DNA from: Flavobacteriales bacterium
GTDB lineage: Bacteria > Bacteroidota > Bacteroidia > NS11-12g > UBA9320
Length of the DNA stretch: 64,000 nt
Assembly: GCA_020635395.1 (NCBI GenBank)
Contig: JACJZV010000004.1
Location: forward strand, 159,429-223,428
Reading direction: 5' to 3'
Shown here: one piece after another, positions 1-64,000 of the stretch
Layout of the letters: every line of letters starts with the position of its first letter
Position numbering within the stretch: the first letter of the stretch is position 1
Translations under genes and position numbers: made by a program
Notes under the pieces: model-generated
What the model was told of the DNA's origin: nothing
What the model saw: the letters and a program-made list of their open reading frames with translations, nothing else
The model's database searches: none

Positions 1-1577
1 ATGTGGAGTGTGTCGAAATACCATTCTCCATAACCTCTACCCTTAGAACTGCTTCCATAACATTTAAAGGGGTAGTCGCCGTTTTTACTATACTCCAGTC
101 TTGGTTCAAAATCTATTAAGGTATCAATTTCATCATTATCCAAGACAAAATACCAAATAAAACTATCCAAATCTGAATTAAAATCTGATATATTATTAAA
201 TTTCACATTGGCAGTACAGGAATATTCAATCTCTGGTTTAAATCGCAGATAATCATAGAAGTCAAAACTAATATTTTCACCGATATTACCGGGGTACTTG
301 TAATAGCGAGGTTTAAACAAAAGGGAGTCGTTTTTCCAGAACAAATCTTCCCTCAGAAGCGAGCCATTGTTAGAGTTTAGAAAGATTGAATACCAAATTT
401 TATTTTCGCTCCGATCAGTTCCCCCAGATTGCCTACTTGGATGTTCGCTATCCAAGAGGAAAAGACTCCCGCTAATACCCAATTTGAGTGATTCGTATGT
501 GTGTGCTAAATATAATTTTTCCTGCAAATCACTATAACAATTAACGGTACGCAATATTCCCCTATAATAAAAAACAGAACCCTCAATTTTGTATATCTCA
601 TATGTTAGAAAATAACAAAAGCTATCGTTTGGGGAAATTTCAATTCGATTACCCCATTTATTAAAATCCAATTCTTCATAAATTTGATTTTCCGCACCAA
701 CCTCATCGATTTTGTTAAACAGAACATGGGCATTTTCACTCTTTTTGAAATGCAGGGTTCCTGAATCGATATCAAGCCTAAACAGTACATTTTGGGATGC
801 AAGCAATAAGTCCAAACCCTTGTCATTTTTAAGGTAATACTTAATGTTAGACAAAAAGGTAATATAATTTTGGACATGTGCGGGCTTGACAATTTGCCGA
901 TTTATTTCTGTGTAAACATTGGGTATTGCATCGTATTTGGTGCTAAAAGCTGGATGCTCATAAATTGCAATTGAGTCAAGCATACGAAATGATTCATCAA
1001 CTAATAATCCTGTGTAAAGTGATTTGTTGCTCATAAATACCAATAGTGTTTTATTGGTATCAATACGCGAAAATGTCAAATCCGTAATATCCATTCCAAC
1101 CAATAAAGCCTTATTCCATAAAACCTTGAAAGTTCCATCCGAGCCTCTTTCTATTCGTTGCAAATGAACTCCTCTGTCAGGATTGGTACTGTAAGGCGGC
1201 TCATAGAAATTAGCCCCGATGGTGGACACAATATGGTGATATTCCGAATATTCAATTACAGCCTGATCATATTCCCCCTTAACAAAATTCTCATTACCTG
1301 AGAGTAAATTTCCATTTGAATCTTTTAAGCCAATGTCTTGCTCAAAGTAATAGCCTAATTGTCCATCTCTTGTTGTATAACAAAGCGAACTTCTAACAGT
1401 CACATCCATCCCCACATCAATGACTTTTATTTGGTCATTGCAGTTCAAAGCAAAAAGTCTAGAATTTTTTTGCCAATACTTTACCTCTTGAGAAAATACG
1501 ACCGTTGGGCAAAATAGCCCCAACAGTCGTACTGTAATTATCAAAAACGTATTAATCAATGACCAATTTACCGACAT
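1..1577 (-). CDS. hypothetical secreted protein, 3' end runs off the left window edge (absent from supplied ORF track)
   Basis: Hand translation of the reverse strand gives one uninterrupted frame from base 1 up to ATG at 1577 (alternative ATG 1583), more than 520 codons. It is missing from the track only because its stop lies outside the window. The N-terminus MSVNWSLINTFLIITVRLLGLFCPTVVFSQ is signal-peptide-like. No family recognised. Confidence 0.6.
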   Translation of the reverse strand, partial: MSVNWSLINTFLIITVRLLGLFCPTVVFSQEVKYWQKNSRLFALNCNDQIKVIDVGMDVTVRSSLCYTTRDGQLGYYFEQDIGLKDSNGNLLSGNENFVKGEYDQAVIEYSEYHHIVSTIGANFYEPPYSTNPDRGVHLQRIERGSDGTFKVLWNKALLVGMDITDLTFSRIDTNKTLLVFMSNKSLYTGLLVDESFRMLDSIAIYEHPAFSTKYDAIPNVYTEINRQIVKPAHVQNYITFLSNIKYYLKNDKGLDLLLASQNVLFRLDIDSGTLHFKKSENAHVLFNKIDEVGAENQIYEELDFNKWGNRIEISPNDSFCYFLTYEIYKIEGSVFYYRGILRTVNCYSDLQEKLYLAHTYESLKLGISGSLFLLDSEHPSRQSGGTDRSENKIWYSIFLNSNNGSLLREDLFWKNDSLLFKPRYYKYPGNIGENISFDFYDYLRFKPEIEYSCTANVKFNNISDFNSDLDSFIWYFVLDNDEIDTLIDFEPRLEYSKNGDYPFKCYGSSSKGRGYGEWYFDTLH

Positions 1578-3375
1578 ACACATTATTATTTATTTCCGAA
1601 ACCAACTTCAAAAAGTACACACCACTTTTTAGAAAAGAGGCATCTATTTCTTCCTCATTCATTGCCTCAAAATTTGCAACTGCCTGACCAAGAATTGTAT
1701 GAATACTGCCTTGATACTTTCCTATTCCGGACAAATTTGTTAATCGAAATACTCCATTTGTAGGATTTGGGTAAATGTCTATTGAACGAACTCCATCATT
1801 AAAACCTTCAATACCAAGCGTGGGGCAGTAAAAATCTTCCCAATTCATTTCAAAGTCATCACAAGTAATGGTGCAGTTAAGAGCAGAACTTACTATATTG
1901 GAGTTAACATTAGACAACGTTGGATTAACCGTAGAAAGTCCAAAAAAATTAACGTTTCCTGTACCTATATTTTCAATATTAAATGTTGAGTTACCAGTTG
2001 TGGTAAAGGAATTAGCAGCATCTTTGGAGGAACTTCCGATGTCCAAATCACCACTTGAAACACGAATATCAACTTGTAAGCCTTCAAAATTATTGCATTC
2101 AACCAAAATTGAACTAGACCCTGCTGCATTGAAAATATCAATCCCTGTCAACAAAAATGTCAACTGACCAGCATAGTCGAAGTCATTAGCTTTTATTTTT
2201 GCCGTCCCATTGGTGTTATCTATCGTTATGGCGGTATTTTGGCTATATGGGCTTGGTTGCACAACATGATATTTGAACGCGTTATCAATAATCCTAGATT
2301 CTGAGCAGTCATTGATTATAACATCCTGAAAGTGAATGGAACCACAACCAGAACTTTTAAAAATATTCGCTAAACCCGACAAAATTTTCTCTACCTGACA
2401 TTCAAAAATAATTCCTTTTGACAATCCATTTAGATTTATCGAGTTGAAACAGTTAGAAAATTCTGACCCTCTAATAAAGAACTTATTTGAGTTTGATGAA
2501 ACTGCCTCAATACCAGTAGTCAGATTTGAAAACGTATTTACCTTGGAAGCACCACCTCCACCATTTTTCTGCATAATACCACCGCAACTTTCGTAATTAA
2601 CATCCTTGGTGAATTGGTCTGCCTCAAATTCAAGGATAGCTGATGACCCGTTTGCTACAATTCCTTTTCCTCTGTCTCGTTGACAAGCTTGAGCCGTCAT
2701 TCCATTTGTAAAAGTATTGCCACCAATATTAACCCCAGCAACTCCAGACATACTAATATGTTTCAGTCTATTTGGCAAATAAATAGAATTACTAATGAAA
2801 TTTTGGTTGTCCCATTTGAAAACACAACCCATTACGAACGAGGCATTTGATTCTGGGCAATCCATTGAACTATAAGGCTCTATGTTGATTCCTAGTTCGC
2901 AATTTGTGAAATTTGTTTTCCTCGTCCTTACCACGGCTCCATCTTTCGATTGAATTCCAATTTTAGCGTTTAAAATTGATGAATTTTCAGCTTTCACCAA
3001 GGTTTGATTATTATTTAGTACTCCCTCCCAAGAGGCTGAATTGTTGTGTTTATTTGGATCCGGGAAAGTGATAAATTGTTCAATTGCTGGATCACCATTA
3101 GCTACAATACCATTCCAAACGTTAGTTCCCAAACCGGATGACTGCAATTTTGCATTATTCATAACTATTAGTTTTGCACCAGTGTTTAAGGTAATTTTCG
3201 CCAAGTTATTCATATTCAGAGTCGCACCATCAATGGTCAAAGTAACTCCGGAATTAATAGTTACCCCATTATTATACCCAATAGGTAAACTACCTGAAGG
3301 AGTCCATGTTGTATTAAGGCTTATGATTACTTGTGCATTGTCTGCACCGCAGACCCAAGTAACCAATACCAGCAT
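1552..3375 (-). CDS. secreted protein with T9SS type A C-terminal sorting domain and beta-helix-like repeats
   Basis: 607-aa ORF. The C-terminus IDIYPNPTNGVFRLTN...GVYFLKLVSEINNNVYVGKLVID fits the Por secretion tail pattern. The body is N/G/S/T-rich with short periodic repeats typical of parallel beta-helix proteins. The N-terminus is short and hydrophobic. Confidence 0.7.
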   Translation of the reverse strand: MLVLVTWVCGADNAQVIISLNTTWTPSGSLPIGYNNGVTINSGVTLTIDGATLNMNNLAKITLNTGAKLIVMNNAKLQSSGLGTNVWNGIVANGDPAIEQFITFPDPNKHNNSASWEGVLNNNQTLVKAENSSILNAKIGIQSKDGAVVRTRKTNFTNCELGINIEPYSSMDCPESNASFVMGCVFKWDNQNFISNSIYLPNRLKHISMSGVAGVNIGGNTFTNGMTAQACQRDRGKGIVANGSSAILEFEADQFTKDVNYESCGGIMQKNGGGGASKVNTFSNLTTGIEAVSSNSNKFFIRGSEFSNCFNSINLNGLSKGIIFECQVEKILSGLANIFKSSGCGSIHFQDVIINDCSESRIIDNAFKYHVVQPSPYSQNTAITIDNTNGTAKIKANDFDYAGQLTFLLTGIDIFNAAGSSSILVECNNFEGLQVDIRVSSGDLDIGSSSKDAANSFTTTGNSTFNIENIGTGNVNFFGLSTVNPTLSNVNSNIVSSALNCTITCDDFEMNWEDFYCPTLGIEGFNDGVRSIDIYPNPTNGVFRLTNLSGIGKYQGSIHTILGQAVANFEAMNEEEIDASFLKSGVYFLKLVSEINNNVYVGKLVID

Positions 3376-3427
3376 TAGCGGCCCCTTTAGCCTATCAAAT
3401 AATTAATACTTGACAGCCCGCCAACGC

Positions 3428-3444
3428 TGTGTGTGTGTGTGTGT
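3428..3444. repeat. (TG)8 dinucleotide microsatellite in divergent intergenic region
   Basis: tgtgtgtgtgtgtgtgt read directly at 3428-3444, 53-69 nt upstream of the start (3375) of the reverse-strand T9SS cargo gene. Confidence 0.95.
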
Positions 3445-3866
3445 AGTTTGGTGCTGTTTAGTTCGCCGTGGCGAATGGTTTAAAGCATCATCAGCTTGGC
3501 CGAATGCTTCGTTTGTTGTACATTTTTTCATAAATTTTTCATTTTTAAAGTTAAAAAACATTGGTCTAAAAGATTTTTTCGGTATGCACTTTTTGGTCGT
3601 AACGTATGGCACTTTAACATTGCTTTTCTTTGGTTTTTGCCACGTTGTCAGGATTTTAATTCATTTCACATTTTCTTTTAGGTTATCAATAGTTCAAAGT
3701 TTAGACTTTTTTTTGGTTGGTGCAAGTTTTTTTTTAAAGCCTTTTATGAGATTCTTCGACTAAAACTTCTGAATGACGACTGTATAATATCAAGCATTCA
3801 TCTATAAAGGTAAACCTCCAGATAACTATCGGGGCAACTTAACATCTAATCTACTATAATTGCGGG

Positions 3867-5750
3867 GTGAAAAAAAAGAGACAGTTGGTGGCGGTGATTG
3901 GAGCGGCTTTGGCATTGCTTCTGGTTATTTGGTTTGTAAGAAATAAGCAACCAACCAAGACTATTTCGGAGAATAACCAAAACGAGAAGGGTAAAAGCGA
4001 TTCTGGATTATCGAAAAAAATAGAGCCCGAAAGCAAAAGCCCAACGTATGCCGATTCTTCAAAAAAACTTAACGCTAATACAAACCCAACCGAACATCCA
4101 TCTGCCACACCGCTAAAAGAAATTGAAAAAACTAAACCAAACAAAAAAGGTGTTCAGCTTGGCTATTATGTATCTCCGATAGATGGCGAGATTTTATTGT
4201 CCGGAACTTTTGCCGAGCTGAGGAACAACCATTTTCATGGAGGGCTTGATATACGCACGGGAGGAGTGGAAGGTAAGCAGGTAAAGGCCGCTGCGAGTGG
4301 CTTTGTCAGCCGTATAAAAGTGGACGAAAAAGGGTACGGAAAGGCTCTCTATATCCAGCATCCCAATGGCACTACCACTGTTTACGGGCATCTACAAAAG
4401 TTTTATGGCACAATTCAAGAGGAGGTAATTGCACACCAATATGCCCTTAAAAACTATGAGTTTGACTGGTATGTACCTGCCGGGAAACTCCCCGTTAGTA
4501 AAGGGCAGGTGGTGGCCATAAGCGGCAACACCGGCGGTAGCGGAGGCCCACATTTGCATTTCGAAATAAGAGATAGTCGAGGGCGAACGGTAAATCCATT
4601 GCTGTACGGTCTTCGGGTGGATGACAATATTTCTCCGACCATAGGTACTTGTTTTTTATATGCCATTGACCACACTCGATATGCCCAATATGGCATTTAT
4701 GCCGGACAAAAAATTCAAAAAAGTGGAAGCAGTCTTGATGTAGCTCCCGGGCAATACGCCGTGGGTGCCAACTGGATTGACTTTTTTACGGATAGGATGA
4801 ATAAACTAGGTATAAACTACGCCGAACTATCTGTAAACGGTAAAACTATTTTTACGCAAACCATTGAAGATTTTGATTTTGACCAAGGGAGATACATCAA
4901 TCAACATATCGATTATTGGTATTTTGCCGAACATGGAGTGCGATATGTAAAGATGTTTAAAGACAATGGAAACAAACTTCACTTTTATAAAGGTAACGGC
5001 ATTTTTGAGGTAAAAGATTCTGAAACACTCAAAATAAGCGTTGCCATAAAAGATTTTTCGGGACACGCTGATACATTTTGGTTCAATCTTATTGGAAAAG
5101 AAACTGCAAAACCTCTGACAGCCGGTGGCACCAATATGGCCGGAAATAGCCAATGCACCGCCGGAAAGACAAACATATTAAAATCTACCAATGCCATAAT
5201 AACACTTCCCTCAGATGCTTTGTATAACGATACCTACATGAGCATTTCTGAAACCCCGGCCACAGGCAATGCCGTTTCGCCCATGATAAAGGTAAATAAT
5301 GCCAATGTGCCTTTGCATAAATCGGCTACCGTGCAAATTAAAATACCCGATGGCGTGGCTGATGAATCTAAACTTGTGATGATGAGTTACGATAAAAACA
5401 CCAAAACCAGTGATTATGAAGGTGGGAAAGTGTCGGGAAATTATATAACCGAAACTTCAAAAGAGTTGAGTGTTTACTATCTGGCGTATGATGATACAGA
5501 GCCCACAATTACTCCGTTGAATTTAGGTAATTCATTATCTTTTAAGGTGGTGGACAATCTCAGCGATATAGACATCTACAATTGTTATATCGACAACAAA
5601 TGGGTTTTGCTGGAATATGAACCAAAGTTGAACAGACTATTTGGTTCAGTACCGAACTGGATAGAAGCCGGAAGCCATACACTTAAACTTGAGGTGACCG
5701 ATGGAGCCGGAAATAAAGCTGTGCTTGAACGAACAATTAATACAAAATGA
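3867..5750 (+). CDS. M23 family metallopeptidase (LytM-type), membrane anchored
   Basis: GTG start. The N-terminal TM segment is LVAVIGAALALLLVIWFV. M23 motifs HFHGGLDIRTG and GNTGGSGGPHLHFEIR are present. Confidence 0.85.
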   Translation: MKKKRQLVAVIGAALALLLVIWFVRNKQPTKTISENNQNEKGKSDSGLSKKIEPESKSPTYADSSKKLNANTNPTEHPSATPLKEIEKTKPNKKGVQLGYYVSPIDGEILLSGTFAELRNNHFHGGLDIRTGGVEGKQVKAAASGFVSRIKVDEKGYGKALYIQHPNGTTTVYGHLQKFYGTIQEEVIAHQYALKNYEFDWYVPAGKLPVSKGQVVAISGNTGGSGGPHLHFEIRDSRGRTVNPLLYGLRVDDNISPTIGTCFLYAIDHTRYAQYGIYAGQKIQKSGSSLDVAPGQYAVGANWIDFFTDRMNKLGINYAELSVNGKTIFTQTIEDFDFDQGRYINQHIDYWYFAEHGVRYVKMFKDNGNKLHFYKGNGIFEVKDSETLKISVAIKDFSGHADTFWFNLIGKETAKPLTAGGTNMAGNSQCTAGKTNILKSTNAIITLPSDALYNDTYMSISETPATGNAVSPMIKVNNANVPLHKSATVQIKIPDGVADESKLVMMSYDKNTKTSDYEGGKVSGNYITETSKELSVYYLAYDDTEPTITPLNLGNSLSFKVVDNLSDIDIYNCYIDNKWVLLEYEPKLNRLFGSVPNWIEAGSHTLKLEVTDGAGNKAVLERTINTK

Positions 5751-6199
5751 GCAAATTAGAAATTGGAACAAAAATTCCAAACTTTACAACCATCGATCAG
5801 AATGAGGAAACCATTTCGGACAATGATTTTATTGGCCGTAAAACAATTCTTTATTTTTACCCGCAAGACGACACACCAACTTGCACCAATCAGGCATGCA
5901 ACCTAAGAGACCATTTTGAGGAATTGAAAAAGGCAGGATATACCCTCTTTGGCATTAGTCCGGATAAAGCCAAAAAGCATCAAAAATTTATTTCTAAATA
6001 TCAACTTCCGTTTGATTTGTTGGTGGATGAAGACCATAAAATTGCCGAAAAATTTGGTGTTTGGGCTCTCAAAAAAACCTTCGGTAAAGAGTATATGGGC
6101 ATCGTTCGAACTACATTTATCATCAATGAAGAAGGGAAAATATCAAACATCATTGATGATGTAGTGGCAAAAAAACACAGCGAGCAGATACTTGGGTAG
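5747..6199 (+). CDS. bcp: thioredoxin-dependent thiol peroxidase (peroxiredoxin Bcp)
   Basis: 150 aa with YFYPQDDTPTCTNQACNLRD (peroxidatic Cys in a TPxC context) and Bcp-like length. ATGA overlap with the upstream gene. Confidence 0.88.
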   Translation: MSKLEIGTKIPNFTTIDQNEETISDNDFIGRKTILYFYPQDDTPTCTNQACNLRDHFEELKKAGYTLFGISPDKAKKHQKFISKYQLPFDLLVDEDHKIAEKFGVWALKKTFGKEYMGIVRTTFIINEEGKISNIIDDVVAKKHSEQILG

Positions 6200-6286
6200 G
6201 TAGTATGCGTTTTATTTCGTATCTTTCTTTATTCGATTTTTTCTTTTTTACCACTGCGTTTGACAGAGGTGGCACACAACTTTTTT

Positions 6287-6440
6287 GGAATAATTTGAAC
6301 CATTTAGGCATTAAGAAAATTAAGACTTAATGAACCTAAATTTTTTAATGGTTTTAAAAAGAAGGAAATATTTAAACCATTTAGGTATTAAGAAAATTAA
6401 GACTTAATGAACCCAAATTTCTTAATGGTTGAAAAAAATT
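6287..6440. repeat. tandem duplication, 2 x 77 bp, each unit containing an imperfect hairpin
   Basis: Unit 1 is 6287-6363 and unit 2 is 6364-6440, matching at nearly every position by eye. Core AACCATTTAGG(C/T)ATTAAGAAAATTAAGACTTAATGAACC(T/C)AAATTT(T/C)TTAATGGTT occurs at 6298-6353 and 6375-6430. CATTAAG/CTTAATG and AACCATT/AATGGTT are inverted arms. Confidence 0.9.
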
Positions 6441-6450
6441 TACTTTCTAA

Positions 6451-6507
6451 AAGAAAAAAAGAAAGGGGTAGCCAAATAAGCACTTTCCCAAATGCTTACC
6501 GCCCCCC
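6451..6507 (-). terminator. putative rho-independent terminator of ftsZ / dcw operon
   Basis: On the reverse strand GGGGcGGTAAGCA...TGCTT...TACCCC forms a long imperfect hairpin followed by TTTCTTTTTTT, 30-90 nt after the ftsZ stop. Confidence 0.5.
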
Positions 6508-6539
6508 TGTTCAAGTCGCATGTGTAGTCAAACTCTTTA

Positions 6540-7940
6540 TTAATCCACGTTGTCGTGAAGAAACGAATTATTTTGCTTCAATTCAGGTTTTGCCTCTGGT
6601 TCGTCAATTAGAGATGTTCTTGATATCTCAATATCAGACGAATGAAGCGTATTATTCAATTTTATCCCTCTTCTTTTATAGGCCGGAACACCTTCCAACT
6701 CCTCCATACCTTCAGGAGAATTGGCGGTTTTGTTCAGCTCTCTCAAATGCATCATTCGCTCCTTCATTTCGCGAACCTTGTCATCTGCTTTTCTCAATTC
6801 ATCCTCGGAATTTATAATGTCAAAAATGGAGGTTTGCGATTGAGGCTCTTCTTCAGCGATTGCCTCTTCTTGCACATCGCTTGTTTCGTTTACTGTTATT
6901 TTACCAATAGATACAGCTTCAAAAATATGCTCTTCCAATTTTTGAGGTTCTATTGCAGGCTTTATCAATCTATTTTCTTGTTTGTGAAAACCAGTAGCTA
7001 TAATGGTCACCGAAATACTGTTTTCCAATGTTTCATCGTAGCACAAACCACATTTCAAATTGGCATCTCTTCCCGCCTGTTCTTGGAAAAACTCGTTGAT
7101 TTCGGCATATTCATCCATGCTTGCCTCCTCGGCACCATACGAAATGTTAATCAACAAATCGCTGGCTCCGTTAATCTTATTGTCGTTCAACAACGGCGAG
7201 TTTAAAGCCAACTCGGCAGCACGCATGGCTCGGTCTTTTCCTTCGGCTACTCCATTACCCAATATGGCCACCCCGCTGTCTTTCATGGCGGTTTTCACGT
7301 CTTCAAAATCCACGTTTATACTTCCGGCAATGGTTATTATTTCGGCAATTCCTTTGGCAGCCGTAGTTAAAATATTATCGGCATGAGAAAATGCATCTGT
7401 AATTTTCAAATTACCATACATATCTTTTATCCTGTCATTTGAAATAACTAACAACGAATCTACGGCTCTTCGCATTTCGGCAATTCCATCTTCGGCGGCA
7501 TTGCATCGTTTTCCACCCTCAAAAGTAAAAGGTGTTGTAACGATACCAACCGTAAGAATGCCCATATCCTTTGCTGCTTTGGCAATAACCGGAGCAGCCC
7601 CAGTGCCTGTGCCACCGCCCATGCCGGCAGTAACAAAAACCATTTGAGTATTTACTCCAAGCGATTCGATAATATCTTCTATGCTTTCTTCTGCCGCACG
7701 TTTGCCAACTTCAGGATTTGAACCCGCACCCCGACCTTCGGTCAATTCATTTCCAATTTGAATTTTATTTGGAACCGGACTGATTTCTAACGCCTGATTA
7801 TCTGTGTTGAAGATAAAAAAATCTACTCCACTTATGCCTTGTTTGTACATATAGTTAACGGCATTGCCGCCACCGCCGCCTACTCCTATCACTTTTATGA
7901 TGGATGATCTTTCTTTGGGTAAGTCAATCTTAAAATTCAT
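6540..7940 (-). CDS. ftsZ: cell division GTPase FtsZ
   Basis: Tubulin signature [11 protein letters not shown], the N-terminal [15 protein letters not shown] motif, and position at the end of the dcw cluster. Confidence 0.97.
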
Positions 7941-7949
7941 GCGTCTTAA

Positions 7950-9287
7950 TTAAAAATCTTGTATATCACTTTCATCCTTCAACCAAGCCTTAAACTTTGA
8001 GAAGAAATGCTCTCTTCGTTCGGCTTTAATATTCATATCGTGTTGGTCTTGCTCATCCTCTACTTTTGACTGAATAGGTTCTTCCACCACTTCCTCCACC
8101 ACCTGTGGTTTAAAAACGTTGTGTGTTCCTGTCTCTCCACGCAATCCTTTTAGCACCAAACCAACGCCTGTGGCATAGATGGGGCTTTTTACCTCTTCTA
8201 CCAAACCTTTGGCCAAATGCTCGTTCGGATAGCCGATGCGTGCATCCAATCCTGTAACAAATTCGGCAAGTTGAGTAATGTTTTTGAGCATGGCTCCACC
8301 ACCGGTTATTACCAAACCTCCAACCAATTTTTTCTCTAAACCACTTGCTTTTATTTCGTAATACACCAATTCCAAAATTTCAGAAACCCTTGCATTGATA
8401 ATCATTGAAAGGTTTTTCACTGAAATTTCTTTCGGCTCACGCCCTCTTAAACCTGGTATTGAAACAATTTCGTTTTCGGTTGATTCGTCGGCCAATGCAG
8501 AACCAAATTTTGTTTTTAGCAATTCGGCCTGATGTTTCATCACATTACAGCCTTCCTTAATATCTTCGGTTATGATGTTGCCTCCATAAGGTATAATGGC
8601 CGTGTGCCGGATAATGTTATCATGAAAAATGGCTACATCTGTTGTGCCACCTCCAATATCAACCAATACCACACCTGCTTCCATTTCTTCATCGCTCAAA
8701 ACCGAGTGCGATGAGGCTAATGGTTCCAGCGTGAGGTCGGATACTTTTAGACCCGATTTTTCGACACATTTGTAAATATTTTTCGCAGCGGTAATTTGCC
8801 CAGTGATAATATGGTAATTGCCTTCGAGCTTTATTCCGGCCATGCCGATTGGGTCAACAACTCCCGGCTCATTATCAACGGTAAAATCTTGAGGTAAAAC
8901 ATGAATAATTTTATCGCCCGGATTTACGGCAATTTTGTGCATGTCGGCTTCCAACTTATCCAAATCCGATTGCGAAATTTCCGATTCACCATCATTGCGG
9001 ATTATCATTCCTTTGTGTTGCAAACTATTGATGTGTGCACCGGCAATGCCCACATGTACTCGATTGATTTCTACATTTGAACTTTCTCCGGCCAATTTGG
9101 TAGAATCGATGATGGCATTAACAGTTTTATCAATATTTGAAACCACACCTCTGGTAACGCCACCATTTGAAGGTACTTGACCTATGCCCAAAATGTCAAC
9201 CTTACCGTATTCATTCATGCGACCAACAATGGTGCATATTTTGGTGGTTCCGATGTCTAATCCTACTACTATTTTGTCGTGTGCCAT
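7950..9287 (-). CDS. ftsA: cell division protein FtsA
   Basis: Actin-fold motifs VGLDIGTTKI and VLVDIGGGTTDV. Located immediately upstream of ftsZ. Confidence 0.95.
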   Translation of the reverse strand: MAHDKIVVGLDIGTTKICTIVGRMNEYGKVDILGIGQVPSNGGVTRGVVSNIDKTVNAIIDSTKLAGESSNVEINRVHVGIAGAHINSLQHKGMIIRNDGESEISQSDLDKLEADMHKIAVNPGDKIIHVLPQDFTVDNEPGVVDPIGMAGIKLEGNYHIITGQITAAKNIYKCVEKSGLKVSDLTLEPLASSHSVLSDEEMEAGVVLVDIGGGTTDVAIFHDNIIRHTAIIPYGGNIITEDIKEGCNVMKHQAELLKTKFGSALADESTENEIVSIPGLRGREPKEISVKNLSMIINARVSEILELVYYEIKASGLEKKLVGGLVITGGGAMLKNITQLAEFVTGLDARIGYPNEHLAKGLVEEVKSPIYATGVGLVLKGLRGETGTHNVFKPQVVEEVVEEPIQSKVEDEQDQHDMNIKAERREHFFSKFKAWLKDESDIQDF

Positions 9288-9288
9288 G

Positions 9289-10014
9289 CTACTTTCTACA
9301 AACTATTTGATTTTTGAATCGTATATCAATCTCACTATATTGCTCCCAACCAACGTTTTTTGAAGCTTTTTCATAAAATTCTTCCAACTTATTGAGCTTC
9401 TGTTCCATTCTTAGGGTATCTCCAAAAACAACTTCGTGTCCACCAATTTGAGTGGTAAAAACCAAGTCATTATTCGGTCTTACAAATATGTGGTCAATAA
9501 ACTTGTCCCAGAACTCCGACTGATTAACATGGTTTACAAATGTGTACAGTTTTTTATCCAAAACCGACGAAATGTTGCCGGAGGCCGTCTTCACACGGGG
9601 TGTATGCAGCTTTGACAATGGAATACGTTTGCCCGAATCATCCAGATAATAAGGATTTCCAACATCAGGATGCACTCGAACAATTGGTTTGCGTTGATAT
9701 ATTTTTAAGTGAAGATTCCCTTCAAAATCAAAATAACCCTCCGCATTTTTAACAAATACATTGCCTCTGAGTGATTTTTCCACCCTTTTTAGTGGTACTT
9801 CAGTGGTTTTGAGCCCCACGGTGGGAACGGTATCTCGCTTTAATTGTTCCAATATAGATTGGGCAGAAATCAATGCGGCATCATTGTCGGCATATTCTAC
9901 AATTACCTCTTTGCACACCCTATTTTGCTTTTTATGTCGAAAGACAAAAAATAAGGAAACAATGGCCACCAAACCCACAAATACCATCAACCAATTGAGC
10001 ATGTATTTTTTCAT
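9289..10014 (-). CDS. ftsQ: cell division protein FtsQ-like
   Basis: 241 aa with a single N-terminal TM segment (LNWLMVFVGLVAIVSLFFVF). Sits in the conserved slot between murC and ftsA. Sequence conservation is weak, so the call rests on synteny. Confidence 0.7.
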   Translation of the reverse strand: MKKYMLNWLMVFVGLVAIVSLFFVFRHKKQNRVCKEVIVEYADNDAALISAQSILEQLKRDTVPTVGLKTTEVPLKRVEKSLRGNVFVKNAEGYFDFEGNLHLKIYQRKPIVRVHPDVGNPYYLDDSGKRIPLSKLHTPRVKTASGNISSVLDKKLYTFVNHVNQSEFWDKFIDHIFVRPNNDLVFTTQIGGHEVVFGDTLRMEQKLNKLEEFYEKASKNVGWEQYSEIDIRFKNQIVCRK

Positions 10015-11381
10015 GGTTTCAAAATGGTTTTTATAGGTTCAATAAGTCTATCAATATCTCCTGCACCGAGGGTTAGCAAGACTTCTCGAGGGTTGTTTTG
10101 CACGGAGTCCAAAATTTGAGTTGGAGTCCATATTTTTTTATCCTGTGCTGTTATTTTGTCAAAAATTATTTGGCTGGTAATTCCCTCTATTGGCAACTCC
10201 CGAGCCGGATAGATGTCCATCAATATTACTTCATCCAACATTGACAGGCTTTCGGCAAACCCTTCCTGAAAATCACGGGTTCGGCTATACAAATGCGGCT
10301 GAAAAACTCCGGTTATTTTTTTGTTGGGAAATAATTTTTTGGCAGAGCCAATTGCGGCCTTTAATTCGGTGGGGTGATGTGCATAATCATCAATATATAT
10401 GTGCTTCTCATTTCGCACAATAAATTCAAACCGCCGTTTCACTCCCTTAAAATTGGCCAAAGCCTTCCGCAAATCATTTTCCGAAATTCCCATTTTTAGT
10501 GCCAAAACAGAGGCAGCCACAGCATTTTCCACATTATGGATTCCAGCCATACCAAGGGTCAAAAGCCTAAAAATTTCGTTTTCGTAAACCAAATCAAAAA
10601 CAAATTTCCCGTCGTTAATATGCACGTTTTGAGCCGAATAATGACCATAATTAATGCCGTAGGTTGTGGCTCGTTCAAAATGATGTTTTATGCTGTGATG
10701 CACCAACAACAAACCATCGGGATTTACCCTTTCTCCAAATGCTTGAAACGATTTCAGCATTTCATCGGCACTACCATAAATATCCAAATGGTCAGCATCT
10801 ACGCTGGTAATAACCGCATACTTGGGTGACAAATGCAAAAACGACCGATCAAACTCATCGGCTTCGGTAATGCTGATAACCGGTTTGGCGGGTATGATGG
10901 TGTTGTGATAATTGCTGTTAAAATTGCTCGAAATGCCCCCTAAAAAAGCTACTGAAGGCACCCCTGCCTCATTGAGAATGTGGGCTAACAAAGTACTGGT
11001 GGTCGTTTTTCCGTGGGTTCCGGCCACAGACAAGTTCAGACTATTTTGAGTAATTAATCCCAAAGCCTTTGCTCTCTTCATAAATGGCAATCCCGATTGT
11101 TCCAAGGCTGTCTTCAACTTTAAATCTGGCGGAACGGCTGGGGTATAAATCGCCAAAAAATTAGACTGATTTGCTGATGAAAGAATAGTTGACAACCATT
11201 CCAAATTATCTTCAAAAACAACCTCAATTCCCTCTTTTTGAAGTTGTTGGGTTAATGTTGTTTCGGTTTTGTCGTAACCAAAAACCTGTATATCCAAACT
11301 TTTGAAATAGCGTGCAAGTGCCGACATACCTATGCCACCCACACCCAAAAATAGCACCCTATGTAGTTTGTCAAAATTCAC
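10011..11381 (-). CDS. murC: UDP-N-acetylmuramate--L-alanine ligase
   Basis: FLGVGGIGMSALA and AGTHGKTTTS Mur ligase motifs, plus dcw position. Confidence 0.95.
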   Translation of the reverse strand: MNFDKLHRVLFLGVGGIGMSALARYFKSLDIQVFGYDKTETTLTQQLQKEGIEVVFEDNLEWLSTILSSANQSNFLAIYTPAVPPDLKLKTALEQSGLPFMKRAKALGLITQNSLNLSVAGTHGKTTTSTLLAHILNEAGVPSVAFLGGISSNFNSNYHNTIIPAKPVISITEADEFDRSFLHLSPKYAVITSVDADHLDIYGSADEMLKSFQAFGERVNPDGLLLVHHSIKHHFERATTYGINYGHYSAQNVHINDGKFVFDLVYENEIFRLLTLGMAGIHNVENAVAASVLALKMGISENDLRKALANFKGVKRRFEFIVRNEKHIYIDDYAHHPTELKAAIGSAKKLFPNKKITGVFQPHLYSRTRDFQEGFAESLSMLDEVILMDIYPARELPIEGITSQIIFDKITAQDKKIWTPTQILDSVQNNPREVLLTLGAGDIDRLIEPIKTILKP

Positions 11382-12448
11382 TTTATAAGTTTTTCAATTT
11401 CTGCTACTATTTCATCTGTGGCATTGGGTTTGGCCATGCTTAAAATGTTTTTTTCCAAAAGATTTACTTTTGCCTTATCTGCAATTAACTGCATGGCCAC
11501 AGGCACCAACTTATCGCCAGCCTCGCTGTCTTTAACCAAAATGGCAGCACCCTTTTGCACCAAAGCTATTGCGTTTTTGGTTTGATGATCTTCTGTAACG
11601 TTGGGCGATGGAACCAAAATAGATGCCTTGCCCAGAGCCGCCAATTCCGACAAGCTGGATGCACCGGCACGCGAAATAACAATATCTGCCGCCCGATAAG
11701 CCATGTCCATTTCGGTAATAAAAGTGGTTTGCATTCCAAAAACTTTGTTTTGGGCGGTGTATGATTTTCCGGTTTGCCAAATTATTTGAATATCATTTTT
11801 TTCAAATAATTCAAGATTCGATTCAATGGCTTTGTTTATAGTTCTTGCACCTAAACTACCGCCAATAATGAGCATGGTCGGTTTATCTTGAAGTCCAAAA
11901 AACTGTTTTGCCTCTATCGGGGTTTTGGTGCAATCCAACAATTGCTGACGAATGGGATTTCCGGTAATTGCGATTTTTTGCTTCGCAAAAAATCGCTCCA
12001 TACCATCAAATGCAACGCATATTCTATCTGCCTTTTTTGCCAATAATTTATTGGTTATGCCGGGATAGCTGTTTTGTTCTTGAATAATCGTAGGTATTCC
12101 TAATTTGTTGGCCACATATAATAAAGGCCCACTTGCAAATCCGCCAACACCCACCACTACTTGAGGTTTATTTCGTTTTATTATAGTATATGATTTAATT
12201 ATGCTTGAAATCAACTTAAACGGAAATGCAAAATTTTTCAAACTGATTTTTCGGTCGATACCACTAATCCAGAGCCCATAGATTTTGAATCCCGCCTCCG
12301 GCACTTTTTGCATTTCCATTTTATCCTTTGCCCCTACAAACTCAATTTTGGCATCCGGATATTTTTGTTGCAATGCTTTTCCGATGGCCAAAGCGGGAAA
12401 AATATGACCACCTGTTCCACCACCTGATATTAGAAAACTACTGCTCAT
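11378..12448 (-). CDS. murG: undecaprenyldiphospho-muramoylpentapeptide beta-N-acetylglucosaminyltransferase
   Basis: N-terminal GGGTGGHIFPALA motif, 356 aa, dcw position. Confidence 0.95.
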   Translation of the reverse strand: MSSSFLISGGGTGGHIFPALAIGKALQQKYPDAKIEFVGAKDKMEMQKVPEAGFKIYGLWISGIDRKISLKNFAFPFKLISSIIKSYTIIKRNKPQVVVGVGGFASGPLLYVANKLGIPTIIQEQNSYPGITNKLLAKKADRICVAFDGMERFFAKQKIAITGNPIRQQLLDCTKTPIEAKQFFGLQDKPTMLIIGGSLGARTINKAIESNLELFEKNDIQIIWQTGKSYTAQNKVFGMQTTFITEMDMAYRAADIVISRAGASSLSELAALGKASILVPSPNVTEDHQTKNAIALVQKGAAILVKDSEAGDKLVPVAMQLIADKAKVNLLEKNILSMAKPNATDEIVAEIEKLIK

Positions 12449-13604
12449 GTTGCTCTGTTTTAACTTGATTTTGGGTTTGTCGGCTCACGCTCAAAATAAT
12501 ACCCATGGCAATACTGGTAAAAAGCAAACTGGTTCCGCCCATGCTTACAAATGGCAACGGCAAACCTGTATTGGGCAATAAGCTAACGGCCACACCCATA
12601 TTCATAAATGCCTGAATAACGAGGGCAAATGATAGCCCAATGGCCAGCAATGCCCCAAATGCTTTGGGTGCATTTATTACAATTTTTACGGTTCGCCATA
12701 GCAGCACCAAATACAAAAGCATTAAAACGATTCCACCCAGCAATCCGTATTCTTCAATAATGATGGCATAAATAAAATCGGAGAATGCCAATGGCAAAAA
12801 GTTACGTTGATCGCTTTTGCCCGAGCCTTTGCCGATAAGTTTTCCTTTGGCAATGGCAATATTGGCTTGCTCGTTTTGATAACTCAGGGTTTTATCCTTT
12901 CCCTGAGCAAAATCAACGTAGTTTTCAATTCTCGATTTCCAAGTGGCAATCCGACCACCCTCGTATTTTGTATTGAGCAACACCACAATTATTAATGCGA
13001 GCACCACCGACCCCACACCAAACAACGCCCCAAGATATTTCATAGGTATTCTTCCTATAAAAAGTAGCAACAAGGAGGTGGCAAACAAAACTACTGCAGT
13101 GGACAAGTTGGCCACACCAATAAATCCGCATACCAACACAATTACAATGAGTACGGGCAAAAATGTTTTCTTAAAACTACCAATATTCTCTTGCCGTTTT
13201 GACAGAAAATGAGCGATGTACATTATTAGAGTAAGCTTTGCGAAATCGGATGATTGAAAGGTAAGGCCAACACCCGGAATGGTTATCCAACGTTTTGCCG
13301 AATTGACACCAACTCCAAAAACTAATGTATATATGAGCAGCAAAATGGCAGGATAAACCAAAAACTGAGCCGGACGTGAGTAATACTGAAAATCGACCAA
13401 ATGTGTGAGCCACATCAAAAAGAAACCCATAAATAAAATGCCGCAATGCTTTATCAGAAAATACTCTGTATTGCCTCCCTGTTTGATGTATGCCAATGCA
13501 CTGGTAGAGCTATAAATAGCCAACACACCCCACAAAGAAAGGGCAGTAACGACCAACCAAATTATTCGGTCGCCTTTGATATTTTCTTTAAACCATTGAA
13601 ACAC
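12438..13604 (-). CDS. ftsW: FtsW/RodA/SpoVE family peptidoglycan glycosyltransferase
   Basis: Polytopic membrane protein of 388 aa with a SEDS-type C-terminus (LPLPFVSMGGTSLL). Lies between murD and murG. Confidence 0.9.
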   Translation of the reverse strand: MFQWFKENIKGDRIIWLVVTALSLWGVLAIYSSTSALAYIKQGGNTEYFLIKHCGILFMGFFLMWLTHLVDFQYYSRPAQFLVYPAILLLIYTLVFGVGVNSAKRWITIPGVGLTFQSSDFAKLTLIMYIAHFLSKRQENIGSFKKTFLPVLIVIVLVCGFIGVANLSTAVVLFATSLLLLFIGRIPMKYLGALFGVGSVVLALIIVVLLNTKYEGGRIATWKSRIENYVDFAQGKDKTLSYQNEQANIAIAKGKLIGKGSGKSDQRNFLPLAFSDFIYAIIIEEYGLLGGIVLMLLYLVLLWRTVKIVINAPKAFGALLAIGLSFALVIQAFMNMGVAVSLLPNTGLPLPFVSMGGTSLLFTSIAMGIILSVSRQTQNQVKTEQHEQ

Positions 13605-13616
13605 TTTTTATGGTTC

Positions 13617-14957
13617 TTAAAGATTTCTAACTTCGTATTTAAACTGACGGCCACGGTCTTCGTAGCTCTCAAACAAATCGAAACTGGCACAGGCTGGAGA
13701 TAGCAGAACAACTTCATCGCGTTTTGCCAAACCGTTGGCCATTTGTACCGCTTCTTTGGCTGACAGGGTGTTTACTACCATATCCACATGTTTTGAAAAG
13801 GCCTGATGCAAAGCAATGTTATTTTTGCCCAAACAAATCAAAATGCGAACCTTGTCTTTTACCAATGGCAAAAGCAAATCATAATCATTCCCTTTGTCGA
13901 TGCCACCGGCAATCCAAACAACAGATTTTTTCATGCTCTCCAAAGCATACCATGCCGAATTAACGTTGGTGGCCTTGCTGTCGTTGATATAATCAACGCC
14001 TTTTACCGTTGCCACATACTCCAAACGATGTTCAACGTTTTTAAAATCCATCAGACTCTCCCGAATCACTTCGTTTCTGATGAGTAAAGAGTTGGCAACA
14101 ATAGAAGCCGCCATTGAGTTGTAGGTGTTGTGCTTACCACTAATTGTAAGTTGATTCAAATCCATACTAAAACTAATTTTTGGTTGATATAAATTGATGT
14201 GAAATGCTATGTCGTCGGCCCATGCTCCCGGATTGTGCTGTGTGTTGAGCGAAAAAGGAATGCATTGTGCCTTTAGGTTTGTTTTGGAGAAATAATTCAT
14301 CAAATCTTCTGAATCAGAACAATAGATAAATCGGTCATCTTCCGTTTGATTTTGGGTAATTCTAAATTTGGATTTTATGTAATCATCATACGTAGCGTAT
14401 CGGTCGAGATGGTCAGGCGTAATATTCAGCAACACTGCATAGTTTATGCGGGTTTCGAACATTAAATCAAGCTGAAAACTGCTTAATTCAATAACATAAT
14501 GGGTAAAATCATTTTGAGCTACCTGTCTGGCCATGCTTTGTCCTACGTTTCCGGCCAATCCCACTTTTAATCCGGCTTTTTTCAGCAAATGGTAGGTCAA
14601 CATGGTGGTGGTCGTTTTCCCGTTTGTTCCAGTAATACCAATAAGTATCGCGTTGGTGTTTTTGGCTGCAAACTCTATTTCCGAAATCATCGGGATTCCT
14701 TTGGAGATAATAGATTGAATTATTGGAGCTTTTGGCGGAATACCGGGGCTAACAATAACCACATCTGCGTTTAATATTTTTTCTTCGGTATGCGTTCCAG
14801 ACTCAAACTCGATGTTGTTTTGGTTTAACTCGGAAGTATACTTATCTTTGATTTTCCCAAAATCAGAAACAAAAACCGAATGTCTCAAATGCTTGGCCAA
14901 AATCGCTGCTCCTGTTCCGCTTTCGCCTGCTCCCAATATGACGGTTCTTGTGGTCAT
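13617..14957 (-). CDS. murD: UDP-N-acetylmuramoyl-L-alanine--D-glutamate ligase
   Basis: ILGAGESGTGAA and [12 protein letters not shown] motifs, plus dcw position. Confidence 0.95.
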   Translation of the reverse strand: MTTRTVILGAGESGTGAAILAKHLRHSVFVSDFGKIKDKYTSELNQNNIEFESGTHTEEKILNADVVIVSPGIPPKAPIIQSIISKGIPMISEIEFAAKNTNAILIGITGTNGKTTTTMLTYHLLKKAGLKVGLAGNVGQSMARQVAQNDFTHYVIELSSFQLDLMFETRINYAVLLNITPDHLDRYATYDDYIKSKFRITQNQTEDDRFIYCSDSEDLMNYFSKTNLKAQCIPFSLNTQHNPGAWADDIAFHINLYQPKISFSMDLNQLTISGKHNTYNSMAASIVANSLLIRNEVIRESLMDFKNVEHRLEYVATVKGVDYINDSKATNVNSAWYALESMKKSVVWIAGGIDKGNDYDLLLPLVKDKVRILICLGKNNIALHQAFSKHVDMVVNTLSAKEAVQMANGLAKRDEVVLLSPACASFDLFESYEDRGRQFKYEVRNL

Positions 14958-16216
14958 TATCTTAGCTTAAAAGTTATGATGGTTAATGCCGCCAGCATAA
15001 TGCCCACAATCCAAAATCGGGTAACAATCTTGGGTTCGGCATAGCCTTTTTTCTGAAAATGATGATGAAGCGGAGACATCAGGAAAATGCGTTTTCCTTC
15101 CCCGTATTTTTTCTTGGTATATTTAAAATAGCCCACTTGTAGCACCACGCTCAAATTTTCGGCTAAAAAGATTCCGCAAAGAATAGGGATGAGCAATTCT
15201 TTGCGAAGCATGATGGCAAAAACAGCAATGATACCTCCCAATGCAAGGCTACCCGTATCGCCCATAAAAACTTGTGCCGGATAGGAATTGTACCACAAAA
15301 AACCGATGCACGCCCCAACAAATGCCGCCCCAAAGATGACAAGCTCGCTTTGGAATGGAATGAACATTACTTTTAGATAATCGGCAAAAATGGCATTGCC
15401 CGATATGTAGGCCAGCACCACCAGAGTCAGCCCAATAATAGCACTGGTTCCCGCTGCCAAGCCGTCTATTCCGTCGGTTAAATTTGCCGCATTGCTAACA
15501 GCAATAATGATGAAGGTGACAATGAGTACATAGACAATCCATGCGTATTTTTTTGCTGTTTCTTTGTCAAGAAAAAACAGTATTTCGGCATAATCGAATT
15601 GATGGGTTTTAATAAATGGAATGGTCGTGGCAGTTGATTTTTGATCGAGCACATAAATGGTTTGACCGAGCTCGTTTTGTGTGGTATGGCTTGCATTTTC
15701 AATTATTTGAGGGGTAGCATTTCGCTGATTGACAAATTCACGCACCACCACCTCGTCATTGAAATAAAGCGTTAACCCAATAATCAACCCCAACCCAAGT
15801 TGGCCTATAATTTTAAACCTTCCGGCTAAGCCTTCTTTATCTTTTTTAAATACCTTTATATAATCATCTAAAAACCCAATAAGACCCAACCAAACAGTGG
15901 AAACAAGCATAAGAATGATGTAAATATTCCTGAATCGGGCAAAAAGTAGGGTTGGAATAATGATGGCCGCCAAAATGATTAGCCCGCCCATTGTGGGTGT
16001 ACCTTTTTTAGTATTTTCTCCCTCAAGACCCAACTGTCTGATGGTTTCACCAACTTGTTTTTTATGCAAAAGGGCAATCAGCCTTTTGCCGTAAACCAAA
16101 CTAATGGTTAAAGAAAGCAGTATAGCCAAAATGGCTCTAAAAGAACTGTATTCAAAGGCTCCGGCACCGGGAATATGAAATGAATTTTCGAGGTATCTAA
16201 ACAAATAATACAGCAT
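14957..16216 (-). CDS. mraY: phospho-N-acetylmuramoyl-pentapeptide transferase
   Basis: Polytopic membrane protein with [10 protein letters not shown] and [11 protein letters not shown] motifs. Confidence 0.95.
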
Positions 16217-16220
16217 ATTT

Positions 16221-17681
16221 TTAAGACATTAGGGTTGCATTTTTTATGAAAATCTGACGGTCGTCGAAAGGGTATTTCACACCTTTTATTTCCTGATAGG
16301 TTTCGTGCCCTTTCCCAGCTAATAGAATGATGTCTCCAGCTTTGGCAAGACTTATGGCCGTTTTTATGGCTTCCTCCCTATCCGTTATTTTAAGTGTTTT
16401 TTTATAGTGTTGAGGTTCTACCCCGGTTTGCATATCGGCCAAAATTGCCTCGGGGTTTTCATTTCGGGGATTGTCGGAGGTTAGAATGACCTTATCTCCC
16501 AATTCGCAAGCCACTTTGGCCATTATAGGTCTTTTTTCATGGTCGCGATTTCCCCCACAACCAACTACAGTAATCAGTTGTTCGTTTTTGCTTCGAATGG
16601 CATTTATGGTTTCCAACACATTTTGCAAAGCATCGGGTGTATGGGCATAATCCACCACTCCAATTATTCCTTGAGGAGTTTTGATGTATTCAAACCTACC
16701 AGAAACAGCATGCAACAAGGTAAGTGTGGTTATGATTTCTTCCGAAGATTTGCCTAACAAAAAGGCAACACTGTACACCAACAACAAGTTGTACGCATTA
16801 AATTTTCCCACCAAATGATACCACGCCTCTTTGTTGTCGATTTCTAACAACATTCCATTAAAGTCATGTTCTATAATTCGAGCCTTAAAATCGCTGGCAG
16901 AGTGTAAAGAGTAACTGTATTTAGCAGCCCGACAATTTTGAAGCATGAATAATCCATTTTTGTCGTCCTTATTGGTAATGGCAATGCTATCGGCGGCCAA
17001 ACCATCAAACAACTGCTTTTTGACATTTCGGTAGTTTGCAAAATTTTCGTGATAATCAAGGTGGTCGTGGGTAATGTTTGTAAAGGCTGCCAACTTAAAC
17101 TTTAGCCCTCCTACCCTATGCTGATGAATGGCGTGCGAACTAACCTCCATAAACACATATTGGCAACCCTGCGAAACCATTTCAGCCAAAAGCCGATTGA
17201 GTGTTATGGCATCAGGCGTGGTATGCGTTGCCGGAATTGTTTGTTCGTTTATTTTATTCTCGACCGTGCTTAGCAAGCCCACCGAGTGTCCAAAAGTTTT
17301 AAATAAATTAAATAAAAGGGTAGCCACAGTTGTTTTTCCGTTCGTGCCAGTTACCCCCACCAATTCTATTTTCTCGCTCGGATTGTCAAAATAATTGGCA
17401 GCCAACTTGCCAAGAAACAACCCAGAATCTGCACAAACAATATAGGTAACCCCTTTCTCAATGTTTTCAGGCAACTGCTGACAAACAATGGCTTTTGCCC
17501 CCTTTTCTACGGCTGTTTTTATGTAGCCGTGTCCGTCGGTAAGGCTACCAACCACAGCCACAAAAACATCTCCTGCAGAAATCTTTCGCGAATCAAGCTC
17601 GAGGTTATTAATTTCTATATCGCTGTTTCCAACAATGTCAAAATCAATTTCTTTGGGCAATATTTGTATTAACTTTTTCAT
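16221..17681 (-). CDS. murE: UDP-N-acetylmuramoyl-L-alanyl-D-glutamate--2,6-diaminopimelate ligase
   Basis: [11 protein letters not shown]-loop and the DNPR motif (TSDNPRNE) typical of meso-DAP-adding MurE. Confidence 0.93.
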
Positions 17682-19771
17682 GGCTTCACTCTAAGTTTTA
17701 CATAAACATTTTGCCCTTTTATGAGTGCTGTACCTTCATTAGGCCATTGCTCATAAACCTTTCCGTAGCCTGAAAAATTTAGCTTAAAACCCTCATTTTC
17801 AAACAAAACGAGGCAGTCTCGCAAACTCATTCCTTCTATATTTGGCATCTTATTGCCGTTAAACTGAATGGCTCGTTCTATCAATTCATCCGTATCGGGT
17901 TTAAGAATGATAAACTCTCTATTTTTTGAATCAAAATCGGCATCCAAATCAAATAGGGAGGTCACTTCTTTTAGCTCCCTTACCGTTCCGCAAAGCATTT
18001 TGGGCAAAGCCCCTGTGTCTGCCTTTGGCAATGGTTCGCGAACAGCATTTGCATAAATATTTTTAGCTATTTCCTTAAAAACCGGAAGTGCCACAGCAGC
18101 ACCATAGTATCTGCCTTTAGTGGGCCGGCTTACCAAAACCAACAGAGTATATTGAGGCTTATCGGCAGGAAAATACCCAATAAAACTACTGTTGTATGCA
18201 TTTTTTTCATAACCTGCAGCTCCCGAAATTCGGGCTGTTCCGGTTTTGCCTGCCACGGTAAAGGGCAGATTTTTGAGGTCGGTTGCTGTTCCATTTTGAA
18301 CAACGCCCTCCAACAAAGCTCTCAAATCCTTTAGGGTAGATGACTTACATATTTTTGATTCAATAACGGTTGGTTCAAAGGTGGCATCCACCATACCCAA
18401 TGAGCCGATTTTTGAAATGAGGTAGGGTTTCATCATTTTGCCATTGTTGGCCACGGCATTGTAAAGCATTGCCACATGCAGCGGACTCATTGCCACGGAA
18501 TAGCCAATGGAGGTTGACGGCACTCCCATGCCAGACCACCCAGGTTTGCCGGGTCGCAATATTTTGGGATGGGCCTCGCCATTCATGCCGGTTTCAAGAG
18601 GGGTGGTTAGATGCAACTCATCAAAATATTCTATAAATTTTTCTGGCGATTTACCAAAAACATCGTACGCTGTTCGAGAAATACCCACGTTTGACGATTT
18701 CTCAAATACTTGGCGATAGGTCAATTTTTTGAAGCTACCATGTCCCACATCCTCTATTTCATCTCTACCAAAAAACTTATACTTTCCGTAGTTTACTTCA
18801 ACAGAATCTTCCAGTTCTACCCCACCATTATCTAAACAGGCCAATGCAGAAACTAATTTTATAGTACTTCCAGGTTCGTAGTTTGTGCCAATAGCATGAT
18901 TAAACCGTTCAAAAAGTCCTTCGGGTGTCTGATTTATATTGCTTATTGCCTTTATTTTTCCAGTAGAAACTTCCAACAATATGGCGGTTCCAAATTCGGC
19001 ACCGTTGGCCAAAATACTGTTCGATAAATTTTCGGAAACAATATCCTGCAAGTGAATATCAATGGTTGTGTATATATCCTTCCCATTCTCAGGTTTTATG
19101 CTGAATTCATCCTCCACCGGCTCGTATCCTCCAACAATTCTTCGCACGTATTGCTCGCCATCTACACCCGAAAGAACCGAATCAAAACTGGCTTCTATAC
19201 CCGCCCCATGATGATTTTCATTTACAAAACCTATGGTTCGAGCCATCAAATCGAGATACGGTTTTTTTCGTTTGGTTTCTTCTTGCACAATAAGTCCACC
19301 TTTATTTTTTCCATTTAAAAAAATAGGCCAGCCCCGCATTTCCTTTACCTGAATGAAACTGGCATTTCTGATGATGGTTTTATAGCGAGTGGTAGCTCGA
19401 TAGCCTTTGGTTAAAATATCTAAATATTCTTCATAAGTCCTGTTTTTCAGCGTGTTGCAAAGATTTTTTGCCAAAAGTGGTTTGTATTGTTCAAATGAGT
19501 CTTTGTGAAATTCTTTGATTACCCCGAAATCAATAGACACCTGATAAATAGGAACAGAAGTGGCCAACAGGCTTCCATCTTCTGAATAAATACTGCCTCT
19601 TATGGCTGGCACTTTTAGCATCTTTTGATGCAGGCTATCATCTAAATCGAGCCAATAATCTCCTTTGCCATACTGAATTTTAACTGTTGAATACAAAATG
19701 GCAGCAGCCAAAAAGACAAGCATAAAAATGCTGACCAACACACGCCACAATATGTCTTTCTTTACATTCAC
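17678..19771 (-). CDS. ftsI: penicillin-binding protein 3-type transpeptidase (FtsI)
   Basis: N-terminal TM anchor, PBP dimerisation region, and transpeptidase motifs STIK (PGSTIKL) and KTGT (AGKTGTA). Confidence 0.9.
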   Translation of the reverse strand: MNVKKDILWRVLVSIFMLVFLAAAILYSTVKIQYGKGDYWLDLDDSLHQKMLKVPAIRGSIYSEDGSLLATSVPIYQVSIDFGVIKEFHKDSFEQYKPLLAKNLCNTLKNRTYEEYLDILTKGYRATTRYKTIIRNASFIQVKEMRGWPIFLNGKNKGGLIVQEETKRKKPYLDLMARTIGFVNENHHGAGIEASFDSVLSGVDGEQYVRRIVGGYEPVEDEFSIKPENGKDIYTTIDIHLQDIVSENLSNSILANGAEFGTAILLEVSTGKIKAISNINQTPEGLFERFNHAIGTNYEPGSTIKLVSALACLDNGGVELEDSVEVNYGKYKFFGRDEIEDVGHGSFKKLTYRQVFEKSSNVGISRTAYDVFGKSPEKFIEYFDELHLTTPLETGMNGEAHPKILRPGKPGWSGMGVPSTSIGYSVAMSPLHVAMLYNAVANNGKMMKPYLISKIGSLGMVDATFEPTVIESKICKSSTLKDLRALLEGVVQNGTATDLKNLPFTVAGKTGTARISGAAGYEKNAYNSSFIGYFPADKPQYTLLVLVSRPTKGRYYGAAVALPVFKEIAKNIYANAVREPLPKADTGALPKMLCGTVRELKEVTSLFDLDADFDSKNREFIILKPDTDELIERAIQFNGNKMPNIEGMSLRDCLVLFENEGFKLNFSGYGKVYEQWPNEGTALIKGQNVYVKLRVKP

Positions 19772-20100
19772 CTTTTCTTATCATTCAAGTCTATGGGCGA
19801 TTTTGAAAGCGGCTCTATTTGCCGGTCTTTTAACCTTTTTGCTACATCCGATTGTTTATTTTGCCCAACCAATTCTGATTTTAGGGTTATAAATTCCGCT
19901 CGTAGCTCTTTCAACTCTTCCTTTAGTGCCTCCACTCTTCTCAACTTTTTGTCCGATTGATGCGATATGTAGATATAGGGAAGCCCCATCAAGAGCAAAA
20001 CCAACAACACCTGAAAGACATTAGATAGAGTTAACTCTTGTTTTTCAGCATTGGCAGCCCCCTCAGTCGCGGTGTTTATATTCTCTTCTTCCTCTTTCAT
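19768..20100 (-). CDS. ftsL: FtsL-like cell division protein
   Basis: 110 aa with a single TM segment (VFQVLLVLLLMGLPYIYI) followed by a coiled-coil (LKEELKELRAEFITLKSEL). Sits between rsmH and ftsI. Called on synteny and topology. Confidence 0.6.
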   Translation of the reverse strand: MKEEEENINTATEGAANAEKQELTLSNVFQVLLVLLLMGLPYIYISHQSDKKLRRVEALKEELKELRAEFITLKSELVGQNKQSDVAKRLKDRQIEPLSKSPIDLNDKKR

Positions 20101-21011
20101 AATCTTTCGGCTATTCTTAATTTGGCACTCCTCGACCTCGGATTTTCGGCCTGTTCCTGTTCGTCTGCCACAATGGGTTTTCGGTTCACAGCGGCGAATG
20201 GCTTATCAACATTTCCAAAACTATCAGAAACCACATCACCCTCAATGTTTCCACAATTGATGAAGTTCTTCACCATTCTATCTTCCAAGCTGTGATATGA
20301 CATCACCACCAACCTCCCTCCGGGTTTTAAAACTTCTGCCGACTTTTCAAGCAAAATTTTCAGACTATTCAATTCACCGTTTACCTCAATGCGAATGGCC
20401 TGAAACAATTGAGCTAACTCTTTATTTCGTTGTTTGGCAGGTATAAACTCTTCGGCCATAGAGGCAAGTTCTCCAGTAGTCTCAATAGGCATTTGCCCCC
20501 TCCGCGAAACAATTTTTGCAGCCAGTTTTCGGGCAAACTTTACCTCGCCATACACCTTAAATATCCTATACAGCTCGGCCTCTTGATATGTATTAATAAC
20601 AGATTTTGCACTAACCGTTTGCTCTTGATTCATTCGCATATCAAGCGGTGCATCGGCTCGAAAAGAAAAACCTCTGCCGCCTTCATCTATTTGGTGTGAT
20701 GAAATACCCAAATCAGCCAAAATGCCATTGACCTTTTCAATTTCATAGAATTTCAGAAAATTCTTGATATACTGAAAATTATGATCAACAAAAATCAAAT
20801 TTGGGTGATCCTGCACCCTTTTTACGGCATCATTATCCTGATCAAAAGCAATGAGTTTGCCGGTAGTTAATTGTTTTAAAATTTCTGCCGAATGGCCACC
20901 ACCACCATACGTAGCATCCACATACACCCCATCGGGCACAATGCACAAGCCATCAAGACACTGCGTAAGCATAACCGGAATATGATATTTAGTCATCGCC
21001 ACCATCGTCAC
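20097..21011 (-). CDS. rsmH: 16S rRNA (cytosine1402-N4)-methyltransferase
   Basis: HIPVML, DATYGGGGHS and SYHSLEDR motifs. The true start may be the internal ATG at 20993 (MTKYHIPVM). Confidence 0.93.
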   Translation of the reverse strand: MTMVAMTKYHIPVMLTQCLDGLCIVPDGVYVDATYGGGGHSAEILKQLTTGKLIAFDQDNDAVKRVQDHPNLIFVDHNFQYIKNFLKFYEIEKVNGILADLGISSHQIDEGGRGFSFRADAPLDMRMNQEQTVSAKSVINTYQEAELYRIFKVYGEVKFARKLAAKIVSRRGQMPIETTGELASMAEEFIPAKQRNKELAQLFQAIRIEVNGELNSLKILLEKSAEVLKPGGRLVVMSYHSLEDRMVKNFINCGNIEGDVVSDSFGNVDKPFAAVNRKPIVADEQEQAENPRSRSAKLRIAERL

Positions 21012-21450
21012 CTCCCATTACTTCTTCGGCTAAGTCAGCATAATCATCCGGATCAATTTCCATCTGCTGATCGTAAACCTTTTTAGACCATATTTCGATT
21101 TTGTTTTCGTAGGCATAAAAAATCAAGTCAGACTCAATTTCTGCATACGCACACAACTTTTTGGGTATCAAAATCCGCGATGCTGCATCAATCTTTACCT
21201 CTGTTGCACCGCTATTAAACAGCCGCTTAAATCTCCTATCGTTTCGCTTGAAGTCGCTTAGCTTATTCAGCTTTTTGGTTTCCTCATCCCAATCGTTACG
21301 GGTATAAAGCGTCAAACATTTATCAAAGCCCCTATTTATCACCATTCGATCGAGGGCATCAGGAGGTATCTGCCGTTTTAAACCGGCAGGCACAATGGTC
21401 CGACCCTTGTCGTCCATTTTACACTCAAATTCTCCTAAATACCCTGACAT
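20989..21450 (-). CDS. mraZ: division/cell wall cluster transcriptional regulator MraZ
   Basis: MSGYLGEFECKMDDKGRTIVPAGLKRQ plus a second SpoVT/AbrB-like repeat (IDAASRILIPKKL). I place the start at ATG 21450 (153 aa) rather than the track's 21537, because the extension covers the operator repeats and is not MraZ-like. Confidence 0.9.
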   Translation of the reverse strand: MSGYLGEFECKMDDKGRTIVPAGLKRQIPPDALDRMVINRGFDKCLTLYTRNDWDEETKKLNKLSDFKRNDRRFKRLFNSGATEVKIDAASRILIPKKLCAYAEIESDLIFYAYENKIEIWSKKVYDQQMEIDPDDYADLAEEVMGGDDGGDD

Positions 21451-21489
21451 GCATGATAAAAAAATCGAGGTAAAATTACGACACACTCT

Positions 21490-21514
21490 CCCACTTTTTA
21501 CCACTATTTCCCAC
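21490..21514 (-). promoter_or_regulatory. putative MraZ operator: three GTGG(G) direct repeats at 10-bp phasing
   Basis: The reverse strand reads GTGGGaaataGTGGtaaaaaGTGGG (plus-strand CCCAC 21490-21494, CCAC 21501-21504, CCCAC 21510-21514), 40-64 nt upstream of the mraZ ATG. This matches the known MraZ site architecture of TGGGN-type repeats spaced one helical turn apart. Confidence 0.5.
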
Positions 21515-21726
21515 TTTTTGACAGATTTAATATCCACACAATTGTTAAAACACTAATAATGAATGAATTAAAATGTGGGGGATTTTGAAATATTTTATCT
21601 CAATTCTAATCAATGGGCTTCCAAAACGAATAAAATTTGACTAAAAAATAAATTTGGTAGAGCAAAGTGGGGAACCATTTAAAGAGATTAAAAATGTAAG
21701 TTTGCCATTGCTTTTTTCATAACTCA

Positions 21727-22230
21727 ATGGAAGAAAACAGTTGGAAAGTGATATACGTGGGTGCCAGGCAGGAAAAAAAAGTTGCCAAGAAATTATCTGA
21801 ATTAGGTATAGAAAATTATTTGCCCCTTGCCAAAAGATTGAGCCAATGGAGTGACCGAAAAAAATGGGTCGAGTTCCCAATGTTCAATGGCTATTTGTTT
21901 GTTCGTCCCACACCAAAAGAACGAGAAATTGTTTTGCATCAACATGGGGTTATAAACTATTTGCGATTTGAGCAGGCTGACGCTATTGTAAAAAAACACG
22001 AAATCGAAATAATTCAAATAATAGAAAAAGAGGGTTATTACGCAGAAACCATTTTTACCTCGGATGATTTTGAAGTGGGTGACAAAGTGTTGGTAACAGA
22101 AGGTCCTTTAAAAGGGCAGGTTGTTGATTTATTGCGAAAAAACAACGAAAAAATGTTTCTAATTGCTTTTGATAGTATTGGCCAAAGCATAAAACTAAAT
22201 ATTCCCATGGAATTTTTGGCAAGAAGTTAA
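21727..22230 (+). CDS. UpxY-family (NusG-like) transcription antiterminator
   Basis: 167 aa. NGN-type N-terminus WKVIYVGARQEKKVAKKLSELGIENYLPL, then SQWSDRKKWVEFPMFNGYLFV, and a KOW-like C-terminus (GDKVLVTEGPLKGQVV). Confidence 0.8.
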   Translation: MEENSWKVIYVGARQEKKVAKKLSELGIENYLPLAKRLSQWSDRKKWVEFPMFNGYLFVRPTPKEREIVLHQHGVINYLRFEQADAIVKKHEIEIIQIIEKEGYYAETIFTSDDFEVGDKVLVTEGPLKGQVVDLLRKNNEKMFLIAFDSIGQSIKLNIPMEFLARS

Positions 22231-22258
22231 AAAAAAGGCCGCTCAAGCGGCCTTAAAA
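22229..22258. terminator. bidirectional rho-independent terminator between convergent genes
   Basis: AAGGCCGC-tcaa-GCGGCCTT perfect 8-bp GC-rich stem (22235-22254). It is preceded by A8 (a T-run for the reverse-strand ompA-like gene) and followed by TTAAAATTT. Confidence 0.65.
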
Positions 22259-22279
22259 TTTCCTATTAAACTGAATTGA

Positions 22280-23413
22280 TTAGAGCGTAAGGTGTAATTC
22301 CACCCTTCTGTTAAGAGCTCTTCCTTCGGCTGTATTGTTTGTAGCCACCGGATTTGCTTCGCCAAACCCATTTGAGGTCATGCGAGAAGCTGCTATTCCT
22401 TTGCCCTCAAGATACGCTTTAACTGATGCAGCTCTTCGTTTTGACAAATCCAAATTATGATCTGCACCGCCAGTATTGTCGGTATAGCCTTGAATATCCA
22501 ATGTTGATTTTGGATAGTCATTCATAATTTTAACTACTTTGTCCAATGATTCGTACGATTCGGCTTTCAAAACATCGCTATCTGTTTCAAAATAGATATT
22601 TTTAGCCAAAATCATTACCGTTTCTGCAACCTCAGAACAACCTGATTTAGTCACTTTCACTCCTTTAGGTGTATTCGGACATTTGTCGTCCTTATCCGGT
22701 ACTCCGTCATTATCAGAATCCATGTCAACCATTGCTCCAGCATTCTTGCCAGTCAAATTATAACCAACTCTTATAAATGGCGTTATACCTTGTCCAAAAC
22801 CATTTACCGAACCTCCAGGAAAAATTTCCTTAACGCCATCTGATATAGATGTTGCATCTCCGGTTTTAAACATGCCGTAGGCAAGGTTCAATTCCATCCC
22901 CACATAGAAGCTTTGATTAATCCAATAATCTGCTCCGATGAAAGGTGCAATTGTGATACCACTAAAATTAAAATCAAAGGTTTCATTATGATTAGCGACA
23001 TAACCGCTATCAATCGCATTTGTACCTGTCAATCCAATCTTTCCGGTCCTAAATCCAAGACTTCCACCCCAAAAAGGCGAAAATCTTGAGTTTCCATTCC
23101 AGTGTTTTTCAACACCCAATCCGATACCAAAACTTGATATTTTTGTTACATAATCTCCTTTAATGTTTACACTATCAGGTGCAGCAATAAAGTTTTGGGT
23201 GATATTAGCATTATTAAAGCTAAAATCTGCTCTCAACCCAAGCGTAGGAGATAAAAAATATCTTGCTCTTAAATTGGGTAATATAAAATTGGGACCTATG
23301 GAATTTAAGTTTCCACCGGCCTCAATCAATACATCACCATCTGTTTGTTTTTGAGCAAAACCATTTGCACCAAACACACCAAGTATCAGTAATATTATAC
23401 TGAATCTTTTCAT
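22280..23413 (-). CDS. OmpA family outer membrane protein (beta-barrel + TSP3 repeat + OmpA-like domain)
   Basis: Signal peptide MKRFSIILLILGVFGANGFAQ (start moved to ATG 23413). DSDNDGVPDKDDKCPNTPKG is a thrombospondin type 3 repeat. The C-terminal OmpA domain carries GYTDNTG...NLDLSKRRAASV and NRRVEL. Confidence 0.85.
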   Translation of the reverse strand: MKRFSIILLILGVFGANGFAQKQTDGDVLIEAGGNLNSIGPNFILPNLRARYFLSPTLGLRADFSFNNANITQNFIAAPDSVNIKGDYVTKISSFGIGLGVEKHWNGNSRFSPFWGGSLGFRTGKIGLTGTNAIDSGYVANHNETFDFNFSGITIAPFIGADYWINQSFYVGMELNLAYGMFKTGDATSISDGVKEIFPGGSVNGFGQGITPFIRVGYNLTGKNAGAMVDMDSDNDGVPDKDDKCPNTPKGVKVTKSGCSEVAETVMILAKNIYFETDSDVLKAESYESLDKVVKIMNDYPKSTLDIQGYTDNTGGADHNLDLSKRRAASVKAYLEGKGIAASRMTSNGFGEANPVATNNTAEGRALNRRVELHLTL

Positions 23414-23437
23414 AATTGAAAATCCTTGTGTGTTCAA

Positions 23438-24121
23438 TTATTTCAAAAGAAAACCTACTCTGAAAGAAGGGTTAATGAATTCGCCTAAAGTAGAAACCTT
23501 GCCACCCGGAGTAACAGTGGTAGAAGTACTTGGAGTTGTTCCACTTGTTACTGTCATTTCTTCATCACCAACAGTGGCCGCGGTAAAACCGAATCCTAAT
23601 TGGGTACCAAGGTAGAATGAATTTCCAACCCAATAATCAGCACCAAGCAAGGCTGCAATGCCAAATGAAGAAACTTTCATTGAACTTGTAGAGCTGTAGT
23701 TTGCCATATACGTGCTACCATCAGAGTTTGAACCTTCTGTAGAAAAACTTCCACTTGAAAATCCTAATTGAGCACCAACAAATGGAGAAAAACGATTGTT
23801 TCCTGAAAAATGATTTTCAATACCCAACCCTACACCAAAACCAGAAGCCTTTGCCATGTATGAACCAGCAGTACCTGTTCCATCCGGAAATTCTTTAAAA
23901 TTGGAAGTAGCACTTGTACTGTTAATAGACAAATCTAAACGGGCTACCATGTTGTCAGACAAGAAATATCTGAAACGAAGACTTGACAAACCGAAGTTGT
24001 CATTTAAAGTAGATAAATTGAATTGTGCCTCAGTGGCCAAATCACCTTGAACCGGTTTTTGAGCCAATACAAAAATTGAAGACAACAAAAGAATCGAAGT
24101 TGTGATAAATGCTTTTTTCAT
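23438..24121 (-). CDS. outer membrane beta-barrel protein, paralog of the N-terminal domain of the downstream OmpA-family gene
   Basis: Signal peptide MKKAFITTSILLLSSIFVLAQ with alternating beta-strand pattern. It aligns by eye with the neighbour (GDLATEAQFNLS...LRFRYFLSD versus GDVLIEAGGNLN...LRARYFLSP, and NRFSPFVGAQLGF versus SRFSPFWGGSLGF). Confidence 0.7.
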   Translation of the reverse strand: MKKAFITTSILLLSSIFVLAQKPVQGDLATEAQFNLSTLNDNFGLSSLRFRYFLSDNMVARLDLSINSTSATSNFKEFPDGTGTAGSYMAKASGFGVGLGIENHFSGNNRFSPFVGAQLGFSSGSFSTEGSNSDGSTYMANYSSTSSMKVSSFGIAALLGADYWVGNSFYLGTQLGFGFTAATVGDEEMTVTSGTTPSTSTTVTPGGKVSTLGEFINPSFRVGFLLK

Positions 24122-24189
24122 ATCTTAAAACTTTTTGCACAAACTTATGATTATTTTTTTTTGATAAACAAATGATTTTTAAACAACTA

Positions 24190-24516
24190 TTAAACCGCGA
24201 AGCTCTCACCGCAGCCACAAGTTCTTGTTGCGTTTGGGTTAATGAAGTTAAATCCGCGTCCGTTCAGCCCGTCTGTAAAGTCTAATTCGGTGCCACACAA
24301 ATACAAAAATGATTTCATATCGCACACAATTTTGGCACCGTTTGATTCAAATACCTGATCACCTTCTTTCTCCTCATTATCGAAGTCAAGGTTGTAACTC
24401 AAACCGCTGCAGCCTCCGCCAATTACCGAAACTCGAATAAAATAGTCTGCTGTAAGATGTTCTTCAGCCATCAATTGGTTTATTTTTGTCAGAGCCGGTG
24501 GTGTTATTGTTATCAT
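24190..24516 (-). CDS. iscA: iron-sulfur cluster insertion protein, HesB/IscA family
   Basis: 108 aa with GGGCSG and a C-terminal CGCGESF motif. Third gene after iscS-iscU. Confidence 0.82.
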   Translation of the reverse strand: MITITPPALTKINQLMAEEHLTADYFIRVSVIGGGCSGLSYNLDFDNEEKEGDQVFESNGAKIVCDMKSFLYLCGTELDFTDGLNGRGFNFINPNATRTCGCGESFAV

Positions 24517-24519
24517 AAC

Positions 24520-24918
24520 TTATGCAATCTCTTCCAACCCTTGTTTTTTGCGATAATCGTTGATGGCGGTTTTTATGGCATCTTCTGCCAAAACAGAGCA
24601 GTGAATTTTAACCGGCGGCAGTGCCAATTCTTCCACAATTGCCATGTTGTCTATTTGCATGGCCTCATCGATGGATTTTCCTTTTAACCATTCTGTGGCC
24701 AATGATGAGGAGGCAATGGCCGAACCACAGCCAAATGTCTTGAATTTCGCATCTTCGATTATTCCGGTGGCATCATTTACCTGAATTTGAAGACGCATTA
24801 CATCACCACATTCGGGTGCCCCAACAAGGCCAGTGCCAACGTTTTTCGACTCTTTATCCAAGGTTCCTATGTTTCTTGGATTGTTGTAATGATCAATAAC
24901 TTTTTGTGAGTATGCCAT
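24520..24918 (-). CDS. iscU: Fe-S cluster assembly scaffold IscU
   Basis: YNNPRNIGT, GAPECGDVM, FKTFGCGSAIASSS and LPPVKIHCS motifs. Confidence 0.93.
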   Translation of the reverse strand: MAYSQKVIDHYNNPRNIGTLDKESKNVGTGLVGAPECGDVMRLQIQVNDATGIIEDAKFKTFGCGSAIASSSLATEWLKGKSIDEAMQIDNMAIVEELALPPVKIHCSVLAEDAIKTAINDYRKKQGLEEIA

Positions 24919-24945
24919 TTTTTGTCTTTTTCAATTGTTGTTATA

Positions 24946-26163
24946 TCAGTGTTCTTGCCACTGAACAGATTTTAAATCAATACCTTCTTTAAACATTTCC
25001 CAGAGTGGACTCATGTCTCTCAACTTATTAACTGCTGTTTTAACATGGTCTATGGCAAAATCTATTTCCTCTTCGGTGGTAAACCTGCCCAATCCAAATC
25101 TAAGTGAGCTGTGAGCCAGTTCATCATCCAATCCTAAATTTTTGAGAACATAACTTGGCTCTAATGAAGCCGATGTGCATGCCGACCCTGATGAAACGGC
25201 GATATCTTTTACCCCCATCATCAAGCCCTCCCCTTCAACATATTTAAAGGAAATGTTGGTTACATGAGGCAACCGATTTTCTTTGTTTCCATTTACATAG
25301 GCTTCTTCAATGGTCAACAATTCGGCCTCCAATCTGTCTCTCATTCTCGATAATCGGGCAGCCTCATCAGCCATTTCATTTTTGCACAATTCGCATGCTT
25401 TGCCAAACCCCACAATGCCGGGAACATTTAGCGTACCGCTTCTCATGCCTCGCTCATGGCCGCCACCACTCATTTGTGCCGTTACTTTTACCCGTGGGTT
25501 TTTTCTCCTCACATACAACGCCCCAACACCTTTTGGCCCATACATTTTGTGAGCCGAGAACGACATCAAATCAATTTTCATCGCCTCCACATCTACCGGA
25601 ATTTTACCAACGGCTTGGGTTGCATCGGTATGAAAAAGCACGTTGTTTCTGCGGGCTATATCCGCTATTTTTTCAATGGGTTGAATTACTCCAATTTCGT
25701 TATTCCCCAACATTACCGAAATAAGTATTGTTTTGGGTGTAATAGCCGCTTCCAGCTCATTTAAATTTATCAAACCATCGGCATTCGGTGCGAGGTAGGT
25801 TACTTCAGCCCCGCTTTTCTCCACTTCTTTGCACGAATCCAAAATGGCTTTGTGTTCTGTATTGACCGTTATGATATGGTTACCTTTGGCCGCATACATT
25901 TCAAAAACACCTTTGATTGCCAAATTATCAGACTCTGTTGCACCCGAGGTAAAAATAATTTCTTTTGAAGAAGCATTAATAAGTGCTGCGATTTGCTCGC
26001 GAGCATAGTCAACAGCCTCCTCTGCATCCCAACCAAAAGGATGATTTCGGCTGGCCGCATTTCCAAATTTTGAAGTAAAATAAGGCATCATTGCTTCCAA
26101 AACCCTCGGATCCATTGGGGTTGTAGCATTGTTGTCGAGATAAATCGGTAACGATAACGTCAT
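24946..26163 (-). CDS. iscS: cysteine desulfurase IscS
   Basis: PLP lysine context [12 protein letters not shown] and active-site loop [17 protein letters not shown]. 405 aa. Confidence 0.93.
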
Positions 26164-26191
26164 TATTTTTATTTAGATTAATTCTACACTG

Positions 26192-26199
26192 CAAATATA
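26192..26199 (-). promoter_or_regulatory. candidate Bacteroidota -7 promoter box for iscSUA
   Basis: The reverse strand reads TATATTTG (consensus TAnnTTTG), 28 nt upstream of the iscS ATG. Confidence 0.3.
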
Positions 26200-26322
26200 A
26201 CTGCATAAATCAGAAATTGTTTACAACTCTTGGAGAATTTAGTTGTGCCGGCCACTTTGAGCCAAAGACCCAATCGAATCAATCCAACTTTTATTTTTAC
26301 TTTGCCCAAAATTCATAAAACA

Positions 26323-26739
26323 TTGATACGTAAAATCGAACATTTGGGGATTGCAGTTAAATCATTGATTGATTCGGATGATTTATTTTCAAAATTGCTA
26401 AACATAGAACCCTACAAAAAGGAAGTGGTGGAGTCGGAGGCCGTTTCAACATCCTTTTTTTTGTTGGGACAGACAAAAGTGGAACTTTTGGAGTCGAAAA
26501 ATGAAACCAGTGCCATTGCAAAATATATTGACAAACGGGGCGAAGGCATACATCATATTGCCTTAGATGTAATTGACATGGACTTTGAAATTGACCGACT
26601 AAAAAAACTCGGATTCCTTTTTATTAATGAAAATGCCAAGGCAGGTGCCGACGGCAAAAAAATTGTTTTTCTTCATCCTAAGTCCACCAATGGTGTGTTG
26701 GTAGAACTATGCGAAGACATAAACAACCCAACTGTTTAA
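26323..26739 (+). CDS. mce: methylmalonyl-CoA epimerase (VOC/glyoxalase fold)
   Basis: IEHLGIAVKS, GEGIHHIALDV and HPKSTNGVLVELCE motifs. The track ORF starts at 26230, but its extension is not family-like. The in-frame TTG at 26323 gives the usual ~138 aa. Confidence 0.72.
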   Translation: MIRKIEHLGIAVKSLIDSDDLFSKLLNIEPYKKEVVESEAVSTSFFLLGQTKVELLESKNETSAIAKYIDKRGEGIHHIALDVIDMDFEIDRLKKLGFLFINENAKAGADGKKIVFLHPKSTNGVLVELCEDINNPTV

Positions 26740-26754
26740 TACTACTTTTGCACT

Positions 26755-27942
26755 ATGCTTGCTCAAACAATAAAACAACTTTGCAACCAACATTTTAGCG
26801 AAATTCAAGCGTTTCGACAAGAAATGCATGCCAACCCCGAACTTTCGTTTCAAGAATTTGAAACACAAAAACGGGTAAAAGCGTACCTCGAAAAAATTGG
26901 CATTCAAAACATTCAAACATGTGCTACCACAGGTTTGGTAGCGTTGATTGAGGGGAAAAAACCTACGAAGAAAACCATTGCTCTTCGAGCAGATATTGAT
27001 GCCTTACCGATTAATGAACTAAACAACTGCTCGTACAAATCTCAAAACGAAGGAGTTATGCACGCCTGTGGACACGATGTGCATACGGCCAGTCTTTTGG
27101 GGGCGGCACAAATTCTCCAACAACTAAAAAATGAATTTGAAGGAACGATAAAACTGGTTTTTCAACCTGGAGAAGAAAAATTGCCCGGCGGTGCCTCTAT
27201 TATGATACAAGAGGGTGTGCTGCGAAACCCCACCGTTGAAAAAATGGTTGGCCAACATGTGATGCCTCTGATAGATGCAGGGAAAGTGGGATTTAGAAAA
27301 GGTTTATATATGGCCAGTGCCGACGAAATTTACATTACCATTCACGGCAAAGGTGGCCACGCCGCACATCCGCATCAAAACATTGACCCGGTAGCCATTT
27401 CTGCACAGGTTATAACGGCCTTGCAGCAAGTGGTTAGCCGACAGGCAAAACCTTCAATACCCAGTGTGCTGAGCATTGGTAAAATTGTTGGCCTGGGAGC
27501 CACCAACATCATTCCGGACAAGGTAGAAATGGAAGGCACTTTTCGCACGTTTAATGAGGAGTGGCGGGCAGAAGCTCACCAAAAAATAGTCAAAATAACC
27601 CGCGAAATTACCGAAGCACTTGGTGGCACATGCGATGTGGAAGTAAAAAAAGGGTATCCGTATTTAGAGAACAACCCTGAGGTGACAGAGCAGGCAAAAA
27701 AATCTGCAATCGAGTATTTGGGAGAAGAAAATGTATTGGATTTGGACATTTGGCCTGCCGGAGAAGATTTTGCTTTTTACTCGCAGGTTGTGCCAAGCAC
27801 TTTTTATAGATTGGGAATACGAAACCAACAGAAAGGAATAACCTCAATGCTACATACGCCCACTTTTGATATTGACGAAGAGGCACTTCGGGTGGGTGCT
27901 GGGTTGATGGCCTATATTGCCCTAAAACAATTAGCCGAATGA
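26755..27942 (+). CDS. M20D family amidohydrolase (aminoacylase/hippurate hydrolase type)
   Basis: RQEMHANPELSFQEFET, MHACGHDVH and FQPGEE motifs. 395 aa. Confidence 0.85.
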   Translation: MLAQTIKQLCNQHFSEIQAFRQEMHANPELSFQEFETQKRVKAYLEKIGIQNIQTCATTGLVALIEGKKPTKKTIALRADIDALPINELNNCSYKSQNEGVMHACGHDVHTASLLGAAQILQQLKNEFEGTIKLVFQPGEEKLPGGASIMIQEGVLRNPTVEKMVGQHVMPLIDAGKVGFRKGLYMASADEIYITIHGKGGHAAHPHQNIDPVAISAQVITALQQVVSRQAKPSIPSVLSIGKIVGLGATNIIPDKVEMEGTFRTFNEEWRAEAHQKIVKITREITEALGGTCDVEVKKGYPYLENNPEVTEQAKKSAIEYLGEENVLDLDIWPAGEDFAFYSQVVPSTFYRLGIRNQQKGITSMLHTPTFDIDEEALRVGAGLMAYIALKQLAE

Positions 27943-28307
27943 CCAAAAACGCCAAAAAAGAATTGGGCGAAAAAGGAGAAGAACTTGCCGCAAAACACCT
28001 GCAATCAAAAGGTTATGAGATAATTCACAAAAACTACCGAAGCGGTCGAGCCGAAATAGACATTATTGCTCAAATAGGCAACGACACTGTTTTTGTAGAG
28101 GTTAAAACCAGAAACACACACTATTTCGGTAATCCTGAAGAATTTGTCTCGACCAACAAAGAACAGCTATATTTTGCGGCAGCCGATGAATACTGCTCAA
28201 AAAATGAAATTGAACATGGTATTCGCTTCGATATAATCTCCGTAGTTATAGAAAAAAACAACACCGAAATAACGCACTTTGAAGATGCGTTCTGGCCCAT
28301 GGCGTAA
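27939..28307 (+). CDS. yraN: YraN family (UPF0102) endonuclease-like protein
   Basis: 122 aa with GEKGEELAAKHLQSKGYEIIHKNYRSGRAEIDIIA...VFVEVKTR, a PD-(D/E)xK-type motif typical of YraN. Confidence 0.8.
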   Translation: MTKNAKKELGEKGEELAAKHLQSKGYEIIHKNYRSGRAEIDIIAQIGNDTVFVEVKTRNTHYFGNPEEFVSTNKEQLYFAAADEYCSKNEIEHGIRFDIISVVIEKNNTEITHFEDAFWPMA

Positions 28308-28883
28308 CTGTACCATTTTGGGTTGTGCATAAAGCCTATTGAGAATTCCTCATTTCTGCAATGTGAGACCTCTTCCCGAAGCCCACAAACAACCGACTGA
28401 TTATAAAAGGTTTATCAAAATCGCACATCTTTATTATAGTTGACAATTTACGGCAATAGGTTAGAAAAGGTGCTATTATACCCAATGTACCAATTAAGTT
28501 TCAATCTATTTTCCTATGCACATATTCTAATCAAATAGAAAATACTGGGCGTTATTCTTTCGTAAAAATCTGATTTAATTTGGGGTATAACTGTGTATTC
28601 AAACTTATTTGTAACATAAGAATAGTTCGATTGTACTAAATTTAGAACACATCTCAATTTTCCTTTTTTCTTAAATATAATGCATTAATAATCAAATAAT
28701 TAACATCAATTATCCACCTTTCATTTTTACTTAAGAGTTTCTCATATCCCAAGTCTATTTCCAAAATTGAGAGATATAAACAACCTCTCGATTTGTTCGA
28801 TATTTCAGATACATCTTGGTTTGCAAAAGTGATAATGGCTCATAATGCCATTAATTAAGTTGTTATTCAAAAAAAATAGAAAT

Positions 28884-31800
28884 ATGCAAAAATTATCTTT
28901 TACCCGCTTAAAGGTAGTTCTGTTGGCTGTTGTGGGAGTTATTTTGTTCAGCTCAAACAAAGTTCTTTCACAGCCCTGTTACTCAGGTTATCAGTACAGA
29001 GTACCAATTATTATAGACAACAGTAAAAATTCATCCCTCTCCGATTTTCAATTAATGATAACCATCAACAGTTATTCATTAATTACAAATGGTAAGATGC
29101 AAAGTTTAGGTCAGGATTTAAGATTCTTGAACAGTAAGGGCACGTATTTACCGTTTTGGATTGAAGATAATACGATTAATACCTCCACAACCAATGTTTG
29201 GATAAGGGTAGATACATTGCATAATTACACCAACGATACAATTTATATGTATTATGGTAATTCGACTGCATCCGCAGCGAGCAATTCACAAACCACTTTT
29301 CAGTTGATGGATGATTTTAATGGCTCCTCTCTTTCTGGTTCGTGGTCGAGCTGCGGAAGTGGAAGTGCCTCTGTAACCGGAGGAAAATTAAACCTATCTT
29401 CAACTGGCGGGAGTATTGCCATAAAATCTTCAACAGGTTTTACCGGCTCTCTTTTGGTGGAATTGTTGGGCGTAAACTATGCCTCCGGAAATTTAATTGC
29501 GGGCCAAATAAACACCTCAGATTATGGCTACGGGATTTTGCACAACGGTAGTACAGTGCAGATGAACACTCTTGCACCCAATTCGGGTTGTTATGCATGG
29601 TCAGGTTTTGGCTCTACAAACTCCACAAGTATTGGTTCAAAACTGAGCTTTGTTTGGAGCGGAAGCACTCAAATTGCAAATTGGAGTACTTCAGGAATGA
29701 CAACTACAAATTCAACCAACAGCAGTACAACATACCAACGCGGTTTTGTTAGTCTAAGCGGCTCTGCGGGTTCTGTGCAAATTGATCAAATTAGGATTAG
29801 GAAATATGCAGTGAACACACCAAGCTATTCCATTAGCAATGAGCAAAACATGAACTACACCATTAGTGCTACCTATTCTACACCTCTTTGCGAGGGAGGG
29901 AACTTGTTTCTTCAAGTAAACAGCATTACCGGTGCAAAATATAGTTGGACGGGGCCTAATGGATTTACGTCCAAACTACAAAACCCACAAATTACAGGTG
30001 TAAAACAAACCGATGGCGGGCGATATGATTTAACCGTTGAAATACCGAATGGGTGTGCCAGCAAATCATCATCAGTTAACGTAAACGTATCCGCTAAAGC
30101 AGTGGGTGGAACGATAAGCGGAACACAAACGGTATGCCCCAATTCAAATGCAGGACAGCTTTCATTAAGCGGTCATACGGGTAACGTGCAGCGTTGGGAT
30201 TCGGCTCATTCATCTACCGGCCCATGGTATCCTATAAAGAATACAGGATTAAACCAAGCATACCTTAATTTAAGTGCAACGACCTATTATAGAGCCATAG
30301 TTGCCAACGGAAATTGTTCTGTGGATAGTTCGTCTATTGCCACCATTACCGTGACACCTCCTTCTGATGGCGGTTATATTGATGGAGCCGCAACGGTGTG
30401 TGCCTCCGCCAATTCAGGTATTGTTACAGTAAAAAGCTATGTTGGCAATATTTTGAGATGGCAAAGTAGCTTAAACGGAAATTTGTGGACGGATATAGTT
30501 AATAAAGGAGCAAACCATAGCTACAACAACCTTGCACAATCTACCCATTTTAGAGCTGTTGTTCAAAACGGCAATTGTGATGTGGCCTTTTCTACGCCCG
30601 CACTTATTACGGTTGATCAACCTACATTAGGCGGATATGTTGACGGCAGTGCCTCCGTTTGTAGTGGTAGCAACAGTGGCTGGTTGGTGCTAAAAAATTA
30701 TCGAGGTAGTGTACTTTCTTGGGAGTATTCTTTAACCGGTTCTACTATATGGTATGCGGTTTCTAACACAACCGACAGCTTAAAATATCAAAACATAACC
30801 CTTTCAACTCAATACAGAGCGGTGTTAAAAAACAACACGTGCAACGTAGAAGTTTCTACACCCGCCACATTGGCTATTGTTGGTCAGTCGGCATCCGGCA
30901 CCCTAAGTGGTGGAAAAGAAGTGTGTGCATCTGGAAATTCAGGAGTTATGAATTTGGCCAACTACACCGGAAAAATTGTTAAATGGCAATATAACACGCC
31001 CAATGCAACATGGACAGATATTTCGCATACTGCCGATGTGTATTATTTTTCAAGTCTTTCAGACACTACAAATTATAGGGTAATTGTAGCCAACGGAAGT
31101 TGCCAGGCAGATACCTCAAACGTTCAAACCATTCTTGTAAATCCAGTTTCGAACGGAGGTTACATTGATGGCGATGATTTGATATGTGTGAGCAGTGGCA
31201 AAGCCTCGATTGAACTAAAATCGTGGGTGGGTGATATTGAAGATTGGCAAACATCTACCAGCGGTTATGCACCCTGGATTTCAACAAACAAAACTTCTTC
31301 TACCATCACCCTTGATACTATTAAAGCCAACTGCTATGTGCGGGCAATAGTGAAAAGCGGGGTTTGCCAGAGCCAAAATTCAACCATTTACAAAATTACC
31401 GTAAGCTCTTTGAGCGATGCAGGAAAAATTTCTAACGATATAAACCTATGTAAAGGCAGCAATTACGGAGTAATAAAAATAAGCAACTACAGCGGAGATG
31501 TTGTAAAATGGCAAACCAGCACATCTACTACTGGTGGATGGTCGGATGTATTTAGAAATACAGACCGATATGATGTGCAGAATATCGACACAAGCGAATA
31601 TGTGAGAGCCATAGTTCAAAACGGAGTATGTCCATCCGACACAAGTGATGTAGCCGCCATTATTGTTCATGAATATAGCGATGGTGGAAATATTTTTGGT
31701 GACACCATATTCTGTTCATCCACAAACAATGGAATTGTAACCCTTGCCAACATTACCGGGGTAGTAAACCATTGGGAGTATAGCACCAATTTGGGTGGAA

Positions 31801-33743
31801 AATGGGCTCAAATAAACAGCACATCGGACAGTCTAACATTCAACAACGTTGCGGGTACAACGCAGTATAGAGCTGTCATAAAAAATGGTGCCTGCCAATC
31901 AGTTTATTCACCCATAGCTACAATAACAATTCAAAGTGCTTCCAATGCCGGTGTGCTTACCGCCGACCAATCGGAAGTGTGTGAGGGTTCTAACTTTGGA
32001 AACATCATTTTGGATAAATATTTGGGTCAAATAAAAGGATGGCAGATTTATAAAACTGGCACAGGATGGATTGATGATAACTATACTACCGCTCAGAGAA
32101 GTTACACTAACTTAAACGAAACAACGCGTTATAGAGTGGTTGTTCAAAACAGCATTTGTGCCGTGGATACTTCAAACGAAGTGGAAATTAAAGTTTCATT
32201 GAACACCTTATCAGGCAAAATATCGGGCGTTGCAGAAGTTTGTAAAGATGGTGGTATAACCACGCTTAAAATAAACGGACAAACCGGCCAAGTACTTGAT
32301 TGGGAAACAACGGAAAATCTATACTACAATTGGACTTCGTTGGGAAGCGATACTTTAAATTTACCTGTTTCAAACAATGCCACATCTGCCTACTACCGAG
32401 CAATAATTAAAAGCGGCGTTTGCAACCTTGTACATACCGAACCATTTCAGGTTACCTCATTCGAAAAGTCGGATGCCGGAACATTAATGGGAGGCCGAGA
32501 GCTGTGCAATGGGCAAAATGAGGGCTACTTGGAACTTACCAATTATACCGGAAAAATTGTTGATTGGCAAATCGATACTTCGTCAACTTGGAAGCCACTC
32601 GGATTTACTGGAGAATTGTATTGGTACGAAAACTTGGGCAAAAACACACACTATAGAGCCATTGTAAAAAATGGCGTTTGCCCTGCTGATACAGGCAATT
32701 TGGTTCAAATGACTATTAACCCATTGCCAAAATTAGATTTTGTTACCAAAAATTTGTGCCACAATCAAGTCGCTTCCTTTGTGGATATGAGCACTATTTC
32801 GAGTGGCAAAATAGCAAAAAGAAATTGGCAGGTTTCGGATGGTTTTATCGGTAGAGATTCAGCTTTCAGCAAACTGTTTACCACACCCGGAATTTACACT
32901 GTTTTCTTAACTGCCACCACCGACAAGGGTTGTGTGGAAACGCTTGAAAAAAGCATTGTAGTGGGCGAAACTCCAGTAGCGTTCTTCTCATTAGAAAACG
33001 GGGTAAGCCTAAATGCTGCATGTTTAGGAGTAAGCACCAAATTTGTTGACAATACAAATTATTCTTCAAAATCAGAATTAGATTATTTCTGGGATTTTGG
33101 CAACGGAAAAACCTCAACTGCCCAAACTCCTTCTAATTATTATGACACCGCGGGACACTATCCTGTTACGTTGATAACTACTACCCGTCAGGGCTGTTCA
33201 GACACTTTTACCTATAACTTAGAAATCTTGAAACAAAATCCTCCGCAAGTTAAAAACAGCAGCGTGCAAGCCAGCGTAGGTGTAGGTATGCAGCTACAAG
33301 CCAGCGGAAGCGAAAAATACAAGTGGTATCCAGCCCAATTCTTGGATGACCCCACTAGTGCAAAACCTGTTGCCACCGTTACCCAAAACACTCTTTTTGT
33401 GGTAGAGGGCACTGATTACTATGGTTGTAAAAGTATAGATTCTGTATGGGTATATGTTACTGAAGATTTCTTGGTTTTCCCAAACAATGTTATTACACCA
33501 GATCGCAACAATCAAAACGATTATTGGATTGTAAACAACATTGAAAATTATCCAGAAAACAAGGTATCTGTTTTTGACAGATGGGGAAGAGAAGTGTTTA
33601 GCACAAAACATTATCAAAACGATTGGGACGGCACAAACAAAAAAGGCCAATATTTGATGGATGGAACCTATTATTATGTAATAGAATTCGACAATTCAGA
33701 TAAGGTATATAAAGGAGCGATAACCGTAGTAAATAATCAATAA
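28884..33743 (+). CDS. giant cell-surface adhesin-like protein with T9SS type B (gliding-motility-associated) C-terminal domain
   Basis: Start set at ATG 28884 (MQKLSFTRLKVVLLAVVGVILFSSNKVLSQ signal). The N-terminus is DUF2341-like (YRVPIIIDNS...DLRFLNSKG..LPFWIED...VWIRVD...IYMYYGN). It is followed by ten ~87-aa repeats and two PKD-like modules. The C-terminus VFPNNVITPDRNNQNDYW...VFDRWGREVF...WDGTNKKGQYLMDGTYYYVIEF...YKGAITVV fits the type B CTD pattern. Confidence 0.85.
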   Translation: MQKLSFTRLKVVLLAVVGVILFSSNKVLSQPCYSGYQYRVPIIIDNSKNSSLSDFQLMITINSYSLITNGKMQSLGQDLRFLNSKGTYLPFWIEDNTINTSTTNVWIRVDTLHNYTNDTIYMYYGNSTASAASNSQTTFQLMDDFNGSSLSGSWSSCGSGSASVTGGKLNLSSTGGSIAIKSSTGFTGSLLVELLGVNYASGNLIAGQINTSDYGYGILHNGSTVQMNTLAPNSGCYAWSGFGSTNSTSIGSKLSFVWSGSTQIANWSTSGMTTTNSTNSSTTYQRGFVSLSGSAGSVQIDQIRIRKYAVNTPSYSISNEQNMNYTISATYSTPLCEGGNLFLQVNSITGAKYSWTGPNGFTSKLQNPQITGVKQTDGGRYDLTVEIPNGCASKSSSVNVNVSAKAVGGTISGTQTVCPNSNAGQLSLSGHTGNVQRWDSAHSSTGPWYPIKNTGLNQAYLNLSATTYYRAIVANGNCSVDSSSIATITVTPPSDGGYIDGAATVCASANSGIVTVKSYVGNILRWQSSLNGNLWTDIVNKGANHSYNNLAQSTHFRAVVQNGNCDVAFSTPALITVDQPTLGGYVDGSASVCSGSNSGWLVLKNYRGSVLSWEYSLTGSTIWYAVSNTTDSLKYQNITLSTQYRAVLKNNTCNVEVSTPATLAIVGQSASGTLSGGKEVCASGNSGVMNLANYTGKIVKWQYNTPNATWTDISHTADVYYFSSLSDTTNYRVIVANGSCQADTSNVQTILVNPVSNGGYIDGDDLICVSSGKASIELKSWVGDIEDWQTSTSGYAPWISTNKTSSTITLDTIKANCYVRAIVKSGVCQSQNSTIYKITVSSLSDAGKISNDINLCKGSNYGVIKISNYSGDVVKWQTSTSTTGGWSDVFRNTDRYDVQNIDTSEYVRAIVQNGVCPSDTSDVAAIIVHEYSDGGNIFGDTIFCSSTNNGIVTLANITGVVNHWEYSTNLGGKWAQINSTSDSLTFNNVAGTTQYRAVIKNGACQSVYSPIATITIQSASNAGVLTADQSEVCEGSNFGNIILDKYLGQIKGWQIYKTGTGWIDDNYTTAQRSYTNLNETTRYRVVVQNSICAVDTSNEVEIKVSLNTLSGKISGVAEVCKDGGITTLKINGQTGQVLDWETTENLYYNWTSLGSDTLNLPVSNNATSAYYRAIIKSGVCNLVHTEPFQVTSFEKSDAGTLMGGRELCNGQNEGYLELTNYTGKIVDWQIDTSSTWKPLGFTGELYWYENLGKNTHYRAIVKNGVCPADTGNLVQMTINPLPKLDFVTKNLCHNQVASFVDMSTISSGKIAKRNWQVSDGFIGRDSAFSKLFTTPGIYTVFLTATTDKGCVETLEKSIVVGETPVAFFSLENGVSLNAACLGVSTKFVDNTNYSSKSELDYFWDFGNGKTSTAQTPSNYYDTAGHYPVTLITTTRQGCSDTFTYNLEILKQNPPQVKNSSVQASVGVGMQLQASGSEKYKWYPAQFLDDPTSAKPVATVTQNTLFVVEGTDYYGCKSIDSVWVYVTEDFLVFPNNVITPDRNNQNDYWIVNNIENYPENKVSVFDRWGREVFSTKHYQNDWDGTNKKGQYLMDGTYYYVIEFDNSDKVYKGAITVVNNQ
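30093..32720 (+). repeat. ten tandem ~87-aa protein repeats inside the adhesin gene (divergent at DNA level)
   Basis: Each unit follows GG.I.G...VC.g.N.G.l.L.ny.G.i..Wq.S....W..i......y.nl...T.YRAiV.nG.C....S....i.V. I counted ten units from AKAVGGTISG (30093) to LVQMTIN (32720). Confidence 0.8.
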
Positions 33744-33761
33744 AATATTAAAATTAAGAAA

Positions 33762-35759
33762 ATGAAAACAAGACTTATAACACTCATATTTGTTGGTTTA
33801 TCTACCTTTAGCATAGGTTTAGCCCAACAAACCGCTTTGGTCAATCATTACAACATCAACCGATTTTTGATAAATCCGGCAAATGCTGGAACCAACGGTA
33901 ACAGTCTATTTATTTTAAACAGAAATCAGTGGGTGGATGTGGAAGGTGCACCCGAAACTTTTATTGGCACATTTGATGGCTCGGTGGGCAGCACCAACAT
34001 AGCCTACGGTGTAACGGTAATGAACGATATTGTTAACATTGTTGGCAAAACCGGAGTTTTTGGAACATACGCCTATAAATTGCCAATCAAAGAATCCATG
34101 AGTCTTCGATTTGGCTTGTCTGTAGGTTTTGAGCAAAACAAACTGCTATTTGACCGAGTTAATGCACAAAATCCATTAGAAGTTACTTTGATAAACAACA
34201 TTGAGCAGCAATCAAATTTTGATGCAAACAGCGGAATAGCGTTCAATGCAAAAAATCTAAACTTGGGCATTGCTGCCTATCAATTGTTCGCCAATCAAGA
34301 TATGTTTTCAGATGAATTGCGACATGCCGATTACAGTTTCAGCTTTGTTAAACACTACACAGGCAGTGCCTCATATAAGTTCTTTTTAGAAGAAAACAAG
34401 CTTAGCCTCGACCCAACCGTGGTGGTTCGATTTGCAAAACAGGTAAATCCTCAAATGGATTATAATCTGTTGTTAAATTGGAAAGATATGGCATGGATTG
34501 GCGGTGGATACAGAACCGGATATGGTGCCAATTTTATGGCTGGTGGGGTTTTTGGAAGTCGCTTGTTGGGTAGCTACTCGTATGGACGGTCAATTGGTCC
34601 GATACAACGTTTAAGTGTCAATTCACATGAAATTATGTTGGGTTACAAATTTAACGGCATCGTTTCGCGAGATGGCGACAAGGACGGAGTAAGCGATGAA
34701 TTGGATAAAGAACCCAACACTCCTGAAGGCTGCCCTGTGAATATTTATGGTATTGCATTGGATGATGATATTGACGGTGTGCCTAACTGCAAAGATTTAG
34801 AACTCGACACCCGTTTTGGAGCCCCAGTTGACGAAAATGGTATTGCCCTTGACGGAGACAAAGACGGAGTGATAGACCTTTTAGACCACGAGTTGAACAC
34901 ACCCGAAGGCTGCCCAGTTGACAAACTTGGGGTATCTACAGATACAGACCATGATGGTGTACCTGATTGCCGAGACAAACAAATAAACTCACCTTTTGGG
35001 GCAAAAGTGGATGCCGATGGTGTGGCCTTAGATAGTGACAATGATGGAGTGTATGACATTTATGATTTAGAACCACTTACGCCACATCAAAAACATATAA
35101 ATTCTGCTGAACCGGTTGATGCCAGTCAATGTATTGTTGATGAACACGGTATTGCCAAAGACACAGACCTTGATGGAGTACCAGATTGCATTGATCTTGA
35201 AATGAACACTCCAAAAGGTGCAATGGTGGATGCTTATGGCCGTGCACTAGATACTGATGGAGATGGCTATCCAGATGGAATTGACCACGAGATAAACTCT
35301 CCAAAAGGGGCAAAAGTAGATAACTATGGTGTGGCACTTCCCAGTCCAAATATGCTTGATGACGATGGTGATGGAATACCTAACGCTATCGACCTTGAGC
35401 CAAATACGCCCAAAGGAACACCAGTTGATGACCAAGGCCGAGCACTAATCAATCCTGCAATGGTTAATAGGTTAGACATAAAAGATATGGATGACAATTC
35501 AACCGAATGGGATTATTACATGGTGGTTGGTGTGTTTCAATTTGAAAGCAACTTAAAAGGATACCGTGCCAAATTAGAAACAAAATATGGTGTAAAAACA
35601 CAAGTGCTTCAAACCGAGGCCGGATATTATTATGTATGGACCAAAATTGTTGTTACCAAAGAACAGGCCTACGCAGAAAACGACAGGTTGTTGGCCACCA
35701 ATCTTTCTGAGTATATTGTGGGCAACCCATGGCTTTGGAAAGAGCCAAAAAAGAAATGA
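33762..35759 (+). CDS. PorP/SprF family T9SS membrane protein with C-terminal TSP3-repeat and SPOR-like extension
   Basis: N-terminal ~300 aa: signal peptide, then AQQTALVNHYNINRFLINPANAG...NRNQWVDVEGAPETF ... HEIMLGYKF (PorP/SprF pattern). From 34671 there are about nine D.D.DG(V/I)(P/S/Y)D...P.G..VD..G Ca-binding repeats. The last ~85 aa (WDYYMVVGVFQFESNLKGYRAKLETKYGVKTQVLQTEAGYYYVWTKIVVTKEQA) look like a SPOR fold. The gene starts 18 nt after the type-B-CTD gene. Confidence 0.8.
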   Translation: MKTRLITLIFVGLSTFSIGLAQQTALVNHYNINRFLINPANAGTNGNSLFILNRNQWVDVEGAPETFIGTFDGSVGSTNIAYGVTVMNDIVNIVGKTGVFGTYAYKLPIKESMSLRFGLSVGFEQNKLLFDRVNAQNPLEVTLINNIEQQSNFDANSGIAFNAKNLNLGIAAYQLFANQDMFSDELRHADYSFSFVKHYTGSASYKFFLEENKLSLDPTVVVRFAKQVNPQMDYNLLLNWKDMAWIGGGYRTGYGANFMAGGVFGSRLLGSYSYGRSIGPIQRLSVNSHEIMLGYKFNGIVSRDGDKDGVSDELDKEPNTPEGCPVNIYGIALDDDIDGVPNCKDLELDTRFGAPVDENGIALDGDKDGVIDLLDHELNTPEGCPVDKLGVSTDTDHDGVPDCRDKQINSPFGAKVDADGVALDSDNDGVYDIYDLEPLTPHQKHINSAEPVDASQCIVDEHGIAKDTDLDGVPDCIDLEMNTPKGAMVDAYGRALDTDGDGYPDGIDHEINSPKGAKVDNYGVALPSPNMLDDDGDGIPNAIDLEPNTPKGTPVDDQGRALINPAMVNRLDIKDMDDNSTEWDYYMVVGVFQFESNLKGYRAKLETKYGVKTQVLQTEAGYYYVWTKIVVTKEQAYAENDRLLATNLSEYIVGNPWLWKEPKKK

Positions 35760-35792
35760 TGAAACAATACAAAACACTACAAAATTGATGCA

Positions 35793-35823
35793 AAGGCGAG
35801 GTTAATAACCTCGCCTTTTTTTT
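35793..35823 (+). terminator. rho-independent terminator after the adhesin-PorP/SprF pair
   Basis: AAGGCGAGG-ttaataa-CCTCGCCTT perfect 9-bp stem followed by T8. Confidence 0.7.
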
Positions 35824-35911
35824 GCAACCTTGCGTAAGGTATATCGCATGGGTTAATTGATTTAAAGCTAAAAACCTATCTATAAAATTAATAAACTAAA
35901 AACCAAATTAT

Positions 35912-35919
35912 TAACTTTG
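35912..35919 (+). promoter_or_regulatory. candidate -7 promoter box for aconitase gene
   Basis: TAACTTTG (TAnnTTTG) ending 19 nt before the ATG at 35939. Confidence 0.35.
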
Positions 35920-35938
35920 CCACCCTAATAAAAAAGAC

Positions 35939-38200
35939 ATGGCATTCGACATAAACCTCATCAAAGAAGTATATTCAAACATCGCCGAAAGAGTTACTGC
36001 TGCCCGCCACTTGGTTGGCCGACCATTGACCCTTAGCGAAAAAATACTTTACGCTCACCTGTGGGATAAACTGCCCGAAAAGGCTTTTGAACGAGGCAAG
36101 TCGTATGTTGACTTTGCCCCCGACCGCGTGGCCTGTCAAGACGCAACCGCTCAAATGGCTTTGCTACAATTTATGCAGGCCGGAAAAAAGAAAGTGGCAG
36201 TGCCAACCACTGTGCATTGCGACCACCTTATTCAGGCAAAAATTGGAGCAACCGAAGATTTGCAAGCGGCTTTAAATTCGAGTAACGAGGTTTTCAATTT
36301 CTTGGAATCTGTTTCTAACAAATACGGCATCGGTTTTTGGAAACCCGGAGCAGGAATTATTCATCAGGTTGTGTTGGAAAACTACGCTTTTCCGGGCGGT
36401 ATGATGATTGGAACCGACTCTCACACGGTTAATGCCGGAGGTTTAGGCATGGTGGCAATAGGTGTTGGTGGTGCCGATGCGGTGGATGTGATGGCCGGAA
36501 TGGCTTGGGAGCTAAAATTTCCAAAACTTATAGGTGTAAAACTTACCGGAAAACTGAGTGGTTGGACTTCACCTAAAGATGTGATTTTAAAAGTGGCTGG
36601 AATTCTTACTGTGAAAGGTGGCACAGGCTGCATTGTTGAATATTTTGGGGAAGGTGCAAAATCGTTGTCTTGTACCGGAAAAGGCACTATCTGCAACATG
36701 GGAGCCGAAATTGGGGCAACAACTTCCACCTTTGGGTATGATGAAAGTATGGAACGATACCTTCGAGCCACCGACCGAGCCGATGTGGCCGATGCCGCAA
36801 ATCAGGTAAAAGAACATTTAACCGGAGATGTCGAAGTTTATGCCACCCCTGAACAATATTTCGACCAAGTGATTGAGATAAATTTATCCGAACTAAAACC
36901 ACATTTGAATGGCCCTTTCACCCCCGACTTGGCAACTCCGGTTGGCGAAATGACCGAAAAAGCCATTGCCAACGGCTGGCCACTAAATGTTGAGTGGGGT
37001 TTGATTGGTTCTTGCACAAACTCTTCTTATGAAGATTTGTCGCGTGCAGCCTCTATTGCAAAACAAGCAATAGACAAAGGCTTGGTTACAAAAGCCGAAT
37101 TCGGCATAAACCCGGGTTCAGAACAGGTTCGTTTTACCGCAGAGCGAGACGGCCTTTTAAAAATATTTGAAGATTTGAATGCCCGCATTTTTACCAATGC
37201 CTGTGGCCCGTGTATTGGCCAATGGGAACGTGCCGGAGCAGATAAAAAAGAGAAAAACACCATCGTTCACTCGTTCAACAGAAACTTTAGCAAACGTGCC
37301 GACGGAAACCCCAACACACATGCCTTTGTAACTTCACCAGAAATGGTGGCAGCCTTAGCCATTGCCGGAAAACTTGATTTTAATCCGATGACCGACAAAT
37401 TGACAAACGCCAATGGTGAAGAAGTGATGTTGGATGAGCCAACCGGATGGGAATTACCTCCAAAAGGTTTTGACGTAAAAGACAACGGCTATTTAGAACC
37501 GATGGCCGATGGCTCGGGTGTGGAGGTAGTTGTTGCCCCTGACTCAAAACGATTGCAGTTGTTGGAACCATTTGCAGCTTGGGATGGAAAAAATATAAAC
37601 GGAGCAAAACTTTTAATAAAGGTAAAAGGCAAATGCACCACCGATCATATTTCAATGGCCGGCCCGTGGTTGACCTATCGTGGACACTTAGATAATATTT
37701 CGAACAACTGTTTGATTGGGGCAGTAAATGCTTTCAACGACAAAACGGATGAGGTTTACAACCCTCTTAGTGGCAATTACGAAAGTGTTCCAAAAGTGGC
37801 ACGAATGATTAAAGCCGCCGGAGAATACTCTGTCGTGGTGGGCGAAGAAAACTACGGCGAAGGCTCATCTCGGGAACATGCGGCCATGGAACCTCGACAC
37901 TTGGCTGTACGTGCTGTTATTGTAAAGTCTTTTGCACGTATTCACGAAACAAACCTTAAAAAACAAGGTATGCTGGCGTTGACTTTTGCCAACCCCGCCG
38001 ACTATGACAAAATACAGGAAAAAGACACGTTTGACATTGCCTTAAACGAATTTGCCCCCGGCAAACAAATGACTATCACTTTGCATCACACCGATGGAGC
38101 ATCGGAAAGTTTTATGGTAAATCATACCTACAACGATTCTCAAATTGAATGGTTTAAAGCCGGTAGTGCATTGAATTTGATAAAACTGATGGAGAAGTAG
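35939..38200 (+). CDS. acnA: aconitate hydratase (monomeric ~750-aa type)
   Basis: 753 aa with [27 protein letters not shown] and [10 protein letters not shown] Fe-S ligand motifs. Confidence 0.92.
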
Positions 38201-38643
38201 GGAAATAGTTCATAGACTAATTTTCTGCTGATAATAGTTCTCACTTAGTTTTTACTTCTACCAAAAAATTCATTTTGTCATGGTACAAAATGAGGTAACT
38301 TTTCCATACATGGTCAAAGTTGTTTATCATTTTAATGAATTAAATTGGCATTTAATTAAAAACCAACATAATCAAAAAATTAACAACATGACAATCAAGC
38401 ACTTACACAAAAAATTAACAAAATTTTACCGTGTATTTCCCAAATCCAAAAGGTATTTACGAGAGCATCAAAGATTTGGCAACAGACAAAAACTTTGTCA
38501 TTACCCCAAGCTCAAGAACCTTTTCTTTGGATGAAAAATTGACGGTTGCAAGCCTTCAAAACGTTGTTAGCGATTTTTTAAAAGACATCTAATTAAAAAG
38601 ACTTTGTAAAAATGGTCTAATTTTACAGCCAAAATTCAGAATT

Positions 38644-39066
38644 ATGGGACTTAGAGAAATAATGCTTATTCTTCATTTCATTGGTTTGGCCATGGGTGTA
38701 GGAACCAGCTTTGCTATGTTATTTTCAAACATTTCATCAAAGAAAATGGATAAAACCACCGCCAATGATTTTATGCTAAAAATGGGTGGAGCGTTGAGCA
38801 AAATGGGGCTTATCGGCATCTTTATATTGATTGGATCCGGCTCCATTTTAATGATGGAGACCGCCGCTTGGAAAGGCGACCACTGGTTTTACACAAAACT
38901 TCTGTTAGTCTTAATTCTTACCGGTTTAGCTCACGTTATTCCTGCAAACATCAAAAAAGCCCAAAAAGGAGATGAAAAGGCATTGGCCAAAGCCGAAAAA
39001 ATTGGTAAAATTTCATTTTCGCTGGCTCTGCTGATTATCATTTTGGCTGTAAGCATCTTTAAATAA
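38644..39066 (+). CDS. hypothetical integral membrane protein (4 predicted TM helices)
   Basis: 140 aa with four hydrophobic stretches (IMLILHFIGLAMGVG, LIGIFILIGSGSILM, LLLVLILTGLAHV, FSLALLIIILAVSIF). No family assigned. Confidence 0.55.
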   Translation: MGLREIMLILHFIGLAMGVGTSFAMLFSNISSKKMDKTTANDFMLKMGGALSKMGLIGIFILIGSGSILMMETAAWKGDHWFYTKLLLVLILTGLAHVIPANIKKAQKGDEKALAKAEKIGKISFSLALLIIILAVSIFK

Positions 39067-39071
39067 GCATT

Positions 39072-40736
39072 TTGCAAACTCGACTTTTACTTCTTGCTCT
39101 CCCCCTTTTATTTTTGGTTGGATGCAAACATGGCAACCAGGAGAAACCTTTAAACCGTTTTTCCGACCCAAAACTTAAAAAAATATACCAGTTGCAAGAT
39201 AAAAGGGATACAAAATCTTTGATTCCATTATTAATTGCCAAAAACCCTGCCCACCGAGAGGCGGCAGCCTTGGCCTTTGCATCGTTTAAAGATTCTACGG
39301 CAGCCGGATTTTTAAAACGGTCACTTTTGACGGATAGTGAATGGATTGTGCGTAGAGCAGCGGCCTATTCTATTGGCCAGCAATATGATTCGGCCAACGC
39401 CAATTTGCTTTTTGAAGCTTTAAAAATAGAACAAAATCCGGTGGTGATTGGCTATATTGTGGAGGCATTGGGCAAATCAGCTAATGAAAAAGCACTCGAT
39501 TATATCTCTAAAATAAAATCGGACAACGAACAAATAAAACTGGGACAGGCAAAGGCACTATGTCGTGCAATATGGATGGGTAAAAAACCAACAACATTTG
39601 TACAAATTGGTATTTCGTTTTTTGAAAAAGAAACATCAAATGAGGCAAGGCTTTATGCTGCAACGGCTCTTTCGCGAATGCGAAAAGAAATTACACCCTC
39701 CGATTCAATAAAAATTAAAAACATACTAACCTCTGCTCAATTAGAACCCGAAACAGAAAGATTACTGAAAACGATTGTTGAACCTAAAAAAGCATCTGAA
39801 GAAATAACCTGGTTTGATTTTAAACGTCAATTGCCTGAGCTTCAAAAAAATCCATATAAACTGGCTAAATCGTTAAACGACTTGGTTACTAATTTGCCAA
39901 ATCTTCGATATAAGGAAATGGCATTTAATCCACAATCAGCAGTGGCGGACACACTGTATAACTGGACATTCCACCACCGATATCAAATTGTGCGAACCAC
40001 GGCTTGCGAATATTACATCAATCATTTTTTGATGAATGGCAACATTCCATCTACCCAATATTTAACCGAATGTATTGCCAGTCGTGATATGGCCTTGCAA
40101 AGTTTGGCCGTAAATCAAATTGCAAAAGATTCGTTGGCAGAATTTGCAGGTTTTTTAAAAAAATACCAAGATTCGCTTTCAATGCCCGCCCAAATAGAAA
40201 CATTCATTGATTTTGAAAAAGCCATTTGCAAGCTCGAAAACAGAAAATACAAAGCCCCTAACCCAGCTCCAACCCACAAAATTGATTGGAACTATGTAAA
40301 GCAAATTCCCGATAGTCAGCGGGTTGAAATAAAAACTACAAAAGGAGATATTGAGCTTTTGCTTTTTGTAAACGATGCACCGGGAACGGTTTACAATTTC
40401 TTAAAAGCAGCAGAGGATGGTTTTTACAACGACAAGTTTTTTCATCGGGTTGTTCCGAATTTTGTCATTCAAGCCGGATGCCAGCGAGGTGACGGATGGG
40501 GCTCGCCCGACTGGACGCAACGCAGTGAATTTTCAAACTATTTGCACTATGAAACCGGCATGGTGGGAATGGCAAGTGCCGGAAATGACACCGAAGGTTT
40601 GCAATTTTTTATTACCCACAACCCTACCCCACTTTTAGAAGGAAGATACTCCATATTTGGAAAAGTAGTTAATGGAATGAACGTGGTAAACTCCATAGAG
40701 GTAGGTGATAAGATTTTAAGCATCAAAAAAATATAG
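39072..40736 (+). CDS. lipoprotein with HEAT-like repeats and C-terminal cyclophilin-type peptidyl-prolyl isomerase domain
   Basis: TTG start. Lipobox LLFLVGC. HEAT-like WIVRRAAAYSIGQ. Cyclophilin motifs FHRVVPNFVIQAG and GMVGMASAGNDTEGLQFFIT...FGKVV.GM.VV. Confidence 0.85.
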   Translation: MQTRLLLLALPLLFLVGCKHGNQEKPLNRFSDPKLKKIYQLQDKRDTKSLIPLLIAKNPAHREAAALAFASFKDSTAAGFLKRSLLTDSEWIVRRAAAYSIGQQYDSANANLLFEALKIEQNPVVIGYIVEALGKSANEKALDYISKIKSDNEQIKLGQAKALCRAIWMGKKPTTFVQIGISFFEKETSNEARLYAATALSRMRKEITPSDSIKIKNILTSAQLEPETERLLKTIVEPKKASEEITWFDFKRQLPELQKNPYKLAKSLNDLVTNLPNLRYKEMAFNPQSAVADTLYNWTFHHRYQIVRTTACEYYINHFLMNGNIPSTQYLTECIASRDMALQSLAVNQIAKDSLAEFAGFLKKYQDSLSMPAQIETFIDFEKAICKLENRKYKAPNPAPTHKIDWNYVKQIPDSQRVEIKTTKGDIELLLFVNDAPGTVYNFLKAAEDGFYNDKFFHRVVPNFVIQAGCQRGDGWGSPDWTQRSEFSNYLHYETGMVGMASAGNDTEGLQFFITHNPTPLLEGRYSIFGKVVNGMNVVNSIEVGDKILSIKKI

Positions 40737-40739
40737 ATT

Positions 40740-41567
40740 TTGAAAAAAACAGTTGCATTACTTTTTTTTAGCCTTTCAACAATAGTTGCAATCTCCCAAA
40801 CAAAATCTACCGACATGAAAGGAAAGTTTTATGCACATTGGGGATGGAATGAAGATTGGTACACAAAATCCGACATACGGTTGCATGGTTCGGATTATGA
40901 TTTCACCCTTTATGATGTAAAGGCAAACGACAGGCAAACCCCTTTTTCGTGGGCTTCCTATTTTTTGATTAATCAAATTTCAATACCACAAACCAATCTT
41001 GATCTTGGTTATTATTTCAAAGAAAACTACAGCATTTCGGCAGGTTTCGACCACATGAAATATGTTATGCCGCAGGATCAAACCGTTGCAATAACAGGGA
41101 ATATAAGCCGAGCTGGAAGCGAATATTCAGGCATATACAACAACGACAGCATCCAACTTACGCGGGAGTTTTTACGCTACGAACACACAAATGGTTTAAA
41201 CTATGTCTTTCTTGAAATAAACCGACACGACCAATGGCTCAATCTGTTCAATTCAAATCTCAAAATTGGCACTTCAATGGGCATTAGCCCTGCTTTGCTG
41301 CGACCTCGAACCGATGTTTGGTTTTTAAGAACACACGGCCCCAATGTGTTTCACAATGCAGGATACGGCATTAATGCAAAACTCGGCTTGAATGTTATTC
41401 TTTGGAAACATTTTAATCTAACTACCGAAATTAAAGGTGGCTATATCAATATGCCCAACATTCGAGCCACGGCAGATAAAGAAGATTTAGCTCAACAACA
41501 TTTTGGTTTTTTGCAGGCCAATTTTCTTATTGGCGGAACGTTTGACTTAATAAAACTTTTCAAATAG
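40740..41567 (+). CDS. hypothetical secreted / outer-membrane protein
   Basis: TTG start, signal peptide MKKTVALLFFSLSTIVAISQ, aromatic-rich alternating pattern. No family recognised. Confidence 0.5.
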   Translation: MKKTVALLFFSLSTIVAISQTKSTDMKGKFYAHWGWNEDWYTKSDIRLHGSDYDFTLYDVKANDRQTPFSWASYFLINQISIPQTNLDLGYYFKENYSISAGFDHMKYVMPQDQTVAITGNISRAGSEYSGIYNNDSIQLTREFLRYEHTNGLNYVFLEINRHDQWLNLFNSNLKIGTSMGISPALLRPRTDVWFLRTHGPNVFHNAGYGINAKLGLNVILWKHFNLTTEIKGGYINMPNIRATADKEDLAQQHFGFLQANFLIGGTFDLIKLFK

Positions 41568-41679
41568 CAGGATGCGAATAGACCGGAAATCACTTCCGAC
41601 CAGACATAATACAACCAATTTTCTATTTCATTTATCGGAAAAAATAAATAAGCCGAATTAGGTAGTTAATTTCGAGGCT

Positions 41680-42918
41680 TTGGAACTTCTCAAAGAAATA
41701 TACTCCACCTTGATTCGCAATCCATTGCGTTCTTTTCTTACTGCTTTTGGAGTAAGTTGGGGCATTTTTATGCTCATTATTTGTTTGGGATTGGGCCAGG
41801 GTTTAGAAAACGGCGTTAGACAAATGTTCGCCGGTTTTTCGGGCAACAACATGTTTGTTTGGGGGCAATCCACCTCTTTGCCCTATGCCGGATTTACTGA
41901 AGGCAGGCGGGTTCAGCTAAAAATGGATGATGTTGATTTAATTAGGGCAAAAATAAAAGGCCTAAAAATTGTGGCACCCCGCACCCAGCTTGGAGGCTAT
42001 GGCGAAGGCAACAACGTAAAATACAACAATGAATCGGGGGCATTTTCTATACACGGCGATATTCCGGATGTACGAAAAATATATATGTGGGAACAAATGC
42101 AGGGTAGGTTTATCAATGAAATTGACTACAAATATGCCCGCAAAGTATGCACCATTGGCAAACGCGTAAAAGAAGTTTTGTTTAAAGATGAAAACCCCAT
42201 TGGCAAATACATTTCAGCCAACGGTATTTCGTTTATGGTGGTGGGTGTCCACAAATCGCCAAGTTCGGGTGAAATGGCTGAAAGAGACGAGCAACAAATC
42301 ATTGTACCCATCAGCACCTATCAAAAGGCGTTTGATGGCTCCAACAACATAAACTGGATGGCCATACAGTGTGAAGACGATGTTAATTCTCAAAAAATTC
42401 AGGAAGAGATAATTAATTTGTTACGCCCAAAACACAAAGTGCATCCCGATGACCCAAGAGGCTTTGGCTCGTTTAACACCCAAGAACGATTTGGCCCTAT
42501 GCAAATGACGTTTCTAACGGTGCGTGCATTGGCTTGGTTTGTGGGCATTATGACCCTTTTTGCTGGAATAATAGGTGTGAGCAACATCATGTTGGTAACG
42601 GTAAAAGAGCGAACAAAAGAAATTGGAATTAGAAGAGCCATTGGTGCAAGACCAAGAAACATTTTAATCCAAATTTTGTTGGAGGCAGTTGCCCTTACTT
42701 TTTTTGCCGGATATATTGGACTGATGGCCGGAATTTGGTTGGTAGAAATTTTGGGAAGATCTGGAGCAAGTGGTCAAATGTTCAAAAACCCAGAAGTGCC
42801 TTTTTATGTGGCGGTTACGGCCCTTTTTGTACTTATTTTTTCGGGTGCTATTGCCGGATTATTGCCTGCAAGTAAGGCATTAAAAATCAAACCTGTGGAG
42901 GCTTTGAGATATGAGTAA
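41680..42918 (+). CDS. ABC transporter permease, FtsX/MacB-like (no adjacent ATPase)
   Basis: TTG start. Topology is TM1 (LRSFLTAFGVSWGIFMLI), a large periplasmic domain, then three C-terminal TMs. ERTKEIGIRRAIGA is the FtsX-family signature. Confidence 0.85.
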   Translation: MELLKEIYSTLIRNPLRSFLTAFGVSWGIFMLIICLGLGQGLENGVRQMFAGFSGNNMFVWGQSTSLPYAGFTEGRRVQLKMDDVDLIRAKIKGLKIVAPRTQLGGYGEGNNVKYNNESGAFSIHGDIPDVRKIYMWEQMQGRFINEIDYKYARKVCTIGKRVKEVLFKDENPIGKYISANGISFMVVGVHKSPSSGEMAERDEQQIIVPISTYQKAFDGSNNINWMAIQCEDDVNSQKIQEEIINLLRPKHKVHPDDPRGFGSFNTQERFGPMQMTFLTVRALAWFVGIMTLFAGIIGVSNIMLVTVKERTKEIGIRRAIGARPRNILIQILLEAVALTFFAGYIGLMAGIWLVEILGRSGASGQMFKNPEVPFYVAVTALFVLIFSGAIAGLLPASKALKIKPVEALRYE

Positions 42919-43009
42919 ACCTATTTTGGAAGTCAAAATTCCACTCAACAAGACTTTAAAAAACTTTGGTTCGTTATTTGTAAGTAGCTTTGCAATTCAC
43001 TTTTATTCG

Positions 43010-44287
43010 ATGAACATAAAAAAATTCCTTTTCGTTTTGGCCTTCGCTGCTTTTATGTCGCAGAAATCTAAGGCTGAACTTATATACAATAATTTTATTT
43101 ACGACTCACTTGTAGAAACCGTGATATTTGGGCAAAACACCTCGGTTTACAGCCCATTGGCCATTATGGAATTGGGCAAAACCAACGCCATGCGGTTGAA
43201 ATTTGACAAACTAAAAGCCGATAATGAGTTCTACCAATACACCATTGTTCATTGCAGCCACGATTGGAAACCAAGCAATTTGCAAAAAACAGAATACATC
43301 GAAGGTTCGTTTATGGGTGATATTATGGATTTTGAATATTCAACAAATACCTTCCAACAATATGTTCAATACGAATTAATTTTCCCTACATTGGATATGC
43401 AGATAACCAAATCGGGCAACTATCTTTTAAAAATTTACCGCAATTTTGACGAAAATGATTTGGTGCTAACCCGCCGATTTATGGTTGTAGAAAGCGTGAC
43501 ATCTATAACCGGAACAGCCCGGCCAGCCACCAATGCTACCGACAGATTTAGTAAACAGGAAGTAGATTTTGAAATAAACTATGAAAATTTTGATTTGCAA
43601 AACCCCTTTACCAATATCAACACAGTAATTATTCAAAACAATAGTTGGAACAATTCTATCCAGAACTTGAAGCCTATGTTTATGAGTAACAATATGTTAC
43701 AATTCAACTATGAAAATGAAAACGTGATGGTTGGCACCAACGAGTTCCGATATTTCGACATCCGTTCATTGCGTTCATTCAGCACCAATGTGGTTGATAA
43801 ATACACTGATTCATTGAGAAATGCCGTGTTGAAAGGCGAAGAAATAAAAGCTCATCTGAATTATATCAAAACAATTGACTACAACGGAAAAAGAGTAATT
43901 CAAAACACCGATGGTCAAGATGCAACCGAAAATGGCGACTACGTTTTGGTACATTTCAGCTTGCGAAGCGATAATGAGCTTAATGTGGGCGATGTGTATG
44001 TATATGGCGAATTGAGCGACTGGAGATTGCAGGATAAATTCAAAATGACATACTACCCAAACGAAAAAATTTATTACTTGGCCGTAAAATTAAAACAGAG
44101 TTATTACAACTACCATTTTGTAACCAAAGACCCTGAAACGGGCAAAGTGACCTACGATTTTACAGAAGGAAATCATTCGGAAACAGAAAATGATTATACC
44201 GTTTTGGCCTACTACTACGACAACTATTATGGTTACGACAGGCTTATTGGTTACACCACCATAAATACAATGACTGACAGGAAATAA
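43010..44287 (+). CDS. DUF5103-like protein (family of the T9SS SprA plug protein), secreted
   Basis: Start moved to ATG 43010 (MNIKKFLFVLAFAAFMSQKSKA signal). The segment FYQYTIVHCSHDWKPSNL...EYIEGF...SGNYLLKIY resembles my recollection of the DUF5103 / T9SS plug first domain. Needs an HMM check. Confidence 0.5.
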   Translation: MNIKKFLFVLAFAAFMSQKSKAELIYNNFIYDSLVETVIFGQNTSVYSPLAIMELGKTNAMRLKFDKLKADNEFYQYTIVHCSHDWKPSNLQKTEYIEGSFMGDIMDFEYSTNTFQQYVQYELIFPTLDMQITKSGNYLLKIYRNFDENDLVLTRRFMVVESVTSITGTARPATNATDRFSKQEVDFEINYENFDLQNPFTNINTVIIQNNSWNNSIQNLKPMFMSNNMLQFNYENENVMVGTNEFRYFDIRSLRSFSTNVVDKYTDSLRNAVLKGEEIKAHLNYIKTIDYNGKRVIQNTDGQDATENGDYVLVHFSLRSDNELNVGDVYVYGELSDWRLQDKFKMTYYPNEKIYYLAVKLKQSYYNYHFVTKDPETGKVTYDFTEGNHSETENDYTVLAYYYDNYYGYDRLIGYTTINTMTDRK

Positions 44288-44303
44288 TTCAGTTCGACCA
44301 AAC

Positions 44304-44311
44304 TATTTTTG
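44304..44311 (+). promoter_or_regulatory. candidate -7 promoter box for dprA-queA
   Basis: TATTTTTG (TAnnTTTG) ending 16 nt before the dprA ATG. Confidence 0.35.
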
Positions 44312-44327
44312 CATCACTTTTTATTAA

Positions 44328-45431
44328 ATGACTGAATCAACGCTGTTGTATCAACTTGCACTGAGCCAAATACCCATGGTAGGCTCTGTTTTAGCTAAAA
44401 ATTTGGTTGGTTATTGTGGCAGTGTTGAAGCCATTTTTTCAGAATCTTTAAACGGCTTAAAAAAAATTCCCGGCATTGGTGAGGCAATTGCCAAATCAGT
44501 TTATAATTTTAAAGATTTTGAGCCATTGCAAAAAGAGGTTGAATTTATAAGTAGGCACCATATCAAAACACATTTTTTTACCGAAAAAACATACCCTTAT
44601 AAGCTAAAACAGATTGCAGATGCCCCCATTCTATTGTTTCAAAAGGGCGATTTTGCAGATTTTGAAAACCGCTCGTTGGCTATTGTTGGCACTCGCAAAT
44701 GCAGTGCTTTTGGCAGAGACATTACCCATCAAATCGTTGCTGATTTAAAAACATACAACCCCACAATATACAGCGGATTGGCATACGGGGTAGATGCTTT
44801 TGCACATAAAGCTGCGGTAAACAACAACCTCAAAACAATTGGTGTGTTGGCACATGGGTTGGATAGAATTTATCCGGCCACGCACTCGAATTTGGCCAAT
44901 GAAATGATTGAAAATGGTGGTGCACTTATCACAGAATACAAAAGCGAGACAAATCCGGATAGAGAGAATTTTCCGACACGAAACAGAATTGTGGCGGGCT
45001 TGGTAGATGCCGTTTTGGTAGTAGAAACAGCCATTAAAGGTGGCTCAATGATAACGGCTAATCTTGCATTTGGATATGACCGAGATGTTTTTGCCATACC
45101 AAACCGCCCGGGCGATGATAAAACGGCCGGTTGCAATTATCTGATAAAAAACAACAAAGCTACATTGGTAGAAAGTGCCGCCGATATTGCCTTTGCATTG
45201 GGATGGGACATCGAAACCAAGAAAACGACCAAACAAACGACTTTGTTTGTAGAACTTACAACCGACGAACAAATAATAGTGGATAGCTTGAAAACAAATG
45301 GGGTACTCAGCATTGATTCGCTGTCGAACCGAACCGATTTTTCTGCCAGCAAATTGGCTTTTCTTTTATTGGAACTCGAATTTAAAAATGTTGTCCGAAA
45401 TTTGCCCGGAAAACAATTTGAATTGGCGTGA
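44328..45431 (+). CDS. dprA: DNA-processing protein DprA (Smf)
   Basis: IVGTRKCSAFG, GLAYGVDAFAHKAA, FPTRNRI(V/I)AGL and GGSMITA motifs. 367 aa. Confidence 0.9.
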   Translation: MTESTLLYQLALSQIPMVGSVLAKNLVGYCGSVEAIFSESLNGLKKIPGIGEAIAKSVYNFKDFEPLQKEVEFISRHHIKTHFFTEKTYPYKLKQIADAPILLFQKGDFADFENRSLAIVGTRKCSAFGRDITHQIVADLKTYNPTIYSGLAYGVDAFAHKAAVNNNLKTIGVLAHGLDRIYPATHSNLANEMIENGGALITEYKSETNPDRENFPTRNRIVAGLVDAVLVVETAIKGGSMITANLAFGYDRDVFAIPNRPGDDKTAGCNYLIKNNKATLVESAADIAFALGWDIETKKTTKQTTLFVELTTDEQIIVDSLKTNGVLSIDSLSNRTDFSASKLAFLLLELEFKNVVRNLPGKQFELA

Positions 45432-46633
45432 GTATTGAGCACTTTCAAAACATAAAAATATCCGACTTTGACTATGATTTGCCCACCGATTTGGTGGCAC
45501 AGCATCCGCTTAAAAACCGCAGCGATTCAAAGCTTTTGATTTATAAAGACAATCAAATAAGTCATTATCATTTTCATGATTTGCCCCATTTTTTGCCCGA
45601 AAACTCATGGATTATTTTCAACAATACCAAAGTTATTCCGGCACGAATATTTGCCAAAAAAGCTACAGGGGCGGTTATTCAATTGTTTTTACTAAATCCT
45701 GTTACGCCCTCCACCGATGTGGAGCGTGTGCTAAAAATTAAAGACTCCAAAATTGCTTGGCAATGTCTTGTTGGAAATGCCAAAAAGTGGAAAGATGGTG
45801 AAGTTTTGGTTGTTCAAATGGAAAATTTTGGGTTATCTGCCAAACTTTTGGATAGAGCTAAAATGATTGTCGAATTTGATTGGGATGCGGAAATAAGTTT
45901 TTCGGAAGTGATTGAAAAAATTGGCAATATGCCGCTGCCCCCATATATAAAAAGAGCTGAAGAGGTTGAGGACAAAGGCAGGTATCAAACCGTTTTTGCG
46001 AAAAACGATGGAGCAGTGGCCGCCCCAACAGCCGGGCTTCATTTTACTCAAAATATCATTGACCAGCTCAACCAAAAACACATTAACACCGCTGAAGTTA
46101 CCTTACATGTAGGAGCAGGAACTTTTAAACCTGTTGATGAAGAATTGGTTTGGAAACATCCAATGCACAATGAATTTTTTAGTGTATCGATAGAGCAACT
46201 ACAAAAAATAGCCAATTCAAACTATAGAATTGCTACTGGAACTACCACCTTGCGAACATTGGAATCTCTTTATTGGTGTGGTGTTAAACTATCAAAAGGA
46301 GAAGCGGAACCTTTTTTTGTGGAACAACACTATCCTTATCGAAAGGATAGTACCATTTCGTTTGAAGAATCTATAAAACAAGTAATAGATTACGCCTTCA
46401 AAAATGATTTATCATCAATACATGGCAGCAGCGAATTAATGATTATGCCTGGTTATACAATCCGTTCGATAAACGCTTTGATAACGAATTTTCATTTACC
46501 CAAGTCAACCTTGCTTCTGCTGGTATCGGCCTTGGTTGGCAGTGATTGGAAAAATATTTATGACGAAGCAAAGAACAATCAATATCGTTTTTTGAGTTAT
46601 GGCGACAGTAGCTTACTCTTTGCTAAAACCTAA
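45428..46633 (+). CDS. queA: tRNA preQ1(34) S-adenosylmethionine ribosyltransferase-isomerase
   Basis: GTG start overlapping the dprA stop. Motifs are ISDFDYDLPTDLVAQHPL..RSDSKLL, AAPTAGLHFT, TLHVGAGTF and GTTTLRTLES. Confidence 0.9.
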   Translation: MSIEHFQNIKISDFDYDLPTDLVAQHPLKNRSDSKLLIYKDNQISHYHFHDLPHFLPENSWIIFNNTKVIPARIFAKKATGAVIQLFLLNPVTPSTDVERVLKIKDSKIAWQCLVGNAKKWKDGEVLVVQMENFGLSAKLLDRAKMIVEFDWDAEISFSEVIEKIGNMPLPPYIKRAEEVEDKGRYQTVFAKNDGAVAAPTAGLHFTQNIIDQLNQKHINTAEVTLHVGAGTFKPVDEELVWKHPMHNEFFSVSIEQLQKIANSNYRIATGTTTLRTLESLYWCGVKLSKGEAEPFFVEQHYPYRKDSTISFEESIKQVIDYAFKNDLSSIHGSSELMIMPGYTIRSINALITNFHLPKSTLLLLVSALVGSDWKNIYDEAKNNQYRFLSYGDSSLLFAKT

Positions 46634-46668
46634 AAGCCACACACTTGTTTATCACTAAAAACAGAAAA

Positions 46669-47538
46669 ATGCGAGAGATTAGTACCATTATTCCAGCAGA
46701 AAAAGTAAATATGGGAGGCAATATTATCGACCAACCTCTTCCAGTGAGCGAATTAGAAATGCACGATCCGTTTTTGCTTATTCACCATTGGAAACACGAG
46801 CTTCTTGGCAATCGGAAACAACAAGATTTGGGTGTTGGGCCTCATCCGCATCGGGGCTTTTCTCCGGTTACTATCATTTTTGATGGAGCTGTGCATCATA
46901 GAGACAGTCGAGGAAACGATTCGGTGGTTCAATCGGGCGGTACGCAGTGGATGAATGCGGGCATGGGCATTACCCATAGCGAACGCCCCAGCAAGGAATT
47001 GGCCGAAAATGGCGGTATGTTTGAATTTATTCAGTTTTGGGTTAATTCCCCTGCGAATTTAAAAATGAAACAACCTGAATATCAAGCATTAGATGAGTCT
47101 AAAATTCCTGTTTTCTGTTCTGATGACGAAAGAGCATCTATCCAAATAATAGCTGGCGAGCAGTTTGGAATGAAGGGGCCTACAAAAGTGGATTGGCCGC
47201 TTCTCATTTTAAGGCTGGATTTAAAAAAAGGTGGAAAAATTTTATTGGATATTCCGTCAGATTTCAATGCCTTATTTTACAATTTGGATGGAAATGTTAC
47301 GATAAACAGTGGTAAACGCGTATTTATGAAAGATATGGCCGTATTTGAGAAAAGTGAAGAAACCGAAATTTTGATAGAGGCCAACGACGTAACAAGGGCT
47401 ATTTTGTTGGCCGGAAAACCTATTAACGAACCAGTGGCAAGCTATGGACCGTTTGTAATGAACAATGAAACCCAGCTTATGCAGGCACTTCGAGATGCTC
47501 AAATGGGCAAGATGGGCATTTTAATTGAGGAGTTTTAG
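46669..47538 (+). CDS. pirin family protein
   Basis: HPHRGFSPVTII and QWMNAGMGITHSE cupin motifs. Start taken at ATG 46669. Confidence 0.85.
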   Translation: MREISTIIPAEKVNMGGNIIDQPLPVSELEMHDPFLLIHHWKHELLGNRKQQDLGVGPHPHRGFSPVTIIFDGAVHHRDSRGNDSVVQSGGTQWMNAGMGITHSERPSKELAENGGMFEFIQFWVNSPANLKMKQPEYQALDESKIPVFCSDDERASIQIIAGEQFGMKGPTKVDWPLLILRLDLKKGGKILLDIPSDFNALFYNLDGNVTINSGKRVFMKDMAVFEKSEETEILIEANDVTRAILLAGKPINEPVASYGPFVMNNETQLMQALRDAQMGKMGILIEEF

Positions 47539-47539
47539 T

Positions 47540-47926
47540 TTAACTCCATACCACTTCTACATCATATTTTTCGAAATTTTCATCTTTGGTTATTATCGGA
47601 ATATTTTCTATAATTCCTTGTGCAACAATGATTCGATCAAATGGGTCTCTGTGATAAAAATCAAGGTCAATAATTCCAGCAATATGCTCTATCGTAATGG
47701 GTAATAGTTCAAAGTCGTATTTGGTAATTATCTTGGCTATTTCTCCAAATCCACCGTTCAAGTACAACTTATTGAGTGATATTTTAATAGCAATTTCCCA
47801 TATTGAAGCAATACTAACATAGCACTTATTATCAAGTTTTTTGATTATGTTTTTTGATTTTGTAGGTAGCTGATTGTCTCCATTTAGAAACCAAATTAAG
47901 GCATGCGTATCTAACAAATAATTCAT
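47540..47926 (-). CDS. vapC: type II toxin-antitoxin system VapC-family PIN-domain toxin
   Basis: 128 aa with YLLDTHALIW (first acidic residue), SIWEIAIK and HRDPFDRIIVAQ (PIN acidic residues). TAATG overlap with the upstream antitoxin ORF. Confidence 0.85.
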   Translation of the reverse strand: MNYLLDTHALIWFLNGDNQLPTKSKNIIKKLDNKCYVSIASIWEIAIKISLNKLYLNGGFGEIAKIITKYDFELLPITIEHIAGIIDLDFYHRDPFDRIIVAQGIIENIPIITKDENFEKYDVEVVWS

Positions 47927-48132
47927 TATTGCATATACTCTTTAAAATCTTCTAAAGCATCATCAAAATTATCAGGCATGTTGAACATTCCCTTGGCACA
48001 ACCAAATTCTCGTTGTTTTACTTCAATTTTTGACTTGCCTTTTGATTTTAAAAAATCCACAAAATCCTTTACTTCCTGCTTTAGTGCCGCTGGAAGTTTA
48101 CTAATTTCAGTGTAAAGTTGGATATTATCCAT
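47926..48132 (-). CDS. DUF2281-type antitoxin
   Basis: 68 aa with ISKLPAALKQEVKDFVDFLKSK ... REFGCAKGMFNMPDNFDDALEDFKEYM, matching the DUF2281 pattern. Translationally coupled to vapC. Confidence 0.72.
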   Translation of the reverse strand: MDNIQLYTEISKLPAALKQEVKDFVDFLKSKGKSKIEVKQREFGCAKGMFNMPDNFDDALEDFKEYMQ

Positions 48133-48268
48133 AACAATCTTTTCTTCAAAGATACCTCATTTATAAAAATTTATCAAAACCGACTTATGTAAAATCGAAG
48201 AATTTACATAATAATCAAAAACTATACAGTTATAAAATCATATAATTTTTATTGACAAATAGAGTTCT

Positions 48269-48276
48269 TAACTTTG
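48269..48276 (+). promoter_or_regulatory. candidate -7 promoter box for thioredoxin gene
   Basis: TAACTTTG ending 17 nt before ATG 48294. Confidence 0.35.
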
Positions 48277-48293
48277 TCAGAAAAAACAGAGAA

Positions 48294-48611
48294 ATGAGTG
48301 TACAGATAAGCACCGATAGCGATTTTAAGGATTTGTTGCAATCAAACGAGAAAGTAGTAGTAAAATATTTTGCCAACTGGTGTGGCAGTTGCAAGTTATT
48401 TGCCCCAAAATTTCGACGATTATCGGATGATGAACGATTTAAGGATGTCCTTTTCCTTGATGTAAATGCCGAAGAAAATTTAGATGCACGCAAAATGGCC
48501 GGAGTGAATAACCTACCCTATTTTGCCATTTTTAAAAATGGAGAACTAGTGAGTGGGGCGGCCACGAATAAAGAAGAAAATGTTGTTGAACTAATAAATC
48601 AGCTTGGATAA
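48294..48611 (+). CDS. thioredoxin family protein (WCGSC active site)
   Basis: 105 aa from the internal ATG, with VVVKYFANWCGSCKLFAPKF. The canonical WCGPC motif has Pro replaced by Ser. Confidence 0.85.
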   Translation: MSVQISTDSDFKDLLQSNEKVVVKYFANWCGSCKLFAPKFRRLSDDERFKDVLFLDVNAEENLDARKMAGVNNLPYFAIFKNGELVSGAATNKEENVVELINQLG

Positions 48612-48853
48612 TGCATTTACCAACAGTAAAACATTTGGTTGAGAATTTTGAAAAAACTCAATTAGAAGCTGCGGAGGCGGCTATTTTAGAGGAACAAACT
48701 CCGGAAATAGAAATTGGTGGTGCAGACGAAGGCGAACAGTTGACTCATGTTATAGCGGCCATTTGGATAAAAAACGACATGATTGAAAACCACCGCGATT
48801 TGCGGGATTCTATGAGAGAATACACCAAAAAAGTACGAAAAAGTATCGATTAA
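48611..48853 (+). CDS. hypothetical small acidic protein, coupled to thioredoxin gene
   Basis: 80-aa ORF whose ATG overlaps the thioredoxin stop (TAATG). No family recognised. Confidence 0.5.
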   Translation: MHLPTVKHLVENFEKTQLEAAEAAILEEQTPEIEIGGADEGEQLTHVIAAIWIKNDMIENHRDLRDSMREYTKKVRKSID

Positions 48854-48901
48854 TTTTCTTTTTTTTAAAACCATTTAGAAATTAAGGGGCATTTGGATTT
48901 G

Positions 48902-49882
48902 TTAAAAACTTCCCAAGTAGGCTCCCAGCTCCATAAGCCACGCAATACCCATGTGTACCACAATGCCCCCCCAAATAGAACGGCTGTAGTATGATAAAAC
49001 CCCTAAAATAGCTCCGCCGAAAAAAGAACTAATTGTTTCTATCATCGGTTTTCCGAAATGTATAAAGACATAAAAAGAAGCCATTGGCAAAATAACTCCT
49101 GGCCCGGCAAAGCGGATGAAAGCGATGATTAAAAAACCCCGAAAAAAATACTCAATCGAAACAAAGTCGAGTCCGTAAATGAGTTCATAAAGCAACAAAT
49201 GACCCTGCGGTGGTTTCACACCATTACCAAAATAATAATCTAGATTTTTTAATCCCCGCGGATAATACCCGCCAAAATGATCGGTGAGCCCGAAACCAAT
49301 AACAAAGGGCAGCATTACCCCGAGTATAAGAAAGTATGGTCTTAAATCGAAATTTTTGACCGTAAACCCATAAGGCGTTTCCGAAGATTTTCTATCAAAT
49401 AGCCAATAGATGGTAATAGGTATCATTACGGCCAACATTCTGGCAATATCAAAAATGAGTCTTTTCCAAAAATTGGGATAGGTTTCAAACACTAATTTAC
49501 CAACAACATCATTGACTTTCCATTGCAAAGCCCCACGAAAGGCAAACATCGAAACTGCAAAAGCAAACAAAAGCCAAAACCGGATATCCGTGAGAAGTTT
49601 AAATTTTCCTTTAAAGAAAATGTAGCTCAGGTAGGCCACCAAAAACGGCACGGCATACTGCACAACATAGAAAGTAAAACTTCCCCACCTCCTCAAGTAC
49701 GTATATCGGAATCGAATAAAATTTGGCTCGCCATGAGCGTTTGGCGAATACGCCCAATAAATGGAAGCCCCAAGAAAAACAATCAAAAATAAGAGATACT
49801 TCCAGTCAAACTCCTCCTTATAGAATTTGACCAAATAACTCCAAAACTTTCCGAAGTATTTTTTTAAAAAACCGCTTATCAA
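48902..49882 (-). CDS. CPBP family intramembrane glutamic endopeptidase (CAAX/Abi-like)
   Basis: Polytopic membrane protein with SIEYFFRGF (E...R motif) and a later FIHFGK / VHMGIAW His motif. Confidence 0.65.
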   Translation of the reverse strand: MISGFLKKYFGKFWSYLVKFYKEEFDWKYLLFLIVFLGASIYWAYSPNAHGEPNFIRFRYTYLRRWGSFTFYVVQYAVPFLVAYLSYIFFKGKFKLLTDIRFWLLFAFAVSMFAFRGALQWKVNDVVGKLVFETYPNFWKRLIFDIARMLAVMIPITIYWLFDRKSSETPYGFTVKNFDLRPYFLILGVMLPFVIGFGLTDHFGGYYPRGLKNLDYYFGNGVKPPQGHLLLYELIYGLDFVSIEYFFRGFLIIAFIRFAGPGVILPMASFYVFIHFGKPMIETISSFFGGAILGVLSYYSRSIWGGIVVHMGIAWLMELGAYLGSF

Positions 49883-49894
49883 AATAGGCAGAAA

Positions 49895-50338
49895 TTATCC
49901 GGCTAACAATGCCTTTACCTTATCGGCAATAGCTTTTCCATCGGCTTTGCCTTTTAATTTTTGTGAAGCCATGCCCATTACCTTGCCCATATCAGCCATG
50001 CCAGAAGCCCCTGTTTGAGCTATAATGGTTTTTATTTCGGCAGCCAACTCCTCGTCAGTAAGTTGTTTTGGTAAAAAAGTTTCGATAACGGCCAACTCTT
50101 CTTCTTCAATAACGGCCAAATCTTCTCGGTTTTGCTGTCTAAAAATTTCGATAGAATCGCGGCGTTGTTTGGCCATTTTAACCAATGCCGCCACTTCATC
50201 GGCTTCTGTTGGCTCGCTTCCCGAAGTTTTTAACAAAAGTAAAGCCGCTTTTATGGCTCTAAGCGAACGCAAGGTGGCCTGATCTTTGGCCTTCATGGCC
50301 GCTTTTAGTTGTTCCGAAATTTGCTCTGAAAGATTCAT
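49895..50338 (-). CDS. GatB/YqeY domain-containing protein
   Basis: 147 aa with LSEQISEQLKAAMKAKD...LRSLRAIKAAL, typical of the YqeY family. Confidence 0.85.
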   Translation of the reverse strand: MNLSEQISEQLKAAMKAKDQATLRSLRAIKAALLLLKTSGSEPTEADEVAALVKMAKQRRDSIEIFRQQNREDLAVIEEEELAVIETFLPKQLTDEELAAEIKTIIAQTGASGMADMGKVMGMASQKLKGKADGKAIADKVKALLAG

Positions 50339-50429
50339 GCTGCGAATTTAGGTGCATTTAGGAGAATAGTCCATCCAATTATGTAATAATAGACAATTGG
50401 TTCAAACTAAACACAATTGTATTGGTCAT

Positions 50430-51032
50430 TCATCCCGACTTTCTTAATTCAAACAGCCGATTTTCCCGATAGAACTTTTCTTGCCTTTTTAACATGTAAT
50501 GTTCGCCTGTTTGTCTTAGTGTTACTTTTTTACTGAGCTGCCGAGTTAACATTATATGTGTTTCCCAAGAGTATTCGGGGCTTAGTTCAATCATCTGCCC
50601 ATACGTCTTCAAAGATTCTACGATAATTTTCCCACCCCAATAATTTAGAACAACGACCCCTGCAGAATCTAAGGAATACATTGAATCATTATATTCCATA
50701 GAGATTCTCTCGTCGTGTCGTCTTAAACACCAATCCAAAATCTCAATAGTTATGCGATTTGTATCTAGTTCATAATCAAAATCCGCTTGCCTATCTAAAG
50801 GTTGAAATTGAAAAATGAATGAATCATTAATCTGTTTATAGATTCCACGACCAATTACCTCGGTAGTACAATCACTCTGCAAAAACAAGAAATTTCGGTT
50901 GGTTGTATCCAAATAGTATTGACTGTAGGTTATAGTAGAATCAAACGCCTGTTCCAAAATGATTTGAGCCCGGGTTTGGAATGCCAACACGTTTGGAAAA
51001 ATAAGTATCAAAATTTGTTTCCACTTTCTCAT
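50430..51032 (-). CDS. hypothetical secreted protein
   Basis: 200-aa ORF with signal-like MRKWKQILILIFPNVLAFQTRAQ. No family recognised. AT-rich. Confidence 0.5.
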   Translation of the reverse strand: MRKWKQILILIFPNVLAFQTRAQIILEQAFDSTITYSQYYLDTTNRNFLFLQSDCTTEVIGRGIYKQINDSFIFQFQPLDRQADFDYELDTNRITIEILDWCLRRHDERISMEYNDSMYSLDSAGVVVLNYWGGKIIVESLKTYGQMIELSPEYSWETHIMLTRQLSKKVTLRQTGEHYMLKRQEKFYRENRLFELRKSG

Positions 51033-51042
51033 TAAAATCTAG

Positions 51043-51552
51043 CTAATCCGTAATTTCAACCTTATCAAGATTTGAATCAACTAATATCTTGTTTGACCAA
51101 ATTTCTTTGCCCTTGTGAGAAATGCCTAACCTAAACCCCGATTCTGCATCAGAGTCTGTTGCTGCCAAACGCCTCACCGTCAAATGATAGATTTTCGTTT
51201 CCAGTGGTTTGATAGCCTCAGTCAGTAAACTTGAACAATAGCATATTTCCCGATTCTCAAAATACATTTCAAAATGCTCTTTGTTGTCCAGCATAAAACT
51301 GCTTTCCACATTACATGAGTGCGGATTGAAATGTTGGTCTGAATGACCCGAATTAAAAACACGCAACTCAATAAAAAAGAGGTCGTTTTCTATTTTTTCT
51401 ATTTCAGCGTAAATTTCTAGAAAAGAATATGGAGAAACTTCTTCTTTTGATTTTTCCAATTTTGCTATTTGAGATTCTGTTTTTTGACATCCAACAAAAG
51501 CCACACATGAAAGCAGAAAGAGCAATAGATGAGAGGCGATTCGTTTATGCAT
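51043..51552 (-). CDS. hypothetical lipoprotein
   Basis: 169-aa ORF with lipobox LLSCVAFVGC. No family recognised. Confidence 0.5.
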   Translation of the reverse strand: MHKRIASHLLLFLLSCVAFVGCQKTESQIAKLEKSKEEVSPYSFLEIYAEIEKIENDLFFIELRVFNSGHSDQHFNPHSCNVESSFMLDNKEHFEMYFENREICYCSSLLTEAIKPLETKIYHLTVRRLAATDSDAESGFRLGISHKGKEIWSNKILVDSNLDKVEITD

Positions 51553-51670
51553 TATGTCAAAGATAGGTTTTTTAACTTCTAATCAACAATACCCATAAAA
51601 AATCCACAATTCACTGTAACTTTTTTGATGCTTTGCTACCTTGCGGCTCAAACAAAAAAAACAGTAACGC

Positions 51671-54600
51671 ATGCCCGATTTTTGTCACCTTCATTGTCAT
51701 TCTCAATTTTCGTTGTTAGACGGGGCTGCCAGCATTCCGGGCATGATGGCCAAGGCAAAAGCCGACGGCATGAAAGCCGTGGCCCTTACCGACCACGGCA
51801 ATATGTTTGGTGTTTTTAAGTTTGTTACCGAAGCCGAAAAACATGGCATAAAACCCATTGTGGGCTGCGAATTTTACGTGGTGGAAGACCGACATAGACG
51901 CTCATTTACGGGTGGCGACCGCGACAATAGATACCACCAACTTATGTTGGCCAAAAACCAAGAGGGGTATAAAAATCTATCAAAACTTTGCTCTCTGGGT
52001 TTTATTGAAGGGCTATACGGAAAATACCCTCGTATTGATAAAGAACTAATCAAAAAATATAAAGATGGCATTATTGCCACCACCTGCTGCATTGGGGCGG
52101 AGGTGCCACAAGCCATTTTGCACAAAAGCGAAGAAGAGGCAGAAAAGGTATTTTTAGAATGGCTCGACATTTTTGGCGAAGATTATTACATAGAGCTGCA
52201 ACGCCACGATTTGAAAGACCTTGACCGAACAGGCAAAAGCCAAGAAGATGTAAATCAGGTGCTTTTAAAATGGAGCAAAAAATACAATGTTCCAGTTATT
52301 GCCACCAACGACTCTCACTATGTAAACGAGGAAGATTGGAACGCTCATGACATTTTGCTGTGCATAAACACCGGCGACTCGAAAGCTACACCAATTGGAG
52401 ACGGAAGAAATGAGCGATTTGGCTTTCCCAACAACCAGTTTTATTTTAAAACTCAGGCAGAGATGCTGCAAAAATTCAGCGATGTGCCTCATGCGTTGGA
52501 TAACACCAACCTTATCATTGATAAAATAACTCCGCCACAATTGCAACGAGATGTACTTCTCCCGCACTTTGTGCTGCCCCCGGGTTTTAAAACACAAGAT
52601 GAATATCTTCGATATTTGACTTATGAAGGAGCCAAAAAAAGATATGGAGAAATAACTGAAGAAATTAGAGAACGATTGGATTTTGAGCTTTCTGTTATCC
52701 AAAATACCGGATACCCTGGCTATTTCCTTATTGTGCAAGATTTTACCTCAGTTGCCCGCCAACTGGGAGTTTCTGTCGGTCCCGGTAGAGGCTCTGCCGC
52801 CGGTTCGGCGGTGGCCTATTGTGTGGGTATTACTAATGTGGACCCCATCAAATACGACCTTCTGTTTGAGCGTTTTTTAAATCCTGAGCGGGTTTCATTG
52901 CCCGATATTGATATTGACTTTGACGATGTTGGACGGGGCAAAGTAATTGACTATGTGGTTGACAAATACGGAAAACAGAATGTAGCACAGATTATAACGT
53001 ATGGCTCTATGGCCGCCAAATCTTCTATTAGAGATGTAGGACGAGTATTGGATTTGCCGCTTCCCATCGTGGACAAAATAGCCAAAAAGATTCCTGATAT
53101 TTCTTTAAAAAGCATTTTTAATGACGATATAAAAGTGCTGAAAGAAAGACTAAACTCCGACCAAATGCTGAATGTGGAGGAGTTAAGAACACTTTCGTCC
53201 GAAAAATCATTAGAGGGAGAAGTATTGCGGGAAGCCCAATTGCTGGAGGGTTCGGTCAGAAATACTGGCATACACGCTTGTGGTGTTATTATCACCCCCG
53301 AGGAGATTACCAATCTTATTCCGGTAACAACAGCCAAAGATTCGGATTTATTGGTAACCCAATTTGACAACAGTGTGGTGGAAAGTGCCGGATTGCTCAA
53401 AATGGACTTTTTAGGATTGAGGACTCTATCCATTATTAAAGATGCCATTGCACTTATAAAACAACGCTTTGGCATAGACATAGACCCTGACGAAATACCA
53501 TTAGAAGATGAAAAAACCTACGAACTGTTTCAAAAAGGCCAAACCATTGGCATTTTCCAGTTTGAAAGTGATGGTATGCAAAAACATTTGCGTGCTTTAA
53601 AACCCACCAAATTTGAAGATTTGATTGCCATGAACGCCCTTTATAGACCGGGGCCAATGGAATACATACCCAACTTTGTTGACCGAAAACACGGCAGAGA
53701 GGAAATTGTGTATGACGACCCCGACATGAAAGAGTTTTTGGAGGAGACTTATGGCATTACGGTTTATCAAGAGCAGGTAATGCTACTCTCGCAAAAGCTG
53801 GCCGGATTTAGCAAAGGCGAGGCCGACAACCTTCGGAAAGCCATGGGTAAAAAGAAGAAAGACATCATCGATAAGATGAAACCCGACTTCATAAAAGGTG
53901 CGGAAGAACGGGGCCACCAACCCACCGTGATGGAAAAAGTTTGGAAAGACTGGGAGGCCTTTGCGGCATACGCGTTCAACAAAAGCCACGCCACGTGCTA
54001 CTCAGTTGTGGCTTTCCAAACGGCCTATTTAAAAGCCCATTATCCGGCAGAATATATGGCGGCGGTGCTAACGCACAACATGAGCGATATAAAAAAACTT
54101 TCGATGTTTATGGAAGAATGCAAAAACATGAAAATCGAAGTTTTGAGTCCGGATATAAACGAAAGCCTTTTGTCGTTTTCGGTTAATAATGAGGGAAACA
54201 TACGGGTTGGAATGGCCGCAATAAAAGGCGTTGGCGAGGCTGCCGCTGAAGAAATTGTGCGAGAACGAAATGATAAAGGAGCTTTCGACTCCATTTTTGA
54301 CCTTACCAAACGGGTAAATTTAAGAACAGTAAACAAAAAATCACTCGAAGCATTGGCTCTTGCGGGTGCCTTCGACCGTTTTGAAGGTTGCTACCGCTCC
54401 ATGTTGGTAAGCGACAATAGCGAAACAAGCGGCATCGAACTCGCCCTAAAATTTGGCAACCAATATCAAGCCGAGCAATTGACATCGCAAGCCAGTTTGT
54501 TTGGTGGCGATTCAGGCGTTTCGCTGAGCGAGCCAAAACTTCCGGAAATTCCTCCATGGAATAAAATGGAAATGCTGAATCGCGAAAAAGAAGTAATAGG

Positions 54601-55210
54601 CATGTACATTTCAGGTCACCCATTGGATGCACATAAGACCGATATTGAGATTTTCTGTAATATGCAATTAGCAGATTTGACGGATGAAAACATTCAGAAA
54701 ATAAACAGACCCATAAAACTTGCTGGAATCGTTACGGTACACAACAGTCGCATAAACAAGTCCGGCAAAGCCTTTGGCATTTTCACCGTAGAAGATTACT
54801 CCGGGACATACGAATTTGCACTTTTTGGAGATGATTACGCCAAGTTTAGAGGATATCTTGCCCCAAATTCGATGCTGTATTTGACCGCAAAAACACAAGA
54901 CAGTTTTCGCGACCCTGGAAGAAAAGAAATTCGCCTGGTATCGATTGACTATTTGGAGGACATACGCGAAAAATATCTCGAAAAACTTACCTTAACTATT
55001 GATTTAGAAAAACTTGACGACAAAATGGTGACCGATTTGCACACCATTAATTCAGACAACAAGGGTACCACCAGTTTGGTGTTTGAAATACGAGACAAAG
55101 AGCTTCGCTACAAAATTGACCTGCTCAGTACCGGTCAAAAAATCAACGTCACCAACGAGTATATCTCCGAATTGCGGCGAATGGATTTGATGCCCAGGTT
55201 TAATGGGTGA
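51671..55210 (+). CDS. dnaE: DNA polymerase III subunit alpha
   Basis: 1179 aa. PHP domain FCHLHCHSQFSLLDGA, then GPGRGSAAGS, PDIDIDF and AFNKSHA motifs. Confidence 0.97.
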   Translation: MPDFCHLHCHSQFSLLDGAASIPGMMAKAKADGMKAVALTDHGNMFGVFKFVTEAEKHGIKPIVGCEFYVVEDRHRRSFTGGDRDNRYHQLMLAKNQEGYKNLSKLCSLGFIEGLYGKYPRIDKELIKKYKDGIIATTCCIGAEVPQAILHKSEEEAEKVFLEWLDIFGEDYYIELQRHDLKDLDRTGKSQEDVNQVLLKWSKKYNVPVIATNDSHYVNEEDWNAHDILLCINTGDSKATPIGDGRNERFGFPNNQFYFKTQAEMLQKFSDVPHALDNTNLIIDKITPPQLQRDVLLPHFVLPPGFKTQDEYLRYLTYEGAKKRYGEITEEIRERLDFELSVIQNTGYPGYFLIVQDFTSVARQLGVSVGPGRGSAAGSAVAYCVGITNVDPIKYDLLFERFLNPERVSLPDIDIDFDDVGRGKVIDYVVDKYGKQNVAQIITYGSMAAKSSIRDVGRVLDLPLPIVDKIAKKIPDISLKSIFNDDIKVLKERLNSDQMLNVEELRTLSSEKSLEGEVLREAQLLEGSVRNTGIHACGVIITPEEITNLIPVTTAKDSDLLVTQFDNSVVESAGLLKMDFLGLRTLSIIKDAIALIKQRFGIDIDPDEIPLEDEKTYELFQKGQTIGIFQFESDGMQKHLRALKPTKFEDLIAMNALYRPGPMEYIPNFVDRKHGREEIVYDDPDMKEFLEETYGITVYQEQVMLLSQKLAGFSKGEADNLRKAMGKKKKDIIDKMKPDFIKGAEERGHQPTVMEKVWKDWEAFAAYAFNKSHATCYSVVAFQTAYLKAHYPAEYMAAVLTHNMSDIKKLSMFMEECKNMKIEVLSPDINESLLSFSVNNEGNIRVGMAAIKGVGEAAAEEIVRERNDKGAFDSIFDLTKRVNLRTVNKKSLEALALAGAFDRFEGCYRSMLVSDNSETSGIELALKFGNQYQAEQLTSQASLFGGDSGVSLSEPKLPEIPPWNKMEMLNREKEVIGMYISGHPLDAHKTDIEIFCNMQLADLTDENIQKINRPIKLAGIVTVHNSRINKSGKAFGIFTVEDYSGTYEFALFGDDYAKFRGYLAPNSMLYLTAKTQDSFRDPGRKEIRLVSIDYLEDIREKYLEKLTLTIDLEKLDDKMVTDLHTINSDNKGTTSLVFEIRDKELRYKIDLLSTGQKINVTNEYISELRRMDLMPRFNG
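55095..55210 (+). repeat. direct repeat copy A = authentic 3' end of dnaE (last 37 codons + stop)
   Basis: 113/116 identical to 56623-56738, at an offset of exactly 1528 bp. Confidence 0.95.
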
Positions 55211-55294
55211 TTGAACCAAAAAATTATTTCGCAGCTATTGAGTCTGATAAATTTATGCTATGGTATTAAAAATTGACGTACCAAAAAAAGAGAA

Positions 55295-55323
55295 TACTTT
55301 TGTGTAAACATAGAACGTTCTAT
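55295..55323 (+). promoter_or_regulatory. candidate promoter -7 box (TACTTTTG) followed by 14-bp perfect palindrome ATAGAACGTTCTAT
   Basis: TACTTTTG is at 55295-55302. The palindrome at 55310-55323 would lie just downstream of the predicted transcription start, an operator-like position. Confidence 0.35.
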
Positions 55324-55449
55324 TAATCAATTCCTTCGGATTGTTAAAATTTATCAAAATTTAAGAATGAGAAAATTAGGAAGAATAAGGAGTGCAAATA
55401 ACAAGTCTAATATATTACCTCGCAATCAATCAACCCAAAATATTATTTA

Positions 55450-56592
55450 ATGCAGAACCTGTATCCAAAAAAATTGATGAAAAACTTCTTGGTAATAAGA
55501 CAAGAGTCCGATGAGCGTAGATGCCTAACAAATCGTACCCTCAAAAAATCCACAATTCTCGGTATTTTTTTGTTTCATTCTCTTCTCATTCAAGCTTTTA
55601 GCATTGATTCCTTGTTAAATGCCCCCATTAATTTAGATTCAAACGTACAGGTCTATTACGAGCATTTTAATAAGGGTCGGATGCAAGTTTTTCATAAGAA
55701 CTACGATTCGGCATCCTATTATTTCTATGAGGCATTCAAAGTTCATAAGGAGTTTGGGTTACATATTCAGTACTTTGTAAATGTTGAAATTTATTTTGCT
55801 CCAAATCCAGACGAGAAAAAACTAAAAGACTATATCCAAGAATACTTAACCTATTTCATTGATTACAAAACAAGCACATTTTTAAATGCTGAGCGAAGAG
55901 CCAAATTACCACTTTCGGTTCTCGAATATGTTGATTCGAATAAAGACAACTGGAGAATGACTTTTTTAATGAATCATGATGTAAATGCAGCTCGAAGTGT
56001 TCGGTATTACGATATTATCGACCAATTTCTTAGAATAAATGTTTACAAACATATCGATAGTACTACGCGAGTTGAAATATTAAAAAATCCAACTCAAGAT
56101 ATAATGACCTTAAATACTGCCCTATACACTTCCTTTGACAAAACCTCGCAAAAATACATTTTGAATTACGTTGAGGAATTTGGTTATCCCAAAGAAAGGA
56201 GAGAATTTGGCAGTATAGCTTATGCTGATTTTTACTTGCTTATGCGTCATTGTTTTTCAAAAAGAAGTGACACCGCCGTATTAAACATGATACTGACTGC
56301 CATGATCAAAGGTGTGGAGAAAGGATATCTCTCCAATGATTATTTTGCATCTTGCGTTGACTATGATTTTGGGTTTGACCCGGCAACTGGGTACAGAAAA
56401 CATTACTATGGTTCATTGCCTTTTGTTGGATATGGGTTATCCGAGAAAAGACAATACTACAATCTTGCAAAAGTGGACGAAATGCGAAAAAAAATTGGCT
56501 TACTAACTTTGTATGAGGAAGCCATGCTTCAAAACGAATTGGATGACTTACCTGCCGAATATATAGCTCAATACGGTGACACTAATCGGTAA
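55450..56592 (+). CDS. hypothetical protein carried by the dnaE-flanking islet
   Basis: 380-aa ORF with an N-terminal hydrophobic segment STILGIFLFHSLLIQAFS. Tyr/Phe-rich with no catalytic motif recognised. Alternative start MKNF at 55477. Confidence 0.6.
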   Translation: MQNLYPKKLMKNFLVIRQESDERRCLTNRTLKKSTILGIFLFHSLLIQAFSIDSLLNAPINLDSNVQVYYEHFNKGRMQVFHKNYDSASYYFYEAFKVHKEFGLHIQYFVNVEIYFAPNPDEKKLKDYIQEYLTYFIDYKTSTFLNAERRAKLPLSVLEYVDSNKDNWRMTFLMNHDVNAARSVRYYDIIDQFLRINVYKHIDSTTRVEILKNPTQDIMTLNTALYTSFDKTSQKYILNYVEEFGYPKERREFGSIAYADFYLLMRHCFSKRSDTAVLNMILTAMIKGVEKGYLSNDYFASCVDYDFGFDPATGYRKHYYGSLPFVGYGLSEKRQYYNLAKVDEMRKKIGLLTLYEEAMLQNELDDLPAEYIAQYGDTNR

Positions 56593-56622
56593 AGATAAGA
56601 TGTTTGTTATTATTAAAACTAT

Positions 56623-56738
56623 ACAAAGAGCTTCGCTATAAAATTGACCTACTCAGTACCGGTCAAAAAATCAACGTCACCAACGAGTATATCTCCGAAT
56701 TGCGGCGAATGGATTTGATGCCCAGGTTTAATGGGTAA
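56623..56738 (+). repeat. direct repeat copy B = orphan duplicate of dnaE 3' end
   Basis: Encodes the identical 37-aa DnaE C-terminus (KELRYKIDLLSTGQKINVTNEYISELRRMDLMPRFNG) plus a stop. It differs from copy A only at 56639, 56651 and 56737, all synonymous. Confidence 0.95.
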
Positions 56739-56739
56739 T

Positions 56740-56761
56740 CCTTAACTGTGAATTGTTAAGG
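56740..56761. terminator. weak hairpin between distal dnaE-end copy and convergent flotillin gene
   Basis: CCTTAAC-tgtgaatt-GTTAAGG 7-bp stem with no clear T-run. Confidence 0.3.
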
Positions 56762-56767
56762 TAACTC

Positions 56768-58177
56768 CTATTCCGTTTTCGGCGGATTCTTTTTAGAAGC
56801 TGATTTTGGAGTTTTTTCCTCTAAATCTTTGCCTTTTAAATATTCAGGCAACTGCATTCCGGCCATATTCAACAAGTCTTGAAGTGGTGGCACAGATTTA
56901 TACATACCCGACAGAAAGTTACTCGTAGAGTTTGTTCCATCTTCATTTTTGCCACTATCCCATACAGTAACCTTGTCAATTTTAATATTGCTAATGGCTT
57001 TTGCCTGAAGCTCAACCAATTCATGCAATTTGTCGGCAATGAGCAGCAAAACAGCATCTTTTGGATCTTTGCCTGCCGCACTTACAAGTTGCTCAAATCC
57101 TTTTGCCTGTTTTGTAAGCATTTCAAAATTACCCTTTGCTTCGGCTTCCAACTTCATAAATATGGCATCAGAGTCACCTTTCGCCACACGCCTTATCTGC
57201 TCCGCTTGAGCCTCAGCCGAAATTTCAATTTTCTCTTTATCAATTTGTGCAGGAACCACCACATTGGCATACTGGGTTGCCTTTTCTCTTTGTGCACGGG
57301 CATTTTCGGCCTCCTTCTCAGCCGCATACGCCTCCTCTAATGCTTTGGCCGCCTGCACTTTTTCGGTGGCAATGGCCATTTTCTCGGCTTCTGCTTCTCT
57401 CTGTCTTCTCAATGCATCCGAGTTGGCCACTTTAATTTTTGCAAGGTTCTCCCCTTCTACAGCCATCGCATTTGCATCCGACACCTTTATTCTTTGCTCT
57501 TGCAGGGCAACCGCTTCACCGATAGAACCATCTCTATTTTTTTCGGCTACACTTTTCTTTGCATCGTTTATAGCTTTGGCCGCGGCTTCTTTACCCAACG
57601 CCTCAATATACCCCGACTCATCTCGAATGTCGGTTAGGTTCACGTTTATCAATTTTAGTCCAACTTTTTTTAGCTCTGCCTCCACATTTGAACTGACATT
57701 GGCCAAGAATTTATCCCTATTGTTATTTATTTCTTCAATATCCATGGTGGCAACCACCAAACGCAATTGGCCAAAAATTATATCTAAAGCCAAGTTGTGA
57801 ATGCTATCTTTTGTCAATCCTAACAAACGTTCGGCAGCATTTTCCATTACCCCCGGTTCGTTTGATATACCTATGGTAAACCGAGAAGGTACATCCACCC
57901 GAATATTCTGCTTACTCAATGCATTGGTAAGGTTTACTTCGATGGATAAAGGGGTCAAATCAAGAAACGCATAATCCTGTATTACCGGCCAAATAAATGC
58001 TGCCCCACCATGAATACATTTTGCGGTACGGTTTAGTTTATCTCCATCTTTTCCCACCTTTCCATATACCACCAAAATTCTGTCAGAAGGGCAGCGTTTA
58101 TATCGTCTCAGAAGAGAAAAAATGAGGATAAATACAAATAAAACAGCTGCTACAATTGCTATTGCTATAGTCTCCAT
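56768..58177 (-). CDS. flotillin family (SPFH/band 7) protein
   Basis: 469 aa. N-terminal TM segment, SPFH domain, then a long Ala/Glu-rich coiled coil (AEAEKMAIATEKVQAAKALEEAYAAEKEAENARAQ), as in YqiK/FloT. Confidence 0.9.
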   Translation of the reverse strand: METIAIAIVAAVLFVFILIFSLLRRYKRCPSDRILVVYGKVGKDGDKLNRTAKCIHGGAAFIWPVIQDYAFLDLTPLSIEVNLTNALSKQNIRVDVPSRFTIGISNEPGVMENAAERLLGLTKDSIHNLALDIIFGQLRLVVATMDIEEINNNRDKFLANVSSNVEAELKKVGLKLINVNLTDIRDESGYIEALGKEAAAKAINDAKKSVAEKNRDGSIGEAVALQEQRIKVSDANAMAVEGENLAKIKVANSDALRRQREAEAEKMAIATEKVQAAKALEEAYAAEKEAENARAQREKATQYANVVVPAQIDKEKIEISAEAQAEQIRRVAKGDSDAIFMKLEAEAKGNFEMLTKQAKGFEQLVSAAGKDPKDAVLLLIADKLHELVELQAKAISNIKIDKVTVWDSGKNEDGTNSTSNFLSGMYKSVPPLQDLLNMAGMQLPEYLKGKDLEEKTPKSASKKNPPKTE

Positions 58178-58198
58178 GTTATTATTTTATAGTTAAAA

Positions 58199-58777
58199 TT
58201 AAAATTGTTTTGTTACAGTTAGAATGTTGTTATTGCTCACCTCAACCACCTTTACAAGAGAGCCAGTCGCCGCATCTTCCTCATCATTGGTCATGGCTTC
58301 CAACTCACGCAGAGAACCTTGAATTTTTATATGAATCTTTCCAAAACCGCCTTTTGATTTGGGAATGGTAAGATAAACTTCCCCCTGAGCACCCAGGGCA
58401 TTTTTCAAATCAAGACTACCATCTTCTGCCAATTTGCTGGTATAGTAGAATATGGCCGCCATAATCGTCATCATCAACAACCCGGCCACCACCGACACCA
58501 AAACCGAAAGCCCGTCGCCAAGGCCATTGCCCAAGCAAGCAATGCCTACCCAGCCAAATATCGTAAAAAAAGCAATAAGGTTTTTTAGCGTAAAAAATTG
58601 AAAGCCCATGCCGTGGTCGCCATCTACCTCGCTATCCACATCCAAATGAGAATCCTCCAAATCTCCACCACCAAAAAAGGTTAAAACCATTTGAAACAAA
58701 AAGAATAAACTGGCTGTTGCGGCAATAATCCAATATATTTGCTCAAGTTTAGTTAGTTCCGACCACCATACATTCAT
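58199..58777 (-). CDS. NfeD/YqiJ-like membrane protein, partner of flotillin
   Basis: 192 aa with three to four TM segments, an acidic loop, and a C-terminal OB-like soluble domain (GEVYLTIPKSKGGFGKIHIKIQGSLRELEAMT). Immediately upstream of flotillin, as in yqiJ-yqiK. Confidence 0.7.
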   Translation of the reverse strand: MNVWWSELTKLEQIYWIIAATASLFFLFQMVLTFFGGGDLEDSHLDVDSEVDGDHGMGFQFFTLKNLIAFFTIFGWVGIACLGNGLGDGLSVLVSVVAGLLMMTIMAAIFYYTSKLAEDGSLDLKNALGAQGEVYLTIPKSKGGFGKIHIKIQGSLRELEAMTNDEEDAATGSLVKVVEVSNNNILTVTKQF

Positions 58778-58978
58778 ATTAAATTCGCTTTAGTAATTGC
58801 ACAAATATAACCGAAATAAAGTATCAAAAGTTACAAAAATCAAATCTTCCATTGGGTAACACAGTCTGAACCCATAGTGTAACTACGACCAAACAACAAC
58901 GACTAAACAAAAGGTAAAACCAATTCAGTAGCATTCCAAAAAAACTCATAAAAACTATGGGAATAATACTAAAAAAAC

Positions 58979-58986
58979 TATTTTTG
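58979..58986 (+). promoter_or_regulatory. candidate -7 promoter box for rpsO
   Basis: TATTTTTG ending 45 nt before ATG 59032. Confidence 0.3.
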
Positions 58987-59031
58987 CCGACTTATTTACA
59001 CAAGAGACGAAAAAGAATTAGTTACGTTAAC

Positions 59032-59301
59032 ATGAGATTAACAGCAGAAATTAAAAAAGAAATGTTTACCGAGCACGGTGGAGATAATAAAAACACCGGA
59101 AATTCGGAAGCTCAAGTTGCGATGTTTACCCACCGCATTAAGCACCTAACCGAACACTTAAAGGTGAACAAAAAAGATTATTCAGCCGAAAAAAGTTTGA
59201 TTGCTCTGGTTGGTAAAAGAAGAGCCTTGCTCAATTACATTGCCAAAAAAGACATTTTCCGTTACAGAGAAATTGTTCAAAAACTTGGTTTAAGAAAATA
59301 A
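59032..59301 (+). CDS. rpsO: 30S ribosomal protein S15
   Basis: 89 aa from the internal ATG, with GNSEAQVAMFTHRIKHLTEHLK.NKKD..S...L..LVGKRR.LL.Y. The track's N-terminal extension is not S15-like. Confidence 0.93.
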   Translation: MRLTAEIKKEMFTEHGGDNKNTGNSEAQVAMFTHRIKHLTEHLKVNKKDYSAEKSLIALVGKRRALLNYIAKKDIFRYREIVQKLGLRK

Positions 59302-59326
59302 AACACGCTATGTGTTAAACTCAAAA

Positions 59327-59362
59327 AAAGACCTTCGCAGCACTTGCCAAAGGTCTTTTTTT
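59327..59362 (+). terminator. rpsO terminator / rpsO-pnp intergenic hairpin
   Basis: AAAGACCTT-14 nt loop-AAGGTCTTT followed by T-rich TTTTGTTGTT. Confidence 0.6.
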
Positions 59363-59403
59363 GTTGTTATGCAATCAGATTTTTTATCCTTATTTAATTT
59401 ATT

Positions 59404-61722
59404 ATGAATTTACAAGCAATTAGAAAAACAATTGATTTCGGCGATGGCCGAGCTATAACCTTAGAGACAGGAAGAATGGCCAGACAGGCCGATGGCTCAA
59501 TTGTACTGAGCATGGGAAACACCATGATTTTGGCCACCGTGGTTTCTTTAAAAGAAGCCCGAGAAGGCATTGATTTTTTACCACTTTCTGTTGATTACCA
59601 AGAAAAATTTGCGGCAGTTGGCCGCGTACCAGGTTCTTTTTTACGAAGAGAGGGCCGATTGAGTGATTATGAGGTTTTAATCTCTCGTTTGGTTGACCGT
59701 GCTTTGCGACCATTATTCCCAAACGATTATCATTCTGAAACGCAGGTTTATATCCAACTTATCTCTAATGATGAGAATATAAATCCAGATTGTTTGGTTG
59801 GTTTGGCGGCATCAGCGGCCATTACCATTACCGACATTCCGTTTGAAGGCCCTATTTCTGAGGTGCGGGTGGGCAGAGTTGATGGAAAATTTATCATCAA
59901 CCCATTTCGCGATGAAATGGAGAAAAGTGATATTGACCTAATGGTAGCCGGAACCGCCCACGACATAAACATGGTGGAAGGCGAAATGAACGGCATTTCA
60001 GAAAAAGAAATGGTAGAAGCCTTGAAAGTGGCTCACGACTACATCAAAAAACAATGTGCTGCACAGTTAGAATTGTGCGAACTATTGGGTGGCCGTCCTG
60101 CTCCAAGAGAATACAATCACGAGGACAACGATGAAGAATTGGCTGCCAAAGTAAAAGCCGATTTATATCAAAAATTGTATGATGTGGCTGTGACACCATC
60201 CGATAAAAATGCCCGCAGTGAAGCGTTTGCAACTGTATTTAACTCATACACCGAAGAACTTGGCGAAGAGTTTATGGCCGAAAAAGGTCATTTGGTAAAG
60301 AAATATTTCGGAAAAGTTAAAAAAGCTGCCGTTAGAAATATGGTGTTAGAAACCCGTCAGCGGTTGGATGGGCGAAAACTTGATGAAGTACGCCCAATCT
60401 GGACAGAAATTGGTCCATTACCATCACCTCATGGCTCAGCGTTGTTCACAAGAGGAGAAACGCAATCATTAACCACCGTGACTCTTGGTTCAAAACTTGA
60501 CGAGCAATTGTTGGACAGTCCAAATCTATCGGGCTACAACAAATTTATGCTTCATTACAACTTCCCGGCATTTTCTACCGGAGAAGCAAGACCAAACAGA
60601 GGACCTGGCAGAAGAGAAATTGGTCATGGCAATTTGGCCATGAGAGGCTTAAAGAAAATGTTGCCAGACGATGTAGGCTATACAGTTCGTGTGGTTTCTG
60701 ATATTTTAGAATCGAACGGATCAAGCTCTATGGCAACTGTTTGTGCAGGATCTATGGCCTTGATGGATGCCGGAATAAAAATGAAAGCAGGACTCAGCGG
60801 TGTGGCTATGGGAATGATTAGCGATGAGGATTCAGGAAAATATGCCATCCTAACAGACATCTTAGGAGATGAAGACCATCTTGGAGACATGGATTTTAAG
60901 GTGGTTGGAAACGAAAACGGTATCTATGCTTGTCAAATGGATATGAAAGTCAACGGACTTTCTTATGATGTTTTGGAAGAGGCTTTGATGCAAGCAAAAG
61001 AAGGTAGAATGCATATTCTGAAAGAAATGCAAAAAACCATTTCTACTGCCGCCGAAGATTTGAAGCCACATGCACCTCGATTGGTTAAATTTAAAGTAGA
61101 GAAAGACAAAATTGGGGCGATTATTGGTTCTGGAGGAAAGGTTATTCAAGATATTCAAGAAAGAACTAAAACAACTGTTACTATTGAAGAAATTGATGGT
61201 TTTGGTTGGGTTGAAATATTGTCGAGTAACAGAGACGGATTGGAGCAAGCCAAGAAAATTATTGATGGCATTTGCGAAGAACCAGAAGTTGGCAAAGTGT
61301 ATGAGGGTGTTGTTAAAGGAATTATGGAGTTTGGTGCATTTGTTGAATTCCTTCCGGGAAAACAAGGTTTGCTGCATATTTCTGAAATAAAATGGGAGCG
61401 TCTTGAAACCATGGATGGTGTGCTTGAAGATGGCGAAGAAGTGAAAGTAAAACTTCTCGACGTTGACAAAAAAACCGGAAAATTCAAACTTTCAAGAAAG
61501 GTATTGCTTGAGAAACCCGAAGGATACGTTGAACCTCAAAGACGCGAAAACCGCGACGGCGACAGGGGAGACAGAAATGACAGAAACCGTGGTGACCGCG
61601 GCGACCGAAGAGGCGGCAACGGAAACAACAACCGAAACGGAGGAAGAGGTGGCAACTTTAAAGGAAATAATAAAGGAAACCACAACCGTCCGCGACCTGC
61701 GGAAAATGACTCAGTTGGATAG
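59404..61722 (+). CDS. pnp: polyribonucleotide nucleotidyltransferase (PNPase) with Arg/Gly/Asn-rich C-terminal tail
   Basis: Two RNase PH domains (GRMARQADGS, FTRGETQSL), KH (IGSGGKVIQ) and S1 (GVVKGIMEFGAFVEFLPGKQGLLHISE) domains. A ~70-aa low-complexity tail follows the S1 domain. Confidence 0.97.
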   Translation: MNLQAIRKTIDFGDGRAITLETGRMARQADGSIVLSMGNTMILATVVSLKEAREGIDFLPLSVDYQEKFAAVGRVPGSFLRREGRLSDYEVLISRLVDRALRPLFPNDYHSETQVYIQLISNDENINPDCLVGLAASAAITITDIPFEGPISEVRVGRVDGKFIINPFRDEMEKSDIDLMVAGTAHDINMVEGEMNGISEKEMVEALKVAHDYIKKQCAAQLELCELLGGRPAPREYNHEDNDEELAAKVKADLYQKLYDVAVTPSDKNARSEAFATVFNSYTEELGEEFMAEKGHLVKKYFGKVKKAAVRNMVLETRQRLDGRKLDEVRPIWTEIGPLPSPHGSALFTRGETQSLTTVTLGSKLDEQLLDSPNLSGYNKFMLHYNFPAFSTGEARPNRGPGRREIGHGNLAMRGLKKMLPDDVGYTVRVVSDILESNGSSSMATVCAGSMALMDAGIKMKAGLSGVAMGMISDEDSGKYAILTDILGDEDHLGDMDFKVVGNENGIYACQMDMKVNGLSYDVLEEALMQAKEGRMHILKEMQKTISTAAEDLKPHAPRLVKFKVEKDKIGAIIGSGGKVIQDIQERTKTTVTIEEIDGFGWVEILSSNRDGLEQAKKIIDGICEEPEVGKVYEGVVKGIMEFGAFVEFLPGKQGLLHISEIKWERLETMDGVLEDGEEVKVKLLDVDKKTGKFKLSRKVLLEKPEGYVEPQRRENRDGDRGDRNDRNRGDRGDRRGGNGNNNRNGGRGGNFKGNNKGNHNRPRPAENDSVG

Positions 61723-61762
61723 TCGTCTGATTTATGTGAACATATTTTTAAACAAAATAATT

Positions 61763-61789
61763 AAAAAGTGGCCTCGAGCCACTTTTTTT
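61763..61789 (+). terminator. rho-independent terminator of pnp
   Basis: AAAAAGTGGC-ctcga-GCCACTTTTT with the T-run continuing to 61789. The track's GTG start for the next ORF lies inside this hairpin. Confidence 0.7.
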
Positions 61790-61794
61790 GTGCC

Positions 61795-62598
61795 ATGCAA
61801 CGCACTACAGAAACCGATTCTTTATACGACAATCTTGAGCAAATGGAGATTGTGGATTTAATAAAATCCATCAACGAACTTGACCAATCTGTGGCCGTGA
61901 GCGTGTCAAAACAAATTGACTCCATTTCTAAATTAGCCAAAGCCATTTTTGAAAAAATGACGCACGGTGGCCGACTGTTTTACATAGGTTCGGGCACCAG
62001 TGGCAGGTTGGGCGTTGTTGATGCCAGTGAGTGTCCTCCCACTTTTGGGGTTGCCCATGGAAGAGTTATAGGCATTATCGCCGGAGGTGATTCGGCCATT
62101 AGGAAAGCAGTTGAAAATGCTGAAGACGACAGGCATCAGGCTTGGATTGATTTAAAATCTCACGACATTACTGAAAATGATTTTGTGGTGGGTATTAGTG
62201 CCAGCGGCACAACACCTTATGTTATTGGCGGACTAAAAATGTGTACCGAAAACCATATCAAAACAGGTTCTATAGCTTGCAATGAAAATAGCGAGATGGG
62301 CAAAATAGCCGACTTTGCCGTTGATTGTCCGGTAGGGCCTGAATTTGTTACGGGCAGCACACGAATGAAAAGCGGAACAGCCCAAAAAATGATTTTAAAT
62401 ATGCTCACCACCTCCGTAATGATTAAACTTGGGCATGTGAAAGGCAACAAAATGGTGGATATGCAGCTTACCAATGCCAAATTAATTGATCGAGGAACAA
62501 GAATGATTATGCAAAAAAGCACATTGAGTTATGAACAGGCTAAAGAAGCCCTATTGAAATGGGGAAGCGTGCGAAAAGTGCTGGAAAATTTAACTTAG
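61795..62598 (+). CDS. murQ: N-acetylmuramic acid 6-phosphate etherase
   Basis: SIS domain with YIGSGTSGRLGVVDASECPPTFG and ISASGTTPYV. Start set at ATG 61795, downstream of the pnp terminator. Confidence 0.88.
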   Translation: MQRTTETDSLYDNLEQMEIVDLIKSINELDQSVAVSVSKQIDSISKLAKAIFEKMTHGGRLFYIGSGTSGRLGVVDASECPPTFGVAHGRVIGIIAGGDSAIRKAVENAEDDRHQAWIDLKSHDITENDFVVGISASGTTPYVIGGLKMCTENHIKTGSIACNENSEMGKIADFAVDCPVGPEFVTGSTRMKSGTAQKMILNMLTTSVMIKLGHVKGNKMVDMQLTNAKLIDRGTRMIMQKSTLSYEQAKEALLKWGSVRKVLENLT

Positions 62599-62617
62599 TC
62601 CCATTCAAACTTGTCGG

Positions 62618-63325
62618 GTGTCAACAAAAAGCATTTTCAGATTTAAACAGTTTAAAATAAATCAAACACATTCTGCCATGAAAATTGGCACAGATGGAGT
62701 GCTTTTGGGGGCTTGGGCAACGCACAGAAATCCGAAACATATTTTAGACATTGGCACCGGCACCGGATTGATTGCGTTGATGTTGGCTCAGCGATTTTCG
62801 CATGCGAAAATCGCAGCAGTAGAAATTGATAAAACAGCTTTTTGTGAGGCAAAGGAAAATTTTAAAAACTCAAATTTTGCAGATAGAATATTAATTAAAC
62901 ACACAGATATTCAGCATTATAACACCGAGTCAATGTTCGACTTGATAGTGAGCAACCCCCCCTTTTTTGAACATAGTTTGCCTGCCGGAAGCACAGAAAG
63001 AACCACTGCTCGGCACGAAACGTTGAGTTTGCAAGAACTTCTTTTTTATGCCAAAAAACTTCTTAACCCAAACGGAAATTTTTGTTTGATTTTTCCGGCC
63101 AACCGCCAAAAAGAATTGATTGAAAAAGCCGAAAACATTGGTTTATTTTTCGAAAAAATTGTTCATGTAAGAGGCAGAAAAACCTCCGAAGTCAAACGAA
63201 TATTGGTGTGTTTAGGATTGACCCCAAGCCACACTTTGACCGATGAGTTAACCATAGAAACTGCCCGACACGAATACACCGAAGAATACATTGAGTTAAC
63301 CAAAGATTTTTATTTAAAAATGTGA
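62618..63325 (+). CDS. trmN6: tRNA1(Val) (adenine37-N6)-methyltransferase-like SAM methyltransferase (YfiC/TrmN6 family)
   Basis: FRFKQFKINQ..SAMKIGTDGVLLGAWA, ILDIGTGTGLIALMLAQR and the N6-MTase motif SNPPFF. Confidence 0.78.
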   Translation: MSTKSIFRFKQFKINQTHSAMKIGTDGVLLGAWATHRNPKHILDIGTGTGLIALMLAQRFSHAKIAAVEIDKTAFCEAKENFKNSNFADRILIKHTDIQHYNTESMFDLIVSNPPFFEHSLPAGSTERTTARHETLSLQELLFYAKKLLNPNGNFCLIFPANRQKELIEKAENIGLFFEKIVHVRGRKTSEVKRILVCLGLTPSHTLTDELTIETARHEYTEEYIELTKDFYLKM

Positions 63326-63414
63326 TGGATGATGAGACTTAATAAACCATTTGCTTATTTTTCCACCAGAAATAAAAATTGCATACCTAATCAATAAATA
63401 AGCAATTGCCCATA

Positions 63415-64000
63415 ATGAAATATAAGAACATACGAGAAGAAGAACTTAAAAACAAAATTGCTCAGGACTTTTTTTGGATGTATGACAGCACCAAAATAAT
63501 TGGCAATGTGGACTTCTGTGTTTGTATGCACCACAGCCAAACGGAACAATTTAACCAAGAGTCTCTTCTTTGGGCGGAGGCCAAAAAGGGGTCTTCTGAT
63601 ATACATAAATCCATTGTTCAACTCATATTAACCATCGGCAAAGCACGAACTTTTGACAAGTTTTTACCACCGGCTATGTTGGGAGCATTTGATGGAGAAA
63701 AAATTGCTTTTGTTCCATACGATGCCATTCATGACGTTTTTTATTTGAATGATTTTAACTGGAACGTTACTCCCTCAAACCACGAAACAAGAGAGTTTAA
63801 ACTTATTTTGGAGAAGGTAACCCAGGTTATTGAGAAAGAAGCATTACTTTTCAACTATCTCCACGATGAAAAAGAATTAATTCGTTTTATTAAGGCAAAT
63901 TTTAAGGTTGGAAAATTTGGTTTGACCAAGACCAGAATTGACAAAAACAACTTTATGATAATTTACAACAAATGGTTGCAAACCGTGAAACCAACAATTG
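63415..64000 (+). CDS. hypothetical protein, 5' part only (runs off right edge); N-terminal PD-(D/E)xK-like nuclease motif, possible restriction/defence enzyme
   Basis: Open frame from ATG 63415 to the window end (195 codons). It is absent from the track because no stop is in the window. GNVDFCV...LLWAEAKKG resembles a D...(D/E)xK nuclease core. Confidence 0.55.
   Translation, partial: MKYKNIREEELKNKIAQDFFWMYDSTKIIGNVDFCVCMHHSQTEQFNQESLLWAEAKKGSSDIHKSIVQLILTIGKARTFDKFLPPAMLGAFDGEKIAFVPYDAIHDVFYLNDFNWNVTPSNHETREFKLILEKVTQVIEKEALLFNYLHDEKELIRFIKANFKVGKFGLTKTRIDKNNFMIIYNKWLQTVKPTI

Follow-up and report, generated by a model that had tools for sequence, protein, structure and literature searches.

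A one-gene islet between direct repeats of the dnaE 3' end in a Flavobacteriales genome

The islet and its neighbours

In the 64-kb window considered here (the whole stretch of DNA that was analysed), a complete dnaE gene is directly followed by a 1.4-kb interior with one intact gene, and then by a second copy of the dnaE 3' end that faces a convergent flotillin-like gene. The features of this islet and its surroundings, in window coordinates, are:

51671-55210, plus strand: dnaE, DNA polymerase III alpha, 1179 aa, complete, with PHP, DNA_pol3_alpha, finger and HHH_6 domains; it ends in the 116-nt proximal repeat copy
55074-55094, plus strand: segment of patchy similarity, 13/21 identical to 56602-56622 (naive p = 6e-4)
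55095-55210, plus strand: proximal repeat copy, the last 37 dnaE codons and the TGA stop; the functional tail
55116-55138, plus strand: inverted repeat within the proximal copy, a candidate core-like site, TTGACCTG-CTCAGTA-CCGGTCAA (8-7-8), as read from the sequence
55211-55449, plus strand: islet leader, non-coding, AT-rich (26% GC), with a predicted Bacteroidota-type promoter and a small hairpin at 55329-55344
55450-56592, plus strand: ORF380, the cargo gene, 380 aa, with a signal-peptide-like segment (residues 33-51) and an N-terminal helical-repeat region
55525-55579, plus strand: look-alike of 51579-51634, the dnaE promoter region, at about 75-77% across 47-56 nt and with AAAAAATCCACAATTC included, inside the 5' part of the ORF380 coding sequence
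56593-56622, plus strand: 30-nt spacer that separates the ORF380 stop from the distal repeat copy, with no terminator-like structure
56623-56738, plus strand: distal repeat copy, an orphan dnaE tail with a TAA stop, no gene body upstream and out of frame with ORF380
56740-56761, no strand assigned: hairpin CCTTAAC-N8-GTTAAGG with a 7-bp stem, within the 29 nt that separate the distal tail from the convergent flotillin gene
56768-58177, minus strand: flotillin-like SPFH/Band_7 gene, the right-hand neighbour of the islet, convergent with dnaE

The two repeat copies are offset by 1528 nt and identical at 113 of 116 positions, with a longest perfect run of 85 nt; they differ at 55111 (C in the proximal copy, T in the distal), 55123 (G/A) and 55209 (G/A). 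Coordinates, identity, offset and mismatches all reproduce the original prediction, which had also stated, rightly, that the distal copy still encodes the identical DnaE-end peptide. Full-length DnaE is completed by the proximal copy, and none of the window shuffles held a second copy of the 116-nt segment. An in-register similarity comparison places the right end of the repeat 1 nt past the stop codon, and leftwards finds weak similarity over a further 21 nt before the background level is reached. This patch differs from the 116-nt block in divergence (Fisher p = 1e-5), and may be due to microhomology at the left junction or to chance. The candidate inverted repeat is likewise a lead only, with a chance probability of about 0.1 by our own estimate and with the mismatch at 55123 abutting its spacer. 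Replacement of the DnaE C-terminus was also considered and rejected, the tail in the window being no more divergent than that of the outgroup L007.

The interior is poor in GC (0.26 in its non-coding part and 0.35 in the ORF, versus 0.40-0.45 in neighbouring core genes), although the GC3 of ORF380 (0.344) lies inside the native range. The predicted promoter in the leader comprises TTG at 55273-55275 and TACTTTTG at 55295-55302. Low GC, a promoter of its own and a single intact ORF support an insertion-like structure as judged from the sequence. Composition, promoter and single ORF thus stood as originally described, whereas the ORF is not a strict orphan, having two distant homologues (see below). 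Within the window, the interior resembles nothing except the dnaE promoter region and has no second copy; derivation of the interior from dnaE was rejected, the 56-nt promoter look-alike being the sole match. A transposon or insertion sequence was rejected as well, and with it, as had been foreseen, a transposase target-site duplication: there is no transposase, the islet ends carry no terminal inverted repeats, and the duplication measures 116 nt and is not of the short target-site type.

The intergenic hairpin was confirmed and, as predicted, lies downstream of the distal copy only; the 68-nt stretch 56733-56800, which includes it and two further small hairpins, has a folding z of -2.2. The small hairpin in the leader is a separate one, 118 nt past the proximal stop. 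No known RNAs or tRNA targets were found.

Both islet junctions are present in raw reads, with no assembly artefact at the junction level, since two sequencing runs, assembled independently at k=31, yield contigs that end at precisely the points expected of a true repeat. Of the Logan contigs, L023 (1503 bp, recovered from two runs) matches window positions 55179-56681 exactly, so that it consists of the interior plus 30 nt (k-1) past the discriminating SNPs at 55209 and 56651, and the contig L025 ends at 56707, 30 nt before the SNP at 56737. Furthermore, identical DnaE, ORF and flotillin proteins occur on two NCBI contigs (1.66 Mb and 0.2-1 Mb), whose neighbouring proteins were treated as mostly the same in the look-ups.

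The cargo gene and the search for relatives

ORF380 has no match in Pfam, NCBIfam or PHROGs, and a word-indexed search of 5.8 billion proteins returned only the protein itself. A full HMMER scan of 1.84 billion representatives recovered two distant homologues, which share a motif with the C-terminal part of ORF380; profile and second-generation searches added no others, and DUF6624 came up as a weak lead only. One homologue follows a tandem paralogue and the other lies beside an ornithine/DAP decarboxylase gene, and neither is at dnaE. Viral, phage and plasmid collections held no homologue of ORF380. A single-sequence structure model was useless (pLDDT 37), and a three-sequence model was only partly confident, with residues 63-175 helical; a PDB fold search with the ORF380 model gave only TPR-like, non-significant matches (E > 0.7). 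By sequence and by predicted model, ORF380 resembles no recombinase. It appears instead to be a rare secreted protein of a tiny family without a link to dnaE, phage or plasmid DNA.

All records of the protein come from this genome's own assemblies and reads, as a 303-aa call on the two NCBI contigs and as the 380-aa form on L023, and exact-protein look-ups of flotillin, DnaE and RpsO likewise led only to this genome's own assemblies and reads. Genome and metagenome scans put the nearest available genomes at about 80% DnaE identity, with a different gene order downstream of dnaE. Among 13 relatives at this distance, none has a duplicated or orphan dnaE tail, at either the DNA or the protein level, and none has an integrase downstream of dnaE. 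Related genomes carry secreted-protein genes in the same orientation directly after dnaE.

Precomputed Pfam annotation of all called genes bears out the earlier statement that the 64-kb window contains no integrase or transposase. No integrase remnant was found in the islet and no mimic of the dnaE tail in viral, phage and plasmid collections. The literature likewise yielded no paper describing integration at this 3' end, the source genome or its sequencing runs. The original prediction had named, beside homology-facilitated insertion, an integrative cassette that targets the end of an essential gene, and this idea fared poorly for dnaE: no cassette family emerged, the homologues of the cargo lie elsewhere, tail mimics are lacking, and the tail is duplicated in 0/13 relatives.

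Possible origins of the islet

We tentatively read the islet as the scar of a single homology-driven insertion-duplication, now immobile and not self-mobile, a reading that falls somewhat short of probable. The donor would have been DNA of a closely related strain in which the ORF380 gene followed dnaE, recombining with the chromosome through the dnaE tail as homology. Two routes are conceivable: a circularised fragment could have entered by one RecA-dependent (Campbell-type) crossover, or homology-facilitated illegitimate recombination (HFIR) could have placed the left crossover within dnaE and made an illegitimate right join at 56622/56623. The stop codons of dnaE and flotillin are just 29 nt apart, and it is therefore the duplication of the tail that would have made an insertion tolerable. 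The distal tail is dead DNA before the original hairpin and the convergent flotillin gene, and would afterwards have gained three GC-to-AT transitions. Encoding no recombinase, the islet could then only be lost, through recombination across the 85-nt identical stretch.

Several observations support this homology-driven reading. The repeat is much longer than typical attachment-site repeats, and at 116 nt with an 85-nt perfect run it is long enough for RecA-dependent recombination. By Pfam annotation, the 64 kb contain no integrase or transposase, and the islet has room for one intact ORF only. Moreover, the native-range GC3 of ORF380 fits a compositionally similar, related donor, and the secreted-protein genes found after dnaE in related genomes suggest that a donor arrangement of dnaE plus a secreted-protein gene is natural in the clade. 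The end of the repeat at the stop codon is as expected if two lineages differ in sequence after dnaE. Additionally, HFIR has been documented as a RecA-dependent way of taking up foreign DNA that is homologous at a single anchor (PMC6382021).

Other observations count against it. Neither the donor arrangement (dnaE, then ORF380) nor an empty site (dnaE directly before flotillin) was found in genome, metagenome and protein collections, which contain no close relatives, the closest genomes being at about 80% DnaE identity. HFIR usually deletes recipient DNA and does not duplicate it. The 21-nt patch and the dnaE-promoter look-alike in ORF380 are not predicted by homology-driven insertion, and the candidate 8-7-8 inverted repeat beside 55123 would fit the core site of a tyrosine recombinase. 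DprA is present, but it is near-ubiquitous, and natural transformation is not established in the lineage, which also tells against such an origin.

The three repeat differences bear on the history of the two copies. All are transitions, with GC in the functional copy and AT in the orphan copy, and all are synonymous, from which it had been proposed that both copies evolved as functional dnaE ends. That argument proved weak: because 46% of such GC-to-AT changes in the repeat segment are synonymous, simple decay of the orphan copy gives three of three with p about 0.10, and p rises to 0.22-0.30 if the changes were split between a constrained and a free copy.

The main rival, possible though on the unlikely side, is a decayed site-specific integrative element (a cis-mobilisable element, CIME): an island with an integrase would have entered the dnaE 3' end with a replacement tail, and deletions would have left one gene. 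The two tail copies would then be attL and attR, still usable by a related integrase in trans. Direct repeats of a conserved gene's 3' end around low-GC DNA are a classical att signature, and the absence of an integrase, required of a CIME, is seen here. CIMEs are by definition decayed ICEs or IMEs that have lost integration and transfer genes and kept attL and attR (PMC5704250). The candidate core-like site also speaks for such an element, with the mismatch at 55123 right beside its 7-nt spacer, and so does the fact that both mismatches on the left, like the 21-nt patch, fall on what would be the element's non-coding arm. However, an inverted repeat of this kind has a chance probability of about 0.1, 116 nt is long for an attachment site, and no integrase remnant marks the islet. 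Nor did viral, phage and plasmid collections, or the dnaE region of the 13 relatives, yield a related element, tail mimic or cargo homologue. Furthermore, over the 80 nt that follow the putative crossover, the supposedly element-borne tail has not a single synonymous difference, which argues against a long independent history of the element.

A local rearrangement without horizontal transfer is clearly unlikely. Here a template switch or break-induced repair (microhomology-mediated) would have copied ORF380 from elsewhere in the genome and re-entered dnaE 116-138 nt behind the break; as a variant, a second dnaE copy could have had its body replaced, leaving the unit behind. The three GC-to-AT transitions in the orphan copy are the pattern expected if identical copies diverged with the dead one decaying, and the native-like GC3 of ORF380 and the patchy microhomology at the left junction would also agree. 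The dnaE-promoter look-alike lies upstream of the orphan tail, in the order and orientation of dnaE itself; yet no residual dnaE similarity connects the two, and the look-alike, being inside the ORF, may simply be the signal-peptide coding region. Also against a local source, the window holds no second copy of the interior, and the identical protein is recorded only from this genome's assemblies and reads.

We regard as very unlikely a minimal, undescribed mobile cassette (a promoter, one gene and a mimic of an essential gene's tail) that would insert at the dnaE 3' end through a trans-acting recombinase specific for the dnaE tail and acting on TTGACCTG-N7-CCGGTCAA, or purely through host homologous recombination, and would alternate in the population between integrated and circular forms. 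Were it real, the dnaE promoter motif copied in its 5' part would be a hint that the two are regulated together. Nothing shows the islet to be a new kind of mobile element.

Least probable of all is a mis-threaded assembly, in which the chromosome would read dnaE, hairpin, flotillin and the 1528-bp unit would be a circle, a tandem array or part of a co-occurring strain, joined through the 85-nt core: the source genome is metagenome-assembled and the k=31 graphs fit either topology because the shared core is longer than k, but that core is shorter than ordinary reads and large assembler k values, both junction sequences are read-supported in two runs, the two NCBI contigs agree in DnaE, ORF and flotillin and, as the look-ups treated them, in most neighbouring proteins, and a 1.5-kb circle without a replication gene would not persist at assembly-level coverage.

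Comparison with known kinds of insertion

Homology-driven uptake of the Campbell or HFIR type is RecA-dependent, anchored by one stretch of homology and in need of no dedicated recombinase (de Vries and Wackernagel 2002, as cited in PMC6382021). When a circular molecule enters by one crossover, the homology segment comes to flank the insert as a direct repeat on either side, and the islet is flanked by just such repeats, 116 nt with the 85-nt perfect run. In contrast, these processes are known mainly from laboratory transformation of naturally competent bacteria, competence is not shown for the lineage here, and HFIR, whose junctions rely on 3-10 nt of microhomology, usually removes recipient DNA.

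CIMEs include an example at the fda 3' end in Streptococcus thermophilus. Like them, the islet is a small cargo-only segment without recombination genes, bounded by repeats of the 3' end of a housekeeping gene that stays intact. It keeps candidate att-like repeats and has no recombinase or transfer genes, although an insertion made without an integrase would look alike. Its repeats measure 116 nt as opposed to a few tens of nt, and its phylum is Bacteroidota. We know of no cognate integrase, ICE or IME for dnaE, and att sites of an identifiable functional family at the same target were not found in the 13 relatives, viral contigs or literature on the dnaE 3' end.

Islands that restore a gene end offer a third comparison, for example SGI1 at the trmE 3' end and the dusA-targeting islands (PMC8409611). 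In these as in the islet, insertion occurs at the end of a conserved gene and a replacement end supplied by the element keeps the gene functional; the 113/116-nt repeats, with the proximal copy completing full-length DnaE, agree with that design. SGI1 and the dusA islands carry their own integrase and excisionase, span tens of kb and are found in many genomes, with att cores that are short, whereas the islet, a single occurrence, is 1.4 kb long with just one gene and lacks a recombinase. A tyrosine or serine recombinase, as encoded by integrase-type islands and IMEs, was found neither by Pfam annotation of the window nor by the sequence and fold searches with ORF380.

If further genomes had other cargo inside these repeats, or if a dedicated recombinase existed, dnaE could be added to the landing sites of integrative elements, alongside tRNA genes, trmE, dusA and fda; there is no such evidence at present. 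Should it be nothing more than a recombination scar, the islet would be a tidy natural example of a gene wedged between tightly convergent genes, one of them essential. A duplicated essential-gene tail allows insertion without disruption, and such repeats would make the acquisition reversible by RecA. As the islet also shows, both flanks of dnaE are spots of lineage-specific gene content in this Bacteroidota group.

The duplicated end of dnaE and the unit behind it

The final 116 nt of dnaE (55095-55210) are present again at 56623-56738, at an offset of 1528 and with 113/116 identity, the functional proximal and orphan distal copies differing at 55111 (C/T), 55123 (G/A) and 55209 (G/A), just as the original prediction had described. 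No second tail copy ever arises in shuffled sequence. The interior between the copies, here called the islet, and its flanks are laid out as follows.

51671-55210 (+), dnaE, complete, 1179 aa, with PHP, DNA_pol3_alpha, finger and HHH_6 domains
55211-55449, non-coding leader of the islet, 26% GC
55273-55275 (TTG) and 55295-55302 (TACTTTTG), predicted Bacteroidota-type promoter within the leader
55329-55344, small hairpin in the leader
55450-56592 (+), ORF380, the single cargo gene, intact
56740-56761, hairpin in the 29-nt gap before the flotillin-like gene
56768-58177, flotillin-like gene (Band_7), convergent with dnaE

An AT-rich interior holding one ORF and its own promoter-like box had been anticipated and is what we find, the promoter being called on the Bacteroidota consensus. 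A 380-codon open frame at such base composition cannot be chance, and the GC3 of ORF380 is native-like. A 30-nt spacer separates the gene from the orphan tail, whose reading frame differs from that of ORF380. Interior and one tail together make up a 1528-bp unit, which occurs once, with tail repeats on both sides, and searches of the islet for known RNA families, tRNA genes and terminal inverted repeats found none.

The repeat similarity ends on the right 1 base past the stop codon, while on the left a weak in-register similarity extends for 21 nt (13/21 identical, naive p = 6e-4), with background beyond. This patch (8/21 differences) and the 116-nt block (3/116) diverge so differently (Fisher p = 1e-5) that the patch is not just an older stretch of this duplicate. 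The duplicated tail also contains an inverted repeat, TTGACCTG-CTCAGTA-CCGGTCAA (8-7-8), at 55116-55138 (distal copy 56644-56666), a candidate for the layout of a tyrosine-recombinase core site with a chance probability of about 0.1.

It had further been proposed that both copies evolved as functional dnaE ends, all three differences being synonymous. The synonymous share in this segment is 21% for all substitutions and 34% for transitions. Each of the differences pairs a GC base of the functional copy with an AT base of the orphan, and among GC-to-AT transitions the synonymous share is 46%. Three synonymous changes out of three thus have p about 0.10 if a dead duplicate simply decays, and 0.22-0.30 if the changes are split between a constrained and a free copy, so a past role of both copies as dnaE ends is not required by the data. 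An initially identical duplication fits the differences about as well. Foreign replacement of the DnaE tail was considered separately and rejected: another outgroup has a tail at least as divergent, so no sign of such an exchange is seen.

The cargo protein

ORF380, originally described as an orphan, indeed matches no family in Pfam, NCBIfam or PHROG, and only itself in a 5.8-billion-protein collection, but a full HMMER scan of 1.84 billion representatives recovered two distant homologues, P0005 (34% identity, E = 5e-45) and P0006 (E = 5e-5). Further searches for homologues added nothing to these two, and the phage, plasmid and viral collections contained none. The homologue alignment begins at residue 52, just past a signal-peptide-like segment (KK-STILGIFLFHSLLIQAFS), and both homologues carry N-terminal signal sequences, which places the true ORF380 start upstream of that in a shorter, 303-aa database call. 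The suggested structure prediction, a three-sequence AlphaFold model, is confident for residues 63-175 only, where it forms helical hairpins; its PDB matches are TPR-like and non-significant, and sequence families, model and PDB matches alike show no recombinase likeness.

Neither homologue adjoins dnaE. P0005, the closest homologue, stands in tandem with a paralogue that lies 2 nt upstream (L026 1-1406, Logan SRR33871321); the C-terminus of this paralogue shares the motif D-x-x-R-R-x-x-(I/L)-(G/L)-L and matches DUF6624 weakly, below threshold (E = 0.011). P0006 neighbours genes for ornithine/DAP decarboxylase, saccharopine dehydrogenase and SecA, and two independent ENA assemblies (L027 1-204, L028 1-203) break about 204 nt upstream of it, which suggests a repeat or strain-variable boundary.

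Within the 5' coding region of ORF380, a 47-56-nt stretch (55525-55579) is similar to the dnaE promoter region of the window (51579-51634); its Smith-Waterman score is 26, and 330 other window chunks reach 19 at most. The shared core, AAAAAATCCACAATTC, includes a DnaA-box-like motif, (A/T)AATCCACA. With TT(T) behind it, this motif recurs at a conserved place 60-80 nt ahead of dnaE, in the window as well as in eight relatives (among loci L001-L011). The likeness may be coincidental, with A/T runs contributing, or may point to a regulatory site in common or to a remnant of another dnaE copy; it is not predicted by any of the proposed origin models.

Variable flanks of dnaE

The window is core genome (dcw cluster, isc genes, aconitase, dprA, queA, dnaE, rpsO, pnp), and in its precomputed Pfam annotation neither an integrase nor a transposase nor any other recombinase occurs anywhere in the 64 kb, in line with the original prediction. 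The nearest genomes or metagenome contigs in the collections have DnaE about 80% identical; no same-species or same-genus relative was found there. Relatives differ in the genes on either side of dnaE, and both flanks are therefore variable in the clade, the 3' flank without tail duplication: in the 13 closest relatives, neither DNA nor protein comparison showed a second copy of the dnaE tail. Downstream, relatives carry a conserved LEA_2 lipoprotein gene, directly (L001, L004, L009, L011) or after one or two T9SS PKD-domain secreted-protein genes (L002 8913-11175, L005 8920-11168, L006 2623-5729). Upstream, yqeY abuts dnaE in relatives, and the window has between them, at 50430-51552, two low-GC (0.36) genes without family match, for a 200-aa protein and for a lipoprotein-like one of 169 aa, which form a second lineage-specific islet lacking a flanking repeat.

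Several smaller features were also observed. In L011, a 30-nt AT-rich direct repeat (90% identical; 3934-3963 and 5546-5575) brackets the LEA_2 gene, beginning 3 nt past the dnaE stop and returning 1.6 kb downstream; its complexity is low, and chance may account for it. The precomputed Pfam annotation places a PIN/DUF2281 toxin-antitoxin pair (about 47540-48130) and dprA (44328-45431) some kb before dnaE. Downstream of ftsZ, intergenic positions 6287-6437 hold a tandem pair of 74-77-nt units, 89% identical and each with an internal palindrome, perhaps a terminator in duplicate or a small repeat element.

Origin of the islet

The proposed integrative cassette is supported in part: the insertion-like unit with its predicted promoter and intact gene stands, but the collections searched gave no related elements, the Pfam annotation of the window gave no recombinase, and the 13 closest relatives lack the duplication. 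What lies at the end of this essential gene is one insertion-duplication that appears to be immobile. Structures of this kind are known, and dnaE as their target has no description in the literature searched.

Our leading explanation, put forward tentatively and at somewhat less than even confidence, is a single homology-driven event. DNA of a close relative with the ORF380 gene behind dnaE would have recombined with the chromosome, either by Campbell-type crossover of a circularised fragment or by homology-facilitated illegitimate recombination. This is favoured by the long, nearly perfect repeat, the minimal islet, the native-like GC3 of the cargo, the frequency of secreted-protein genes directly downstream of dnaE in the clade, and the lack of a related element family in the collections searched. 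Apart from a hit in the 29-nt gap, only tail duplication would let DNA enter here with both convergent genes left intact.

The main rival, the decay of an integrase-type islet with both att sites retained (CIME), is only somewhat less likely. Its layout is classically att-like, and the spacer of the candidate 8-7-8 repeat starts directly after mismatch 55123; however, no cognate element or integrase was found, and the 80 nt that the element would have contributed show no difference at any synonymous site. An origin by purely local template switching is more doubtful still.

A mis-threaded assembly is highly improbable: a k = 31 graph fits an empty site plus a separate 1528-bp circle equally well, but identical DnaE, ORF and flotillin proteins occur on two NCBI contigs, with mostly the same neighbouring proteins in look-ups that merged both places, and the shared 85-nt core is shorter than ordinary reads. 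One of these contigs, JAWKNP010000001.1 (1.66 Mb) of the metagenome-assembled Bacteroidota genome GCA_041391645.1, includes the window. In independent k = 31 Logan assemblies of two runs, one contig (L023, 1503 bp, from two samples) is identical to window 55179-56681 and spans the interior with a further 30 nt past discriminating SNPs 55209 and 56651, and another (L025) stops at 56707, 30 nt short of SNP 56737. These break points are exactly as expected for a true repeat, so both the tail-to-interior and interior-to-orphan-tail junctions are read-supported, which answers the earlier concern about an artefact at junction level. A further Logan contig (L029, SRR12358675), running from yqeY through the dnaE start, ends inside dnaE at codon 408 (window 52894), a possible sign that the sample has strain-level variation or a further short repeat in dnaE.
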